From assembly GCF_902459465.1 (NCBI RefSeq), contig NC_047066.1:4402001-4466000 (forward strand): a stretch of 64,000 nucleotides of DNA, in the 5' to 3' direction. This DNA comes from Asterias rubens (taxonomy: Eukaryota). Shown piece by piece: positions 1 through 64,000 of this stretch (position 1 is its first letter; every line of letters starts with the position of its first letter). Made by a program: the position numbers and the translations under genes. The notes beneath the pieces were generated by a model, which worked only from the letters and a program-made list of their open reading frames with translations, ran no database searches and was not told the DNA's origin.

Positions 1-275
1 TCTGGCCGTGTGGTCACTTCGCACTACCACTATAGAATTTCCATCCTTAAAAAAGTGTTGTTATATTTATTTTTTAAGAATTCCCTTTTTGAATGGATTA
101 AGAAGAACACAAATTCCTCATTGAAAAGCACTTCAATAGTGGCAAACTTACTTGGTAACGAGCAATAAGAGCTGTTGATAGTACAACACATTGCTACGGC
201 TCCCTCTGACGTAACGCAGTTTTTGAGAAAGAGGTAATTTCTCACTCAAATATTCAAATTTAATAAAGAACTTAA

Positions 276-657
276 AGACAGTGTACACTATTGGTAATTG
301 TCAAAGATCAGTCTTCTCACTTGGTGTATCTCAACATATACGCATAAAATAACAAACCTGTGAAAATTTGAGCTCGATCGGTCGTCGGAGTTGCAAGATA
401 GCTATGAAAGAAAAGAACACCCTTGTCACACGAAGTTGTGTGCGTTTAGAAGGTTGATTTCGAGACCTGAAGTTCTAAACTTGAGGTCTCGAAATCAAAT
501 TCGTGGAATATTACTCATTTCTCCAAAACTAGGTCACTACAGAGGGAGCTGTTTCTCACAATGTTTTATACCATCAACCTCTCCCTATTACTCGTTTACA
601 AAGTAAGGTTTTATGCCAATAATTATTTTGAGTAATTACCAATAGTGTCCACTGCCT
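276..657 (+). mobile_element. Kolobok-like non-autonomous MITE (family A), nested in an older related element
   Basis: TTAA flanks on both sides; termini AGACAGTGTACACTATTGGTAAT ... ATTACCAATAGTGTCCACTGCCT. It interrupts a related element that runs ~120-270 and resumes at ~662. The superfamily is inferred from the TTAA TSD and RR...YY ends. Confidence 0.8.
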
Positions 658-1089
658 TTAAGACCTGAAGCCCTTTTTAGGCATCTGTAAAGAAGACACA
701 AAGGTTTTTTCTTATTTACTTGCAACTCCAATGACCAATACTGAGTCCAAATTTTCACAGACTTGTTATTTTATGCATGTTCCAAGTGAGTATGGTCTTC
801 GACATTACAGAAAGTGCACCATAACCTATTATTTCCGTCAGAAGGCCCTATTGTCGGAGCATTCAACATCTTTCATAGAATCCCAACTAAGTCCTTTTGC
901 ATTTCCTTACTTAATTCCATTCTGTACTTTACTCTAGTCGAGATTTCCAATAATATTCTTGATCCGACAAAATCCAAGTAGGCCTATCTGAAAAGACCCC
1001 ACATAGCTATCTCGCAGTGGTTGACACGAAATGGAAACATTGGGTAAAGCATTCAGAAGTTGTCCTGCCATTTGGGCGGTTTTCATTAA

Positions 1090-1780
1090 AGGCACTGTAC
1101 ACAATTGGTAAGTGTCAAAGACCAGTCTTTTCACTTGGTGTATCTCGATATATGTATAAAATAACAAACCTGTGAAAATTTGAGCTCAATCGGTCGTCGA
1201 AGTTGCTAGATAATAATGAAAGAAAAAACACCCTTGTCACACGAAGTTGTGTGCTTTCAGATGCTTGATTTCGATACCTCAAATTCTAAATCTGAGGTCT
1301 CGAAATCAAATTAGTGGAAAATTACATCTTTCTCGAAAACTACGTTACGTCAGAGGGAGCCGTTTCTCACAGTGTTTTATACCATCAACAGCTCCCCATT
1401 ACTCGTACCACATAAGGTTTTATGTTTATAGTTATTTTGATTAATAACCAATAGTGTCCACTGCCTTTAAAGGCACTTGACACTATTAGTAATTAGTCAA
1501 TCTGACAGGTGTGAGAAATCAATCTACGAGGATATCCGAAGTAATTTTCCACGAATTTGATTCCGAGACCTCAAGTTTAGAATCTGAGGTCTGGAAATCA
1601 AGCATCAGAAAGCACACAACTTCGTGTGACAAGGGTGTTTTCTTCTTTCATTATTATTATCACACAACTTCCACGACCAATTGAGCTCAAATTTTTACAG
1701 GTTTATTATTTTATGCATATGTTGAGATACACCAACTGTAAAGGCTAGTCTTTGACAATTACCAATAGTGTCCACTGCCT
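1090..1780. mobile_element. Two adjacent family-A MITEs (1090-1466 and 1471-1780) sharing one TTAA
   Basis: AGGCA(C/G)TG-type TIRs at each end, opposite internal orientations, junction CTGCCT-TTAA-AGGCAC. Confidence 0.8.
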
Positions 1781-3042
1781 TTAATGGAGTTTTGCTCGAG
1801 TTTTCGATTAATACTGTTGATCACACGAAGTTTTTTTTTCATGCATTCAAACGACAGCAAAAAGGGTTGGTATAGTATTTTAATGAAATGTAACAACGAT
1901 ATGTCCAAGTTGGGAAATCTTGGAGGAGGTCGTCATCTAATTCTGGCGACTGAAATCTCCTCATTCAGTCCGTGGCAATTTCAACAAACAGAAGCTTCTT
2001 ACAATAATGTGATTTGGCATTGTATGGTGACAGATGTATTTGGTTTGCGTGAACAATTGTGATAGCCAGGTAGATTATTCTTTTAAGAACGTATTATACC
2101 ACGGAGTAGATTTTCTGAATTCGGGATACTTCTCGGTTGTAAAAATTAAAATAACCGTTCTGCTTATAATTTACTACCATGGGCGGAAGGTAGAACATCG
2201 ACCGGAACTATACTAGTACTTTTGCTAAGTGGGTCGAGCAGAATTCTAGTTCGTCAGCGGAGTCAGTTCTTCCGTCTCAAAGAATTCGACGTATAGGTAA
2301 TTTTTCTAGCCGTCGTTAGGAGACTGAACATATCGTTAGAAAACTTTTTGGTGGGGATTCGTTCATTCTGTATAAAATCTCAAGATTTGTCATGCTTTCC
2401 ACCAACAAAGTTCTGACTCCGAAGTCTGAAAATCTCCCCGATTTTTCATGAAGATGAAACGAAACACATATTTAGAAAAATAATGACAAACTCCCGAAAG
2501 ATTGCCTTTCTGTTGGAGAAGATGTCTGCAGTTAGTTTGCTCTCACTTCGTGTGTTCTTCGCCGACCAAGTTGTATGTTTTTTTTGTTTTAACCACCCTA
2601 ATGCGGGACGCTGTACGTCATGACGTACGTAGCAGTGAACCTACACCACCCGTCGCGAACTAACGGACTGCAAATCAGAATCAGATTCAGTATATAATTT
2701 TTGTCGGTGTAAGACAATGGTACATCTGCCGGTAAGTAACCCCTGTTTTGTAACATGAAGGTAAATTAACCACATTGAATGGTCTACAACTGCCGTGCCT
2801 TCATTAAAAATATTGCCTGTGGCTGTACAATTTTATACACCTCTCGGCAAATAGAACCATTTAGTTCCGGGCCTACATCAACAACCCCAGGTCACAATTG
2901 GGCAAAATCACACTGTATACCTATCCCTTTTTCGGGCTCTCAAATTTGTCTAGAATAGAATAGAATTATGCTTTTTATGTAATTGGGTACACCCTGAAAA
3001 ACTGCTGCACCCACTTCAGCAGCAATTTGTACCAAACATCCC

Positions 3043-3175
3043 NNNNNNNNNNNNNNNNNNNNNNNNNNNNNNNNNNNNNNNNNNNNNNNNNNNNNNNNNN
3101 NNNNNNNNNNNNNNNNNNNNNNNNNNNNNNNNNNNNNNNNNNNNNNNNNNNNNNNNNNNNNNNNNNNNNNNNNNN
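3043..3175. other. Assembly gap (133 N)
   Basis: Run of n characters. Confidence 1.
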
Positions 3176-5169
3176 ATTTTACCAAAATGGAGTTTATTGA
3201 TGACATTAGAAGATAAGATATTTAGAGCATTTTAGTACATATTGTCAAAACACATTTTGTGTATAAGTTGTTTTTGGGTGGCATTATTTAGAAATTCACA
3301 TTTTATACCCAATACATGGTCGGTAGACACAACTTTACATGATGTTGTTTCCCCTTTCTGAACATACATATAGTTATTACATGGTGTCTCCACCAACCTC
3401 ACTTGATTATATATTCACCATGTCAAATTTCAAATCCTGCTTATCTCGCTGTGAATAAACCCAACGTACAGTTGTGCCACCAGTTTACACACCTATGTTC
3501 CAACACCCCTTATGTATTCATAATACTAACCCTAGGACTAAACCCAACCCCAACCCCAGCATCTAACCCTAACCTCAACCCTAGCAAGTCAGTGGACACT
3601 ATTGGTAATTACTCAAAATAATTATTAGCATAAAACCTCACTTGGTAACGAGTAATGGGGAGAGAATGACGGTATAAAACATTGTGAGAAACGGCTCCCT
3701 CTGAAATGACCTAGTATTCGAGAAAGAAGTAACTTTCCACCAATTTGAATTCGAGACCTCAGAATTACACTTCGTGTGACAAGGGTGTTTTTTCTTTCAT
3801 AGTCATCTCGCAACTCCGACGACCAATTGAGCTCAAATTTTCACAGGTTTGTAATTCTTTGCATAATGTTGAGATAGACCAAGTGAGAAGACAGGTCTTT
3901 GACAATTACCAATAGTGTCTTATATTGGAACATGGGGTGTCGGGACGTAGAGTAGCCAATATGCCACCATACTCAACCTGAGCTGGACCCAATTTCATAG
4001 AGCTGCCAAGCACAACAATTTGCTAAGCATGAAGTTTCTTCCTTGATAAAAACAAGGTTACCATCAAAATTTCCACGTGGTTTTCAGGATAAGCAAACAA
4101 CAGCTAAGTACAGTAACAAGCAATATGCAACAAATGGAAATTTGGTTGGTAATCCTGTTTTTTTTCAAGGAAGAAGTTTCATGCTTAGCAAATTTTTGTG
4201 CTTAGCAGCACTATGAAATTGGGCCCAGTTAAGTGGTTTGATAGTTCCAAAGAATATCTCAGGCTACACTGTGTACAAGAATTAATATAATTAAAACAAC
4301 ATAATAAATTCATAAAACAAATTGCCCCTTCAATTGGAGGCGGGATTGCGGGCACAAACTTAAATTGACTTCTTATGGTTCTACAAATAAATAGAACATT
4401 ACAGTCTGGTTCCTTGAAGTACAAACTCTGAGTATAGAAACCACTGGTATGGTTCCTGCCACACTATCTGAGCCGTTTGCGTTCAGCATAATGAAGCAAT
4501 TTTTTTTTTTTTTTTTTTTGAGATTCAGGTTTGCCAATTCATACTTTGATTTCAAAACAATTGATTTTTTTGGTGCTGGTATCACCCAACTTTAAAGCTT
4601 TAAATTGTGACTAAGCGAGTCATTGTACCATAAATTATTCAAATCTAACTCGGAAATGGCTTAAAATTATGCTAAGCGTGCTAAAAGCAGGGAACCAGTC
4701 ACGAACAGTACACATAGCATGGTATTTTGGCTGGTGACCTTATTCTAGAAAGCAAACTTTTTTGTGCTTAGCTACTTTTTTATGCTTAAGCAGCTCGATG
4801 CTATTGGGCACTGAGTTGCAATTAAGACCAGAAAAATTACCTACTGCAAATAAAACTTGCTTAGCAGAGATAGGTTACCAGCCAGAATATTATGTAATGT
4901 ATGTTTTTTGTGACCGGTTATACTATGCTTCGAATGAAAAGAGCTGCTTGTATGGATGTTAAAACAAATGTATGTTTGGTGAGTTTTCAATCATTAAAAG
5001 ATGGAATGTTCCATTCAACTAGATATTGAAGGAATATTCCATATTAAAAATCATGTAAATATCCTTGCCCTTGCAGTCTATAAACATTCATTATTTGCAC
5101 AAGCAGTTGGAGTCCATGGGCTAATGTTGATGCCAGACACTGAACATCACCAGAAATACAAAACTACAC

Positions 5170-5930
5170 AGTTTGGACCAAAATGTGGACTATTTTTTCT
5201 CCTATTGGTGACTGCTTTACTTCTTCCAAGAAAATTTGAAGAGTCAAACATGAAGTAAGGTTTATACAATAAAAGAAAATATCTGTCTCTAAATTGATTC
5301 CCCAGACATTTTCAACGGAAAGCCCGGCTTAATAATCTTCAAAATCACCTGTGAAAACAACTAACAAGTTTGACACAGTGTGGACTTTTTTCCCCCATTA
5401 GTGACTGCTTTACTTCTTCGGAGAAAATTTGTATGGTCACACATGGAGTTAAGGGTTAATTTAATACAACAAAAGAGAATGTCCCTCTTTGAAATTCATT
5501 CTGCAGACATTTTTACTGGAAAGCCTGACTTAATTGTCTTCAAAATCACCTGTGACAAGTTTTGAGTGTTGAATTTGTTCCCCCTTTAATGACAGCTTAA
5601 CGTCTTCCAGGAAAATAGTGAAGGGTCAAACAGAGATTAAGCTTTTATACAACACAAGAGAATGTCCGTCTCTAAATTCATTGCACAGAAATTTCCACCG
5701 GAAAGCCTGACTTAATTATCTTCAAAATCACCTGGGACAAGTTTGGATACAGTGTGGACTTTTTTTTTCCCCCCAACGGTGACTACTTCACTTCTTCCAA
5801 GAAAAATGTGAAGGGTCAAACAGGGCTTAAAGGGTGAAAACTTCAAAAAGAGAATGTCTGTCCCTAAATTCATTCCACAGACGCTTTCACTGGAAAGCCC
5901 GACTTAATAATAATCTTCAAAATTACCTTC
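5170..5930. repeat. Degenerate tandem repeat, ~4 units of 185-200 bp
   Basis: Recurring TTTGGA..CAGTGTGGACTTTTT...GACTGCTTTACTTCTTCCAAGAAAA...GAAAGCC(C/T)GACTTAATT...CTTCAAAATCACCTG at ~5170, 5368, 5560 and 5742; related single units at ~11230 and ~41280-41630. Confidence 0.8.
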
Positions 5931-6065
5931 GGCATTGCATGGTCTGTCTGTTAATGCTGTGTAATGCTCTAGTCACATGTCACATAAAGGCATGATATAT
6001 GGTCATTTGGGGGAAACAGGTAGAAATATTTCACTGAGTACAAGAGCAGACATACAAGATCACCT

Positions 6066-6315
6066 GGACCCAATTTCATGGCTCTGCTTACCGCAGAATT
6101 CTGTGCTTACGACCATGTTTCCCCGCGTACGTGCAAGTGCCGAATTTCTGCTTTAGCCTTGTAAGCGTAGAATGCTTGGTAACGTGGAGAATGCACGCGC
6201 AGAAGCCAAAATTTGCCGCTAACCCGTGAAATACGCTTACCGTAAGCACAGAATTCCCTGCTTCCGTAAGCGCCGATTCTGCTCTTACGATAAGCAGAGC
6301 CATGAAGCTGGGCCC
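6066..6315. mobile_element. MITE family C with the same terminal motif as family B (second copy ~49748-49992)
   Basis: GGACCCAATTTCATGGCTCTGCTTACCG ... CGATAAGCAGAGCCATGAAGCTGGGCCC, with internal CTTAC/GTAAG subrepeats. Confidence 0.75.
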
Positions 6316-6391
6316 AGGTGTAGGCTTTAATAGACATTGCTGGCTATTCATAAACACTTAGTCAGATTCTTGCCCTTGGGGTCAGTATTAA

Positions 6392-7093
6392 AGGCACTGG
6401 ACACAAATTACTCAAAATAATTGTTAGAACAAAAACCTTCTTGGTAACGAACTGTTGATAGTATAAAACATTGTGCGAAACGGCTCCCTCTGAAGTAGCG
6501 TAGTTTTTGAGAAAGAGGTAACTTCTCACTCAAACAATAAAAGACCTCAGCTGAAGCCTTTTATTATGCATCTAATGAAAGCAAAAATTTTCCAAGTTTG
6601 CAAATTGCAAATTTGAGAACAATCTGAGCCCAAATTTTCCCAGTTCTATTATTTTATGCATATGTTGAGATACACCAAGTGAGAACACTGGTCTTTGACA
6701 ATTACCAAATGTGTTCAGTGTCTTTAAAGGCAGTGGACACTATTGGTATTTATAAGATTATTAGCTTAAAACCTTACTTGGTAATAAGAGAGGTTGAGAG
6801 TATAAAACATTGTGAGAACCGGCACCCTCTGAAGTGCCAAAGTTTTGGAGAAAGAAGTAATTTTCTACCAATGTGTTTTCGAGACCTCAGATTTAGAACT
6901 TGAGGTCTCGAAATCAACCACCTAAACGCACACAACTTCATGTGACAAGGGTGTTTTTTTTCTTTCGTTGTTTCTCACATGTTCGATGACTGATTGAGCT
7001 CAAATTTTCACAGGTTTGTTATTTTATGCATATGTTGAGATACACCAACTGTGAAGGCAAGTCTTTGACAATTACCAATAGTGTCCACTGCCT
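6392..7093. mobile_element. Two adjacent Kolobok-like MITEs (6392-6723, 6728-7093)
   Basis: TTAA at 6388-6391, 6724-6727 and 7094-7097; family-A TIRs. Confidence 0.8.
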
Positions 7094-7269
7094 TTAAGTA
7101 GAAAGAATATCATGCCTGTGCATGTGGCCTATCTGTTCTGGGTCACCAATATGGTGATTCAATCTTGAGCAACAGCCAGTAAGGCAAGGAGAGGTCAGCA
7201 CACAAAATCAGCTGAACTAGTTTATTATCAACTGACCCTTGACGACCCTTGGTGACCTTTGAATTGACC

Positions 7270-10200
7270 TCACCAAGTTGGAGCAGTGTTGGCCAGACGG
7301 CGCATTCGCCTGATGAGAAAAAAAAAGGGGGAAAATAAAGTGGTTAATATTAATTATCTAGATACAGACACTGTACAAGCTATTGTCACATTTTCTTAAA
7401 AACAAATTTAAGAATGAAAACTGATTAGTGCATTATCACAAATATAAAGCGGATAATCTTTAGTGAGGTAGATGGTAGACTGGGCCCCTACAGGGCCCTG
7501 TCTTTATCAGCAATGATAACGACAGGTACTTGCTTTTCAGATCCAGTGATTCCATTGGATACAATGTCATTGGATAAACGTGCAGTGACATAAGCTTTCC
7601 ATTGATGGGCTTTAATTGGTCGGGGTGATTTATGTGCCGCTGACAAACCAAACGAACACTCCCATCACATCTGCCATACCTCAAAGAGGCTTATGTACTT
7701 GCATGTAATACTGAGTGTAAAATAACGTGGACTAGGTAGCTCTATGTGAAATGAATGTAGGTCAAAGGTGAACGTACAGGCCGGCTTGGGGCCGGTTTCT
7801 GGCTTTATTAGGGACTTTTCGTTTTCAACGACGGATGGTTTTGCGACGGTAAAGATGACATTTGGCGTCATCTGCGCATGCGTCGGCTTTGAGGACGGTC
7901 GTCCCTCAATTTCTACGACAGTACTTGGGATGAATCTTCGTTGTGCTGAAAACGACAACGTTTAGATGAACAACCGTCGCAGAACCATCCGTCGCCGAAA
8001 ACGAAAAGTCCCTATTCACGAGCCTCGAAGTGGGACGTCAGATGTTCAGGCTAGGCAGATGGCAGATGTTCCGGTTAAAATCAAGCCACTAGAATTCACC
8101 ACAAGGGGGGCGCTATGACTCACCTGGTATTTCGATCTTGATCCCTGATCTTCTTCTCCATCTCGGCGTCTGTCAACGTCTCAAGGAAGGGGCACCATTG
8201 GTCGGCTTCTCCTTGGTTACGTACCGCAATCTCAACAGTGGGTAAGGGGGATTCACTGAGAATGTGGAATAATATATAATAACGTCATGTTTGTTTTACC
8301 CATATGCACTGATGTGTGTTAGCACTGTATACTCAGTACTTTCCTGAGCTCCGAGATTGCCCGGTAGCTAGAGGCAGTTCGAATAGAATATTTTAGCAGT
8401 GGGTAACGTTAGATTTAATAGACGGAAATATTAATAATGATATTACATAGTATATCTTAGAAATTCTTAACAATCGAAATGATTCCTTAATAAAAACATG
8501 GGCCCCCTTACGATTAAAGGAACATTACAGAATTGGTAAGAAACAAAAATCGTGAAGATCACAGATTTGCATAAAACTTAAACGGTCTAATGATGATGAT
8601 AGTAGAAAACATCCCTTGAAAAATTTCTGTTTGAAATATTTGATGAGAAATAAATAATCTAACTTTGCGTTTGGAGTTTATCGCTCAGTGAGTGCTTTAT
8701 TCAATTTTGTTTGGGCATCGATGCAATGCAAAATTTGTAATTGTTTTTCACTATTCTCTCGTGACCCAGATGGCCGATCGATCTCAAACTTCTACAGGTT
8801 TGTCAGTTAATGTATATGGTGGATTACATAAAGTGCTTACACTGCCAGCAACTGTTTTGTTAGCAAAAACCAATTCTGTAATGTTCCTTTAAACAAGGTT
8901 AACAAATTTAGATTGAAAATTATCTTAGGCATGAAGATTAAAATTGCAAAACCAGAGTCCAGAATGCTCAGGGATAACACAAGAAAATACACAGCATCTT
9001 AAAGGCAGTGGACACTATTGGTAATTACTCAAAATAATTATTGGCATAACAACCATCTAAACGCACACAACTTTGTGTTGCAAGGGTTATTTTTCTTTCA
9101 TTATTATCTCACAACTTCGATGGCCAATTGAGCTCAAATTTTCACAGGTTTGTTATTTTATGCATATGTTGAGATACACCAACTGTGAAGGCTAGTCTTT
9201 GACAATTACCAATAGTGTCCACTGCCTTGAACAAAAATATGTAAAGTGGTTTTTGGTTTATAACAAAATGCACAAAAAGTGACTTTCCTAAAAGCACATA
9301 ACTCTCCAAACAGGTTCTGAATGAACATGCAACACAAATAAATAATCTAAAAGCAACAGTTATGAATTCTTTTAAAATAAGCATTTTTAACAAGCCAAAT
9401 GTAGAGGCGAGGCTTGTATTCTTCGCCAACTTTGGTTTTAATACATCATGCCTTAACCTTAACCCCGGAGTTATTCACTAGAATTCTACATCACTCTTCT
9501 ACATCAATCCAATATCACACAATTAACATCCAAACTGTTGGACACTTTATTGGTATACCTGATCCAAAGTAAAACACCCAGTTTAATGGTGTTACAACAA
9601 AAGAAATAGAACTGGATTTTAAATGATCGAGGAGAAGAAAACAATATAATAATATTCATATTCATATTCATAACACATTTACAAGCACACATACACACAT
9701 TAAAAATATTTAAGAAAACAAAGTAAAACAACAGTGGCGTGTCCAGGAGAGCAAAAAAATATAAAATAAAATAAAAATCTGAAATAAATCTCCAAAAGGC
9801 GTATGTCTCCTAAGAAAAGTGGGTAATTGGGTTACAAATCACTGCATTTTAATCATTAAATTTAACAAAGCACAAACAGGTAAGCCTACCATAATTTGGT
9901 TTCCCAGCCAAATTAAAACATCATATTAAAATGTGACAAGCAAAGTGTTAGCCAGAGGGGTGACTGGGTGTCTTTATGGATACCCTGTTTTATCTGTCAT
10001 TTACTTGTATTCATGTATTGTACAAACAATTTAGTCGCCCAGTTTTGAAATTTCAAGCCATTATGGAAACCTTTTTACAAAATCTTCGTATCCTGATCAC
10101 GTCTGATCCCATCCCACGTAAAGTAGACACAGTTTAAATGCGCAGACCTCAGTGCAACAAAATAAAAGCAAACTTGCTGTTGGATTTGAGGGGTTGGTGG

Positions 10201-13200
10201 TTTGTAAAAAAAGAAGGGAAACAAAGGTATGTTCTGTAAAGATGACCAACCTGAAAGCATATGTTCTCTGATGCCAGCTGAGTTGCCCTCTGATGCTGTA
10301 GGCGATGGCCGTTACAAACTCACCGCCCAGACCCAGGTCGGCGCACAGCTTGAGGGCGTATTCCTCCGGGCTGTTGTCTTTGCAAGCCATGTCCCACTCA
10401 AACTGATCCACTAGGGAGATGTTTCCAACGTGGATGTTCAACTAGGAGCAAGACAAGGAAGAAATGAGATTAATAGATGTATAATTTACATCGGGAGTAA
10501 AGAATATTGATTTAATCCATAGAAATAGAACCCAGAGAACGCTGAGCTCGGCCACCCTCTGTGTCGTTTGTGGACGCAGCGTATCGATACCACGCGATAC
10601 GCGCGTATGGCAAAATTATCATCGCGTGAGACGCGTGTATGGCAAAATGGCAAGATGTCAGCGCACATAGACCGTTTTTACTGTGTTCATAGGTCAATGA
10701 TGATGTCATTGTATGGCAAAATTGTATAGCAAAATATTTTGCCATACATGCGTAACAAAAATGGCGTATGTGCGTCCATAAAAATGGTCTCACAACGAAA
10801 CCGCACGCACAATGAGACACTCAGCATTCTCCGGGTTCTATTTCAATGGTTTAATCCAAACACCGATTTATGTAAAACATTGTGCATCTGACTCTGAACT
10901 ATTAAGTCTGCAAAGCATGCTAATCACACATTTTTTTGTAATGAAAAACAATAATGAAATTTCAGTTTTAGTTGCGGGAGGAAAACCATATAGGGAAAAC
11001 CAAGGGACTGAAAAATCCAGTCGACATGCAAGGCTCCGGTCCGGGCATCGAACCGGGACCACAAGAGTTGGAAGGCAGGGACAGGACCGATTGAGCCAAC
11101 CTGACTACCTACAGGTTTTTTGACGTGGATACTCAGTACTTTCCACGACTTACTAGACCCAGAACCTCAAACATTTTACAAATAAGGTAATAACAGACTC
11201 TGTGCATCACAAGAAAATCAAAACTACCGGTTTTGACGCATTGTGGACTATTTCTTTCTCCCTTGATTACCTCACTTCTTTCAAGAAAATGTTCATGCTC
11301 ACAGAGATTTTAAGAAATCTTGAGAAATTGATTTGCCGAAACCCACATAACCTCCATATGAACATGTACAAAATCCTAAAGCATAAAGTGTTTTTCTGCT
11401 TATGGATCTACGTACTGAACTGGTACCTGCTTAAACACAGTGAGTGGTTATGGTGTCAAAATCATTTGTCATCATATCTCGCCCTCACCCCCCTCCCCTA
11501 CACCCCTCCTTCCCGACACTCACCTTCAAAATGACTCTCTGATCCGATTGGTCCTCCAGTATACTTGTGTCTGCTGGGAAGGCATCAATCTGTGTACGGA
11601 TGGCTTGGGCGATGGACTGTACAAAGTTGACTGGAGGGAGATCCAGATCCTCGCATAAAATTTCAGCGAACATCTCAGGCGTGATTAATGTCTCTGTAAA
11701 TTTAAATTATAATAATAATAATAATGTTTAAAATTTATAGTGCGCCCCTTACATACAAAATGATCAAAGGCGCAGAACACATGTTAAGAAGCACAGAGTG
11801 GAAGAAAAAGACAAAGAAAAAAGACCAGGCCGGTGCCAAAACAAAAGTCTGGGGATACCTTGCATCAAAGCCTACGGCCGATATTGGTGACTGTCAAAGA
11901 CCCTTGTGTATCGCAATAAACAAAGGAAATAACAAACCTGTGAAGTTTTGAGCTCAATCGGTCATAAAAGTCGCACAAATAGTGAAAAACCCAATCATCA
12001 CATTTCAGACTCATGAGATATAAAATTATGTTTGTACTTACTCATTTAAAGGCAGTGGACACTATTGGTAATTACTCAAAATAAATTATTGGCATAAAAC
12101 CTTTCTTGGTGATGAGTAATGGGGAGAGGTTGATGGTATAAAACATTGTGAGAAATGGCTCCCTCTGAAGTGCCATAGTTTTTGAGAAAGAAGTATGTGT
12201 CCATGAATTTGATTTCGAGACCTCAGATTTAGAACTTGAGGTCTCGAAATCAACCATCTAAACGCACACAACTTCGTGTGACAAGGGATTTTTCTTCTTT
12301 CATTATTATCTCGCAACTTCGATGACCGATTGAGCTCAAATTTTCACAGGTTTGTTATTTTATGCATATGTTGAGATACACCAACTGTGAAGGCTAGTCC
12401 TTGACAATTACCAATAGTGTCCACTGCCTTTAATTAAAAAAACTATAGCATTTAAAGCATAAATACAATACTCATATACTTAGACACACAATGAGTAGGC
12501 CCTACTACTACTCTGACTCATAGTGAGTACTACTATTCAGACTCATAAGGAATTCCTCATACTCATAGGTTAGTACAAGTACTCGCACAGAAAGGGAATT
12601 ACTCATTCTTATGGCAAAGTACTATAACTAAGTACTATTTTTCAGACTCATAGAAAAGAACTACTACTCCGACTTATAGCAAAATACTAGTATTCAGACT
12701 CGTAGCACTCAGAGTTCTAGTACTCAGACTGATAAGGAACATTGTAAGCACATCATTACGTGCTAAGCATTATCTTGATTTTTTTTCTTCTTCTGTTTCT
12801 TCTTTGGGTTTTTTTCTTGATACTTTCCGAGTCCTGTACAAAAATATCACAGGTATATTACTTGAATGAGATTTGAACCCACGACCCTTGCAATTCTAAA
12901 GCAGTGTCTTGCCAACTAGACTACCGTAATTGCCCGGTAGCTAGAAGCAGTTCGAATCCTATGTTTTGGCAGGCTTGTTATTTTATGCTTAAGTTGGGAT
13001 ACACAAAGTGAGAAGACTGGTCTTTGACAATTACCAAACGTGTACCTTCTCTTTAAGAAGCACAGAGTGGAAGAAAAAGACAAAGAAAAAAGACTGGTCA
13101 CCAGGCCAGCGCCCAAACAAAAGTTTGGGTATACGTCGCATCAAAGCCTGCGGCCGATATTGGTGACTGTCAAAGACCCTTGTGTTCGAATACTATGTTT

Positions 13201-16200
13201 TGGCAGCGGGTACCACAACAATATAATGTTAAACATCTGTTATTAATATTATCTTAAAATTTAGGTTGAGAGGGACTCACCGTTCTTATTCCACGTAAAG
13301 GTGTCCCTGAGTTTCTGACCTTCAATCTCCATATCAAGCCTGATGGGTACTAGTGTCTCTGGCATGTCTGCATTGTCATGGATTATGGCTGGATCATGAT
13401 CATCATAGCTGCGGAAGAACAACATTCAGGGATTGAAATGATACACAATGAAAGTGTATAAACTCTTCGCTTATGGTAAACAGAGCCATGGAACTAGTTA
13501 AGAGCACTGCACTCAAACTCTGGTGTTTTTGATTAGCAGAGTCTGGGTTTTGGTCCAAGTCGTGACACATGTGTCCTTAAGCAAGGAACTTAACCTTGAT
13601 GCTTCGTCCTTAGGATAGGGCGTTGAGCCGTTGGTCCCTTGTGTTGTGTAACACACATAAAAGAACCCAGTGCACTTATCAAAAAGAGCAGAAGCCCTGG
13701 TGTTCCTGGTTTGATTGGCTGCTTATTACACCACAGCACCTTGTAAACCATTGTATGAAGCTATGTAAAAATGAGTGGGTCTCTTAATTCAAACCTAGTC
13801 CCACATAACTTGCAGGAAAATACGAATGTTGAAGCGCCTTGAGCATCACTGAGTGACAGATATCATCGCTAAATATAAGAAGCCACTATACTACACTTAC
13901 CACATGGGAAATGTTCGTTGTCTTTTCGGACCGACTCGATTACGAGAGATGCTGGTGGAGCACGGTACAGCGTCCAGGTGATGTGAGCTGTTTGGTATAG
14001 CTGGTACCCAATCCCTGCTGCGTTTGGGTTTAGCTTCTCGTAGGTTATTGGTGTCTGTGCTGATTGCGACTGCCCGGTACTTTGAATCCCGGCCCTCGAG
14101 GATCTCCTCAACCTCTGTGGACTTCAGGAGAGTAACGTTGGTGGCAAGTCCATGTTGGCCGAAACCTAAAATAGAATTAAGATTGTTAGGTTTTGTTCTG
14201 CCTCGACGGCATAGTGGGTATGGAGGGTGGATGCATTTATGCGAGTAGGAATGAGACAATCACATGGTAACAAAGCATCAAATTGCCAAAGTATTGCAAA
14301 CTTGAAAAATAAGTTTTTCTAATCTCGCACACATAGAGCTCTTTGAACAAGCCCAACTAGGTCGATCACTGTTCTGTCTGGCTTTATAGTAAACTCTTCA
14401 ATTACATAAGGGCCAACGCATGTGTCACCCTGGTTTTGGCCTTGGTGCCCCTTCACAAGTTTTTTATAGAATTTAACATAAAAGCATCCTGTGCAACTAA
14501 TGCAAAATGGCGTCTTGAAGATGATAATCTAGGCCAGTTCAATCATAGGCACATGTATATATCCTAAACTGATACCAAGGTTACCCATCCTGATATAACA
14601 GAAATTTACTTGACTACAAAATGAAGAAAAACATTACGATTGACAATTTAAAACCATTTGAGTGGAGGAACTTTTCTAATTTGCCATACATGTATGGCAA
14701 TACATACATGTATGTATTTTACTTTGTGCACAAAATAAATTCCAATTTTGTTAAAACTACATCCTAAAACACCAGGTCATCATTCCCATGCCACTTACGA
14801 TCTCCTATTGTGACTATTTTCTTGCGTTCTTCTACTGTTGCCAACTTTCTCCATAGCGATGGGTACTTTTTGTAGAGTGAGCCACGGAACATGCGCAGAT
14901 AGTACCCAACCTGCAAAACAAAATTGAAATATTATTATTTGTTTGATTTTTTTCTTCATTTTTTCTGAAAAGTTTATTCCACACTTATAATGGATTTTAT
15001 AACCTTTTCCTTTTCTATGGCTCACACAGGTTTTTTTTAAAAAGGGAAATAAAGGCAGAAATTCACGGCAAGTGGTGTGTCGTGCAGAGCTGTATGCTTC
15101 ATTTTTGAAAGGGCAAAGGCACCAAGGCAATTTCTCCTTGGTACAGGGCACCCTATAAAGGAAATTGTAAATTTCTACTGCAGCATTTCAAGGGCATCAA
15201 GGCAATGACCAGGGGGCATGGAGGCAATCGCCTTCGTTGCCTCTGTGCCTCTTTGAAGTATCAGGCAGAGTCGTTGTCCAGCGGTTGAGCTCCGGTAGAG
15301 GCACTTGTGTCCTGATAATAAGCTAGACACTTTGTAAACCACTGCTTCATGCTTCGGATGGGACATAAAATAAAGCTGTAGGTCTAGCTCCTGTGGCTGT
15401 GTGTGTTGTTTAAAAAACCTATATCAACGCACACAAAAGGGTCCTACTACTTGCCGTCAACTCGCCGTCAACTCACTTCGCCGTCAACTCGCTGTCAACT
15501 CCTCCAATATACATTTAAAATCCACAAAAGAAACATAGAACTGTAAAGTATCAGCTCAAAGAGAATTCGCGAAAGTTTTAGGTCATATTTCGGAATAAAA
15601 ATTGAGTTTTTTTCTCTTGAAAAAATTATCTCGAAACAGCAAAACCGTCGGCCGCCATCTTGCTTTTTCACATTGATTAGTCTTGGCCCAAGATGTCAAT
15701 GACTGGTACTTTTTTTTTATCAACACAAAGTCGTTTTTGTGAATGAATTTTTACTGAAAACCATGAGAAATATGTAGTTTAGCCCAGACTTAACACTTCC
15801 GTGTACCATTTATAAATTTTTCATGTAAATTTAATGAGTTGACGGCACGAAAATGAATTGACGGCGAGTTGACGGCAAGTCGGCAAGTTGACGGCAAGTC
15901 GGCGAGTTGACGGCAAGTAGTAGGACCGCACACAAAATATCCCAGTAAATATCAGTAAGTATACACACTTATCGCAAAGAGACTAGAACTATTTCGGTTT
16001 CTACCGCTATCGTCTCCTGTAACTATAAAATGTATTCAGAGTTCCGTATTCAAACTCAGAATGAAACAGCAGGTAAATTTATTTAATGGCCTTTTGATTG
16101 ATATTGATTGAAAACTTTTCTGTTGTAATTCATAATTGTGTACGACGTACGAGGGGAATGTGCGTGCTTCAGCAGGTTCACGCTTTGAATGGTCAAACAA

Positions 16201-16591
16201 TGACTGAGTTGAGAGGGGAACAAATCCGTATCCTGCCACCACCTTTTCCGTTTAAATATGAGATTTCTAACAACAATAGCAATCTCATAAACATATTAAA
16301 ATCGCTCCAACAGGCGGAACAACACACAAAACACACACGTCATAGTTTGACATCGATGAAATCATAGATGTAGAAATATTGACAAAGAATATTTCAACGA
16401 ACGTGAACGTTCCAAACTCTATATTCTGCGCCCAATGTACGGGTCTCTTACTTTAAATTCAACTGATTTGAAATCTCACTTACCTCAGAACCGATCATGA
16501 ACTTGTCTCCACCTTCCTCAAACTGGAAAACATCAGGTTTTTTGCCGTAAGTTCGCGGAGGAATCGGGACTTTCTCACCGTTGGCCGCCAT
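7270..16591 (-). CDS. SMARCB1: SWI/SNF (BAF) core subunit SMARCB1/SNF5/INI1, full length, 381 aa
   Basis: Coding exons (minus): 16484-16591, 14799-14910, 13901-14165, 13281-13408, 11524-11693, 10251-10441, 8124-8255, 7270-7309. All introns are GT-AG with matching phases; 1146 nt in total. Translation has TYGKKP...[26 protein letters not shown] (winged helix), [34 protein letters not shown] (RPT1), [18 protein letters not shown] (RPT2) and [26 protein letters not shown], all recognisably SNF5. Confidence 0.97.
7811..8012. mobile_element. 202-bp MITE with ~40-bp TIRs in last SMARCB1 intron
   Basis: GGGACTTTTCGTTTTCAACGACGGATGGTTTTGCGACGGT versus ACCGTCGCAGAACCATCCGTCGCCGAAAACGAAAAGTCCC, with TA on both flanks. 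Confidence 0.8.
8518..8888. mobile_element. TTAA-flanked MITE, second Kolobok-like family (second copy 26983-27368)
   Basis: TIR AGGAACATTACAGAATTGG ... CCAATTCTGTAATGTTCCT, with TTAA on both sides; the homologous copy at 26983-27368 also has TTAA flanks. Confidence 0.8.
10518..10848 (+). mobile_element. MITE with ~30-bp CCATAGAAAT TIRs and internal GTATGGCAAAAT repeats (second copy ~23083-23400)
   Basis: CCATAGAAATAGAACCCAGAGAACGCTGAG ... CTCAGCATTCTCCGGGTTCTATTTCAATGG; the homolog at 23083-23400 has a decayed right end. Confidence 0.75.
12050..12429 (-). mobile_element. Family-A MITE, complete (SMARCB1 intron 5)
   Basis: TTAA-AGGCAGTGGACACTATTGGTAATT ... AATTACCAATAGTGTCCACTGCCT-TTAA. Confidence 0.85.
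12868..12970 (-). mobile_element. Second tRNA-like dispersed repeat (fragments at ~8320-8410, 13185-13230, 31820-31900, 32690-32820, 50940-51000)
   Basis: Reverse-strand B-box GGTTC(G/A)AAT(C)CC and A-box-like TAGTCTAGTTGG within a recurring GCAATTCTAGAGCAGTGTCTT...GATTGCCCGGTAGCTAGAGGCAGTTCGAAT unit. Confidence 0.6.
15439..15928. mobile_element. Non-autonomous Mutator-like (MULE) element in SMARCB1 intron 1
   Basis: TIR GGGTCCTACTACTTGCCGTCAACTCGCC / GGCGAGTTGACGGCAAGTAGTAGGACCG, with a 9-bp direct repeat CACACAAAA at 15430-15438 and 15929-15937. The MULE call rests on the TSD length. A remnant of the family is at ~54930-54968. Confidence 0.75.
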
Positions 16592-16625
16592 CTCGTTGTG
16601 TTTGTAAAACAAAAGCAACTACAAG

Positions 16626-16641
16626 ACGCCCTCTCGTGAAA
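16626..16641 (-). promoter_or_regulatory. Conserved 16-bp element TTTCACGAGAGGGCGT upstream of SMARCB1
   Basis: Identical 16-mer also at 20956-20971 and 25115-25130, each 34-36 nt upstream of the ATG, with diverged flanks. Confidence 0.7.
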
Positions 16642-18510
16642 TATTTTGAGGGAAAACACGTGGGGGGAGGGGACTACCCAGGAAAAAGGGGAGGGTGAAT
16701 CCCGAATCGCCTTTTAATATACCAGATTACAATGCGGTAGTTTGTTTATTCTTATAGCTTTGTCCTTCAATCACATCTTAAATGACAAGGCTCTAATTTA
16801 ATGTTGATGAAGAAAAAAAACCTGGGTCAAGTTTGGGTAAAGTCTTTGGATTGAATAACCCGAGTTAGTTTTACTCAAAGTTTATATTTGTTTGTTTTTA
16901 GTTTTACTCAAAGTATATATTTATATTTGTTTGTTTTAAAGTATCTAAGTGTTTATCATAGTGATTTTTTTATTTATACTCTATTCGAGGATTGGATAAG
17001 CAGGCTTTTGAGTCATAGTGTAGTAGTACGCTTTTGTTTATCCTGGCCGTCTTAGAATGTATTGTTGTCCCTTCCTTCCTCCACATCCCGTACCTGTCCT
17101 GCACCCTTTTGTCTAATCCCGCTCCTCTAGTTACCCTGTATTTAAGTTACCTTTTTTGAAGTCTTATTATCCTTTGTTTTACTTGTATGTATTTGTTTTT
17201 GACACTGGCCGAATAAATAATAATAATAACAATAATAATAGTAGAACTGACCTAAAAAAATATTGCAAAGATGTAGTCATAAAGCCAAACAGGGCTATAA
17301 GCCATTTCAGCCAGGACTGGTGAACTTTCATTTCTCAAGGCAGAGGCAAGCATAAAAACCTTCCAATTTCCCAGAACAGAGGCAACTTAAAAACTTTCAA
17401 ATAGAGGGAGCCAGTCATTGAATGTCTTTCCTTCACCTCTTAAAAGTCTGGCAGCATAAATCATTTTAAACTTTAAAATAATGAGTATTTCCTAGATATA
17501 AGAAATGAGAAATAAATGAATAAATAAAACAATACAGACAGTTGATACTTTTAGAATCTTTAATTTTATATATTATTTCTGTATATAATGACTACATATG
17601 TTTAAGACTCTTTTCAAGACATTTCAAAGAATCTCGGCAGCACAGCAAAATAAATAAAAGTTCACAGATTTACAAATAACTTAAAGGGTTTACAGAAGGT
17701 AATGGTTAAACACTTCTCTTGAAATATTATTCCATGAAATGCTTAACTTTTTGAGAAAACATTAAAACAATTATCAATTCTCGACATCGAGAACTACATA
17801 GGGAAACAAGGGTGGGTTTTCCAGTTATTTTCTCCCGACTCCGATGACCGATTGAGCCTTAATTTTCACAGGTTTGTTATTTTATATATAAGTTGTGATA
17901 CACGAAGTGTGGGCCTTTGGACAATACTGTTTACCGAAAGTGTCCAATGGCTTTAAAGACACAGGACACCTTTGGTAATTTTGTCCAAGACCAGTCTTCT
18001 CACTTGGTGTATCTCTACATGTGCACAAAAAACAAACCTGTGAAAATTTAAAATCATTTGGTCATCCAAGCTGCGAGATAATAATGGAAGAAAAAACACC
18101 ATTGTCACATGAAGTTGTGTGCTTCCAGATATGGTTGATTTCGGGACCCCAAAATCCAATTCTGAGATCTCAAAATCAAATTTAAATATTTTAGTGGAAA
18201 ATTACTTCAAGTTCTTTCTTGAAAACTACAAGTTCAGAGGGAGCCGTTTCTCACAATGTTTTTATACTATCAACAGCTCTCCATTGCTTGTTACGAAGTC
18301 AGTTTTTATTCTAACAATTATTTTGAGTAATTTCCAAAAGTGTCCACTGCCTCTATCCCCTGGCTTAGGCTCCATCTCTTGCTTTGGCTCTGCGACATGC
18401 TACGGTCGCAGTAGAAATGCAGTGAGCATGAACTGGCTATCAGGCCTTCACATTTTTGGAGCAGTGTGTATTTTGCACACAGGGGGTGGTTCCAACATCC
18501 AATGGCACCT

Positions 18511-18745
18511 GGGCCCAATTTCATAGAGCTGCTAAGCACAAAAATTTGCTTAGCATGAAATGTTTGCCTCGATAAAAACAGGACTACCAACCAAATGTCC
18601 ACATGATTTTCAGGATAATCAAACAAATACCATTAGCAAACAAAATGCAACAAATGGAAATTCGATTAGTAATCCTGTTTTTATCAAGGAAGAAATTTCA
18701 TGCTAAGCAAATGTTTGTGCTAAGCAGCTCTATGAAATTGGGCCC
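18511..18745. mobile_element. GGGCCCAATTTCAT-TIR MITE (family B). Other copies 3985-4226, 37637-37885, 41935-42128, 49478-49716, 52977-53212
   Basis: Long TIRs GGGCCCAATTTCATAGAGCTGCT(A)AGCAC ... GTGCTAAGCAGCTCTATGAAATTGGGCCC, ~235 bp, no ORF. Superfamily uncertain (possibly PIF/Harbinger). Confidence 0.8.
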
Positions 18746-19167
18746 TAGAGCCGGAGCTGAAGCCGAAGTATGAGAAAGGTTTCAGGTATTAATACATACT
18801 TTGGTTTGCGGTAACACCATGTGTGTATCTACTTGCCAGGTAGAGTTTGTTCTTAGAGAACTGTCTTTCTTTATTCTACTACCGCAGAGTTGATTATCGG
18901 ATGTTCGGGAGACTTCTCAGTTCTGAAAAGAACTGTCCTGCTTTTGAACTACTACCCGGAAGGTATAGAAATAGGCTGGGACTACTTCCTTCAGGTATTG
19001 CTGTTGTGCAGTCTCCAGGGGAACCTCACCTCAGGATTGGTTCCTTATACTTGCCATGATTCAGTATGTATCAACCATTGTTCCGCAGATTTGCGTTGCC
19101 TAATAATTGAAGCATGACCTTGCACTAACTGATAAGGCTATTTGCGGTGCCACTGATTTAATCACTT

Positions 19168-20919
19168 TCATAATGGAGCCTGCTCAATAGTGTCCATGTA
19201 CTTCAACCAGTCGGGTGTTAAGAACAAATATTCATCAACCTCGGAGCTTGGGCTAGGCGTAAGTTGGAGTTCTTTGTGCACAGTTAACGGACAGGCCACA
19301 GTGGAGTGTTTTGCTTCGGGAGCCTTCACAGTCTTTGTATAAGCGGATGAGCGGTACTTTGCATCTCTGCCAGCGAGGATCTCCTCTATCTCTGAGACCT
19401 TTAGAAGAGTAATGCTGCTGGGAAGTCCATGTTTGTAGAGACCTTAAAATAAAAAACAACATTGTAATTGTAAGGCGATTTTTAGCCAGGTGGTGGTGGT
19501 GAATATGTAGGGAAGGTGGACACTGGCCTCGATAATGAGAACGAAAATGTTAACAATGCACACCCTTGATTAGTTAATTAAGCGTATGAGTATTCTGCAT
19601 GAAGCAATTCAACCAAAAGAATGCGCTCTCTTTGCACCCTGATTGTGATCGTTTTCGTTATCGCTGCAGTCTAAACGACAAGATGGTACAAAGCATCAAT
19701 TAATGGCCAAATTATTGCAAGCCAGGAACTAGGCCACGCATGACCTCCAATGCCCCATGTCTTGGCCTTGTTGCCCCTTTAAGAGTTTCCCTATGACTGT
19801 AAGAAATGCCTTTGTAAGGTGAAAATGGAAGTGCCCTTTGTAAAATGAAAATGGGCATGCGCTACAAAACAGCTTGGTTGAATTTATTTTAAGACACTGG
19901 ATACTATTGGTAATGTCAAAGACCATTCTTCTCTCTTGGTGTATCTCAACATAATATGCATAAAATGACAAACCTGTAAAATGTTTAAGCTCAATTGGTC
20001 GTTGAAGTTGTGCGATAATAATGAAAAAAATAACAATTTAACACCCTTGTCACACGAAGTTGCTTTCAAGACCTTAAAATCTAATTCTGAGGTCTCAAAA
20101 TCAAATTCATGGAAAATTACTTCTTTTTCAAAAACTATCTTACTTCAGAGGAGGGTTACGTTATCGCAACTACTTCAGAGGGAGCCGTTTCTCACAATTT
20201 TTTTATAATATCAACAGCTCCCCATTTCTTAACCAAGTGGGCCTAAGGTTTTATGCTAATAACTATTTTGAGTAATTACCAATAGTGTCCACTGCCTATA
20301 ATGGTTATACTTTCTAGGTCACTTACGTCGATGTGCTGTCTTGGCTATTAAACAACGTTGTTCTCTTGTTGGTTTCTTTCTCCTAAGAAGAGGATACCTT
20401 TTGTAGACTCCGCCAGCCATCATGTCCAGATACCACCCCACCTGCAAACCACCAAAAAAAAAATAACTTTGTCAATGTTTGGCTTCCAGAGCCAGAGGAT
20501 TTTTTTCAGGGAAATTATAGTATACAGGCAGAAATTCATGGTCCAAGATTTTCAAAATACACTCAATATTCGTATTACAAATAATTGTTGTTATTAAAAA
20601 TCGGCTGTTTTCGACAGGGTGCTAAATTTGTTTTTGTGCATGTCCCAAGTTTGCAGCAAGGTCCCGTAGTGATACAGCGCTGTACTCCATTTAGAAAAAA
20701 ACACTCTCCCTCGGACCATGGCATTCACATTCACAACTGTAGACTGTACTGTACCATTTTACGAATCTCTTACTTTCTAATTGAACCGATGGTATGAATC
20801 GTACTTACCTCAGTACCTATCATATACCTTTTTCCACGTTCCTTAAACTGGAAAACATGTGGTTTTTTGCCGTAAGTTCGTGGAGGTACGGGAGCTGCCT
20901 CATCGCTGCCCTCCGCCAT
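19168..20919 (-). CDS. SMARCB1-like paralog A: winged-helix-only protein, 166 aa, 3 exons
   Basis: Exons 20809-20919 ([37 protein letters not shown]), 20327-20441 (VGWYLDMMAGGVYKRYPLLRRKKPTREQRCLI...), 19168-19442 (...HGLPSSITLLKVSEIEEILAGRDAKYR...EYLFLTPDWLKYMDTIEQAPL*). Intron positions and phases (0,1) match SMARCB1 exons 1-3, splice sites are GT-AG, and there is no internal stop. Expression is not demonstrated. Confidence 0.85.
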
Positions 20920-20955
20920 CTCTTTCACGTTTTGTGCCTGATGGTGATTTACAGC

Positions 20956-20971
20956 ACGCCCTCTCGTGAAA
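20956..20971 (-). promoter_or_regulatory. Same 16-bp element upstream of paralog A
   Basis: Plus-strand ACGCCCTCTCGTGAAA, 36 nt from the ATG; a G-rich GC-box-like tract (GGGTGGGGGCGG, ~21001-21012) lies further upstream. Confidence 0.7.
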
Positions 20972-22129
20972 CAGAAAAGGAGAAAACACAATGGTCGGGC
21001 CGGGTGGGGGCGGAACCACCTAAATCACAGTTTTCAAATAGTTCATAGTTCAATTTCAAGGTTTATTGTTCAATTCAACCATTTAAAATGACAAAATATA
21101 AAATTGAAGGAGACAAAACTTAAATAATAGATTAAAGTGGGGGAGTCCGCTGGCATTTAAGGAGTTCAAAACTCATCACTTATGTCATGTTCATCCTCCA
21201 TGCTTCCCTTGTATGTCTTTGTCTTATAGTCATGCTGATGGTCTTAGTAAACTATGCATTTTGTTTGTAGGCCTATTCTCAGCTTGCATCATTGTATTTT
21301 CACTTATTTCTTCACAACTTGTTTCCCACCCTAAGCAGCGACCACACCACTACACAGCAGTACAAAATGCCATACAGTACAGTTTGTTAATCCTCAAATC
21401 AAAATATCAAAGATCTTGTTTCATGTTTATGCAACCGAAAACCATCAATGAATGTTTTGCATTTGAACAATGTTTTTAATTCTTAAAAGATTGAATTTGT
21501 TGCAAACTGACATACAAAATATTGCAAAGATGTAATATTTGCAATATTTTGTAGGTCAGTTTACAACAATGTCAATAGTTTATACTTTTTAACTAAAATC
21601 TTTTACAATTTTATACAAATCTGTACATAATATTGATTTAATTGTAATTATTTTATATAACGTCCTTTACACTATGGGTTTTTGCCAATAAAATACTATA
21701 AATAAGTTGAACAAAATAAAAATTTCAGCCTAAAAAGACGTTTTAGCTATTTACATCATTTATGGTTGAACCTGTAAAAAAAAAAACATTTCAAGCTCCA
21801 TGATGAACAGCCGCTTCCTGTGGCAGGTGGAAACTGTCACAATACGAGGCTCCACCATTGATGTCCTCACTCCGTCCATAAACCAGCAGTACATAAAATA
21901 ATGGTTAATAGAGATATTCATAGAATATCTGCTAGCAGTGCTAGAGAATATCATTACATGGTGTTACCGCAAACCTTCGTAATTCCACCATGCAAAGTTT
22001 CAAATTCACTTAAAGACACTGGACACTATTGGTAATTGTCAAAGACCAGTCTTCTCACTTGGTGTATCCAAACATAATATGCACAAAATAACAACGGGTT
22101 GTTTTGAAACCTGTAAAATAAACTCACTT

Positions 22130-22269
22130 GGAGACTTTTAGGACGCTTGGTGGCAGCAGACTTACCAGGTGAAATCCATTGTTCTCGGTCATATGCGCAC
22201 GCTCAGAACTACGTAAACAATGGGAATATACCTGGTAAGTCTGCTGCCACCTAGCGTCCAAAAGTCTCC
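22130..22269. repeat. 140-bp palindromic insertion inside a family-A MITE
   Basis: GGAGACTTTTAGGACGCTTGGTGGCAGCAGACTTACCAGG / CCTGGTAAGTCTGCTGCCACCTAGCGTCCAAAAGTCTCC; a right-arm remnant is at ~62763-62812. Confidence 0.8.
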
Positions 22270-22675
22270 CATTGGTCATCAAAGTTTCGTGAGAATAATG
22301 GAATAAAAAAAAACACCCTTGTCGCACCAGTTGTGTGCTTTTAGATGCTTGATTTCGAAACTTCAGCTGAGGTCTGAAAATCAATTCAATATTTTAGTGA
22401 GAAGTTAACTCTTTCTCAAAAACTACATTACTTCAGCTGTTTCTCACATTGTTTTATACAACCAACAGCTCTCCATTACTAGTTACAGAGTAAGTTTTTA
22501 TGCTAACAATTATTTTGAGTAATTACCAATAGTGTCCAGTGCCGGCCCTTTAAGAAAAATATCGGCATAAAACCCATGATATGATTTGTGACCAAATCAT
22601 TAGTACTTAAAACAGACTAGATTTCAGGTCAATGTCAGGCAAAAATTAATTCAATATCAGGCATATTTGCTTTAA

Positions 22676-23030
22676 AGGCAGTGGACACTATTGGTAATTA
22701 CTCAAAATAATTATTAGCATAAAACCTTTCTTGGTAACGAGTAATGGGGAGAGGTCGATGGTATAAAACATTGTGAGAAACAGCTCCATCTGAAGTGCCA
22801 TAGTTTTCGAGAAAAAAGTAATTTTCCACGAATTTGATTTCGAGAAAATCATCCATCTAAACACACACAACTTCGTGTGACAAGGGTGTTTTCTTCTTTC
22901 ATTATTATCTCGCAACTTTGATGACCGATTGAGCTCAAATTTTCACAGGTTTGTTATTTTATGCATAATGTTTGAGATACACCAACTGTGAAGGCTAGTC
23001 TTTGACAATTACCAATAGTGTCCACTGCCT
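22676..23030 (-). mobile_element. Family-A MITE, complete. Further copies or fragments at ~3590-3920, 9003-9227, 17957-18352, 19892-20297, 22013-22545, 33661, 34395-34612, 35060-35435, 36829, 38559-38898, 43594-43745, 50217-50610, 61278-61640
   Basis: Same TIRs and the internal signature GTCACACGAAGTTGTGTG...GAGCTCAAATTTTCACAGGTTTG in all copies. Confidence 0.85.
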
Positions 23031-23516
23031 TTAATTAATTCTACTTGAGTTGTATAACCTAGCAGGCTGATATTTAGGGTTTCCATAGAAATTGAACCCG
23101 GAGAACGCTGAGTTCGGCCGTCCTCTGTTGGCGTGACATATCGATAAAACGCAATACGCATGTATGGCAAAATGATCATCACGTGACACGCGTGTATGGC
23201 AAATTGAGCATACGTGACACGCGTGTATGGCAAAATGGCAGCGCACATAGACCGTTCCCATGTTTTCATTGGTCAATGTGACGTCTACTGTATGGCAAAA
23301 TAATTTGCATACACGCGAACAAAAATGGCATATGCGAGTCCATAAAAATAGTCACACAACGAAACCGTATCCACAGTGACACACTTAGCATTCTATTTCT
23401 CTGCGGTTCCAAATACTTGTCACTGTCCAGTAGTAATATCCATCAATGCACTGAAAGCCTGGAAATTGCATTGATTACAGATGAATATTGCGGTGCCAGA
23501 GAATTAATCACTGTCA

Positions 23517-23776
23517 TAATAGACTTGTGGACAGGTCTTTAAATGTCTGTCGTGGTGATAGCGTTCCGACTCTATTCCGAATCTCCCTGCAATTCCTGCG
23601 GTATTCTCGTGAGACTGCTGCCCCCACGAGTCTACTGCTCTCATGACTACAGTCCAATGGGGAGTAGAAGTGGGCAACCAGCAGCTTGCCCGAGAGTAGT
23701 GATCTCGCGAGAGCACCACCAAAACTTGACTATCTCAGCGCGGCAGACCACTAACAACCTGTCCACAAGTCTACTA
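23517..23776. mobile_element. 260-bp MITE with 19-bp TIRs and 3-bp TSD at the stop codon of paralog B (relative at ~63590-63835, inverted)
   Basis: TAATAGACTTGTGGACAGG ... CCTGTCCACAAGTCTACTA, with TCA at 23514-23516 and 23777-23779. Paralog A shows the empty site (TAATCACTTTCATAATGG). Confidence 0.8.
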
Positions 23777-25079
23777 TCATAATGGAGCCTGCTCAATAGT
23801 GTCCATGTACTTCAAACAGTCGGGTGTTAAGAACAAAAATTCATTATTCTCAGAGCTTGCACTGGTCAAAAGTTGGCATTCTTGTGGCAAAATCAAAGGA
23901 GAGGGTAGAGATGAGTGTTTTGAAGGAGCTTTCAAGGTCTTTTTGGCTTTCATAGCCTTGTTGGTTTTCACAGTATATCTGGTTTTCACCCTCTTTCTGG
24001 CTTTCACAGTCTTTTTGGCTTTCACCGTCTTTTTGGCTCCCCGGTACTTTACATCTCGGCCCTCGACTATCTCCTCAATTTCTGTAGCCTTCACGAGAGT
24101 AACGAAGTAGGGAAGGTTGTGACTGTCGGGACCTGAACAACAAAAAATACAATTGCAACATGATTTTTCTTACCTTTACTCATTTCTCAAAAACTACAGC
24201 ACCTAAGTTAGTAACATTTTCATGGAAGCTTTGTACTAAGTTCAATGTAAATCTGTGAACATTAGAAAAAAAGTGAAAAGACCCTTTAACAAATTAATTC
24301 AACTTTCTGGGTCACTTACAAATACAATCCAGAATCTTGAGTAACATCTTGCGCTCTGTTGCTGATGTCACTTTTCTCCAGAGCAAGGGAAACCTTTTGT
24401 AGATTGAGCCACTGTAAATGCCGAGATAATCACCGACCTGTGAAACATTTTTTGAATATTTTTTTTACTCTTGAACATTTAATTGTTGTCCCCAAATAAA
24501 AATGACAACGTAACCCTGACAGCGAGAGGAGGCCTCCTCCTGACGGCGGGAGGAGGGTCACATTATCGCAACTAATGTCACACTCACCATGCTCACACAA
24601 CTATTCAAAAATAGTGTTGAACTTGAAGAATTAGTTTTATTAAAAAGTTATTTTAAAAAAACAACTTTTGAAAGAAAGTTTACAAAAATGTTGAATTTAT
24701 TTTAGTCAGAGAACATGGAGGTAGAAATAGACCTGCATGTATGCGAGGTTTGTTTATCAACAACAGGCCCTCAGCTCCCACAACCCACCGCGTGTTTCAT
24801 GCACAAACACAACAACAACAAAACAAAACACAACACAATCAATCCTCCTTCAATTTCAATGCCAAACAAAAAGACAATCCCTATATTTAAGTTAGGCCCA
24901 ATGCCCATATAATAATACGATGTATGATGACACTTGAGCGGCTTACCTACCTCAGAACCTATCATAAATTTGTTTGTATCATCTACAACATTATCCAGAC
25001 GCAAAACTCGTGGTTTTTTGCCGTAAGTTGGGCGACGCACGGGGGCTTTGCCGGTCTCACTTTTTATTTTGGCTGCCAT
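23777..25079 (-). CDS. SMARCB1-like paralog B: winged-helix-only protein with Lys-rich hexapeptide repeat, 200 aa, 3 exons
   Basis: Exons 24951-25079 (MAAKIKSETGKAPVRRPTYGKKPRVLRLDNVVDDTNKFMIGSE), 24320-24437 (VGDYLGIYSGSIYKRFPLLWRKVTSATERKML...), 23777-24132 (...TLVKATEIEEIVEGRDVKYRGAKKTVKAKKTVKA...EFLFLTPDCLKYMDTIEQAPL*). GT-AG sites, phases 0 and 1 as in SMARCB1, open frame throughout. Confidence 0.85.
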
Positions 25080-25114
25080 TTCTTTTTTGTTTGACACTTT
25101 TTATTTTGCAACGT

Positions 25115-25130
25115 ACGCCCTCTCGTGAAA
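25115..25130 (-). promoter_or_regulatory. Same 16-bp element upstream of paralog B
   Basis: Plus-strand ACGCCCTCTCGTGAAA, 35 nt from the ATG; a G-rich tract (GGGGTGGGCGGGG, ~25138-25151) lies further upstream. Confidence 0.7.
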
Positions 25131-28100
25131 TTATTTGGGGGGTGGGCGGGGTTTGGGGAGGATGGGGAGGAAGCCTAACAATAATATCAGAATTGTTCAG
25201 TAAACTTAAAACTGATGACATCGTTTATTGATACAAACTTCTTAAGTGCTTGACGCTGTTCAAGTGCGACATCAACAAGTGCATCAACACAATGCAATGT
25301 GTTGGCCCAGTTTGCCAAAGTCATGCAAAAAGCGCGTGATGGCAAATTACGCGCGCCAAGTCATCATCTCCAGGTTTCATCCATCCCTCCATGCTTTGGA
25401 GTCCTACATGGATGATCCATGTAGGACTCCAACATGGATGATCCATGTAGGACTCCAAAGCATGGAGGAATTTCTCTATGTCCAAAGGGTCTTGGTACTT
25501 TTTTTAGGACACAAAACACATTTTCCACAGATTTACATCAAATTCACCGCACATAGTTTGAAGATAATGATGGTAGAAAGCTTTCATTATACTTGCTGAT
25601 GACAGTGCTCAGTAGTTGAGAAAGGAGTAAAACAAGTCATTAAAGATAACTTTCGTCTCACCTCGGGATACGAAAGCATTACGTATTTATTTCGTGAAAT
25701 TGTTTGACTAATTTCTCAATAGGTTGCTCAATTAGCCTATAGATGTAAAACAATTGTTTTTTTTTTTTTTCAAACTGGCCGTAGCATATGGCCGTAGTAG
25801 CCGCCTATAGCTATCAGCGCATTCGAGGAAGAGGGTGCCATAAACAACTTTCTGAGTTAATCAGAGGAAGGAAAATACACTTCCCCTCGGGCAAAACAAC
25901 GTCATATCGACAACAAACAACACCAGGATGTTTGCAGCATGCAGCGGCAATAAAAACAGCTGCCCCCTCCGAGCTCCCACCCATCCACCACCCGCGCGCC
26001 CGCCCATAAAACAAAAGTTCGGAAGTTTCCACACCATACAAACTTTCCAAACAAAGGCCGTCTGCGCAGGTTCAAAGTTCAAAGTTTATAGTACTACTAC
26101 AGTATCAATGCAGGCTTTACACACACCGCCGCCTCCCACTGAAAAATGTAAACACGCAGGGTTTTTAAAACCAGGAAGAAATTTCAGAACAAATAATTAA
26201 AGCTTTGAGCCAGTATAGAGTATACACAACACCAGGAAACTGTGACACAGGTAATAAATAGTATGCACTGAGCATGCTGCTGAGTGGCACTGACAGCACT
26301 TGTTTGTTTTATTGTAGGTCAGCATGAACGATACACCAACTATTGGTTTCAGCATGGAGGATAAATTGAGGTGTTTATCACCATGGCATTCCTGGGTGTT
26401 TCTTGAATGTCTTCGTGAACTTTAGTGAAGCATGTTTGAAGTCATGTGCCACTTCAAGGTTACGTATTGCCTGGTTAGTGGATTGGCACCAAAGCACTTG
26501 TTTTGAAGCAATGTCCTGTTGCATTCTAGTTCTACATTTATTGTCGTTATTGTCCATGCAATTGTTTGGTGACTGCACTATTTTGATCATTTCGTTCTTA
26601 CTTTACAAATGGTCAAACAAACCCAAAGTCAAGGAACATTGGGTGTTTAGAAAAACATCAAAGTACACATCAAAGTACTCACACACAAGAACAATATGAA
26701 GTTCAGAGTAACCCAGTAACACCGTCAACCCCATGTTGCGATAAAAAAAAATATAAAAAAATCCCATTGCATATAAAAATTATAACTTAAAAAGTGTCGG
26801 TGAACACTGCTGGTGATAGAATTTTTTCCCAACAATAACAACTCAAATTGTGTATTATAGGCCTAGAGTTACTTTTCGCTTTCAATAAAGTTAAGCCTGT
26901 AAGGTGATATTATCACCATATATGATATTTCCTTCCTCATTGTAATAATTATCAGTAATCCATGAAGAGATGCATTATTTAAAGGAACGTTACATATCTG
27001 TTAAGAAACACAAATCGTGGAGATCACAGATGTACTCAAACTTACACAGTCTAATGATGATGATAGTAAAAAAACATCCCTTGAAATATTTCTGTCTGAA
27101 ATTTCATATTTGATGAGAAATAAATAATCTAATTAATCGCTCAGTGAGCGTTTTATTCATTTTTGTTTGGCATCGACGCAATGCAAAATCTGTAATTGGT
27201 AAAATCTGTAATTTTTTAGGTTTTCACTGTTTTTCTCTTGTGACCCATTTGGTTGATCGATCTAAGACTCTACAGGTTTGTCAGTTTATGTATAAAATGG
27301 TAGATTACATAAAGTGCTTACACTGCCAGCAACTTTTTTGCTAGCAAAACCGAGTCTGTAATGTTCCTTTAAGAAAGGTAATGTAATTTGCAAAACACTT
27401 TACACTATAACATGCTGCAACTGCCAGTACCTAATCCGACCTCATTAGGTTTATGAAGATCCTACTAACTTGAGTTTCCAAAACATGCACTGTCATTTAT
27501 AATTCTACCTTCGTTTGTACACTTCCACATACCTCATCTGGTATTCCAGGGTCCAATGACGTTGTCATTTTTAGCAAGCGGTTGAGTGCTTCCAGGAATA
27601 AACATTGTTCACCTGAACAGGAAATAGTGTCTAGTTAAATAGAACCCACTGGAGTGGTTTTCTTTTGCATTAGTGTCAGCGGACAGATAACATTTAACCA
27701 TTGTTGGTGGAAGTTGTCACGGGTGATGTTGGTGTATAGTCCAACAGCGTTTGACATTTGCAACAGATTTTGACAACCAAGCAACCACAAGTTTCAAACT
27801 GCAACGCAGGTTTTTGTTTTAAACCTGGGCATAGAATCCTATTTCTGAAAGTTTACATTGTTCTCTACGTATAACAACACCAGCTGAATCTTGTGTCTTA
27901 AGACTTGCTGGCCTTCATAAAAGTTCAACTTGGCATAAACATTGAAAGCAGGAGTTTTATAAAAGATCAGTTTTAAGAAAGGCTTCAGATTTAGACAAGT
28001 TTTCTTTGTCTTTAGTATGCAACAGATTTGTCATTATGAACGGTGATGATAATAAAATGTCAATGTCGACCATTGATAGCATGGAGAAGTCTGGTAAGTT

Positions 28101-28541
28101 TTTTGCATAAATTGTGTTTTTTTTTAACCATAAATTTTTATTTCCTTCTTCCATGATTGTACTAACCAACAAGTTATTTTTTAGAAGAGATAAATTTCAC
28201 ACTGCAGTGCGTTGGCAACCCCAGCCAAAGCCAAACTGAGTCAACAAGTTGGTTTCCGGTTCGTTAGTCTAAAAAGCATCGTCACCGCGCCTCAACCGAA
28301 CTTGCGACGAAAACGCTCAACCGATGACCAATGTTTCTAGTTAAGGTCGCCAAAACGTACATCTGTGTTTCAAAAATGTTCTCAAATGTGTTTGCCTTGT
28401 TCTGGATGATTTGAAAGTCAGGTTGCCGTATGAATAACCCCTTTTATATAACACCCAAGCAGATCCTTGCCATTTAATTGGAAGATTGTCCGTCACGTGT
28501 TTGCAAATAAAAGTACCATTGCACGCTGAGTCACTCACCGT

Positions 28542-28626
28542 GCTTTTTCGTTCCATCCGAAAAGTACCATTGCACGCTGGCACGCTGCCAGCGTGCAATG
28601 GTACTTTTCGGATGGAACGAAAAAGC
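28542..28626. repeat. Perfect 41-bp inverted repeat with 3-nt loop
   Basis: GCTTTTTCGTTCCATCCGAAAAGTACCATTGCACGCTGGCA-CGC-TGCCAGCGTGCAATGGTACTTTTCGGATGGAACGAAAAAGC. Confidence 0.95.
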
Positions 28627-28813
28627 TGAGTAAAAACATCACTGCGTGCGCGTGTCTTTGGTAACGCAGCAGTGTTACTGCAAGGCATATTATTAGTAAA
28701 AATTACTAGCATTCGGCTTCTACAATTAAAAAGTGTACTTCGCTTTGTTTGTTTTGAAAGTTGTATCTTTCAATGAAAATGACAAAGATCTACTTGGATG
28801 TTATACAAAACAA

Positions 28814-28966
28814 ATAATGAATGTTTATGAGTGCAATGGTGCGAATATGTTCATTCGTTGAAAGCTGGAATGTTCCATTCAACTCGGCTCCGCCTCGTTG
28901 AATGGAACATTCCATCTTTCAACTCATGAACATATTCGCACCATTGCACTCATAAACATTCATTAT
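28814..28966. repeat. Palindromic element (~70-bp arms, TCGGCTCCGCCTC loop)
   Basis: ATAATGAATGTTTATGAGTGCAATGGTGCGAATATGTTCAT... is matched by ...ATGAACATATTCGCACCATTGCACTCATAAACATTCATTAT. An arm fragment recurs at ~4995-5035. Confidence 0.85.
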
Positions 28967-31900
28967 GTGTATACTAATGCACTAAGTGGTGGACACATCA
29001 CTGATTGCAGGCCTAAAACTACATTATTCTTATTCTTATTCTTATTCTTTATTTGGCCAATGAACAATTACAAATACAAGCAGACAGCATACCATTGCTT
29101 CAGGCCTCAAATTCATAAAGTATCTTTTAAAAAGTAGTACTGGTAGTACATTTTGTACAACAAGTTGTTTCTAGCTCAAAACAGTTACATGTAATATGCT
29201 GATACACTAGATTGTGTCATAAATGATTGCACGCCTGTCAAAGCATACACAGACTAGGCCATGGTCTCTATTGCTCAAGGCCCTCAAACTCACTATTTTC
29301 TTTTAAAAAGTACATTGTGTACAAAAAGCTGTTTTCAAAGCACAACACAAAATGCTTACAAGTTGTGTCTGATAAACTTCATCAATTTTGATCAACATCA
29401 TCTGGGTTGGAATTTAATCTTTGAGATGACAAGGCTCTTTTCATTTTGCAAAAAGCACTTCCATTGGAAAATCATAGTCTATTGGAAACTTTTGAAGGGG
29501 CACCAAGGCCAAGACCAGGGGCAACAGAGGCCATGGCCTCCGTGGCCTCTGTGCAATGGACCGATCCGGCCTGTCAATCAAACTGTGCGCGTTCACCCAT
29601 TTGACCAATCACAGCAGTCTGCTGTCTGCTGTGTTTTATGCGTTGTCGGTTTTAAGGACTTCTCTTGTGTACATTTTACCTTGTATATAAATATTGCTGT
29701 GCATAAGTTTTAATCCATGCTAGATACATATTTTTCTACCTGATATTCTTAATCAATTATATTTTTATCTATCTGTTTGTTGTTAAATAATTTTAAGCGT
29801 TTTTGTCTGTACTGTATGAATCATGGCTAGTTTTAATTTCCCCAGTGTGGGATAATAAAGTTCTTACCTTATCTTATCTTATCTTTTGATTGTGGTCGGA
29901 CCAACTCGGTCATGCGTGCGCGTATATTTGGCACGCGCAGCAGAATCGTGCAGAATGTCATTGGGAGTGCTCGTACACGTGTCTTGCCCACGTGCGCTGT
30001 GCGCGGAACTTAGTGGAAAGCCAGAACGGTCCATTCCAGGCACACAAGATGCATCTATTATCAATCTGATTATCACAGAAAAATTAGCCTATGTTGTGCT
30101 GTGAACTGCGACTTGAATTGTTAACAGTTCCAATTAACCCATAAATATTGAGAGTTCAACTATCCTGATTCCTGTCTCAGCCAAAATAAATAGTTTTTTT
30201 TCTTTTTTCACTTTAATATTTTGTTTAAAACTTAATGATTAATTAATAAGCTTTGTTTTTGTTTTTTAACTACCTATCTATATCCCTGTACATGTGTATG
30301 TCTTATTCGTTTTTTTTGTTTTGTTTTTTTTTCATGTTTAAATTTTTGTTCTTTTTAAAGTTTTTTTTAAGGCTATCCTCAAATAGTTTTGTGTAATTTT
30401 CTCTCACGTTTTATGCTTGCATTTATTTATTTTTTAGTGTAAGTTGCTGTGTTTCTTGCTGTGTTTTATCGAATAAATTCTCATTAAGTCAGATGATACT
30501 CAGTTTACCATTCTTGAAAACTTCTATTATAAATCTAGAAACTAGATTTGCGTGGGAATGTGACTATCGTAGCATATTTTGGTTCATTTGTTACCATTAA
30601 TTAAATATGGGCTCAAACATTGGTAACAACCCTAAAAGAAAATTGTGTGAGTTCTTTTACGAAAGCCAACTTGTTTTGAAGATTATAGTAAACATTCTGC
30701 GAAACTGTTTTGTCTGAAGTACCCCCAGTTGATTCGAATTCAATAAAAGTATGTCAAAAGTCTACAAAGATTGCCTGGGGCAGTTTAGGGGAATTTCTGT
30801 GGTGTCTGATTGAATGAATGTTGCCTGCAATACTGCCTGAATTGTGGTTGGTACTCGCAAGGACGTATTTAACGTTCATGATGAAAACACCATGTTAGTC
30901 TTTTGTCGTTTTCTCAATAACTAGGCACCGATTCAACTGAAACTTTCACAATGACTTTTAAATCTGTCCTTATAATTTTGCCTATAAATCAACATTTTGT
31001 TGGCAAAAACCACAATGTCACCACCTTTAACATGAAACATTATTGTGTTGCTGTATTTCATCAAAAAAATTATCACAAAGGTGAATTTTAGGCTGTAGGG
31101 CCCTTATTAGCATAACCATACAATGCATTATTTTACAGACAACTTTTGGGCAGCTTACTGCATTGAATGCAGTAAAGGAACACCTGGTTGTACGTACCTT
31201 ATTAATGGTGATACAAATTATTTGGATATTACTATGGGTTACTCTCCCTAAGAGAGATGTAAACAGTGGAATTCATTTGAATTGCATTTTGCTCTTTGAA
31301 TGGCCTGGAACCGGTAAATTGTGTAAATAGGGCTTGTTTGCTTCACAAACAAAAATTCAGGCAGCTTGGAGATGAATGATCTGCTAGTCATTTAAAAAGT
31401 AATGACAAGTTTACCTCTGCCCTTTGCAAGAAGAAAGTTTTCGGGCCTGCATTTATTTAAAATTTGAAATGTGAATGTCATAAACAACTTCTTTTTCACA
31501 GATTGCCTAAGATTCTCTGTTTGCAAAATCCCCCATTTATAGGAAAATGAAACAAAAATTTACAGTGGGAAAAACCTTGTGCCACTATGAATCAACCTTT
31601 TTCACTTCCCCTGGTTTTTTCCTGACATTTCTCACATGCTTTTGTGATTTTCATGTTTGGTTTTGTTTTGTTTCGTTTATGTTGATTGATTTTTGTTGTT
31701 TTGAGGTTGTGGGAGTGAATTATAATGCTTAATACAATGCATTTTTTTGATAAATTGTTTCATTCCCAAATAATCACACTTCCTCAGTTTTAATTTCAAT
31801 CTACCAAAGAATTCCATAAATGTACTCGGTTGGGATTCAAACCCCCGACCTTTGCAATTCTAGAGCAATGTCTTTCCAACTAGAACACCGAGATTTCCCT

Positions 31901-32144
31901 GTAGCTAGTGGTTGTTTTTCACAGAGCTTGGAAAGTACTGAGTACACAGTTCTTACACACAGCGATCTTTGTCCTGATGCAAATTTCCATCTATTAAATA
32001 CCATAAATTGCTTCTCTTCACCCAGGTGTATAAACGATGGACCTATTGCTGCTTGGGAATCCAGTGAAATCTATCACTGCAAATTATCAAAGAAAGCTGT
32101 AAGAGTTCATAATTGTTTTCTTCATTATAGGGGGCGGTAACAAG

Positions 32145-35100
32145 ATGGGTCTCTTCACCAAAGCTGACGACGAGAAAAAGATCGTCACAGACGAACAGAC
32201 TCACGAGAATGGCAAAGCGTCACATCATGACCCGGACGACCCAGACTACCACGAGGCCCCGATGACGTTCCGAGAGAAACTAAGAGAGTTGCTGCATTCA
32301 CAGAAGTTTCAGATTGTCGTGATCGCCTTGGTCGTTTTTGATTGTATCTTAGTCATTGGAGAGTTGATTCTTGACTTTGAGGCATTAGCCGCTGTAAGTG
32401 TTTTAATATGTCATAGTTTTATAAGTTTTGATTTTTGGGGTTGAACAAAGAGTTGACAAACCAATACCCATCCTCATTTGTCCCTTGTGCAATAACACAA
32501 TACAATCTCACTTTCAAACGTTAATTATAAATTGATCGCCCATACAACACCAGTTATTTTATTTTTGGAGATACCTAATATTACTTATTGCTTTTTAGCG
32601 GATTTTATTGTAATTGTATAAAACTCTTTTAAATGTTTTTAATATTCATTTTGGTTTTTACCCATATACACCAATGTGTGAAAGCATTGTATACTCAGTA
32701 ATTACCCGAGTTCTGTGAAAAAAAAATCACACTCGTAATACTCGGCTGGGATTCAAACTCGCAACAGTTGCAATTCTGGGGCAGTGCCTTAACTAGACCC
32801 CTGAGATTGCCTGGTGGCTAAATGTTTTAGTGTTTCAATTTTTTTACTGTATGCGAGCATTTGAGATCCTTTTGGGGATCTAACAAACATAAACTGAATT
32901 GAATTGAATGAGTATTTGGTAGGGGTGTCGTGGCCGAGCGGATAAGAGCATCAAACTCAAGCTCTGGTGTTCTGTCCAGCAGAGTGTGGGTTCGAGTCCC
33001 AATCGTGACACTTGTGTCCTTGAGCAAGACACTTTACTATAATTGCTTCTCTCCACCCAGGGTAAATGGGTACCTGTGAGGGCAGAGATGGTTCTTGTGG
33101 TTGGTTTAGCTTAGTGTGCTACATATTTGGCAGCACAGGCTGTATACTCCCCAGGGAGCTGAGATGGTTTAAGGAATTAAATGGCCCAGTGATCAGGGGT
33201 AATAATGTTGGAAGTGTTTTGAGACATGGTGTATAAAAGCGCTATATAAAAACCAAATATTATTTAAAATGGGTATTCATCTTACAGGCCAAGGGATGCA
33301 GCCTAGAGGGAGGGAACAGTTCCGAAAGTGGATACGAATCGCCCTACTACAACACTTACAAGAATGAAACACAAGACCCTTATAACGACGATGCACACGT
33401 AGAAGAAGAAGAAGAGCACGAGGAATCACCGACTAAGCTTGCGGCCGAGGCTTTCCACATCATGAGTCTGATCATCCTGAGTATCTTCATGATTGAGCTG
33501 GCGCTTAAAGTGTTTGCGCTGGGTGCAAAGTTCTTCCACAGCAAACTGGAGGTAAATACTGTTTGTGTGTGGGTTTAAGTTTTTCTTTTAGCTTAACTTT
33601 TGAGGAGTTTTTCAATCTTTTATTTTGCAGGCTTGGTAAATACTTCAAACTTTGATTAAAGGCACTGGACACCTTTGGTTATGGTCAAAGACCACTAGGT
33701 ATATCCCAACATGTGCATAAAATTACAGATCTGTGGAAATTGGGACTCAATTGGTCGTCGAAGTTGCAAGAGAGTAAAGAGGCTGTATCGTGTCACGGAA
33801 TGTTTTGAAACCATAGAAAACAAGTTCGAAAATGCAGATGTATAAAATAAACAAATGAAGGGCTCCATTTAGTCATGACAGGATGGAGGTGAAGTTGCTT
33901 GTGGTCAAATAAACTGCTGGGTTACTTCCTTGTTGGTGTACTTTTGTTAACTGAGCTTCGATATCATTTAGTCTTTGTTTAAACGACAGATTAAAGGCAC
34001 TGGACACTATGGGTATGTTCAGACAGCCTATTAGTTAGACCCAAATCGGTTTAACTTTCGAGGTGGTGGTAAAAAGTTGTTCCCCCTGCGTTCAGACAGC
34101 ACTGAGTTAAACCCGATACGGTTTATCTTTGGTTTTAAGAGGCCAAAGCAAATGCAACCCCATTACTCTAACATTCGGTTTATTGTCCTGTTCATTGGTC
34201 ACTGGGTGTATACGTAATAATTACGGAGGTCAATGGGTCATCTGTTGAGAGTTAAATCGGGTATGGTCTTTTTTATTCTGTCCACAAAGATAAACCCGAG
34301 GTGTTTTAGTGTTAAACCGCCCTCGCCGTCCGTTTTAACTCATTCGGGTTCAACTAAATGCGGTTAAGTTTGAAGAGCATTCAGTACTGTGCTTGAACGA
34401 CCCTCTACTCAAAATAATTGTTGGCATAAAACTTACTTGGTAACAAGCAATGGAGAGCTGTTGATAGTATAAAACATTGTGAGAAACTGCGCCCTCTGAA
34501 GTAACGTAGTTTTCAAAAAAGAAGTAATTTTCCATGAAAATATTTGAATTTGATTTCGAGACCTCTCTTTTGAGGTTCCGAAATCAATTACCAAAGGTGT
34601 CCATGTGCCTTTAAGGTACACAATAAAAGGGGCTTTCTTTTGTGTCTAAAGATAGTGTGAAGTAAAAAGATGTTCCTAATTACTTGTATGTTAGGGGAGG
34701 GGGAAATTGCTAAACAACTTCAAGAGCAAAATTTAAGGCCAATTTTAATTTGTTTGAATAGTGATCACACTTAAAACACAAACATTGTACATAAATCATG
34801 ATTAATTGTTTTTGTTTCTTGCTAAGGTTTTTGATGCAATAGTTATTGTGACATCCTTCATACTCGACATAGTCACCTTGATCTTCCCTGAACAATTCGC
34901 TGTCTTGGACCTCATTGTTGTCCTACGTTTGTGGCGTATCCTTCGCATTGTTAACGGTAAGTAACGGTGGACATTTATTGACTTTACCAGGGCTCAAATT
35001 TAAACCCTGGGCCATGGGTCCGAGGCAAGTGAGGTATAGCCATTGGTCAGTAAACTTTAAGGCACTGGACACTATTGGTAATTGTCAAAGACCAGTCTTC

Positions 35101-37611
35101 TCAATTTGTGTATCTCAACTATTCACAAAATAACAAACCTGTGAAAATTTTAACTCAATTGATCGTCAAAATTGCGAGATAATAATGGGAAAAAAACACC
35201 CTTGTCACACGAAGTTGTGTGCTTTCAGATGCTTAATTTTGGCACCTCAAAATCTAATTCTGAGGTCTTGAAATCAAATTCAGTGAGAATAACTTCTTTC
35301 TTGAAAACTACGTTACGTCAGAGGGAGCAGTTTCTCACAAAGTTTTATATTATCAACAGCTCTCCATTGCTTGTTACCAAGTAAGTTTTTATGCTAACAA
35401 TTATTTTGAGAAATTACCAAGAGTGTCCAGTGCCTTTCAGACTGGACAAGTCCAACAGTCTTGTGTTTTTCAATTGAATAGTAATACCCCACTGTAATGC
35501 CCCTCTGGCCCTTCTATCTAGCAGAAGCATTTACGCCATTTTGAGACTAGAGCGACGTAAGTTGAGACGACCCAAAGGGTCGTTAGAAGTTTTGATGCAT
35601 TTTAGCCCGTTGTCATGAAATTGGAGCGCATCGCAAGTTAAGATGCATATACATTTTAACCTTTTGTGACACATTGCAACGCTTAATGAAATCGCTCCCT
35701 GAGCTGCCAACATTAACATCTTGCAATAGGGGAGATTTTGAACAAAGATCAGGGAGACAGTTAGAATTACGTTAATCATAACAGGAAAAAAAGTTTCCAT
35801 AAGCAGGGAGGTTTGAAATTCATTCATCAAAACAAGGAAAGATTGGTTTATTTTCAGGAATATTTCTGCAGAATCAGAGAGAGAGAGTGGGCAGCTCTGC
35901 TTATGAAACATCAATAGCATCACGGCAAAATAAAATAAAAATTAGCCTTTGAGACTGCAAGGGTTGAAACCTATGGCCAATAAAAAAAATTTGTATTTAT
36001 ACCATAGGTCCATTTGGTATGTAAGCAGTTTCCAACTGCTAATTATATTTTCTCAAAATAAAGTAAGACACAAAAGTGTTCCACTATAAGCCACTTCGGA
36101 GTTCCAGCTGTGCATGTCTGTTACTGCTGACAACGGACTTTGTTTATCTCCCGGGTCTATCTCCCGAGTCACGGGAGATAGACAAAGTCTGTTGTCAGCA
36201 GTAACGGACATGCGCCACTGACATTCCGAAGTGGCTTATTCAAAGTCTGGTTTCCTGACTTCTCTTCCCAGGGGTGGTTTTGTCCGTGGAGCAGCAGGCC
36301 GAGAAAAAGATCCACCATCACAAGAAGTTGAAGAGACGTGCCTTGTACATTCTGAGAAAGTTTGAGACATACAGTGAGGCACTGGAGGAAGAGATAGAAG
36401 CACTGAGAGGTTTACTCAACGCCAACAAAGTGGAAATCGGTAAGCTTGTGATATCAGTTTGTCTTTTAAAGCAATTATACACTTCGGAACAGAAAAAAAA
36501 AGTTCACAGATTTACAAATAACTTACAGGGTTTACAGAATGGTAAAAGACTTCTCTTGAAATATTATTCCATGAAATGTTTTACTTTTTGAGAAAACATT
36601 AAAACAGTTATCAATTCTCGACATCAAGAATTACGGATTATAGTAAACACATGTCATGACACGGCGAAACGTGCGGAAACAAGGGTGGGTTTTCCGTTAT
36701 TTTTTCCCACCTTGGATGACCGATTGAGCCTAAATTTTCACAGGTTTGTTATTTCCTATATAAGTTGTGATACACGAAGTGTTGGCCTTGGACAATACTG
36801 TTTACCGAAAGTGTCCAATGGCTTTAAAGGCACTGGACACCTTTGGTAATTGTCAAAGACCATTGTTCTTACATGCTGTATCCCAACATATGCATAAAAA
36901 TAACACAACTGTGAACATTTGGGCTCAATTGGTCATTGAAGTTGCAAGGGAAAAGAAAGAAACCGGACCCTTTTTTGCACAAATTTGTGAAATTCCAGAT
37001 TACTTAAACAAATATTAAAAGAATTCAGGCCTGAAGCCAGATTTCCCTAGGAAATTATGTATTGATATATATCACTTTCCTAAACACTGCCGGAAGTTAC
37101 GGTTTCAGGTTTCTTGTACTAATATCACTTTCTTGTATATATAACACTGCCTGGAGAGTGAACCGTGTACAAACTTAGGGCCAAACACAGAACCACATCA
37201 ATCCGCTATCTGCTGTTCCTCACTGGGGGGTTCAGCATTTATTTGGCTGTTGATAAACTGGTGGGTTAGTGTATAGGCTCTTGAATTTTTAGGGGGGGTG
37301 GAAGTAAAACTACTTATTATTTTAATCTTACCAGGGGCCGGTCCCTACAAACACTGCCAGAAATTATGGTTGAAGCTTTTTCGTAATGATATTATTATAT
37401 CACTTTCACAGATGAAGGAATGATCAAGAACAAACCAGTAAAGCCGCACTACGACAGAAAACTCCACCTTGATACCATGGAGGATGGGAAGGTAGACCAC
37501 CATGGGATGAGTGCTATGGACAGTCAGATAGCCCTGGACTGGACGCAAGACCCTGTGTACGGTGAGAGCAGTCAACCACCGGATTATGCCTCGACCCTAC
37601 AAGAAGCCTGA
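32145..37611 (+). CDS. HVCN1: Voltage-gated proton channel Hv1 (HVCN1 family), 336 aa
   Basis: Coding exons 32145-32393, 33288-33551, 34827-34956, 36272-36439, 37412-37611 (1011 nt, phases consistent). S1 has the selectivity Asp (VVFDCILVIGEL), S2 is AFHIMSLIILSIFMIEL, S3 is VFDAIVIVTSFILD, and S4 carries the Hv signature RLWRILRIVNG, followed by a coiled coil (EALEEEIEALRGLL). No pore or phosphatase domain follows. Confidence 0.93.
32922..33255 (+). mobile_element. tRNA-derived SINE, near full length. Related heads or tails at ~13490-13890 (+), 40205-40330 (-), 42760-42900 (-), 45600-46005 (-), 47680-47925 (-), 51640-51962 (-), 54482-54572 (-), 62094-62185 (+)
   Basis: Pol III A box TGGCCGAGCGG and B box GGTTCGAGTCC, then GTGTCCTTGAGCAAGACACTT...CACCCAGG, and a 3' tail ending AGCGCTATATAA next to (ATT)n tracts. 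There is no complete tRNA cloverleaf or acceptor stem. Confidence 0.8.
36086..36239. repeat. Palindromic MITE ~30 nt upstream of an Hv1 splice acceptor
   Basis: ATAAGCCACTTCGGA...CATGTCTGTTACTGCTGACAACGGACTTTGT pairs with ACAAAGTCTGTTGTCAGCAGTAACGGACATG...TCCGAAGTGGCTTAT. Confidence 0.85.
36480..36824. mobile_element. TTAA-type MITE, third family (homolog at ~17655-17952)
   Basis: Shared AAAGTTCACAGATTTACAAATAACTT ... CCGAAAGTGTCCAATGGCT-TTAA; in both places it abuts a family-A element through a shared TTAA. Confidence 0.7.
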
Positions 37612-38070
37612 CGACCAAACTGATTTCAATGCTATGTGCCCAATTTCATAAAGATGTTGAGCAGAAAATTATCATTAACAAATTTACTAAGCAAAAAACG
37701 AGCCGGGCACCAGCCACAACACCGTTACTACATCTTTTAAATGTTTTTGCTGTTGTATCTTAAACACAGGTCGTTCGAATCCAGTTTTGTCTCTCAAAAA
37801 TTGGCGTCTTTGGCGTTTCTGCTATTAGCAATACTATTCTGTGCTAAGCAAGTTTTTGTGCTTACAGGCTTTATGAAATTGGCCACAGGCCTCGAACTTA
37901 AGTGGGGGGGGGGCATCCACAAGACCACGGGGCTTGTATCTGAGCTATTTCAGTGGACCTGAACTTGTTGTACAGGATCGGAATGAAAATGAGAAGGAAA
38001 AACAGTTTTTCGAACAAGCAATATAAAATAAATCTCATTTTCTTACCAGTGAGTATACTCTGATGCTTAA

Positions 38071-38430
38071 AGACAGTGGACACTATTGGTAATTGTGAAA
38101 GACCAGTCTTCTCACTTGGTGTATCTCAACATAATAAATGCACAAAATAACAAACCTGTGAAAATTTGAGCTCAATCGGTCATCGAAGTTGCGAAATAAT
38201 GAAAGAAAAAAACACCCTTGTCACGCTAAGTTGTTGTGTGTCAAATTCTAAATCTGAGGTCTTGAAATCAAATTTGTGGAAAATTACTTCTTTCTCGAAA
38301 AACTACGTTACTTCATAGGGAGCCGTTTCTCACAATGTTTTATACTATTAACAGCTCCCCATTACTCGTTACCAAGTAAGGTTTTATGCTAACAATTATT
38401 TTGAGTAATTACCAATAGTGTCCACTGCCT
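38071..38430 (+). mobile_element. Family-A MITE, complete, downstream of Hv1 stop
   Basis: TTAA flanks and full TIRs. Confidence 0.85.
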
Positions 38431-40830
38431 TTAACAGAATTTAAAATATATTTATCATACTCACAGTCAACATTTGAACCTCTTTTTTTAACATTGATTT
38501 TTACATTAGGCAAAACATTATATCAAAGCTTTCCTGTTTGAAACTTTTGATAGTTAAAGGGCAGGTACTCGTTAGGTAATTGTCAAAGACCAGTCTTCTC
38601 ACTCATAAGCATAAAATACCAAGCCTGTGAAAATGTGAGCTAAATTGGTTATCAAAGTTGCGAGAAAATGATGAGAGAAAAAACACCCTTGTTGGACGAA
38701 TTTGTGTGCATTCAGATAGGAATAAAAGACTTTTATTATTTTAGTGAGAAATTACTTCTTTCTCAAAATCTATGTTACTTCAGAGGGAGTCGTTTCTCAA
38801 AATGTTTTATACCATCAACAGCTCTCCCATGCTCGGTTACCAAGTCAGTTTTTAAGTTAATATTTGTTTCGAGTAGTTACCAAACGTGTACCTTCCCTTT
38901 AACAAAGAACACAACCAATGTCTTTGGGAAAGTATGCAATGTATTTCACCCAACGTCCATCATGTACAAATTGTTAACAACAAAATTATTAATACAAAGT
39001 ATATTTCTTAAAATATATTCTAATAAAAATTATGCATAAGAAAGTTTACAGAATTATTGGTTAATTCCTTTAAGATATTCTAATTTTAAATTTTTATATG
39101 ATTAATTTTAATGAGCCATTTAAAGCAGAGTTTATATTTTAAGAGAAATTTGATTTTTTTAATTATATGAATACAGAACACTATGCAGAGTAAAAACAGG
39201 TCGTTGTAGAAAATATTGTTTGCCAAATCATTCCCAAATTCTTAGTGTCTTTCATTGATGATACTGTGAATGTGAAAAAGCACTAGAGAGAAGATTTAAA
39301 TCTCATTTGTATCATGGGTAACTTCCTTCGTATTCAACAGAATTATATTTGACTGAAAGTCATCTTCTGAACACAAACACAAGATTACTGGCCCAATGCT
39401 AACATCACTGGTCTCTGGCCTGTGTTTCAGTGTAAAATTCAAGCCCTGTAAGATGATGTGACAATAGTTGGTGTAGCTGTCTTCAAATTTGTGGCTGCGG
39501 CTGTTGCTAAGGGTGTTGCTTTGGGCATCATAAGCTTCAAAACATTGTCAACAAGGCTATCAAGGCAAAGCCATAGCCACTTTTTCAGACCCAGCCATAG
39601 TGTTATTGACAAAATCTTGATTGATGTATTTTTGATGAAGTGTGTGATCCGTTGAGTTTTATAATTAGAACTAGAGAGATGGCTCCATGGGCACAAATCT
39701 ACTGCGGCCCATATTCGCTAGTTTCTTACAGAAGTCATGTTTTTTACCGTTTTTTTTGTTGCTGTAGTATTGCGATCTATCGCCGAACTGTTGCGTTACA
39801 TCACCGTACTATTGCATTTCATCGCTGTATTTGATTGCGTTAAATCACTGAATTTTATTTTGATATTTAGCCGTATTTGTTTTGTGATGTATCACCATAA
39901 TTTAATTTTGTTATATCGCTGCATTTTATGCAATAGAACCACTGTATGCCAGCAATGGATCCATGAGACACCCCATACGCCTATGTAACCACAGACAGTT
40001 ACTCATCTCAAATATGTTATGTACTTTTGCAAGTAGGGTAAACCATGTATTTATTCCAGTAATTTTTTTCCCCAACTGTTCTTTTTCCATTTTTAAATAA
40101 ATTTACGTAACAATTGTTAATTTTGAAACAATGGATATTGCCAATCAAATGGGTATCAGGCCTGACCAGTAGATCAGCATGCACTACCTTCAAAACTGTT
40201 TACGAAGCAATTATGGTCAAGTGCCTTGTTCAAATGCACAAGGGTCAAGACCGGGATTCGAGCCCACACTGCTGCTGACAACACCAGCACTTGGGTTTTG
40301 GTGAACTAGACTGCTCGGCCACTGTGTTATATGATGGGTCAGCACCATTTTCTCAATGGCCATAAGTTTTTCTTTTCGGGCCGTTTCAAAAGCCTTTTTG
40401 ATGTATGGTGGACGCATTGAGATATGGCGGACACAATGCTTGAGTTGTGCGTTGGTTCTCTGCTGTGCCACGAGGGTTTTCCAGACTATCCTGTTTTCCT
40501 CCCTCAGGAAAAAATCAAACACTTTCCATCTTGGCTGTGCTCCGTGGTCATATTGGGTTGATGTGGCTGGCAGCTGAATGCGCCCTTGCATGCCTGCTTC
40601 TCGAACACGTTGTAGCCGCGTCCTTCGCAATTCAGCTCTTAGCTGCGAGTAAGGACGATTAGCCCCCCAAATTATTATTATTATTCAACACTATATAGGT
40701 TTGGATAAATTTGGGTGTATCGACCAAACCAAACAGTACACTCCTATCACGTCCACCATACCTCAAAAAGGCTTTTTTGAAAACTCTGTGGTTTGGTGAA
40801 ACAGTACCATCCCAGTGCTTGTAATAATAT

Positions 40831-40940
40831 GATAGTCGCTGTTTGTTAATAATGATAGTCGCTGTTTGTTAATAATGATAGTCGCTGTTTGTTAATAATG
40901 ATAGTCGCTGTTTGTTAATAATGATAGTCACTGTTTGTTT
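40831..40940. repeat. 23-bp minisatellite, ~4.7 copies
   Basis: GATAGTCGCTGTTTGTTAATAAT repeated head to tail without spacers. Confidence 0.95.
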
Positions 40941-42477
40941 CTGCTATCGACAGCCCATTATTTCGGAAACAACTCACAGATTCAGGAACTTTTGTTGTGC
41001 CAATGATTTGCCAATTATTAAATAATTAAGTGCCATGTTTAATACTAATTTGATTTTCCATGAGAGAATGTATTTTTGTGAAAACCAAATAAATAAAATG
41101 TAAAATTATATTTGATTAATGTGTCATTATTAACAATATTTTTAAAGATTTGTAGAATCAGAGTCGAGTCCACATTACAAATGTGCACAAATTGCATCCG
41201 TAATACTACAAAAACACGAACAGATATAAAGGGGGAAAAACATGAAATTGCTTGCGCATTTCAGAAATATAAAACCAAAGGTTTGGACACAATATGGACT
41301 ATTTCCTTTCTCCCTTTGGCGATAGCTTTACTTCTTTCAAGAAACTTTTAAGATCCAAGGAGATTTTGGGGGAAACCTGAGAAATCATATGCCGTTAAAT
41401 GTTGACGAAGAAGCAATGAAGTTTGGAGTTCCACTCCACAATAAGGGGTTCAAAAGAGGAAAAAAAAAAATATTAAATTTATCTTCATTTTAGATATACT
41501 AAACCACATGACACAATGTGGAATTTTCTTTTTCCTTTTGGCGATAGCTTTACTTTGAAGGTCCAAGGAGATTTTGGATTTTTTTTTTTGTCGAGGAACC
41601 AATAGAGTTATGGAGTCCCACTCCAAAATCATGGCTTTTTAGTACTCTCCTATAATCACATCAAAATGACAGAACCAACGATAACATAGTTTTGTATCCC
41701 AGGCAGTTTAATACAACCATCAGCATTATAATACACAAGTTGTACATAATCATAACAGTTAATAGTAATTCTTGAATTAATAAATTACATGTGTTGTGTC
41801 CCCATCAAATAAAAAGAGAATCACAAAAAATTAATTTGAAATTTTTAAAAGAGAAAAAAAATTATCTACAAAAAAGAAGAAAAACATTTGAATCCAAAAC
41901 AGCAACAAATTTGATTTAACCAGTTGACACCAGAGCCCAACAGCATAAAGCTGTTAAGCAGATAACTCTGCTTAGCAAATTCTTTCTTTGCTAAGCAAGA
42001 ATTGAGTGGGGTACCAGATGCAGCAATGTAAACTGTAATGTATTTTGCCTGGTAATCTATTTCTGCTAAGCAACATATTTACATGCTTAGCAAGTTTTTA
42101 TGCTTACATGCTTTAAGTAATTGGGTCCAGATGTGTTTACTGCCAATTAGAATCTAAATTTTAGAAGGTATGTTGACATGATGGCGTTGCCACCTTTTGA
42201 TAAACCCTGAAGTTATAGATTCCAAGGAGCTTCTGTGAACAGTATCCTCAGTGCTAGATAAGTGGGTCACAGGGCAGGATTTATTTACAAGGAAAACAAA
42301 AAAAGGCTTAAGTTCAGATAAAGGTTCTGAAATTTCTCATTCCTGTATCTGCCCACTGCAAAACAATCCACATTTTGCTGGATACAGATAAAAACGGGGT
42401 ACACTTGTTTTTTATATCTTAAAACACAGGTCATCCGAATCCAGTTTTGTTTCTCAACATTTTGCGTCTTTCACTTC

Positions 42478-54400: not shown

Positions 54401-57400
54401 ATACGGATGTAGGCTTGGGTATCATCAGTCCAAAGCCTGGCTGGTAGAGCAGAAAGCACTACCTCCCCAATTTTACATGGCAATCATCACGACCGGGACT
54501 CGAACCCACAGTCTGCTGATCAAACACCAGAGCTTGAATCAGGTGCTCTTAACCGCTCGGCCATGACACGCCGCAACAGAGGGCGCTTTTCCTGCAGATG
54601 GCTGGTTATGTAATAGTCTTGACTCCAGGTATAAGTGATTGGTACGGCATAGCACTACTTGTAACTGCACTACTTGTAAATCAATCATCGATGTCTTAGG
54701 TTTAAAATATTCCATACCCTGCCATCTGGCGCCCTCTGTTGCCCATGTTGTACAAGCTCTGTGAAAAGGCAAGATGCATACAACAGCTTTGCTGCTTGAA
54801 GATTAGTTTTTCGGGGGAAAAAAACAAATTATAACCAAAATGTAACCTCAAACTTATGAAAATTCTCTTCTGGCTAATACTACTATGCTTCTTTTGTGGA
54901 TTTTAAATGTATATTGGTTGTGTTCACGGTGAATTGACGGCACCAAGCGAGTTGACGACAAGTAGTAGGGTGAACAAATAAGCCACTTTGAGCCAAGTTG
55001 ACCCCCAAATGAGCGGTACACAAATGAGCGGACATGCATCTATAGGATTCATTGTGTGAAAGGTGACTTACACTTCTGCATTTCTCTGTAGTTATATCAG
55101 CCACGAGTGTTGTAACATGTGGGATGGGTCGAATAGGGAACAGGTCCACACCTACAATCAAGCTGGACATTGGCATATTCTTGGACGCTACCTGAAGCCT
55201 GGACACGAATAGGGGAAAAAAACACAATTGTAACCTTGTCACTAAATCATTACAAAACTGTTCTTTCAGACATTAAGATCCAGATTCAACAGATGTCTGA
55301 CATACTTGGACTTATTGTGATGCGATCAAGGTAATTTTTTGTTATACAGTAACTACATTTAAAAAGAGCGTATTGATGCCACCTTTGTTTCAAAAGATTT
55401 GAAAAGTAGATATTACCATGAAATGCGAGAGAATAAACTTAAAAAGGGCAAGTAAAGCCAAGTCGTTTGTTGAAAATACATTTGCACATATCGTATTTTT
55501 CAATGTTAATTTAAAAACCTTTTTAATGTTTTTTTTTTTTTCAGAAAGGAAGCTGCTAATATAAAGTAGAATATATTTTGGCATTTAAATTTAGAGTTTA
55601 TCATTATTTTTGTTTCAACCCTGTTTGCCAGTTTCGGCTTGTTTCTCCATACTGATATTTTCCAGAGACATATTTTGCTACAATGCTTCACATATCTTTG
55701 ACCAGCAGATGACTAAAATAAGATGCTAAATTGTACTGCCTTTATACTGTTTAAACTGTTTAATATTATTTGTATCCGTCCTGTAATTGGCGCTTGTGAT
55801 GTTGTAAAAAATAAAAAAATAAAAATGAAGGTGGGCTAGAAAAGGGTTCTGTTTCTTACCATCCTCCTGGAGCAGCACACAAATCTATGAGGACACGAGA
55901 CTTTTGCAGAAACTGGAATTTACGATTGAGCTGAATCAATTTGAAGGCTGATCTGGCTCTGTAACCTGAAACAAATCAATCATTCAAAACGTTAGTGTGC
56001 TATAGACAAAAACATAAACCCTTTCCTTTAAACTGTCTGGAGAACATTCAAGTGATTTTGAATGATGGGTTTTGGAGCAGTTTTGAATCTTATGTAGGGC
56101 AATTGTTTTTACACTGCTAAAACTTATGAGCATTCACTTGGCACCTGCCTCCTGTGCCAAATAATTTCAAAACGTAAACTTCTTTTTTACGAAGGGTCAA
56201 TTGATTCTAGTTGCGATTATCAAAACCCTTCATCATCCCGATGATGGGGTGGTTCTTAAACCATCCATCCTTCCGACAGAAGGGGATTTTAGGCCAGAAA
56301 ATTGTGCGTCTGTCACTCACTGTGTGTTCTGCTGCATGCGTAGTCACAAGCAATTCCTTAAAAAGTTGGATGTGTTCAGAGCCGAGACCAACCGTGCCCA
56401 ACAAAAATACAAGCCAAGTGTTGATAATGCAGCATACAATACAGATGAAATAGATGTAGGATTCCTTAGGACCTGTACTGTAGGTGCCCTGGAATTTAGT
56501 GCGTTGCTTGGCGTGTACTTTCATAAGGGAATAAAAGGGTAGCGACGAGTTCTTACACGGCCGTTTAAAGCCGGCAGGGTCGAGTTACCGTGTGATAAAG
56601 GCCTAAGCCAAAGGCGAGAGCCTTTAGCGCACGGTAACGACCCTGCAAGGTTTTAAACGGACGTTTAAGAACGAGTCACTACTCTTTTATTCCCATTCAT
56701 AAATGCCCTTTTGTTAAAAAAAATATAATTTGACAGTTGAAAAATCGAGATTTGAAATATTTTTTTCAAAAACTTGGTGAAGAGTCTGTTGAGCGTGGGT
56801 TGTGTGTATGCATATGCGCTTAGAAACAGACTACGCGCGCGCGCTTAGAAGTAGGTTACGCGCTGTTACTACACTATGCACAATCGGTCGATTGCGCAAC
56901 AATCGGTCGATTGCGCAACAATCTGTCGATCGCGCAACAATCGGTCGATCGTGCGGGAATGGCTCGGTCGATTGTGCAGGAATGGTTTTGCACGATCGGC
57001 CGATTGTGCAGGAATGGTTTTGCGCCATCGGCCGATTGTGCAGGAATGGTTTTGCGCGATCAGCGAGATCGGCCGACGTGCAGGGGCCGAATTCACAAAG
57101 ATGTAAGACAGATCGTAACTGCAAATCAATCGTAGTTGGTAACTAAAGTGTTTCCTTTTACAGCGCATAGGGACCTCATGGTGATATGCGCTATATAACT
57201 AAGATCGGTAGATCGCGCACAACTTTTCCTGCACGATCGGTCGATCGCGCAAAATTATTTCTGCACGATCGGTCGATCGCGCAATCCCATTCCTGCACGA
57301 TCGTCTAATCACGGAAAAAATACTTGTAGTGCGATCGGTCAATCGCGCAAAGATAGCGCGATCGACCGATTGTTGCGCAATCGACCGATGTTGCGCGACC

Positions 57401-57965
57401 AATTGATCTTTCAATAGGGCACCGCGATCGACCGATCGCGCAGATTGACCGATCGCGCCCAACATAAACACTGGTCATTATCAACCGTTTAAACACCCCC
57501 ACGTGTCGCGCTCTCCACCAATAGGTGTAGAGAAACTGTCTGGAGTATTTATGAATTAATTTTTAAGCATTGGATTTGGATTATTGCACAACATCAATCA
57601 CGCACAACGGCGAAAGTTTGGGGCGGGAGTGGGGGAATTGGGGCCTTTAATATGAAATAGATTGCAATTATGACAACCATATAGAATTGCCAATCAATTA
57701 CTACTGATCATTTAGTACTCATAAACGTCATCATTTTCATCAAATCAAAGCATGCAAGAACGGAGGGAAAAGGACGAAGAAGAGCAAAATGAAAATGTCA
57801 CTTATTTGTAGATAAAAATAAAGTAATTTTTTATATCAATTTGGTAAAAAAGAAGTTTTGTTGAAAGCAACACTTATGTTGTCTACAATCTAACTCACCT
57901 GATTCTTTCGCAAGATGGTAATACCTATCCTTCCTCTGTTTCCCGGTCTTCCCCTTTTTACCCAT
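42478..57965 (-). CDS. FTSJ3: Pre-rRNA 2'-O-ribose methyltransferase FTSJ3/Spb1, 893 aa
   Basis: 16 coding exons (minus): 57899-57965, 55860-55965, 55072-55198, 54065-54164, 53380-53598, 52135-52343, 51198-51424, 50071-50169, 49029-49170, 48098-48339, 47485-47605, 46115-46208, 45227-45577, 44108-44295, 43133-43320, 42478-42679 (2682 nt, all phases consistent). Motifs include [70 protein letters not shown] and the Spb1 C-terminal [14 protein letters not shown]. Confidence 0.97.
43765..44030. repeat. 28-bp minisatellite carrying TGACGTCA
   Basis: Unit CAAAGCAAAGTGTGACGTCACTTCATTG, ~8 copies in two blocks in FTSJ3 intron 14. Confidence 0.9.
46545..47520 (-). repeat. Tandem repeat (~130-175-bp units, ~6 copies) containing the FTSJ3 exon 11 3' end and donor
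   Basis: Recurring plus-strand GGGTAGTCTAGGGTA...GGG(A/C)TGTCTTA(C/G)TTTGTT(G/A)AACCACAT at ~47010, 47140, 47305 and 47480, with degenerate units at ~46550, 46700 and 46860. Confidence 0.85.
56527..56692. repeat. Imperfect palindromic element
   Basis: GGGAATAAAAGGGTAGCGAC...GTTACCGTGTGATAAAGGC / GCCTTTAGCGCACGGTAAC...GTCACTACTCTTTTATTCCC. Confidence 0.8.
56878..57460. mobile_element. Foldback-like element: two inverted arms of CGATCG-rich subrepeats
   Basis: The left arm CACAATCGGTCGATTGCGCAAC(n) and GATCGGCCGATTGTGCAGGAATGGTTTTGC(n) reverse-complements the right arm GATCGACCGATTGTTGCGCAATCGACCGAT and GATCGCGCAATCCCATTCCTGCACGATCG; a unique ~130-bp spacer separates them. Confidence 0.7.
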
Positions 57966-58378
57966 TTTTAACCCCAAATTCTTTAAAATAAAGTTACAAA
58001 AATGGGAAAGAAATGTTTCCACATGCACGTCGATGCATTTAAAGTCTCTACACGTGTGTTGTAACGATAAATTAAACGTCCCCGAAAGTACGACCTAAGG
58101 TTTTTGTAACAGTGCAATTCAAAGGTGAAGACGATGATCATTTACATTTTGTATGAGAACGAGGTGCTCATCGCAAAACAGTAGCGCGCCCTCATGCGGC
58201 TGATTGGAGGAGAGACAAATATTCCGGTCTGAATAAATGATTGTTGTTTTGTTGTTTTGATTTGTGCTCATGATTCTTATCTTTAGATGACGTACCAGAA
58301 CTGCTGTGAGTAAAGTCGGAAGAGAAAGTGTGTAACAATTATCGGATCCCGTGACCGATCCTTTTGTGATTTTCTTGG
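57966..58378. promoter_or_regulatory. Putative bidirectional promoter FTSJ3 / IDS, with candidate non-coding first exon of IDS
   Basis: The FTSJ3 ATG at 57965 points left. A plus-strand donor TGG|GTAAGA at 58378/58379 and an acceptor at 59596-59597 just before the IDS ATG imply an upstream UTR exon. The region is CpG-enriched, with a GCGCGCCCTC motif (58184-58193) and a reverse CCAAT box (ATTGG 58203-58207). Confidence 0.55.
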
Positions 58379-58769
58379 GTAAGATTCAGCTCTTTTCTAT
58401 AGATTCTAGGTCAAAATCACTCTGAATTTTATCCTTATTCATTTACAACACAACAACAAGACCACAGCTTAGGAGCACAGGCTGTGTACGGTAGTGTAGT
58501 GTGTCTAAAATTTGCACCCAAGAAATAAGAGAGGGGTCTATAAAAAAAAGTAAAAACAATAGGGCCTTCTGTCAACTTTGTGAGCTGGTGTTGTTATGTT
58601 TCTGTGAAGGTATGTACACAGTATTAATGTACATGTGTAATGTTTTACTCAGATTTTAATTAATTCTGGGTCTGGTTGTGGTGAATTACTGCACAATCTT
58701 ACTTACTTACGATTGATGGGAGAAATTGTTTAGGTTATGGCTTTGTGACCCCATCATTGATTCCTTCCT

Positions 58770-59095
58770 AAAACTAATAGGCATCAAGCTCTTTCTTGAA
58801 TGTTGACACTGTTTTGGCATTTACTACTTTGTGTGGGAGACTGTTCCAATCGTTAGATGATTCGCTGTGAAAAGAAGTTCCTTCTGAAACCAATGTTTTT
58901 GTTGTGAGTCGGCTTGTACAATATAAGAGAATGGCCCCTCGTACTGGTGTTTCTAGCTGTATTAAAGAATTTCTTGCAGTCGGCTTTCCCCAATCCCTTG
59001 AGCAGCTTAAAGGTTTCAATAAGGTCACCTCTCAGTCATCTTTGTTCTAGCGTGTATAAGTTCAGGGCTTGAAGTCTTTCTGTGTAGGGATATAC
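58770..59095 (-). mobile_element. CR1/L2-clade LINE 3' fragment (decayed ORF2 end) in IDS first intron
   Basis: Reverse translation gives YTERLQALNLYTLEQR..RGDLIETFK and DWNSLPHKVVNAKTVSTFKKELDAY, the characteristic C-terminal WN.LP..VV.A.TV..FK..LD motif, with frameshifts and stops. Confidence 0.85.
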
Positions 59096-59613
59096 ACGCG
59101 CAGGTGACTGAGGAGCAGTAATGATTTATATCAATCCACTCTTAATCTTCGGTGCTTGAGTTTTGTTTTGTTATTTAATATAGTCATCAGTACTCCCCTA
59201 TAACTATGAGGTTTGTTCTCTGGTATCGTCTCCACGCACGAAGAACAATAGTGGAACGAACCTCATAGTTCTAGGTTAGGAATAAGACATCAGCTTCTTT
59301 TTTGAACAATACTTTTTTGGCTAATAATTAGTTCCATTGTGTTTGTGGTCTCCCTTTTTCAAGCTAAATCGCTTTAGGGTTTTATCTTTTTAGTTTAACA
59401 AACTTTTGTCGTTTAAAAAAATGAAAACATGTAAATTTTAGTCATTAACTACTGTCGTTCAATTTGTTTAATTGAATAAATTAACTGAATTTAATTTAAT
59501 TTAATTGAAATTATAGAGTAATTTTGAATAATGGGAGAAAAATATTGGCAGTGGTATATTTCACGTATTATCCAATTTCTCTTTTGTTTTATGCCAGATT
59601 AAATTTGACAACA

Positions 59614-62600
59614 ATGATGGTGTTTCTTTTCACACTATTGCTCTGCTTGGTGAAAGTAAACGTCATTATCAGCATCCAACTACAACAACAGTTTAACGAA
59701 GGTAAATTTTTCACTTTAAGTTTCTGGTAAGGTTTCAGTTTGATCATGGATGGAGAAAAAGCTCTGTGGTATGATTAGAGTGATAAATAAAGCAGAAGAC
59801 TTGGAATTATCTTCACTGAAAGTCAAAAGATGCAATAATCGTGACCCTCCATCCTCCGACTAGACCCACGTTTTGCTACGGTGAAATTGCCTCGTGGCCA
59901 TAAAAGTTGGGAGGATGGAGGGGTACGATTATCGCAGCTAGAAAGCCTAGAGACCATACTGCTCACTCCAGCAGCCCAATACAATTTGGGACACAAAAGG
60001 AGGAAATAGCCTATCCATATCATCAATGGATGAAAATGGAACAACTCAGTTTTTTCTACAACGTTGCCCCCTTTGTATCCCATGATGCATTGCCAAAGAA
60101 GGCCCCGCCCGATCATTAGACGTCAACACCAGACACCCTTTTGGCTCACAGGGCAAGTGACCCACAGGGCAATTTCAGAAGTGGCTTAGCCCGCAGCAGT
60201 TTTTACTAGACAATGTATGCTAGGGTGCGCCTTGTACTGGGTGTGTGCGATTAGCTTCCCCGTGTCGACCCGATCTGCCCCCCCGTACGTTTGAATAGCT
60301 TTGACGTCATTCCAGGGGCTCACCCGGGTCAGCCCCATGTGCCCTGCTTGTTGAACGGGTCACTTTTGGGGCTGGCCTGAGGTGCATGACGTCACAACGA
60401 GACTCAGAGGGTGTGTGATTGTTTGACTAGCTCTTGTCAAGGCCTCAGCCGAGTGAGCACCATTGGGTCGACACAGGGAAGCTCATCGAACACACTCAAT
60501 GCTAAAATCAAAAATGGCATTTGTTTTTGTAACCATGTCAAACCTGTTTTCTTGTTAGGCGGCAAACCCAATGTATTGTTCTTGGTGATTGATGATTTCC
60601 GGCCAGCCCTGGGTAGCTATGGAGAGCGTGTGCATACCCCCAACATGGATCAGCTCGCTGCTCAGTCCATCCGATTCACTGATGCCCGGGCACAGGTGAG
60701 AAGCCACCTCCTTGGGGTCATGTTACACTGAAGGCAATTTACAGATAACCAGCCACCTGCTTGCTTACTTACTTGCTTCAGTCAAGTGATGTCCTTGAAT
60801 CGTGCCTTTCTGTCCCCCATTGTCGATTTTAAATCTGTTGATTCCAAACCCGTGTCCATTTTAAGAATGTCAGTGTAGGGTAGGTTAGTGAGGGTCTTCA
60901 AGGTTTCCTCCTCCCATACTTAGGGGTCCACAGAACAAAATTGGATACTGGCTCATCTTTGCTCCTGTAGCAATGGCCAGCAAATCCCATCCTTCTTAAC
61001 CAGCTCCAGTAAATCTCAATAAAGAAAATGCATTCACATTTGAATGTTCAAGTATTTTTCTTGGGGATCGTCGCCTCCAAGATGCCTGCAGAAGTTGCCT
61101 CCTGTTTATCATCAATATTCTGAGATGGGTGATTAGAATTGTATGTTCAGAAGCCTGAAGCCTTTCTCAGATTCAAATTTTGGGGTTGAAAGTTACAACT
61201 TTCTCTAAAACTACACTACTTCAAAGGGAAAATAAATTTTCTTGTAGAGTAATTACCTGAAGTGTACTCTGTCTTTAAAGACACTGGACACTTTTGGTAA
61301 TTGTCAAAGACAAGTCTTCACAGTTGGTGTATCTCAACAAATACATAAAATAACAAACCTATGAAAGTTTGAGCTCAATTCGTCGTCTAAATTGCTAGAT
61401 AACAATGAAAGAAAAAACACCCTTGTCACACGAAGTTGTGTGAGTTTAGATGGTTCATTTCGAGACCTCAAATTCTAAACTTGAGGTCTCGAAATCAAAT
61501 TCGTGGAAAATTACTTCTTTCTCGAAAACTATGTCACTTTAAAGGGAGCCGTTTCTAACAATGTTTTTTACTATCAATCTCTCCCCATACACGTTACCAA
61601 TTAAAGTTTTATGCTAATAATTATTTTGAGTAAATACCAATTACTGTAATGACCTGTTTCTGGACTGTACAGCAAGCTGTATGCGCCCCAAGCCGGATCT
61701 CCTTCTTGACAGGACGGCGCCCTGACTCCACCTTACTGTGGGACTTCAGGTCCAGCTATTGGCGCCAGTCTGCGGGCAATTACACCACCATACCACAACA
61801 CTTCAAAGACAACGGCTACTACACTTTGTCAGCTGGCAAAGTATTCCATCATGGTGAGTATAGCAGGCCTGTGTGCTTCGGTTTTGAAAGGGCGAGGGCA
61901 CCAAGGCATTTTCTCCTCAGTAAAGGGCAGCCAATGAGGAAATTGTAAATTTCTACTGGAGCATTTCAAGGGCATCAAGGCATAGATCTGGGGCATCCGA
62001 GGCAATCCCCTTTGTCGCCTTTGTGGAGTATCAGGCCTGGTATAGTAATACGCTGGCTCAGCCAGATGTTTAAGTTGGTGGACAAGGTAGCATAACGTGG
62101 CAGTGCGGTTAAGAACACCAGTCTCAAGCTCATCAGCAGAGTGTGGGTTCGAGTCCCGGTCGTGGCACTTGTGCTCTGGAGCAAGATTTTGTTTTCTTTC
62201 TTTTTTTCTTTCTTTTTATTTATTTGCAATGCTCAAGTTTACACATACTTGTAACAATACAACATACAAGAACAAATTACATACCAAGGAGAAACAAAGA
62301 GGGGACAAAAAAAAAAAAGAAGTTGTGCAGGTTGTTGTTGTCCAAAGCTATTTTTTCTCCAATGTGTAGTGAAACTTAACTAAGTTCAAAAAGGAGGTCA
62401 TATTCGGTTTGTTGTTCTTGAGCCTACAATTATAGATAGCTTTCTTTGCCAAAATAATACATAAATTTTCCAACAGTACCTCAGAGTTATGTACATCAAG
62501 GCCAAAAATGATAGATTTATACTCCAATTGGATGGCAACATGAAATATTTTCTCCCACCAGTTCTCTACATTCGCTCTAGAGCAAGATGCTTCAACATAA

Positions 62601-62946
62601 TTACTTTGTCCTTATCATGGAAGAGTAAGGGTTAACCCCTGTGTAAGTTCTGGTTCACAAAGCAAGCACCCTTGGCTTGTGAGCTACAGTGATCAAGTTC
62701 ACATATGATGCATCAAAAGAAATGTATATTAATAAAAGTAAAGACAACCACATGGAAATTTACTTGGTAAGTCTGCATCCACCTAGCATTCCAAAGTCTC
62801 CCAAAGTCTCCCATATTCTCAACAAATTGTGAAGATTATTATTATTATTTTTGTTTAAAGGTCCTTGCTCCAACAACACTGATGACTACCCTTATAGCTG
62901 GTCAGTTCCTTGCTACTGGCCGACCAGAGAACACAAAACGAGCAAG
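59614..62946 (+). CDS. IDS: Iduronate 2-sulfatase, 5' partial (continues beyond window)
   Basis: Coding exons 59614-59701 (hydrophobic signal-peptide-like [15 protein letters not shown]...), 60559-60695 ([21 protein letters not shown]...TPNMDQLA), 61673-61853 ([18 protein letters not shown] with the CxPSR formylglycine motif, ...GKVFHHG), 62861-62946 ([15 protein letters not shown]-type). GT-AG sites and phases are consistent. Confidence 0.9.
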
Positions 62947-64000
62947 GTGTGTATTTGAGTACCATTTTTTACCCGGCATATATTTGCACGAAGTTACAAG
63001 TAACTTAACTATGATATTGTATATATGATTTTAGGCATTGCATGGTGAGGTATCAAAATATATTTGGTTTGCGGTAACACCACAATTTTTAGATTGTTTT
63101 GGAGAATTCAGCCATGAGATTGTAGTATGCATTGATTGTTGATTGAGTTCGGGCGGTATGTTCTTAGATGCTCAATAGGATCGCTGCTCATGTTTCTTCA
63201 AGCCGAAGATGATGATGTAGCACCTTCTTGTACAGTGTTGTTCTCGACTGATCCCTGCTGAAAGGTAGTGTTTGATCTAATGTTCCGAGTGTATTGTTCT
63301 CGGGATGTGTTCTCATCGTTCGGGCGGGTGAACAGTGCACTCGGGCCAAGAACACACCGCCGGAACTCAGCTATTCAGTTTGTTTGAATGGTTTGAATCA
63401 TGATATATTATCAGGCATGACATTCTTCCTACTTAAATATGATATCTTGGCTAGACTTGCAGACCAGAGTCAAATGGTTGTTTCATTTTATTTTATTTGC
63501 CAGCAAACATGAAAAATCACATCAAAAAATTGCGAATCCAAAGATCTACAAAAACAAGCAAAACAATAATTTTAAGAAGAATACAAATGGTCTGTCGCCG
63601 TGATAGTCGATTCTTGGTGGTGGCGTAATGATTAAAGTCTTTGCAATCAAATACTGCTCTCGCGAGATCACTGCTTTCGCGCGAAGCTGCCAGCTGCCAA
63701 CTATGAGCGCGAGAGCAGTAGTCTCTCCAGGGGCAAGCAGTCTCCCGTGAATATCGCCAATGTCGCAGGAATCGCGGAGAGAATGGGAACGTAATCACGG
63801 CGACAGACATTTAACGACTTGTCCACAAGTCTACACCTGGCCTGCCATTTATTTCTGTGTCGGTGTGTCATTTTAATTTCTCATAAATCTTTGTTTTGTC
63901 AGCCATATTGCCTTGTTTTTATTTGAGCCCGGCATGAGTGCTATTGGTGAGTGAAATATTTTGTTTTCGGAAAATCTAATCCGCTTTAAAACGTTTGTCA

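What the first reader, a model, noticed from the sequence alone, without database searches (positions are those of the whole stretch)
16484..25130. Tandem array of intact winged-helix-only SMARCB1 paralogs next to the parent gene
Seen: two 3-exon genes (A 19168-20919, B 23777-25079) sit head-to-tail upstream of SMARCB1 in the same orientation and reproduce its exons 1-3. On my ungapped alignment, exon 2 is only 17/37 (A) and 18/37 (B) identical to the parent. Even so, every splice site is canonical, phases are kept, and all length differences are multiples of 3 (exon 1: 108/111/129 nt; exon 2: 112/115/118 nt). Neither has a premature stop. Established: the metazoan SMARCB1 N-terminus is a winged-helix DNA-binding domain, while RPT1/RPT2 and the C-terminal helix mediate BAF assembly and nucleosome acidic-patch contact. 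Inference: these are old, selected genes encoding stand-alone WH proteins that probably cannot join BAF by the usual route. They could be decoys or competitors for WH partners, or re-purposed chromatin proteins. I know of no description of such a family, but could not search.
Basis: partly seen in the sequence, partly recalled or inferred. Interest (0 to 1): 0.88.

Follow-up and report, generated by a model that had tools for sequence, protein, structure and literature searches.

The report
Winged-helix-only SMARCB1 duplicates in starfish
Next to the chromatin-remodelling gene SMARCB1, this starfish genome carries two old, shortened copies that are transcribed and correctly spliced and encode only its small DNA-binding domain plus a new tail; what they do is unknown.

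Summary
On the minus strand, two 3-exon genes lie head-to-tail upstream of a complete SMARCB1: A at 19168-20919 (166 aa) and B at 23777-25079 (200 aa). All splice sites are canonical and all length differences are in frame.

They are real genes. NCBI already models both; A is named 'SMARCB1-like'. RNA contigs from several studies and two organism labels carry the spliced forms. B's two junctions were seen directly in four runs.

Homology between the copies is confined to exons and one invariant 16-nt promoter element. Introns no longer align. Paralog dS is 0.6-1.0, against 0.03-0.09 between the two organism labels, so the duplications long predate that split.

B is under purifying selection between the two labels (dN/dS about 0.2, p 0.0003-0.006). 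A is inconclusive (0.58, 9 changes).

The winged-helix (WH) fold residues are kept, but protein evolution is about 20 times faster than in the parent. Both copies lost R37 and R40 of the DNA-contact cluster. B gained a Lys-rich 18-nt repeat array.

No relatives carrying the new tail were found elsewhere, and no paper describes them. Function is inferred only. This is a lineage-restricted new variant of moderate interest.

The parts
13901..16591 (-). Parent SMARCB1, exons 1-3 (16484-16591, 14799-14910, 13901-14165). The gene continues to lower coordinates (exons near 13264-13425, 11488-11706, 10252-10441 and 8123-8284).
   Evidence: NCBI model of 381 aa with PF21459 + PF04855.
19168..20919 (-). 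Paralog A, 166 aa: exon 1 20809-20919, exon 2 20327-20441, exon 3 19168-19442 (stop at 19168-19170). The 3'UTR runs to at least about 18916.
   Evidence: Identical to NCBI protein P0001. PF21459 83 bits. RNA contigs.
23777..25079 (-). Paralog B, 200 aa: exon 1 24951-25079, exon 2 24320-24437, exon 3 23777-24132 (stop at 23777-23779).
   Evidence: NCBI 200-aa model at the same range. Splice joints seen directly in 4 runs.
16626..16641 (-). Invariant 16-nt promoter element TTTCACGAGAGGGCGT, 35 nt upstream of the parent ATG.
   Evidence: exactly 3 matches in the 64 kb window, 0 expected by chance.
20956..20971 (-). The same 16-nt element, 37 nt upstream of A's ATG.
25115..25130 (-). The same 16-nt element, 36 nt upstream of B's ATG. 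RNA coverage stops at about 25109.
23928..24038 (-). 18-nt tandem array (6.2 copies) encoding the KKTVKA-type Lys-rich segment of B (46 aa, net charge +18).
19135..19233 (-). A: the last 21 codons (acidic-hydrophobic tail ending ...LKYMDTIEQAPL), the stop, and about 35 nt of 3'UTR. The coding part is about 97% identical to the matching block of B.
23780..23842 (-). B: the last 21 codons, the same tail as in A.
23509..23784 (.). Inverted-repeat element (MITE-like, 50-nt arms) inserted immediately after B's stop codon, within the transcribed 3'UTR.
   Evidence: X2 record 15 bridges it.

Best explanation
A and B are lineage-restricted, protein-coding partial tandem duplicates of SMARCB1.

Shown:
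- A segment holding the core promoter and exons 1-3 was copied upstream of the parent. The copy acquired a stop inside former exon 3 and was duplicated again.
- Both copies are transcribed from promoters that keep the parent's invariant 16-nt element, and both are spliced exactly as the parent's first two introns.
- They encode a stand-alone INI1-type winged-helix (WH) domain followed by a disordered tail.
- RPT1/RPT2 and the C-terminal helix are absent, so they cannot be core BAF subunits.
- Four of the six basic residues that contact nucleosomal DNA in PBAF are kept (K45, R46, R52, K53). R37 and R40 are lost.
- The WH stays strongly basic, and B adds a Lys-rich repeat tail.

Inferred: they act as free chromatin- or DNA-binding WH proteins. 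Alternatively they occupy in trans the sites normally used by the parent's WH (ARID1A ARM5 in BAF, nucleosomal DNA near SHL+6.5 in PBAF), and so modulate rather than build the remodeller. The acidic-hydrophobic C-terminal 21-mer may be a partner-binding or self-masking motif.
For: Gene models and annotation.

Transcription and splicing:
- B: joints 24130>24318 (skips 187) and 24435>24949 (skips 513), each marked 'cut +2', in X2 (organism A) and X3, X4, X5 (organism B). One 581-586-nt contig holds all three exons.
- B: depth is 0 in most bins of intron 1 and upstream of about 25116.
- A: a 465-nt contig equals 264 nt of exon 3 + 115 nt of exon 2 + 86 nt of exon 1. Depth in A's intron 1 is 0 in all four runs.
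- Many further runs hold the two exon 3 sequences.

Selection:
- Homology is confined to exons.
- B between organism labels: 11.5 synonymous vs 8.5 nonsynonymous changes, dN/dS 0.21-0.25, binomial p 3e-4 to 6e-3, no indels, no stops.
- Neutral simulation at d=0.3: P(no stop) is 0.011 for A and 0.0065 for B, before counting indels or splice sites.
- The promoter 16-mer is identical in all three copies while its flanks have diverged.

Fold:
- phmmer against PDB 5aj1, E 8e-21.
- AF2 with an alignment gives block-mean pLDDT mostly >90 over residues 11-100 (one block 79), 80 for 101-110, and a disordered tail.
- Foldseek top hit is 5aj1, followed by SMARCB1 chains of BAF and PBAF.

Residues: read against Allen 2015 (PMC4509781) and the PBAF structure preprint (10.1101/2022.05.20.492795).
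Against: - A's comparison between organism labels gives dN/dS 0.58 from only 9 changes, not distinguishable from 1.
- Long-term paralog dN/dS is 0.57-0.68. WH branch lengths are about 20 times the parent's (0.97 and 1.03 vs 0.05), so constraint is weak on average.
- R37 and R40, 91% and 99% conserved among about 80 metazoan SMARCB1 fragments, are lost in both copies.
- There is no protein-level evidence, no tissue information, and no orthologs beyond one close relative.
- The competitor/modulator role is pure inference.
Confidence: 0.6

Rival explanations
1. A and B are transcribed but functionless partial duplicates on their way to decay. Their ORFs are still open by luck or because decay is slow, and the transcripts are a by-product of the duplicated promoter. 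This applies most plausibly to A.
For: - A's dN/dS of 0.58 is not significantly below 1.
- Paralog dN/dS is 0.57-0.68.
- Protein evolution is about 20-fold accelerated.
- Two near-invariant DNA-contact arginines are lost.
- No homologs with the tail were found elsewhere.
Against: - B's dN/dS is 0.21-0.25, with p as low as 3e-4.
- The joint neutral probability of both ORFs staying open is about 7e-5, before counting indels and eight splice-site dinucleotides.
- All length changes are in frame.
- Exons are conserved while introns cannot be aligned.
- The orthologs under the second organism label have no indels or stops.
Confidence: 0.2
2. B is a linker-histone-like or nuclear basic protein that arose by convergence. 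Its winged helix plus Lys-rich tail would bind linker or entry-exit DNA independently of BAF, possibly in a specialised chromatin state such as the germline. A would be a less specialised sister.
For: - The architecture (WH followed by a 46-aa segment of net charge +18 built from an 18-nt repeat) mirrors histone H1.
- The SMARCB1 WH binds nucleosomal DNA near the exit site in PBAF.
- The repeat length is unchanged under the second organism label.
- Run X1 holds A but not B's exon 3, so the two genes are regulated differently.
Against: - There is no sequence relation to the H15 globular domain; Pfam gives only INI1.
- R37 and R40 are lost.
- No tissue data are available.
- The shared housekeeping-type promoter element and presence in most RNA runs argue against strict germline specificity.
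Confidence: 0.1
3. The locus matters at the DNA or RNA level, not through proteins. Duplicated promoters and transcription units upstream of SMARCB1 would act as insulators, promoter competitors or sources of regulatory RNA for the parent gene.
For: - Three identical core-promoter elements lie in tandem within 8.5 kb.
- The intergenic stretch 21100-21972 is transcribed, and B's transcript runs on through the inverted-repeat element.
Against: This does not explain open reading frames, in-frame indels, conserved splice sites or B's excess of synonymous changes.
Confidence: 0.07
4. The copies are an assembly or haplotype-duplication artefact.
For: None found.
Against: The copies are at most about 80% identical in exons and cannot be aligned in introns. 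Each is recovered separately in independent RNA and DNA runs and under a second organism label. An independent metagenome contig matches B's exons 1-2 at 99.5%.
Confidence: 0.01

Closest known systems
SMARCB1 / INI1 / SNF5 / BAF47 (the adjacent parent gene)
   Same: N-terminal INI1-type winged helix (PF21459); exon structure of exons 1-3; core promoter element; lineage-specific states shared with the parent (K12, K53, R103, R108 in human numbering).
   Different: No SNF5 repeats and no C-terminal acidic-patch helix. Protein evolution is about 20 times faster. R37 and R40 are lost. There is a new acidic-hydrophobic C-terminus, and in B a Lys-rich repeat.
PHF10 / BAF45a N-terminal domain and the SKI/SnoN/DACH DHD, BCOR and DNTTIP1 domains (Allen et al. 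2015, PMC4509781)
   Same: The same variant winged-helix fold used outside SMARCB1 in chromatin proteins. Foldseek ranks SnoN, BCOR and DNTTIP1 directly below SMARCB1 for the model of A.
   Different: Those are ancient, distantly related domains embedded in larger proteins. A and B are recent direct derivatives of SMARCB1 and have no other domain.
Linker histone H1 (analogy for B only)
   Same: A winged-helix globular domain followed by a long Lys-rich, disordered C-terminal segment.
   Different: No homology to the H15 domain. B ends in an acidic tail and derives from a remodeller subunit.
microProteins / single-domain competitors derived from multi-domain regulators (e.g. Id proteins, plant LITTLE ZIPPER; from my own knowledge)
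   Same: A duplicate that keeps only one interaction domain of its multi-domain parent, and so could titrate the parent's partners.
   Different: No binding partner or dominant-negative effect has been shown here. A and B (166-200 aa) are larger than typical microProteins.

Membership tests
Pfam PF21459 INI1_DNA-bd (SMARCB1-type winged helix) | Profile match above the gathering score | tested here: met
   A: 83 bits, E 1.6e-23, covering profile positions 1-82. B: exon 2 alone scores 40.8 bits against a cutoff of 27, plus 17-18 bits on exon 3. B could not be scanned as one spliced protein.
Pfam PF21459 INI1_DNA-bd (SMARCB1-type winged helix) | Variant winged-helix (DHD-like) fold | tested here: met
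   A: the AF2 model has block-mean pLDDT mostly >90 over residues 11-100. Foldseek top hit is 5aj1 with TM 0.69 normalised to the target. The alignment consisted mainly of SMARCB1 fragments, so the model is not independent of them. B was not modelled.
Pfam PF21459 INI1_DNA-bd (SMARCB1-type winged helix) | Basic DNA-contact cluster R37/R40/K45/R46/R52/R53 | tested here: not met
   R37 is D in A and G in B; R40 is A in A and S in B. K45, R46, R52 and K53 are kept. Residue list from 10.1101/2022.05.20.492795 and PMC4509781.
SNF5/SMARCB1 core BAF subunit (PF04855) | SNF5 domain with RPT1 and RPT2 that binds SMARCC SWIRM | tested here: not met
   The ORFs end at 166 and 200 aa. PF04855 hits only the 381-aa parent. 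tblastn shows nothing beyond exon 3 in A or B.
SNF5/SMARCB1 core BAF subunit (PF04855) | C-terminal basic helix that contacts the H2A-H2B acidic patch | tested here: not met
   Absent. The C-termini are acidic (net -4 to -5 over the last 25 aa).
Non-functional (pseudogenised) partial duplicate | Disabling lesions: stops, frameshifts or lost splice sites | tested here: not met
   None in the window or in the orthologs under the second organism label.
Non-functional (pseudogenised) partial duplicate | dN/dS indistinguishable from 1 | tested here: inconclusive
   B: 0.21-0.25, significantly below 1. A: 0.58, not significant, 9 changes, exon 1 not covered.
Linker histone H1 | H15/GH1 globular domain | tested here: not met
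   Pfam scans of B's exons return only INI1_DNA-bd.
microProtein-type competitor | Binds and titrates a partner of the parent protein | not testable with these tools
   This needs co-IP or binding assays. Only the single-domain architecture is shown.

The most novel reading that the evidence does not exclude
A remodeller subunit's winged helix has been released as free proteins. B has converged on a linker-histone-like design: WH, then a Lys-rich repeat tail, then an acidic self-masking end. It would bind nucleosome entry/exit DNA, where the SMARCB1 WH sits in PBAF, and compete with or gate SWI/SNF engagement. The locus would then be a natural separation-of-function experiment for the WH domain.
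Probability: 0.12. Interest if true: 0.75.

Novelty: new variant of a known kind. Interest (0 to 1): 0.5.

Why it matters
The role of the SMARCB1 winged helix is still debated. It docks on ARID1A in BAF, contacts nucleosomal DNA in PBAF, and is the target of schwannomatosis mutations.

Naturally occurring, expressed and at least partly selected WH-only proteins show what the domain can do without the rest of SMARCB1. They also show which surface residues are dispensable: R37 and R40 are lost, while K45, R46, R52 and K53 and the fold residues are kept.

The locus is also a clean example of a partial tandem duplicate becoming a new gene. It kept the core promoter, gained a new stop and tail, expanded a repeat, and probably underwent gene conversion.

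The scope is limited. Only two genes under two closely related organism labels are known, and there are no functional data.

Tried and rejected
- B exon 3 as a word-indexed protein query found nothing.
- phmmer of A exon 3 against 1.84 billion representatives found only A itself plus three giant proteins. Those proved to be cadherin-type repeats whose weak matches are summed, so they are spurious.
- A profile search with A plus the exon pieces of B and the parent gave 114 hits. Every sequence I read was an ordinary SMARCB1 N-terminal fragment or a single-exon ORF call, including the window's own exons. None had the A/B tail.
- Other sea-star contigs carrying parent exons had no DNA available or were too short for synteny. 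Locus L002 is the same species, 99.5% identical.
- My idea that the tail derives from the parent's conserved HHLDAVP segment is colinear but not significant: alignment score 17 against a shuffle mean of 20. My earlier guess that the stop sits on the old exon-3 donor site has no alignment support either.
- Single-sequence AF2 of A failed (pLDDT 34). Only the alignment-based model is usable.
- The spliced 200-aa B protein and the spliced parent have no reference or protein id. They were therefore not submitted to structure, family or look-up tools as whole proteins, and I did not type them in.
- Tissue specificity could not be assessed because the run metadata are coded or empty.
Full report
**Observation**

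The region is read on the minus strand. A complete SMARCB1 starts at 16591. Its exons 1-3 are 16484-16591, 14799-14910 and 13901-14165, and later exons with SNF5-repeat sequence lie at lower coordinates.

Two further genes lie upstream in the same orientation:
- A: 20809-20919, 20327-20441, 19168-19442.
- B: 24951-25079, 24320-24437, 23777-24132.

Exon lengths are 108/111/129 nt and 112/115/118 nt. All introns are GT..AG, phases are kept, and the ORFs are 166 and 200 aa.

Pfam INI1_DNA-bd matches each copy. tblastn finds no further copy in the window.

**Source and existing annotation**

The exact 166-aa protein is in public databases as P0001, named 'SWI/SNF-related ... subfamily B member 1-like'.

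Its contig is LR699096.1 of GCA_902459465.3. From memory this is the Asterias rubens assembly, so the animal is a starfish.

Four gene products are called at the locus:
- a 360-aa Ion_trans gene, head-to-head with B;
- a 200-aa product without a Pfam hit, which is B;
- the 166-aa A;
- the 381-aa parent with PF21459 + PF04855.

The genes are therefore annotated. No paper mentioning them was found.

**Transcription and splicing**

RNA-type runs of organism A match the window at about 99.7%. Runs of a second label, organism B, match at about 95-97%. Both hold A's and B's exon 3.

For B, two joints appear in X2, X3, X4 and X5: 24130>24318 (skips 187) and 24435>24949 (skips 513). With the stated +2 ambiguity these are exactly the predicted introns. 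Single contigs of 581-586 nt carry exon 3 + 118 nt + exon 1. Depth is 0 in most bins of intron 1 (low signal in 24493-24648 and 24701-24804) and 0 beyond about 25116.

For A, a 465-nt contig aligns to 19177-19440. It has 201 further letters, equal to exon 2 (115 nt) plus 86 nt of exon 1. Its exon-1 part cross-matches B's exon 1. Depth in A's intron 1 is 0 in all four runs. The joint rows for A were hidden among repeat-derived joints, so A's splicing is shown by contig arithmetic, not by listed joints.

Run X1 holds A but not B's exon 3, so the two genes are not always co-expressed.

**Age and selection**

blastn between the three loci finds homology only in exons, about 55 nt of intron 1 (A versus parent), the promoter element and interspersed repeats.

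| Comparison | dS | dN/dS | Source |
|---|---|---|---|
| A-B (paralogs) | 0.63 | 0.62 | |
| A-parent | 0.77 | 0.68 | |
| B-parent | 1.01 | 0.57 | |
| B, organism B vs window | pS 0.07-0.09 | 0.21-0.25 | |
| A exons 2-3, organism B vs window | pS about 0.03 | 0.58 | |

The duplications are therefore many times older than the split between the two labels.

For B, all differences in organism B's contigs could be listed. There are 11.5 synonymous against 8.5 nonsynonymous changes, no stop and no indel, even in the repeat array. The binomial p against neutrality is 3e-4 to 6e-3.

For A, only exons 2-3 were covered, with 3 synonymous against 6 nonsynonymous changes. This is not significant, and several of these sites are polymorphic.

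A neutral simulation at d=0.3 leaves the ORF open in 1.1% of trials for A and 0.65% for B. This is before counting indels or splice sites.

In a WH tree, the parent's terminal branch is 0.05 and those of A and B are 0.97 and 1.03. A and B join each other with 97/86 support, with a long-branch caveat, and sit next to the parent.

My reading is a burst of fast evolution after truncation. B is now clearly constrained; A is unresolved.

**Promoter**

The 16-mer TTTCACGAGAGGGCGT occurs exactly three times in 64 kb, 35-37 nt upstream of each ATG. Zero matches are expected by chance, and the flanks have diverged. B's RNA coverage ends a few bases downstream of it. It is most likely a core promoter element retained by selection.

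**Protein features**

A aligns to the solved human WH (5aj1) with E 8e-21.

With a 68-row alignment, AF2 gives block-mean pLDDT mostly above 90 for residues 11-100 (one block at 79), 80 for 101-110, and about 50 for the rest. Foldseek returns 5aj1, then SMARCB1 chains of BAF and PBAF, then SnoN, BCOR and DNTTIP1. This is the same neighbourhood described by Allen et al. (PMC4509781).

I compared the three proteins at the 25 positions that are at least 90% conserved in about 80 metazoan SMARCB1 fragments:
- The parent differs at 1 (R53K), A at 8 and B at 6.
- Fold residues are kept: T9, G11, P14, V32, G33, G41, Y44, P48, L50, R60, E95, G102.
- R37 and R40 are replaced in both copies (D/A in A, G/S in B).

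R37 and R40 belong to the basic cluster R37/R40/K45/R46/R52/R53 placed on nucleosomal DNA in PBAF (10.1101/2022.05.20.492795). The other four stay basic.

A's WH is more basic than the parent's (net +12 against +5). B carries a 46-aa segment of net +18 encoded by an 18-nt array of 6.2 copies. Both end in an acidic-hydrophobic 21-mer.

**The tail**

The last 63 coding nt are 97% identical between A and B, with no synonymous difference. The similarity continues for about 35 nt into the 3'UTR, while the rest of exon 3 is about 73% identical.

The tails are not specially conserved between the two organism labels: P152L in A, K190E in B. Gene conversion explains this better than selection on the peptide.

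**Mechanism**

Shown: real, spliced mRNAs; open frames kept against neutral expectation; purifying selection on B; a WH fold without the BAF-assembly modules.

Inferred: the proteins are free chromatin- or DNA-binding WH proteins. They may also occupy in trans the ARID1A ARM5 site or the DNA site used by the parent's WH, acting as modulators. A linker-histone-like role for B is a minority reading.

The main rival is slow decay of transcribed duplicates, which is tenable mainly for A.

**Novelty and limits**

No homolog with the tail was found among 1.84 billion representatives, or by a profile search of the 5.8-billion set. However, B itself is missing from those sets, so absence there is weak evidence.

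Distribution beyond two closely related organism labels, tissue pattern and protein existence remain untested.

I rate this a new variant of a known kind: a domain-only paralog of a remodeller subunit, of moderate interest.

Noticed in passing
window 21100-21972: Unspliced RNA contigs cover this stretch between A's promoter and B's 3' end in runs of both organism labels. It could be a roughly 2.7-kb 3'UTR of B running on through repeats, or a separate non-coding transcript.
   Followed up: no
window 23509-23784: A MITE-like element with 50-nt inverted arms is inserted immediately after B's stop codon. The duplicated target appears to include the stop. RNA contig X2 record 15 bridges it, so it is part of the mRNA.
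   Followed up: partly
window 19135-19233 vs 23780-23842 plus about 23488-23523: A block of about 100 nt (the last 21 codons plus the start of the 3'UTR) is about 95% identical between A and B, against about 73% elsewhere. Synonymous sites are included, so gene conversion is the probable cause.
   Followed up: partly
window 17800-18355, 19880-20300, 22000-23040, 12045-12437, 9000-9230, 7000-7100: Many copies of one interspersed repeat of about 400 nt (ends like ...CCAATAGTGTCCACTGCC) lie in introns and intergenic DNA. Some form inverted pairs. Word depth in the RNA contigs is very high, up to 10^6.
   Followed up: no
window 16585-16600 and 20913-20928: The start codons of the parent and A sit in GAGATGGCGGC, which resembles the YY1-type AAGATGGCGGC motif often found at translation starts of housekeeping genes (from my own knowledge). 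B has GAAATGGCAGC.
   Followed up: no
window 18495-18745: A perfect-looking hairpin element with long inverted arms (GGGCCCAATTTCATAGAGCTGCTAAGCAC...) lies in the A-parent intergenic region, downstream of A's 3'UTR.
   Followed up: no
window from about 28036 upward, + strand: The next gene upstream of B is an Ion_trans (PF00520) gene of 360 aa, transcribed divergently.
   Followed up: no
runs X1 vs X2: Run X1 holds A's transcript but none of the sampled words of B's exon 3. X2 and many other runs hold both, so A and B are expressed differently.
   Followed up: no

What the first reader, a model, noticed from the sequence alone, without database searches (positions are those of the whole stretch)
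23927..24034. Histone-H1-like KKTVKA hexapeptide expansion in paralog B
Seen: six 18-bp units encode KKTVKA-KKTVKA-RKRVKT-RYTVKT-NKAMKA-KKTLKA directly after the WH domain. Paralog A has one unit at the same place (TKTVKAPEAKHS versus ...KTLKAPSKHS). The units have diverged from each other but stay in frame and basic. Established: Lys/Ala-rich low-complexity tails after a winged-helix globular domain are the architecture of linker histone H1. Inference: B may have convergently acquired an H1-like layout (WH + basic tail) from a remodeler subunit, for example as a chromatin-condensing or sperm-nuclear protein.
Basis: partly seen in the sequence, partly recalled or inferred. Interest (0 to 1): 0.72.

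Follow-up and report, generated by a model that had tools for sequence, protein, structure and literature searches.

The report
Basic hexapeptide repeat in starfish SMARCB1-derived gene
A small starfish gene, copied from the first part of the chromatin-remodeller subunit SMARCB1, carries a real, transcribed six-unit repeat that makes a short, strongly positive segment after its DNA-binding-type domain, but nothing tested here shows that it acts like linker histone H1.

Summary
Window 23927-24034 (minus strand) holds six in-frame 18-bp units encoding KKTVKA KKTVKA RKRVKT RYTVKT NKAMKA KKTLKA. Paralog A has a single unit (TKTVKA) at the same place.

The repeat lies in exon 3 of a three-exon, 200-codon gene, "paralog B". 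B is one of two tandem winged-helix-only duplicates beside the full SMARCB1/SNF5 gene of a starfish (earlier scan notes say Asterias rubens).

- Spliced RNA contigs from two organism labels run through the repeat without gaps.
- A second starfish assembly (GCA_032118995.1) has the same 200-codon gene with the same six units.
- Only 3 nucleotide changes separate the two repeat arrays: 2 silent and 1 L-to-V.
- The units kept their charge better than random mutation would allow (about 0.5-2% of simulations).

The H1 reading is only partly supported.
- The charge density matches this genome's own H1 tails.
- But the segment is 36 residues (+17), against about 100 residues (+40 to +46) in H1.
- It is internal, followed by a 49-residue non-basic tail shared with A.
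- The domain is INI1-type, not H1-type, and has lost two conserved DNA-contact arginines.
- The genome has at least 45 true H1 matches.

Most likely it is a disordered polycationic linker for electrostatic nucleic-acid or chromatin contact, for nuclear import, or both. Its function is untested. The scan also noted this stretch before, as s1-150537.

The parts
23927..24034 (-). Six 18-bp units that encode the 36-residue basic repeat, residues 116-151 of paralog B.
   Evidence: Repeat finder: period 18, 6.2 copies, score 124. Translation. Shuffle control. Unbroken in RNA contigs X16 record 15, X1 record 8 and X2 record 22.
23777..24132 (-). Paralog B exon 3: the end of the winged helix, the repeat, the 49-residue tail and the stop codon (23777-23779).
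   Evidence: AG acceptor at 24133-24134. Spliced contigs join 24130 to 24318 with a 2-nt GT ambiguity, in X16 and X2.
24320..24437 (-). Paralog B exon 2: the core of the INI1-type winged helix.
   Evidence: PF21459 scores 37.1 bits against a cut-off of 27 on this exon alone. It matches PDB 5AJ1 and 6LTH SMARCB1 at E 5e-7. It is spliced to exon 3 in RNA contigs.
24951..25079 (-). Paralog B exon 1 coding part, from the ATG at 25079-25077 to the GT donor after 24951.
   Evidence: The same exon is present in the sister-species gene call, L001 7156-7284. RNA contig depth is seen in X1 and X2 (table 2).
23780..23842 (-). The last 21 codons of B (EFLFLTPDCLKYMDTIEQAPL), almost identical to those of A at 19171-19233.
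   Evidence: There are 0 synonymous and 2 non-synonymous differences between A and B here, against dS of about 0.7 elsewhere. Identity stops 2 nt past the stop codon.
25115..25130 (-). A 16-nt upstream element, TTTCACGAGAGGGCGT, 36 nt before the ATG of B. It is also 37 nt before the ATG of A (20956-20971) and 35 nt before that of the parent (16626-16641).
   Evidence: Three exact copies in the window against 0 expected by chance. There are only 6 copies in the whole genome.
19321..19338 (-). The single TKTVKA unit of paralog A, homologous to the position of B's array.
   Evidence: A is XP_033628359.1, 166 aa.
19168..20919 (-). Paralog A (exons 20919-20809, 20441-20327 and 19442-19168), the comparison copy.
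   Evidence: My model is identical to P0001. PF21459 scores 83 bits. RNA contigs cover 19177-19440.
10223..16591 (-). The parent SMARCB1/SNF5 gene, with winged-helix exons and SNF5-domain exons. It is the source of the duplicates.
   Evidence: Genome-wide PF21459 and PF04855 matches. Exon reading. A 381-aa gene call sits in the syntenic locus.

Best explanation
The repeat is a genuine coding minisatellite in an expressed starfish gene, paralog B (200 aa, about 22.7 kDa, pI about 9.9). B arose by tandem duplication of the promoter and first three exons of SMARCB1 and kept only the INI1-type winged helix.

The unit descends from the linker just after the winged helix. The parent has [11 protein letters not shown] there and paralog A has YTKTVKAPEAK. 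In B the unit expanded to six copies, presumably by slippage or unequal exchange, before the two sampled starfish species split.

Inferred mechanism: the array forms an intrinsically disordered segment of 36 residues with net charge +17. This segment gives non-specific electrostatic affinity for DNA, RNA or acidic chromatin surfaces. It also creates a bipartite nuclear-import-like pattern (KK, ten residues, RKRVK). This may compensate for the loss of two DNA-contact arginines in the winged helix itself.

Shown: the repeat, the frame, splicing, transcription, conservation in two species, retention of charge, and loss of R37 and R40. Inferred: disorder, nucleic-acid or chromatin binding, and nuclear import.
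For: - Repeat and frame.
- Transcription and splicing: X16 record 15 and X2 record 22 join exon 3 to exon 2 exactly at the predicted sites and cross the repeat with no gaps. X1 record 8 also covers the repeat.
- Exon 3 is held at 0.87 share or more by 11 runs, most of them small, from several studies. The intron-containing 1.5-kb stretch is held at only 0.35-0.69 in the six of these runs that were also listed for it.
- The sister-species locus L001 has a called 200-aa gene with identical exon structure and six units. The repeat shows 2 synonymous changes and 1 L-to-V change. There are no indels in 603 coding nt, while intron 1 has 135 gap columns.
- The A and B open frames are both intact despite dS of 0.63-0.79 between them.
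- Between species, B has dN 0.027 and dS 0.083, while the parent has dN 0 and dS 0.055.
- With 15 substitutions from the unit consensus, keeping at least 17 basic residues, no acidic residue and no stop occurs in 0.5-2.4% of simulations.
- Mean hydropathy of 0.36 at mean net charge of 0.47 lies far on the disordered side of the charge-hydropathy boundary of 0.58.
- The winged helix belongs to PF21459. R37G and R40S in B come, read against the conserved residues listed in PMC4509781.
- The isolated human domain binds DNA only in the high-micromolar range (PMC4509781), so extra charge would matter.
Against: - No binding, localisation or tissue data exist.
- Between species, B's non-synonymous divergence (2.7%) is about the same as its intron divergence (2.1-3.2%). 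The test for omega below 1 in B alone is weak, with p between 0.02 and 0.12 depending on the assumed synonymous fraction. Short-term constraint could therefore be slight.
- The simulation assumes a star-like origin from the consensus unit, yet units 3 and 4 share two changes.
- Paralog A works with a single unit, so the expansion is not required for the basic role of this gene type.
- Structure prediction gave no usable model.
- B was not found in the protein collections for this genome.
Confidence: 0.55

Rival explanations
1. Tolerated, essentially neutral expansion. The 18-bp unit expanded in a naturally disordered linker of a fast-evolving duplicate. It persists because it does no harm. The charge is just the inherited composition of the founding unit.
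For: A and B evolve much faster than the parent: between the two species there are 7 and 12 amino-acid changes against 0. B's dN is about equal to its intron divergence. A has only one unit. The site corresponds to the parent's linker between the winged helix and the first SNF5 repeat.
Against: Charge, absence of acidic residues and open frame are retained in only 0.5-2.4% of random-mutation simulations. The lysine at unit position 5 is invariant, and position 4 is always V, M or L. The unit number and frame are unchanged between species, with 2 silent changes and 1 conservative change.
Confidence: 0.25
2. Remodeller decoy or adaptor. The winged-helix-only paralogs act through protein contacts, occupying or competing for the pocket that buries the SMARCB1 winged helix inside the BAF complex. 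B's repeat then serves mainly as a nuclear-import signal or spacer, not as a DNA binder.
For: A review reports that the winged helix is deeply buried in BAF, far from nucleosomal DNA (PMC9332782). Both paralogs lost the DNA-contact residues R37 and R40 but keep P14, K45, P48 and R52. All three genes share a conserved upstream element, which suggests co-expression with the parent. The repeat holds the patterns KRVK and KK-X10-RKRVK (and direct reading).
Against: No interaction was tested. The surface the winged helix uses inside BAF was not mapped onto A or B here. A +17 segment is more than import needs.
Confidence: 0.12
3. One reading: a convergent linker-histone-like or sperm nuclear basic protein that condenses chromatin through a winged helix plus a basic tail.
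For: The layout is a winged helix followed by a lysine-rich segment. The K+R density of 47% matches this genome's H1 tails, one of which is also rich in K, T and V. The charge appears to be retained.
Against: The segment is 36 residues and +17, against about 100 residues and +40 to +46. It has no proline or SPKK motif. It is internal and followed by a tail of net charge -4. There is no PF00538 match. R37 and R40 are lost. The genome has at least 45 H1 matches, including one gene with SPKK-like N-terminal motifs. B is present in many small public runs, and in the three spliced-RNA runs laid here its contig depth is similar to A's.
Confidence: 0.06
4. Transcribed pseudogene: the open frame and the repeat are not translated.
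For: B was not found among this genome's proteins in the collections searched. Protein evolution is fast.
Against: The 200-codon frame is intact in two species. The splice sites are intact and used. There are no coding indels. Both paralog frames survive at dS of about 0.7. The stop codon lies in the last exon. The sister species has a 200-aa gene call.
Confidence: 0.02

Closest known systems
SMARCB1/INI1/SNF5 N-terminal winged-helix domain (Pfam PF21459; PDB 5AJ1; chain M of BAF structures 6LTH/6LTJ)
   Same: B's exons 1-3 are homologous to it. Exon 2 alone passes the Pfam cut-off, the exon phases match the parent gene, and the repeat starts right where the human domain ends, around residue 112.
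   Different: B has no SNF5 repeat domains or C-terminal helix. R37 and R40 are replaced (G and S in B, D and A in A). A new 49-residue tail shows no detectable match in the parent gene. The basic repeat is absent from the parent and from human SMARCB1.
Linker histone H1/H5 (Pfam PF00538 globular domain plus a K/A/P-rich C-terminal tail)
   Same: The gross order is the same: a winged-helix fold class followed by a lysine-rich, probably disordered segment. The charge density is similar to this genome's own H1 tails.
   Different: The winged-helix family differs, with no PF00538 match. The basic segment is about one third of the length and about 40% of the charge. It has no proline or SPKK motif, is not C-terminal, and is followed by a slightly acidic conserved tail.
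Paralog A of the same array (XP_033628359.1, annotated as SMARCB1-like, 166 aa)
   Same: It has the same three-exon structure, the same truncation, the same upstream element and the same C-terminal 21 residues. It also lost R37 and R40 and is also transcribed.
   Different: It has one TKTVKA unit instead of six. Its net charge is +9 against +20 for B.
Lysine-rich tandem-repeat DNA-binding tails in other proteins (SPKK repeats of echinoderm sperm H1 and H2B; bacterial H1-like KPAA or AKKA repeat proteins). This comparison rests on my own knowledge and was not tested here.
   Same: Short basic peptide units are multiplied in tandem to give a polycationic segment.
   Different: The unit KKTVKA lacks the S/T-P-K-K turn motif, and only six units are present. 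No sequence relationship was sought or found.

Membership tests
INI1_DNA-bd winged helix (PF21459) | Match to the family profile above the curated cut-off. | tested here: met
   B exon 2 alone scores 37.1 bits against a cut-off of 27, and exon 3 adds 17.2 bits over profile positions 60-82. The genome-wide exon hits agree.
INI1_DNA-bd winged helix (PF21459) | The conserved exposed residues at the putative DNA-binding site listed by Allen et al. 2015 (S30, E31, R37, R40, K45, R52). | tested here: not met
   B keeps S30, E31, K45 and R52 but has R37G and R40S. A has R37D and R40A. The parent keeps all six (residue list from PMC4509781).
INI1_DNA-bd winged helix (PF21459) | The compact fold of residues 10-110. 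| tested here: inconclusive
   The AlphaFold2 models were unusable: mean pLDDT 52.7 for the B exon-3 fragment and 36.8 for A with a shallow alignment.
SNF5/SMARCB1 core subunit | The two SNF5 repeat domains (PF04855). | tested here: not met
   The only PF04855 matches in the genome belong to the parent gene, at window positions of about 10223-13371. B's frame ends at 23777.
Linker histone H1/H5 | The globular domain of the Linker_histone family (PF00538). | tested here: not met
   B's exons give no PF00538 match at E up to 10. True H1 genes of this genome score about 100 bits.
Linker histone H1/H5 | A long (about 100 residues) C-terminal K/A/P-rich tail that ends the protein. | tested here: not met
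   The segment is 36 residues and +17 with no proline, followed by 49 residues of net charge -4. The last 100 residues of this genome's H1s carry +40 and +46 with 6-8% proline.
Linker histone H1/H5 | A basic-residue density of about 40-50% in the tail. | tested here: met
   K+R is 47% in the repeat, against 47-49% in two H1 tails of the same genome.
Expressed coding tandem repeat (minisatellite) | Head-to-tail units whose length is a multiple of three, in frame, transcribed, and conserved in a second species. | tested here: met
Classical nuclear import signal (pattern only) | K-(K/R)-X-(K/R), or two basic residues, then 10-12 residues, then at least 3 basic residues in 5. | tested here: met
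   KRVK sits at residues 129-132. KK(116-117)-X10-RKRVK(128-132) was read directly from the sequence. This is a pattern match only, and import was not tested.

The most novel reading that the evidence does not exclude
B could be a lineage-specific small chromatin architectural protein. In that reading, a remodeller winged helix that lost its DNA-reading arginines was re-equipped with a polycationic segment of H1-tail charge density and a conserved C-terminal peptide. It would act as a convergent nucleosome or linker-DNA binder, like H1 or HMGN, that tunes chromatin or BAF access in sea stars.
Probability: 0.12. Interest if true: 0.7.

Novelty: new variant of a known kind. Interest (0 to 1): 0.4.

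Why it matters
SMARCB1 is normally a single-copy tumour-suppressor subunit, and the role of its winged helix is still debated. The isolated domain binds DNA, yet it sits buried inside BAF (PMC9332782).

Natural, expressed winged-helix-only copies offer a ready-made experiment on what this domain does on its own. One copy has a six-fold basic expansion and the other has a single unit. The repeat itself is a modest example of how slippage in a disordered linker can build a charged module.

If the repeat measurably changes DNA or nucleosome binding or localisation, it would show the birth of a new basic chromatin protein from a remodeller subunit. If it does not, it is an ordinary low-complexity expansion.

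Tried and rejected
- **Word-index protein search with B exon 3:** nothing at E up to 0.01. This blank is uninformative, because the tool also missed paralog A, which shares long exact words with the query.
- **Profile search of A and B exon 3 against 1.84 billion representatives:** only A's cluster was found.
- **Search with A:** only A itself was found. So no B-like or A-like tail was found outside this lineage, and B has no protein id for this genome.
- **Full-length B in sequence tools:** Whole-protein Pfam, structure prediction and exact look-up of B were therefore left out.
- **AlphaFold2:** the B exon-3 fragment and A with an 11-row fragment alignment both gave low confidence, so neither model was used.
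- **Protein atlas look-alikes for B exon 3:** no usable hit.
- **Origin of the 49-residue tail:** a search in the parent gene at DNA and translated level found only chance-level matches.
- **A transposable-element origin for the C-terminal motif:** a 12-nt identity to the terminus of an abundant repeat was seen, but nothing extends beyond it. I treat it as unexplained or coincidental.
- **The array as part of a dispersed repeat:** rejected, because it is unique in the genome.
- **Literature:** no paper holds both SMARCB1 and Asterias.
- **Repeat-number variation among individuals:** none was seen in contigs of three RNA runs. Contigs drop rare variants, and no DNA run was laid.

Full report
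**1. What is at the coordinates**

The window is a eukaryotic chromosome segment, G000:C5:4402001-4466000, from a 417.6-Mb genome. Earlier scan notes call it the starfish Asterias rubens. This fits the RefSeq-style accession of the neighbouring gene, but no tool showed me the organism name.

The tandem repeat finder reports an 18-bp array at 23928-24038 with 6.2 copies, 78% matches, no indels and score 124. Thirty shuffles of the window never exceeded 55. On the minus strand, in one frame, the array reads KKTVKA KKTVKA RKRVKT RYTVKT NKAMKA KKTLKA. It comes directly after ...EIEEIVEGRDVKYRGA. The array occurs nowhere else in the genome.

**2. The gene around it**

All of the following lie on the minus strand.
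- The full SMARCB1/SNF5 gene occupies about 16591-10223. It has winged-helix exons and SNF5-domain exons.
- Upstream of it lie two truncated copies of its first three exons.
- Paralog A has exons 20919-20809, 20441-20327 and 19442-19168 and encodes 166 aa.
- Paralog B has exons 25079-24951, 24437-24320 and 24132-23777 and encodes 200 aa.

These three are the only clear INI1 winged-helix copies in the genome. One further match, on another contig, is weak (E 2.3) and interrupted by stop codons. My model of A is identical to XP_033628359.1, named SMARCB1-like.

B's exon 2 alone exceeds the Pfam cut-off for INI1_DNA-bd, at 37.1 bits against 27. Exon 3 supplies the last 23 profile positions. Both exons align to the human SMARCB1 structures 5AJ1 and 6LTH. 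The repeat starts at the position of human residue 112 or so, which is where the folded domain (residues 10-110; PMC4509781) ends.

Codon-by-codon comparison shows that A's single unit and its flank (Y-T-K-T-V-K-A-P-E-A-K) line up with the parent's linker ([11 protein letters not shown]). So the unit was born from the linker between the winged helix and the first SNF5 repeat. It was multiplied only in B.

**3. Is it expressed and kept?**

Expression:
- In the single read-laying run, contig X16 record 15 (467 nt) lies on 23786-24130 and continues on 24318-24439.
- X2 record 22, from a different organism label, lies on 23911-24130 and continues on 24318-24435.
- These joints are exactly the predicted exon 3 to exon 2 junction, allowing for a 2-nt GT ambiguity. 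Both contigs cross the whole array without a gap.
- X1 record 8 also covers the array.
- A's exon 3 is covered at similar contig depth in the same runs.
- Eleven runs, most of them small, hold at least 87% of the exon-3 words. Six of them were also listed for the 1.5-kb stretch with introns and hold only 35-69% of its words, which is the pattern expected of mRNA.
- One metatranscriptome contig (X5, 24005-24155) runs into the intron. It is unspliced RNA or DNA.

Conservation:
- A second starfish assembly, GCA_032118995.1 (locus L001), has the same gene order. It carries a called 200-aa gene at 7156-8553 with the same three exons, then A (166 aa), then the parent (381 aa).
- The two B proteins differ at 12 of 200 residues.
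- The array has the same six units. It shows two silent changes and one L-to-V change that turns unit 6 into KKTVKA.
- There is no indel in 603 coding nt, whereas intron 1 has 135 gap columns.

**4. Selection**

Between the two species:

| Gene | dN | dS | Amino-acid changes |
|---|---|---|---|
| Parent, first 161 codons | 0 | 0.055 | 0 |
| Paralog A | 0.018 | 0.046 | 7 |
| Paralog B | 0.027 | 0.083 | 12 |

Omega is about 0.3-0.4 for the paralogs. B's dN is close to its intron divergence of 2.1-3.2%. The excess of silent changes in B alone is only weakly significant, with p between 0.02 and 0.12.

Over the long term, A and B differ by dS of 0.63-0.79 with omega of about 0.6, and both frames are intact. 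By my rough estimate, hundreds of substitutions would have produced several stop codons in a pseudogene, so this is very unlikely for one.

Within the array there are 15 substitutions from the unit consensus. These left 17 of 18 basic positions, no acidic residue and no stop. Only 0.5-2.4% of random-mutation simulations do as well. The caveat is that the simulation assumes a star-like history, while units 3 and 4 share two changes. The lysine at unit position 5 is invariant, and position 4 is always V, M or L. I read this as moderate evidence that the charge and the pattern are kept by selection.

**5. Physical character**

- The 36 residues hold 14 K and 3 R, giving net +17. They have no D, E or P.
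- Mean hydropathy of 0.36 at mean net charge of 0.47 lies far on the disordered side of the charge-hydropathy line of 0.58.
- The array contains KRVK and the bipartite-type pattern KK-X10-RKRVK (and direct reading).
- After it come 49 residues of net charge -4, ending in EFLFLTPDCLKYMDTIEQAPL, which A shares.
- B as a whole has net charge +20 and pI about 9.9. A has net charge +9.

**6. The H1 comparison**

I tested it against this genome's own linker histones. There are at least 45 Linker_histone matches at about 100 bits, while B gives none at E up to 10.

Two H1 proteins read from the genome have last-100-residue tails with 43-45% K, 20-37% A, 6-8% P and net charge +40 to +46. B's segment matches them in charge density. 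It is also K/T/V/A-flavoured, like the clustered H1. But it is one third as long, lacks proline, and is not terminal.

The winged helix is of a different family. Both paralogs have replaced R37 and R40, two of the conserved exposed residues that Allen et al. place at the putative DNA-binding site: R40 in the helix predicted to enter the major groove and R37 in the loop before it (PMC4509781). B has G and S at these positions, and A has D and A. The parent keeps both residues.

The isolated human domain binds DNA only weakly, in the high-micromolar range. Inside BAF it is reported to be buried far from nucleosomal DNA (PMC9332782).

So "H1-like layout" holds only as a loose analogy. Membership in the H1 family fails on the domain test and the tail test.

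**7. Most likely mechanism**

I commit to this reading. The array is a disordered polycationic linker created by unit expansion. It raises non-specific electrostatic binding to DNA, RNA or chromatin and provides nuclear import, in a small winged-helix protein whose own DNA-reading surface is weakened.

The rivals are:
- a tolerated neutral expansion;
- a BAF decoy in which the repeat is only an import signal or spacer;
- a transcribed pseudogene.

Their weights are given in the Rival explanations section. None of the functional steps is shown. The assays listed under next steps would separate them.

**8. Side observations**

- A 16-nt element, TTTCACGAGAGGGCGT, sits 35-37 nt upstream of the ATG of the parent, A and B. 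It has only 6 copies in the genome. This suggests the duplicates kept the parent's promoter, and it argues mildly against a sperm-only expression pattern.
- The last 21 codons of A and B show no silent difference, although dS is about 0.7 elsewhere. The identity stops 2 nt after the stop codon. Since each species pair has since gained amino-acid changes there, an old gene-conversion tract is my preferred reading.

**9. Novelty and limits**

No paper in the searched library joins SMARCB1 and Asterias. A is annotated as SMARCB1-like. B is called as a gene in the sister assembly but was not found among this genome's proteins.

Limits of this work:
- tissue identity of the RNA runs is unknown to me;
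- only contigs, not raw reads, were available;
- only two closely related species could be compared;
- no usable structural model was obtained;
- full-length B could not be submitted to the sequence tools.

Noticed in passing
window 16626-16641, 20956-20971, 25115-25130 (minus strand): An exact 16-nt element, TTTCACGAGAGGGCGT, lies 35-37 nt upstream of the start codons of the parent SMARCB1 gene and of both winged-helix-only paralogs. The genome holds only 6 copies in total. It is probably a retained core promoter or 5'-UTR element.
   Followed up: partly
window 19168-19233 (A) and 23777-23842 (B), minus strand: The last 21 codons of A and B have 0 synonymous and 2 non-synonymous differences, while the rest of the genes have dS of about 0.7. 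The identity ends 2 nt after the stop codon. This may be an old gene-conversion tract or a constraint at the RNA level.
   Followed up: partly
window, e.g. 22021, 22683, 23013, 20280, 12412, 9210 (20 copies): An abundant short interspersed repeat has the terminus TTAAAGGCAGTGGACACTATTGGTAATT. It causes enormous contig depth at 19960-20359 and 21960-23159 in the RNA runs. It shares a 12-nt identical core (TGGACACTATTG) with the conserved C-terminal coding motif of A and B. The reason is unknown, and it may be chance.
   Followed up: partly
window 20327-20441 (A exon 2) and 24320-24437 (B exon 2): Both paralogs replaced R37 and R40, two conserved residues at the putative DNA-binding site (A: D and A; B: G and S). 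The parent keeps them.
   Followed up: yes
L002 (G000:C12:17921568-17924786): A 242-aa H1 gene has an N-terminal stretch rich in SP(K/R)-type motifs (SPRKPSPKRRPRSRSNSP...). It is a candidate sperm-type linker histone of this genome.
   Followed up: no
window 23011-23776 (minus strand): RNA contigs at depths similar to exon 3 tile the region from the stop codon of B down to about 23011. The only polyadenylation-like hexamer (ATTAAA) is at 23035. This suggests a 3' UTR of roughly 740 nt, but the repeat element nearby makes it uncertain.
   Followed up: partly
window 23777-25079: B was not found among this genome's proteins in the collections searched. The syntenic gene in assembly GCA_032118995.1 is called as a 200-aa product with no Pfam hit on record. 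B may be missing from this genome's annotation.
   Followed up: partly
   Followed up: no
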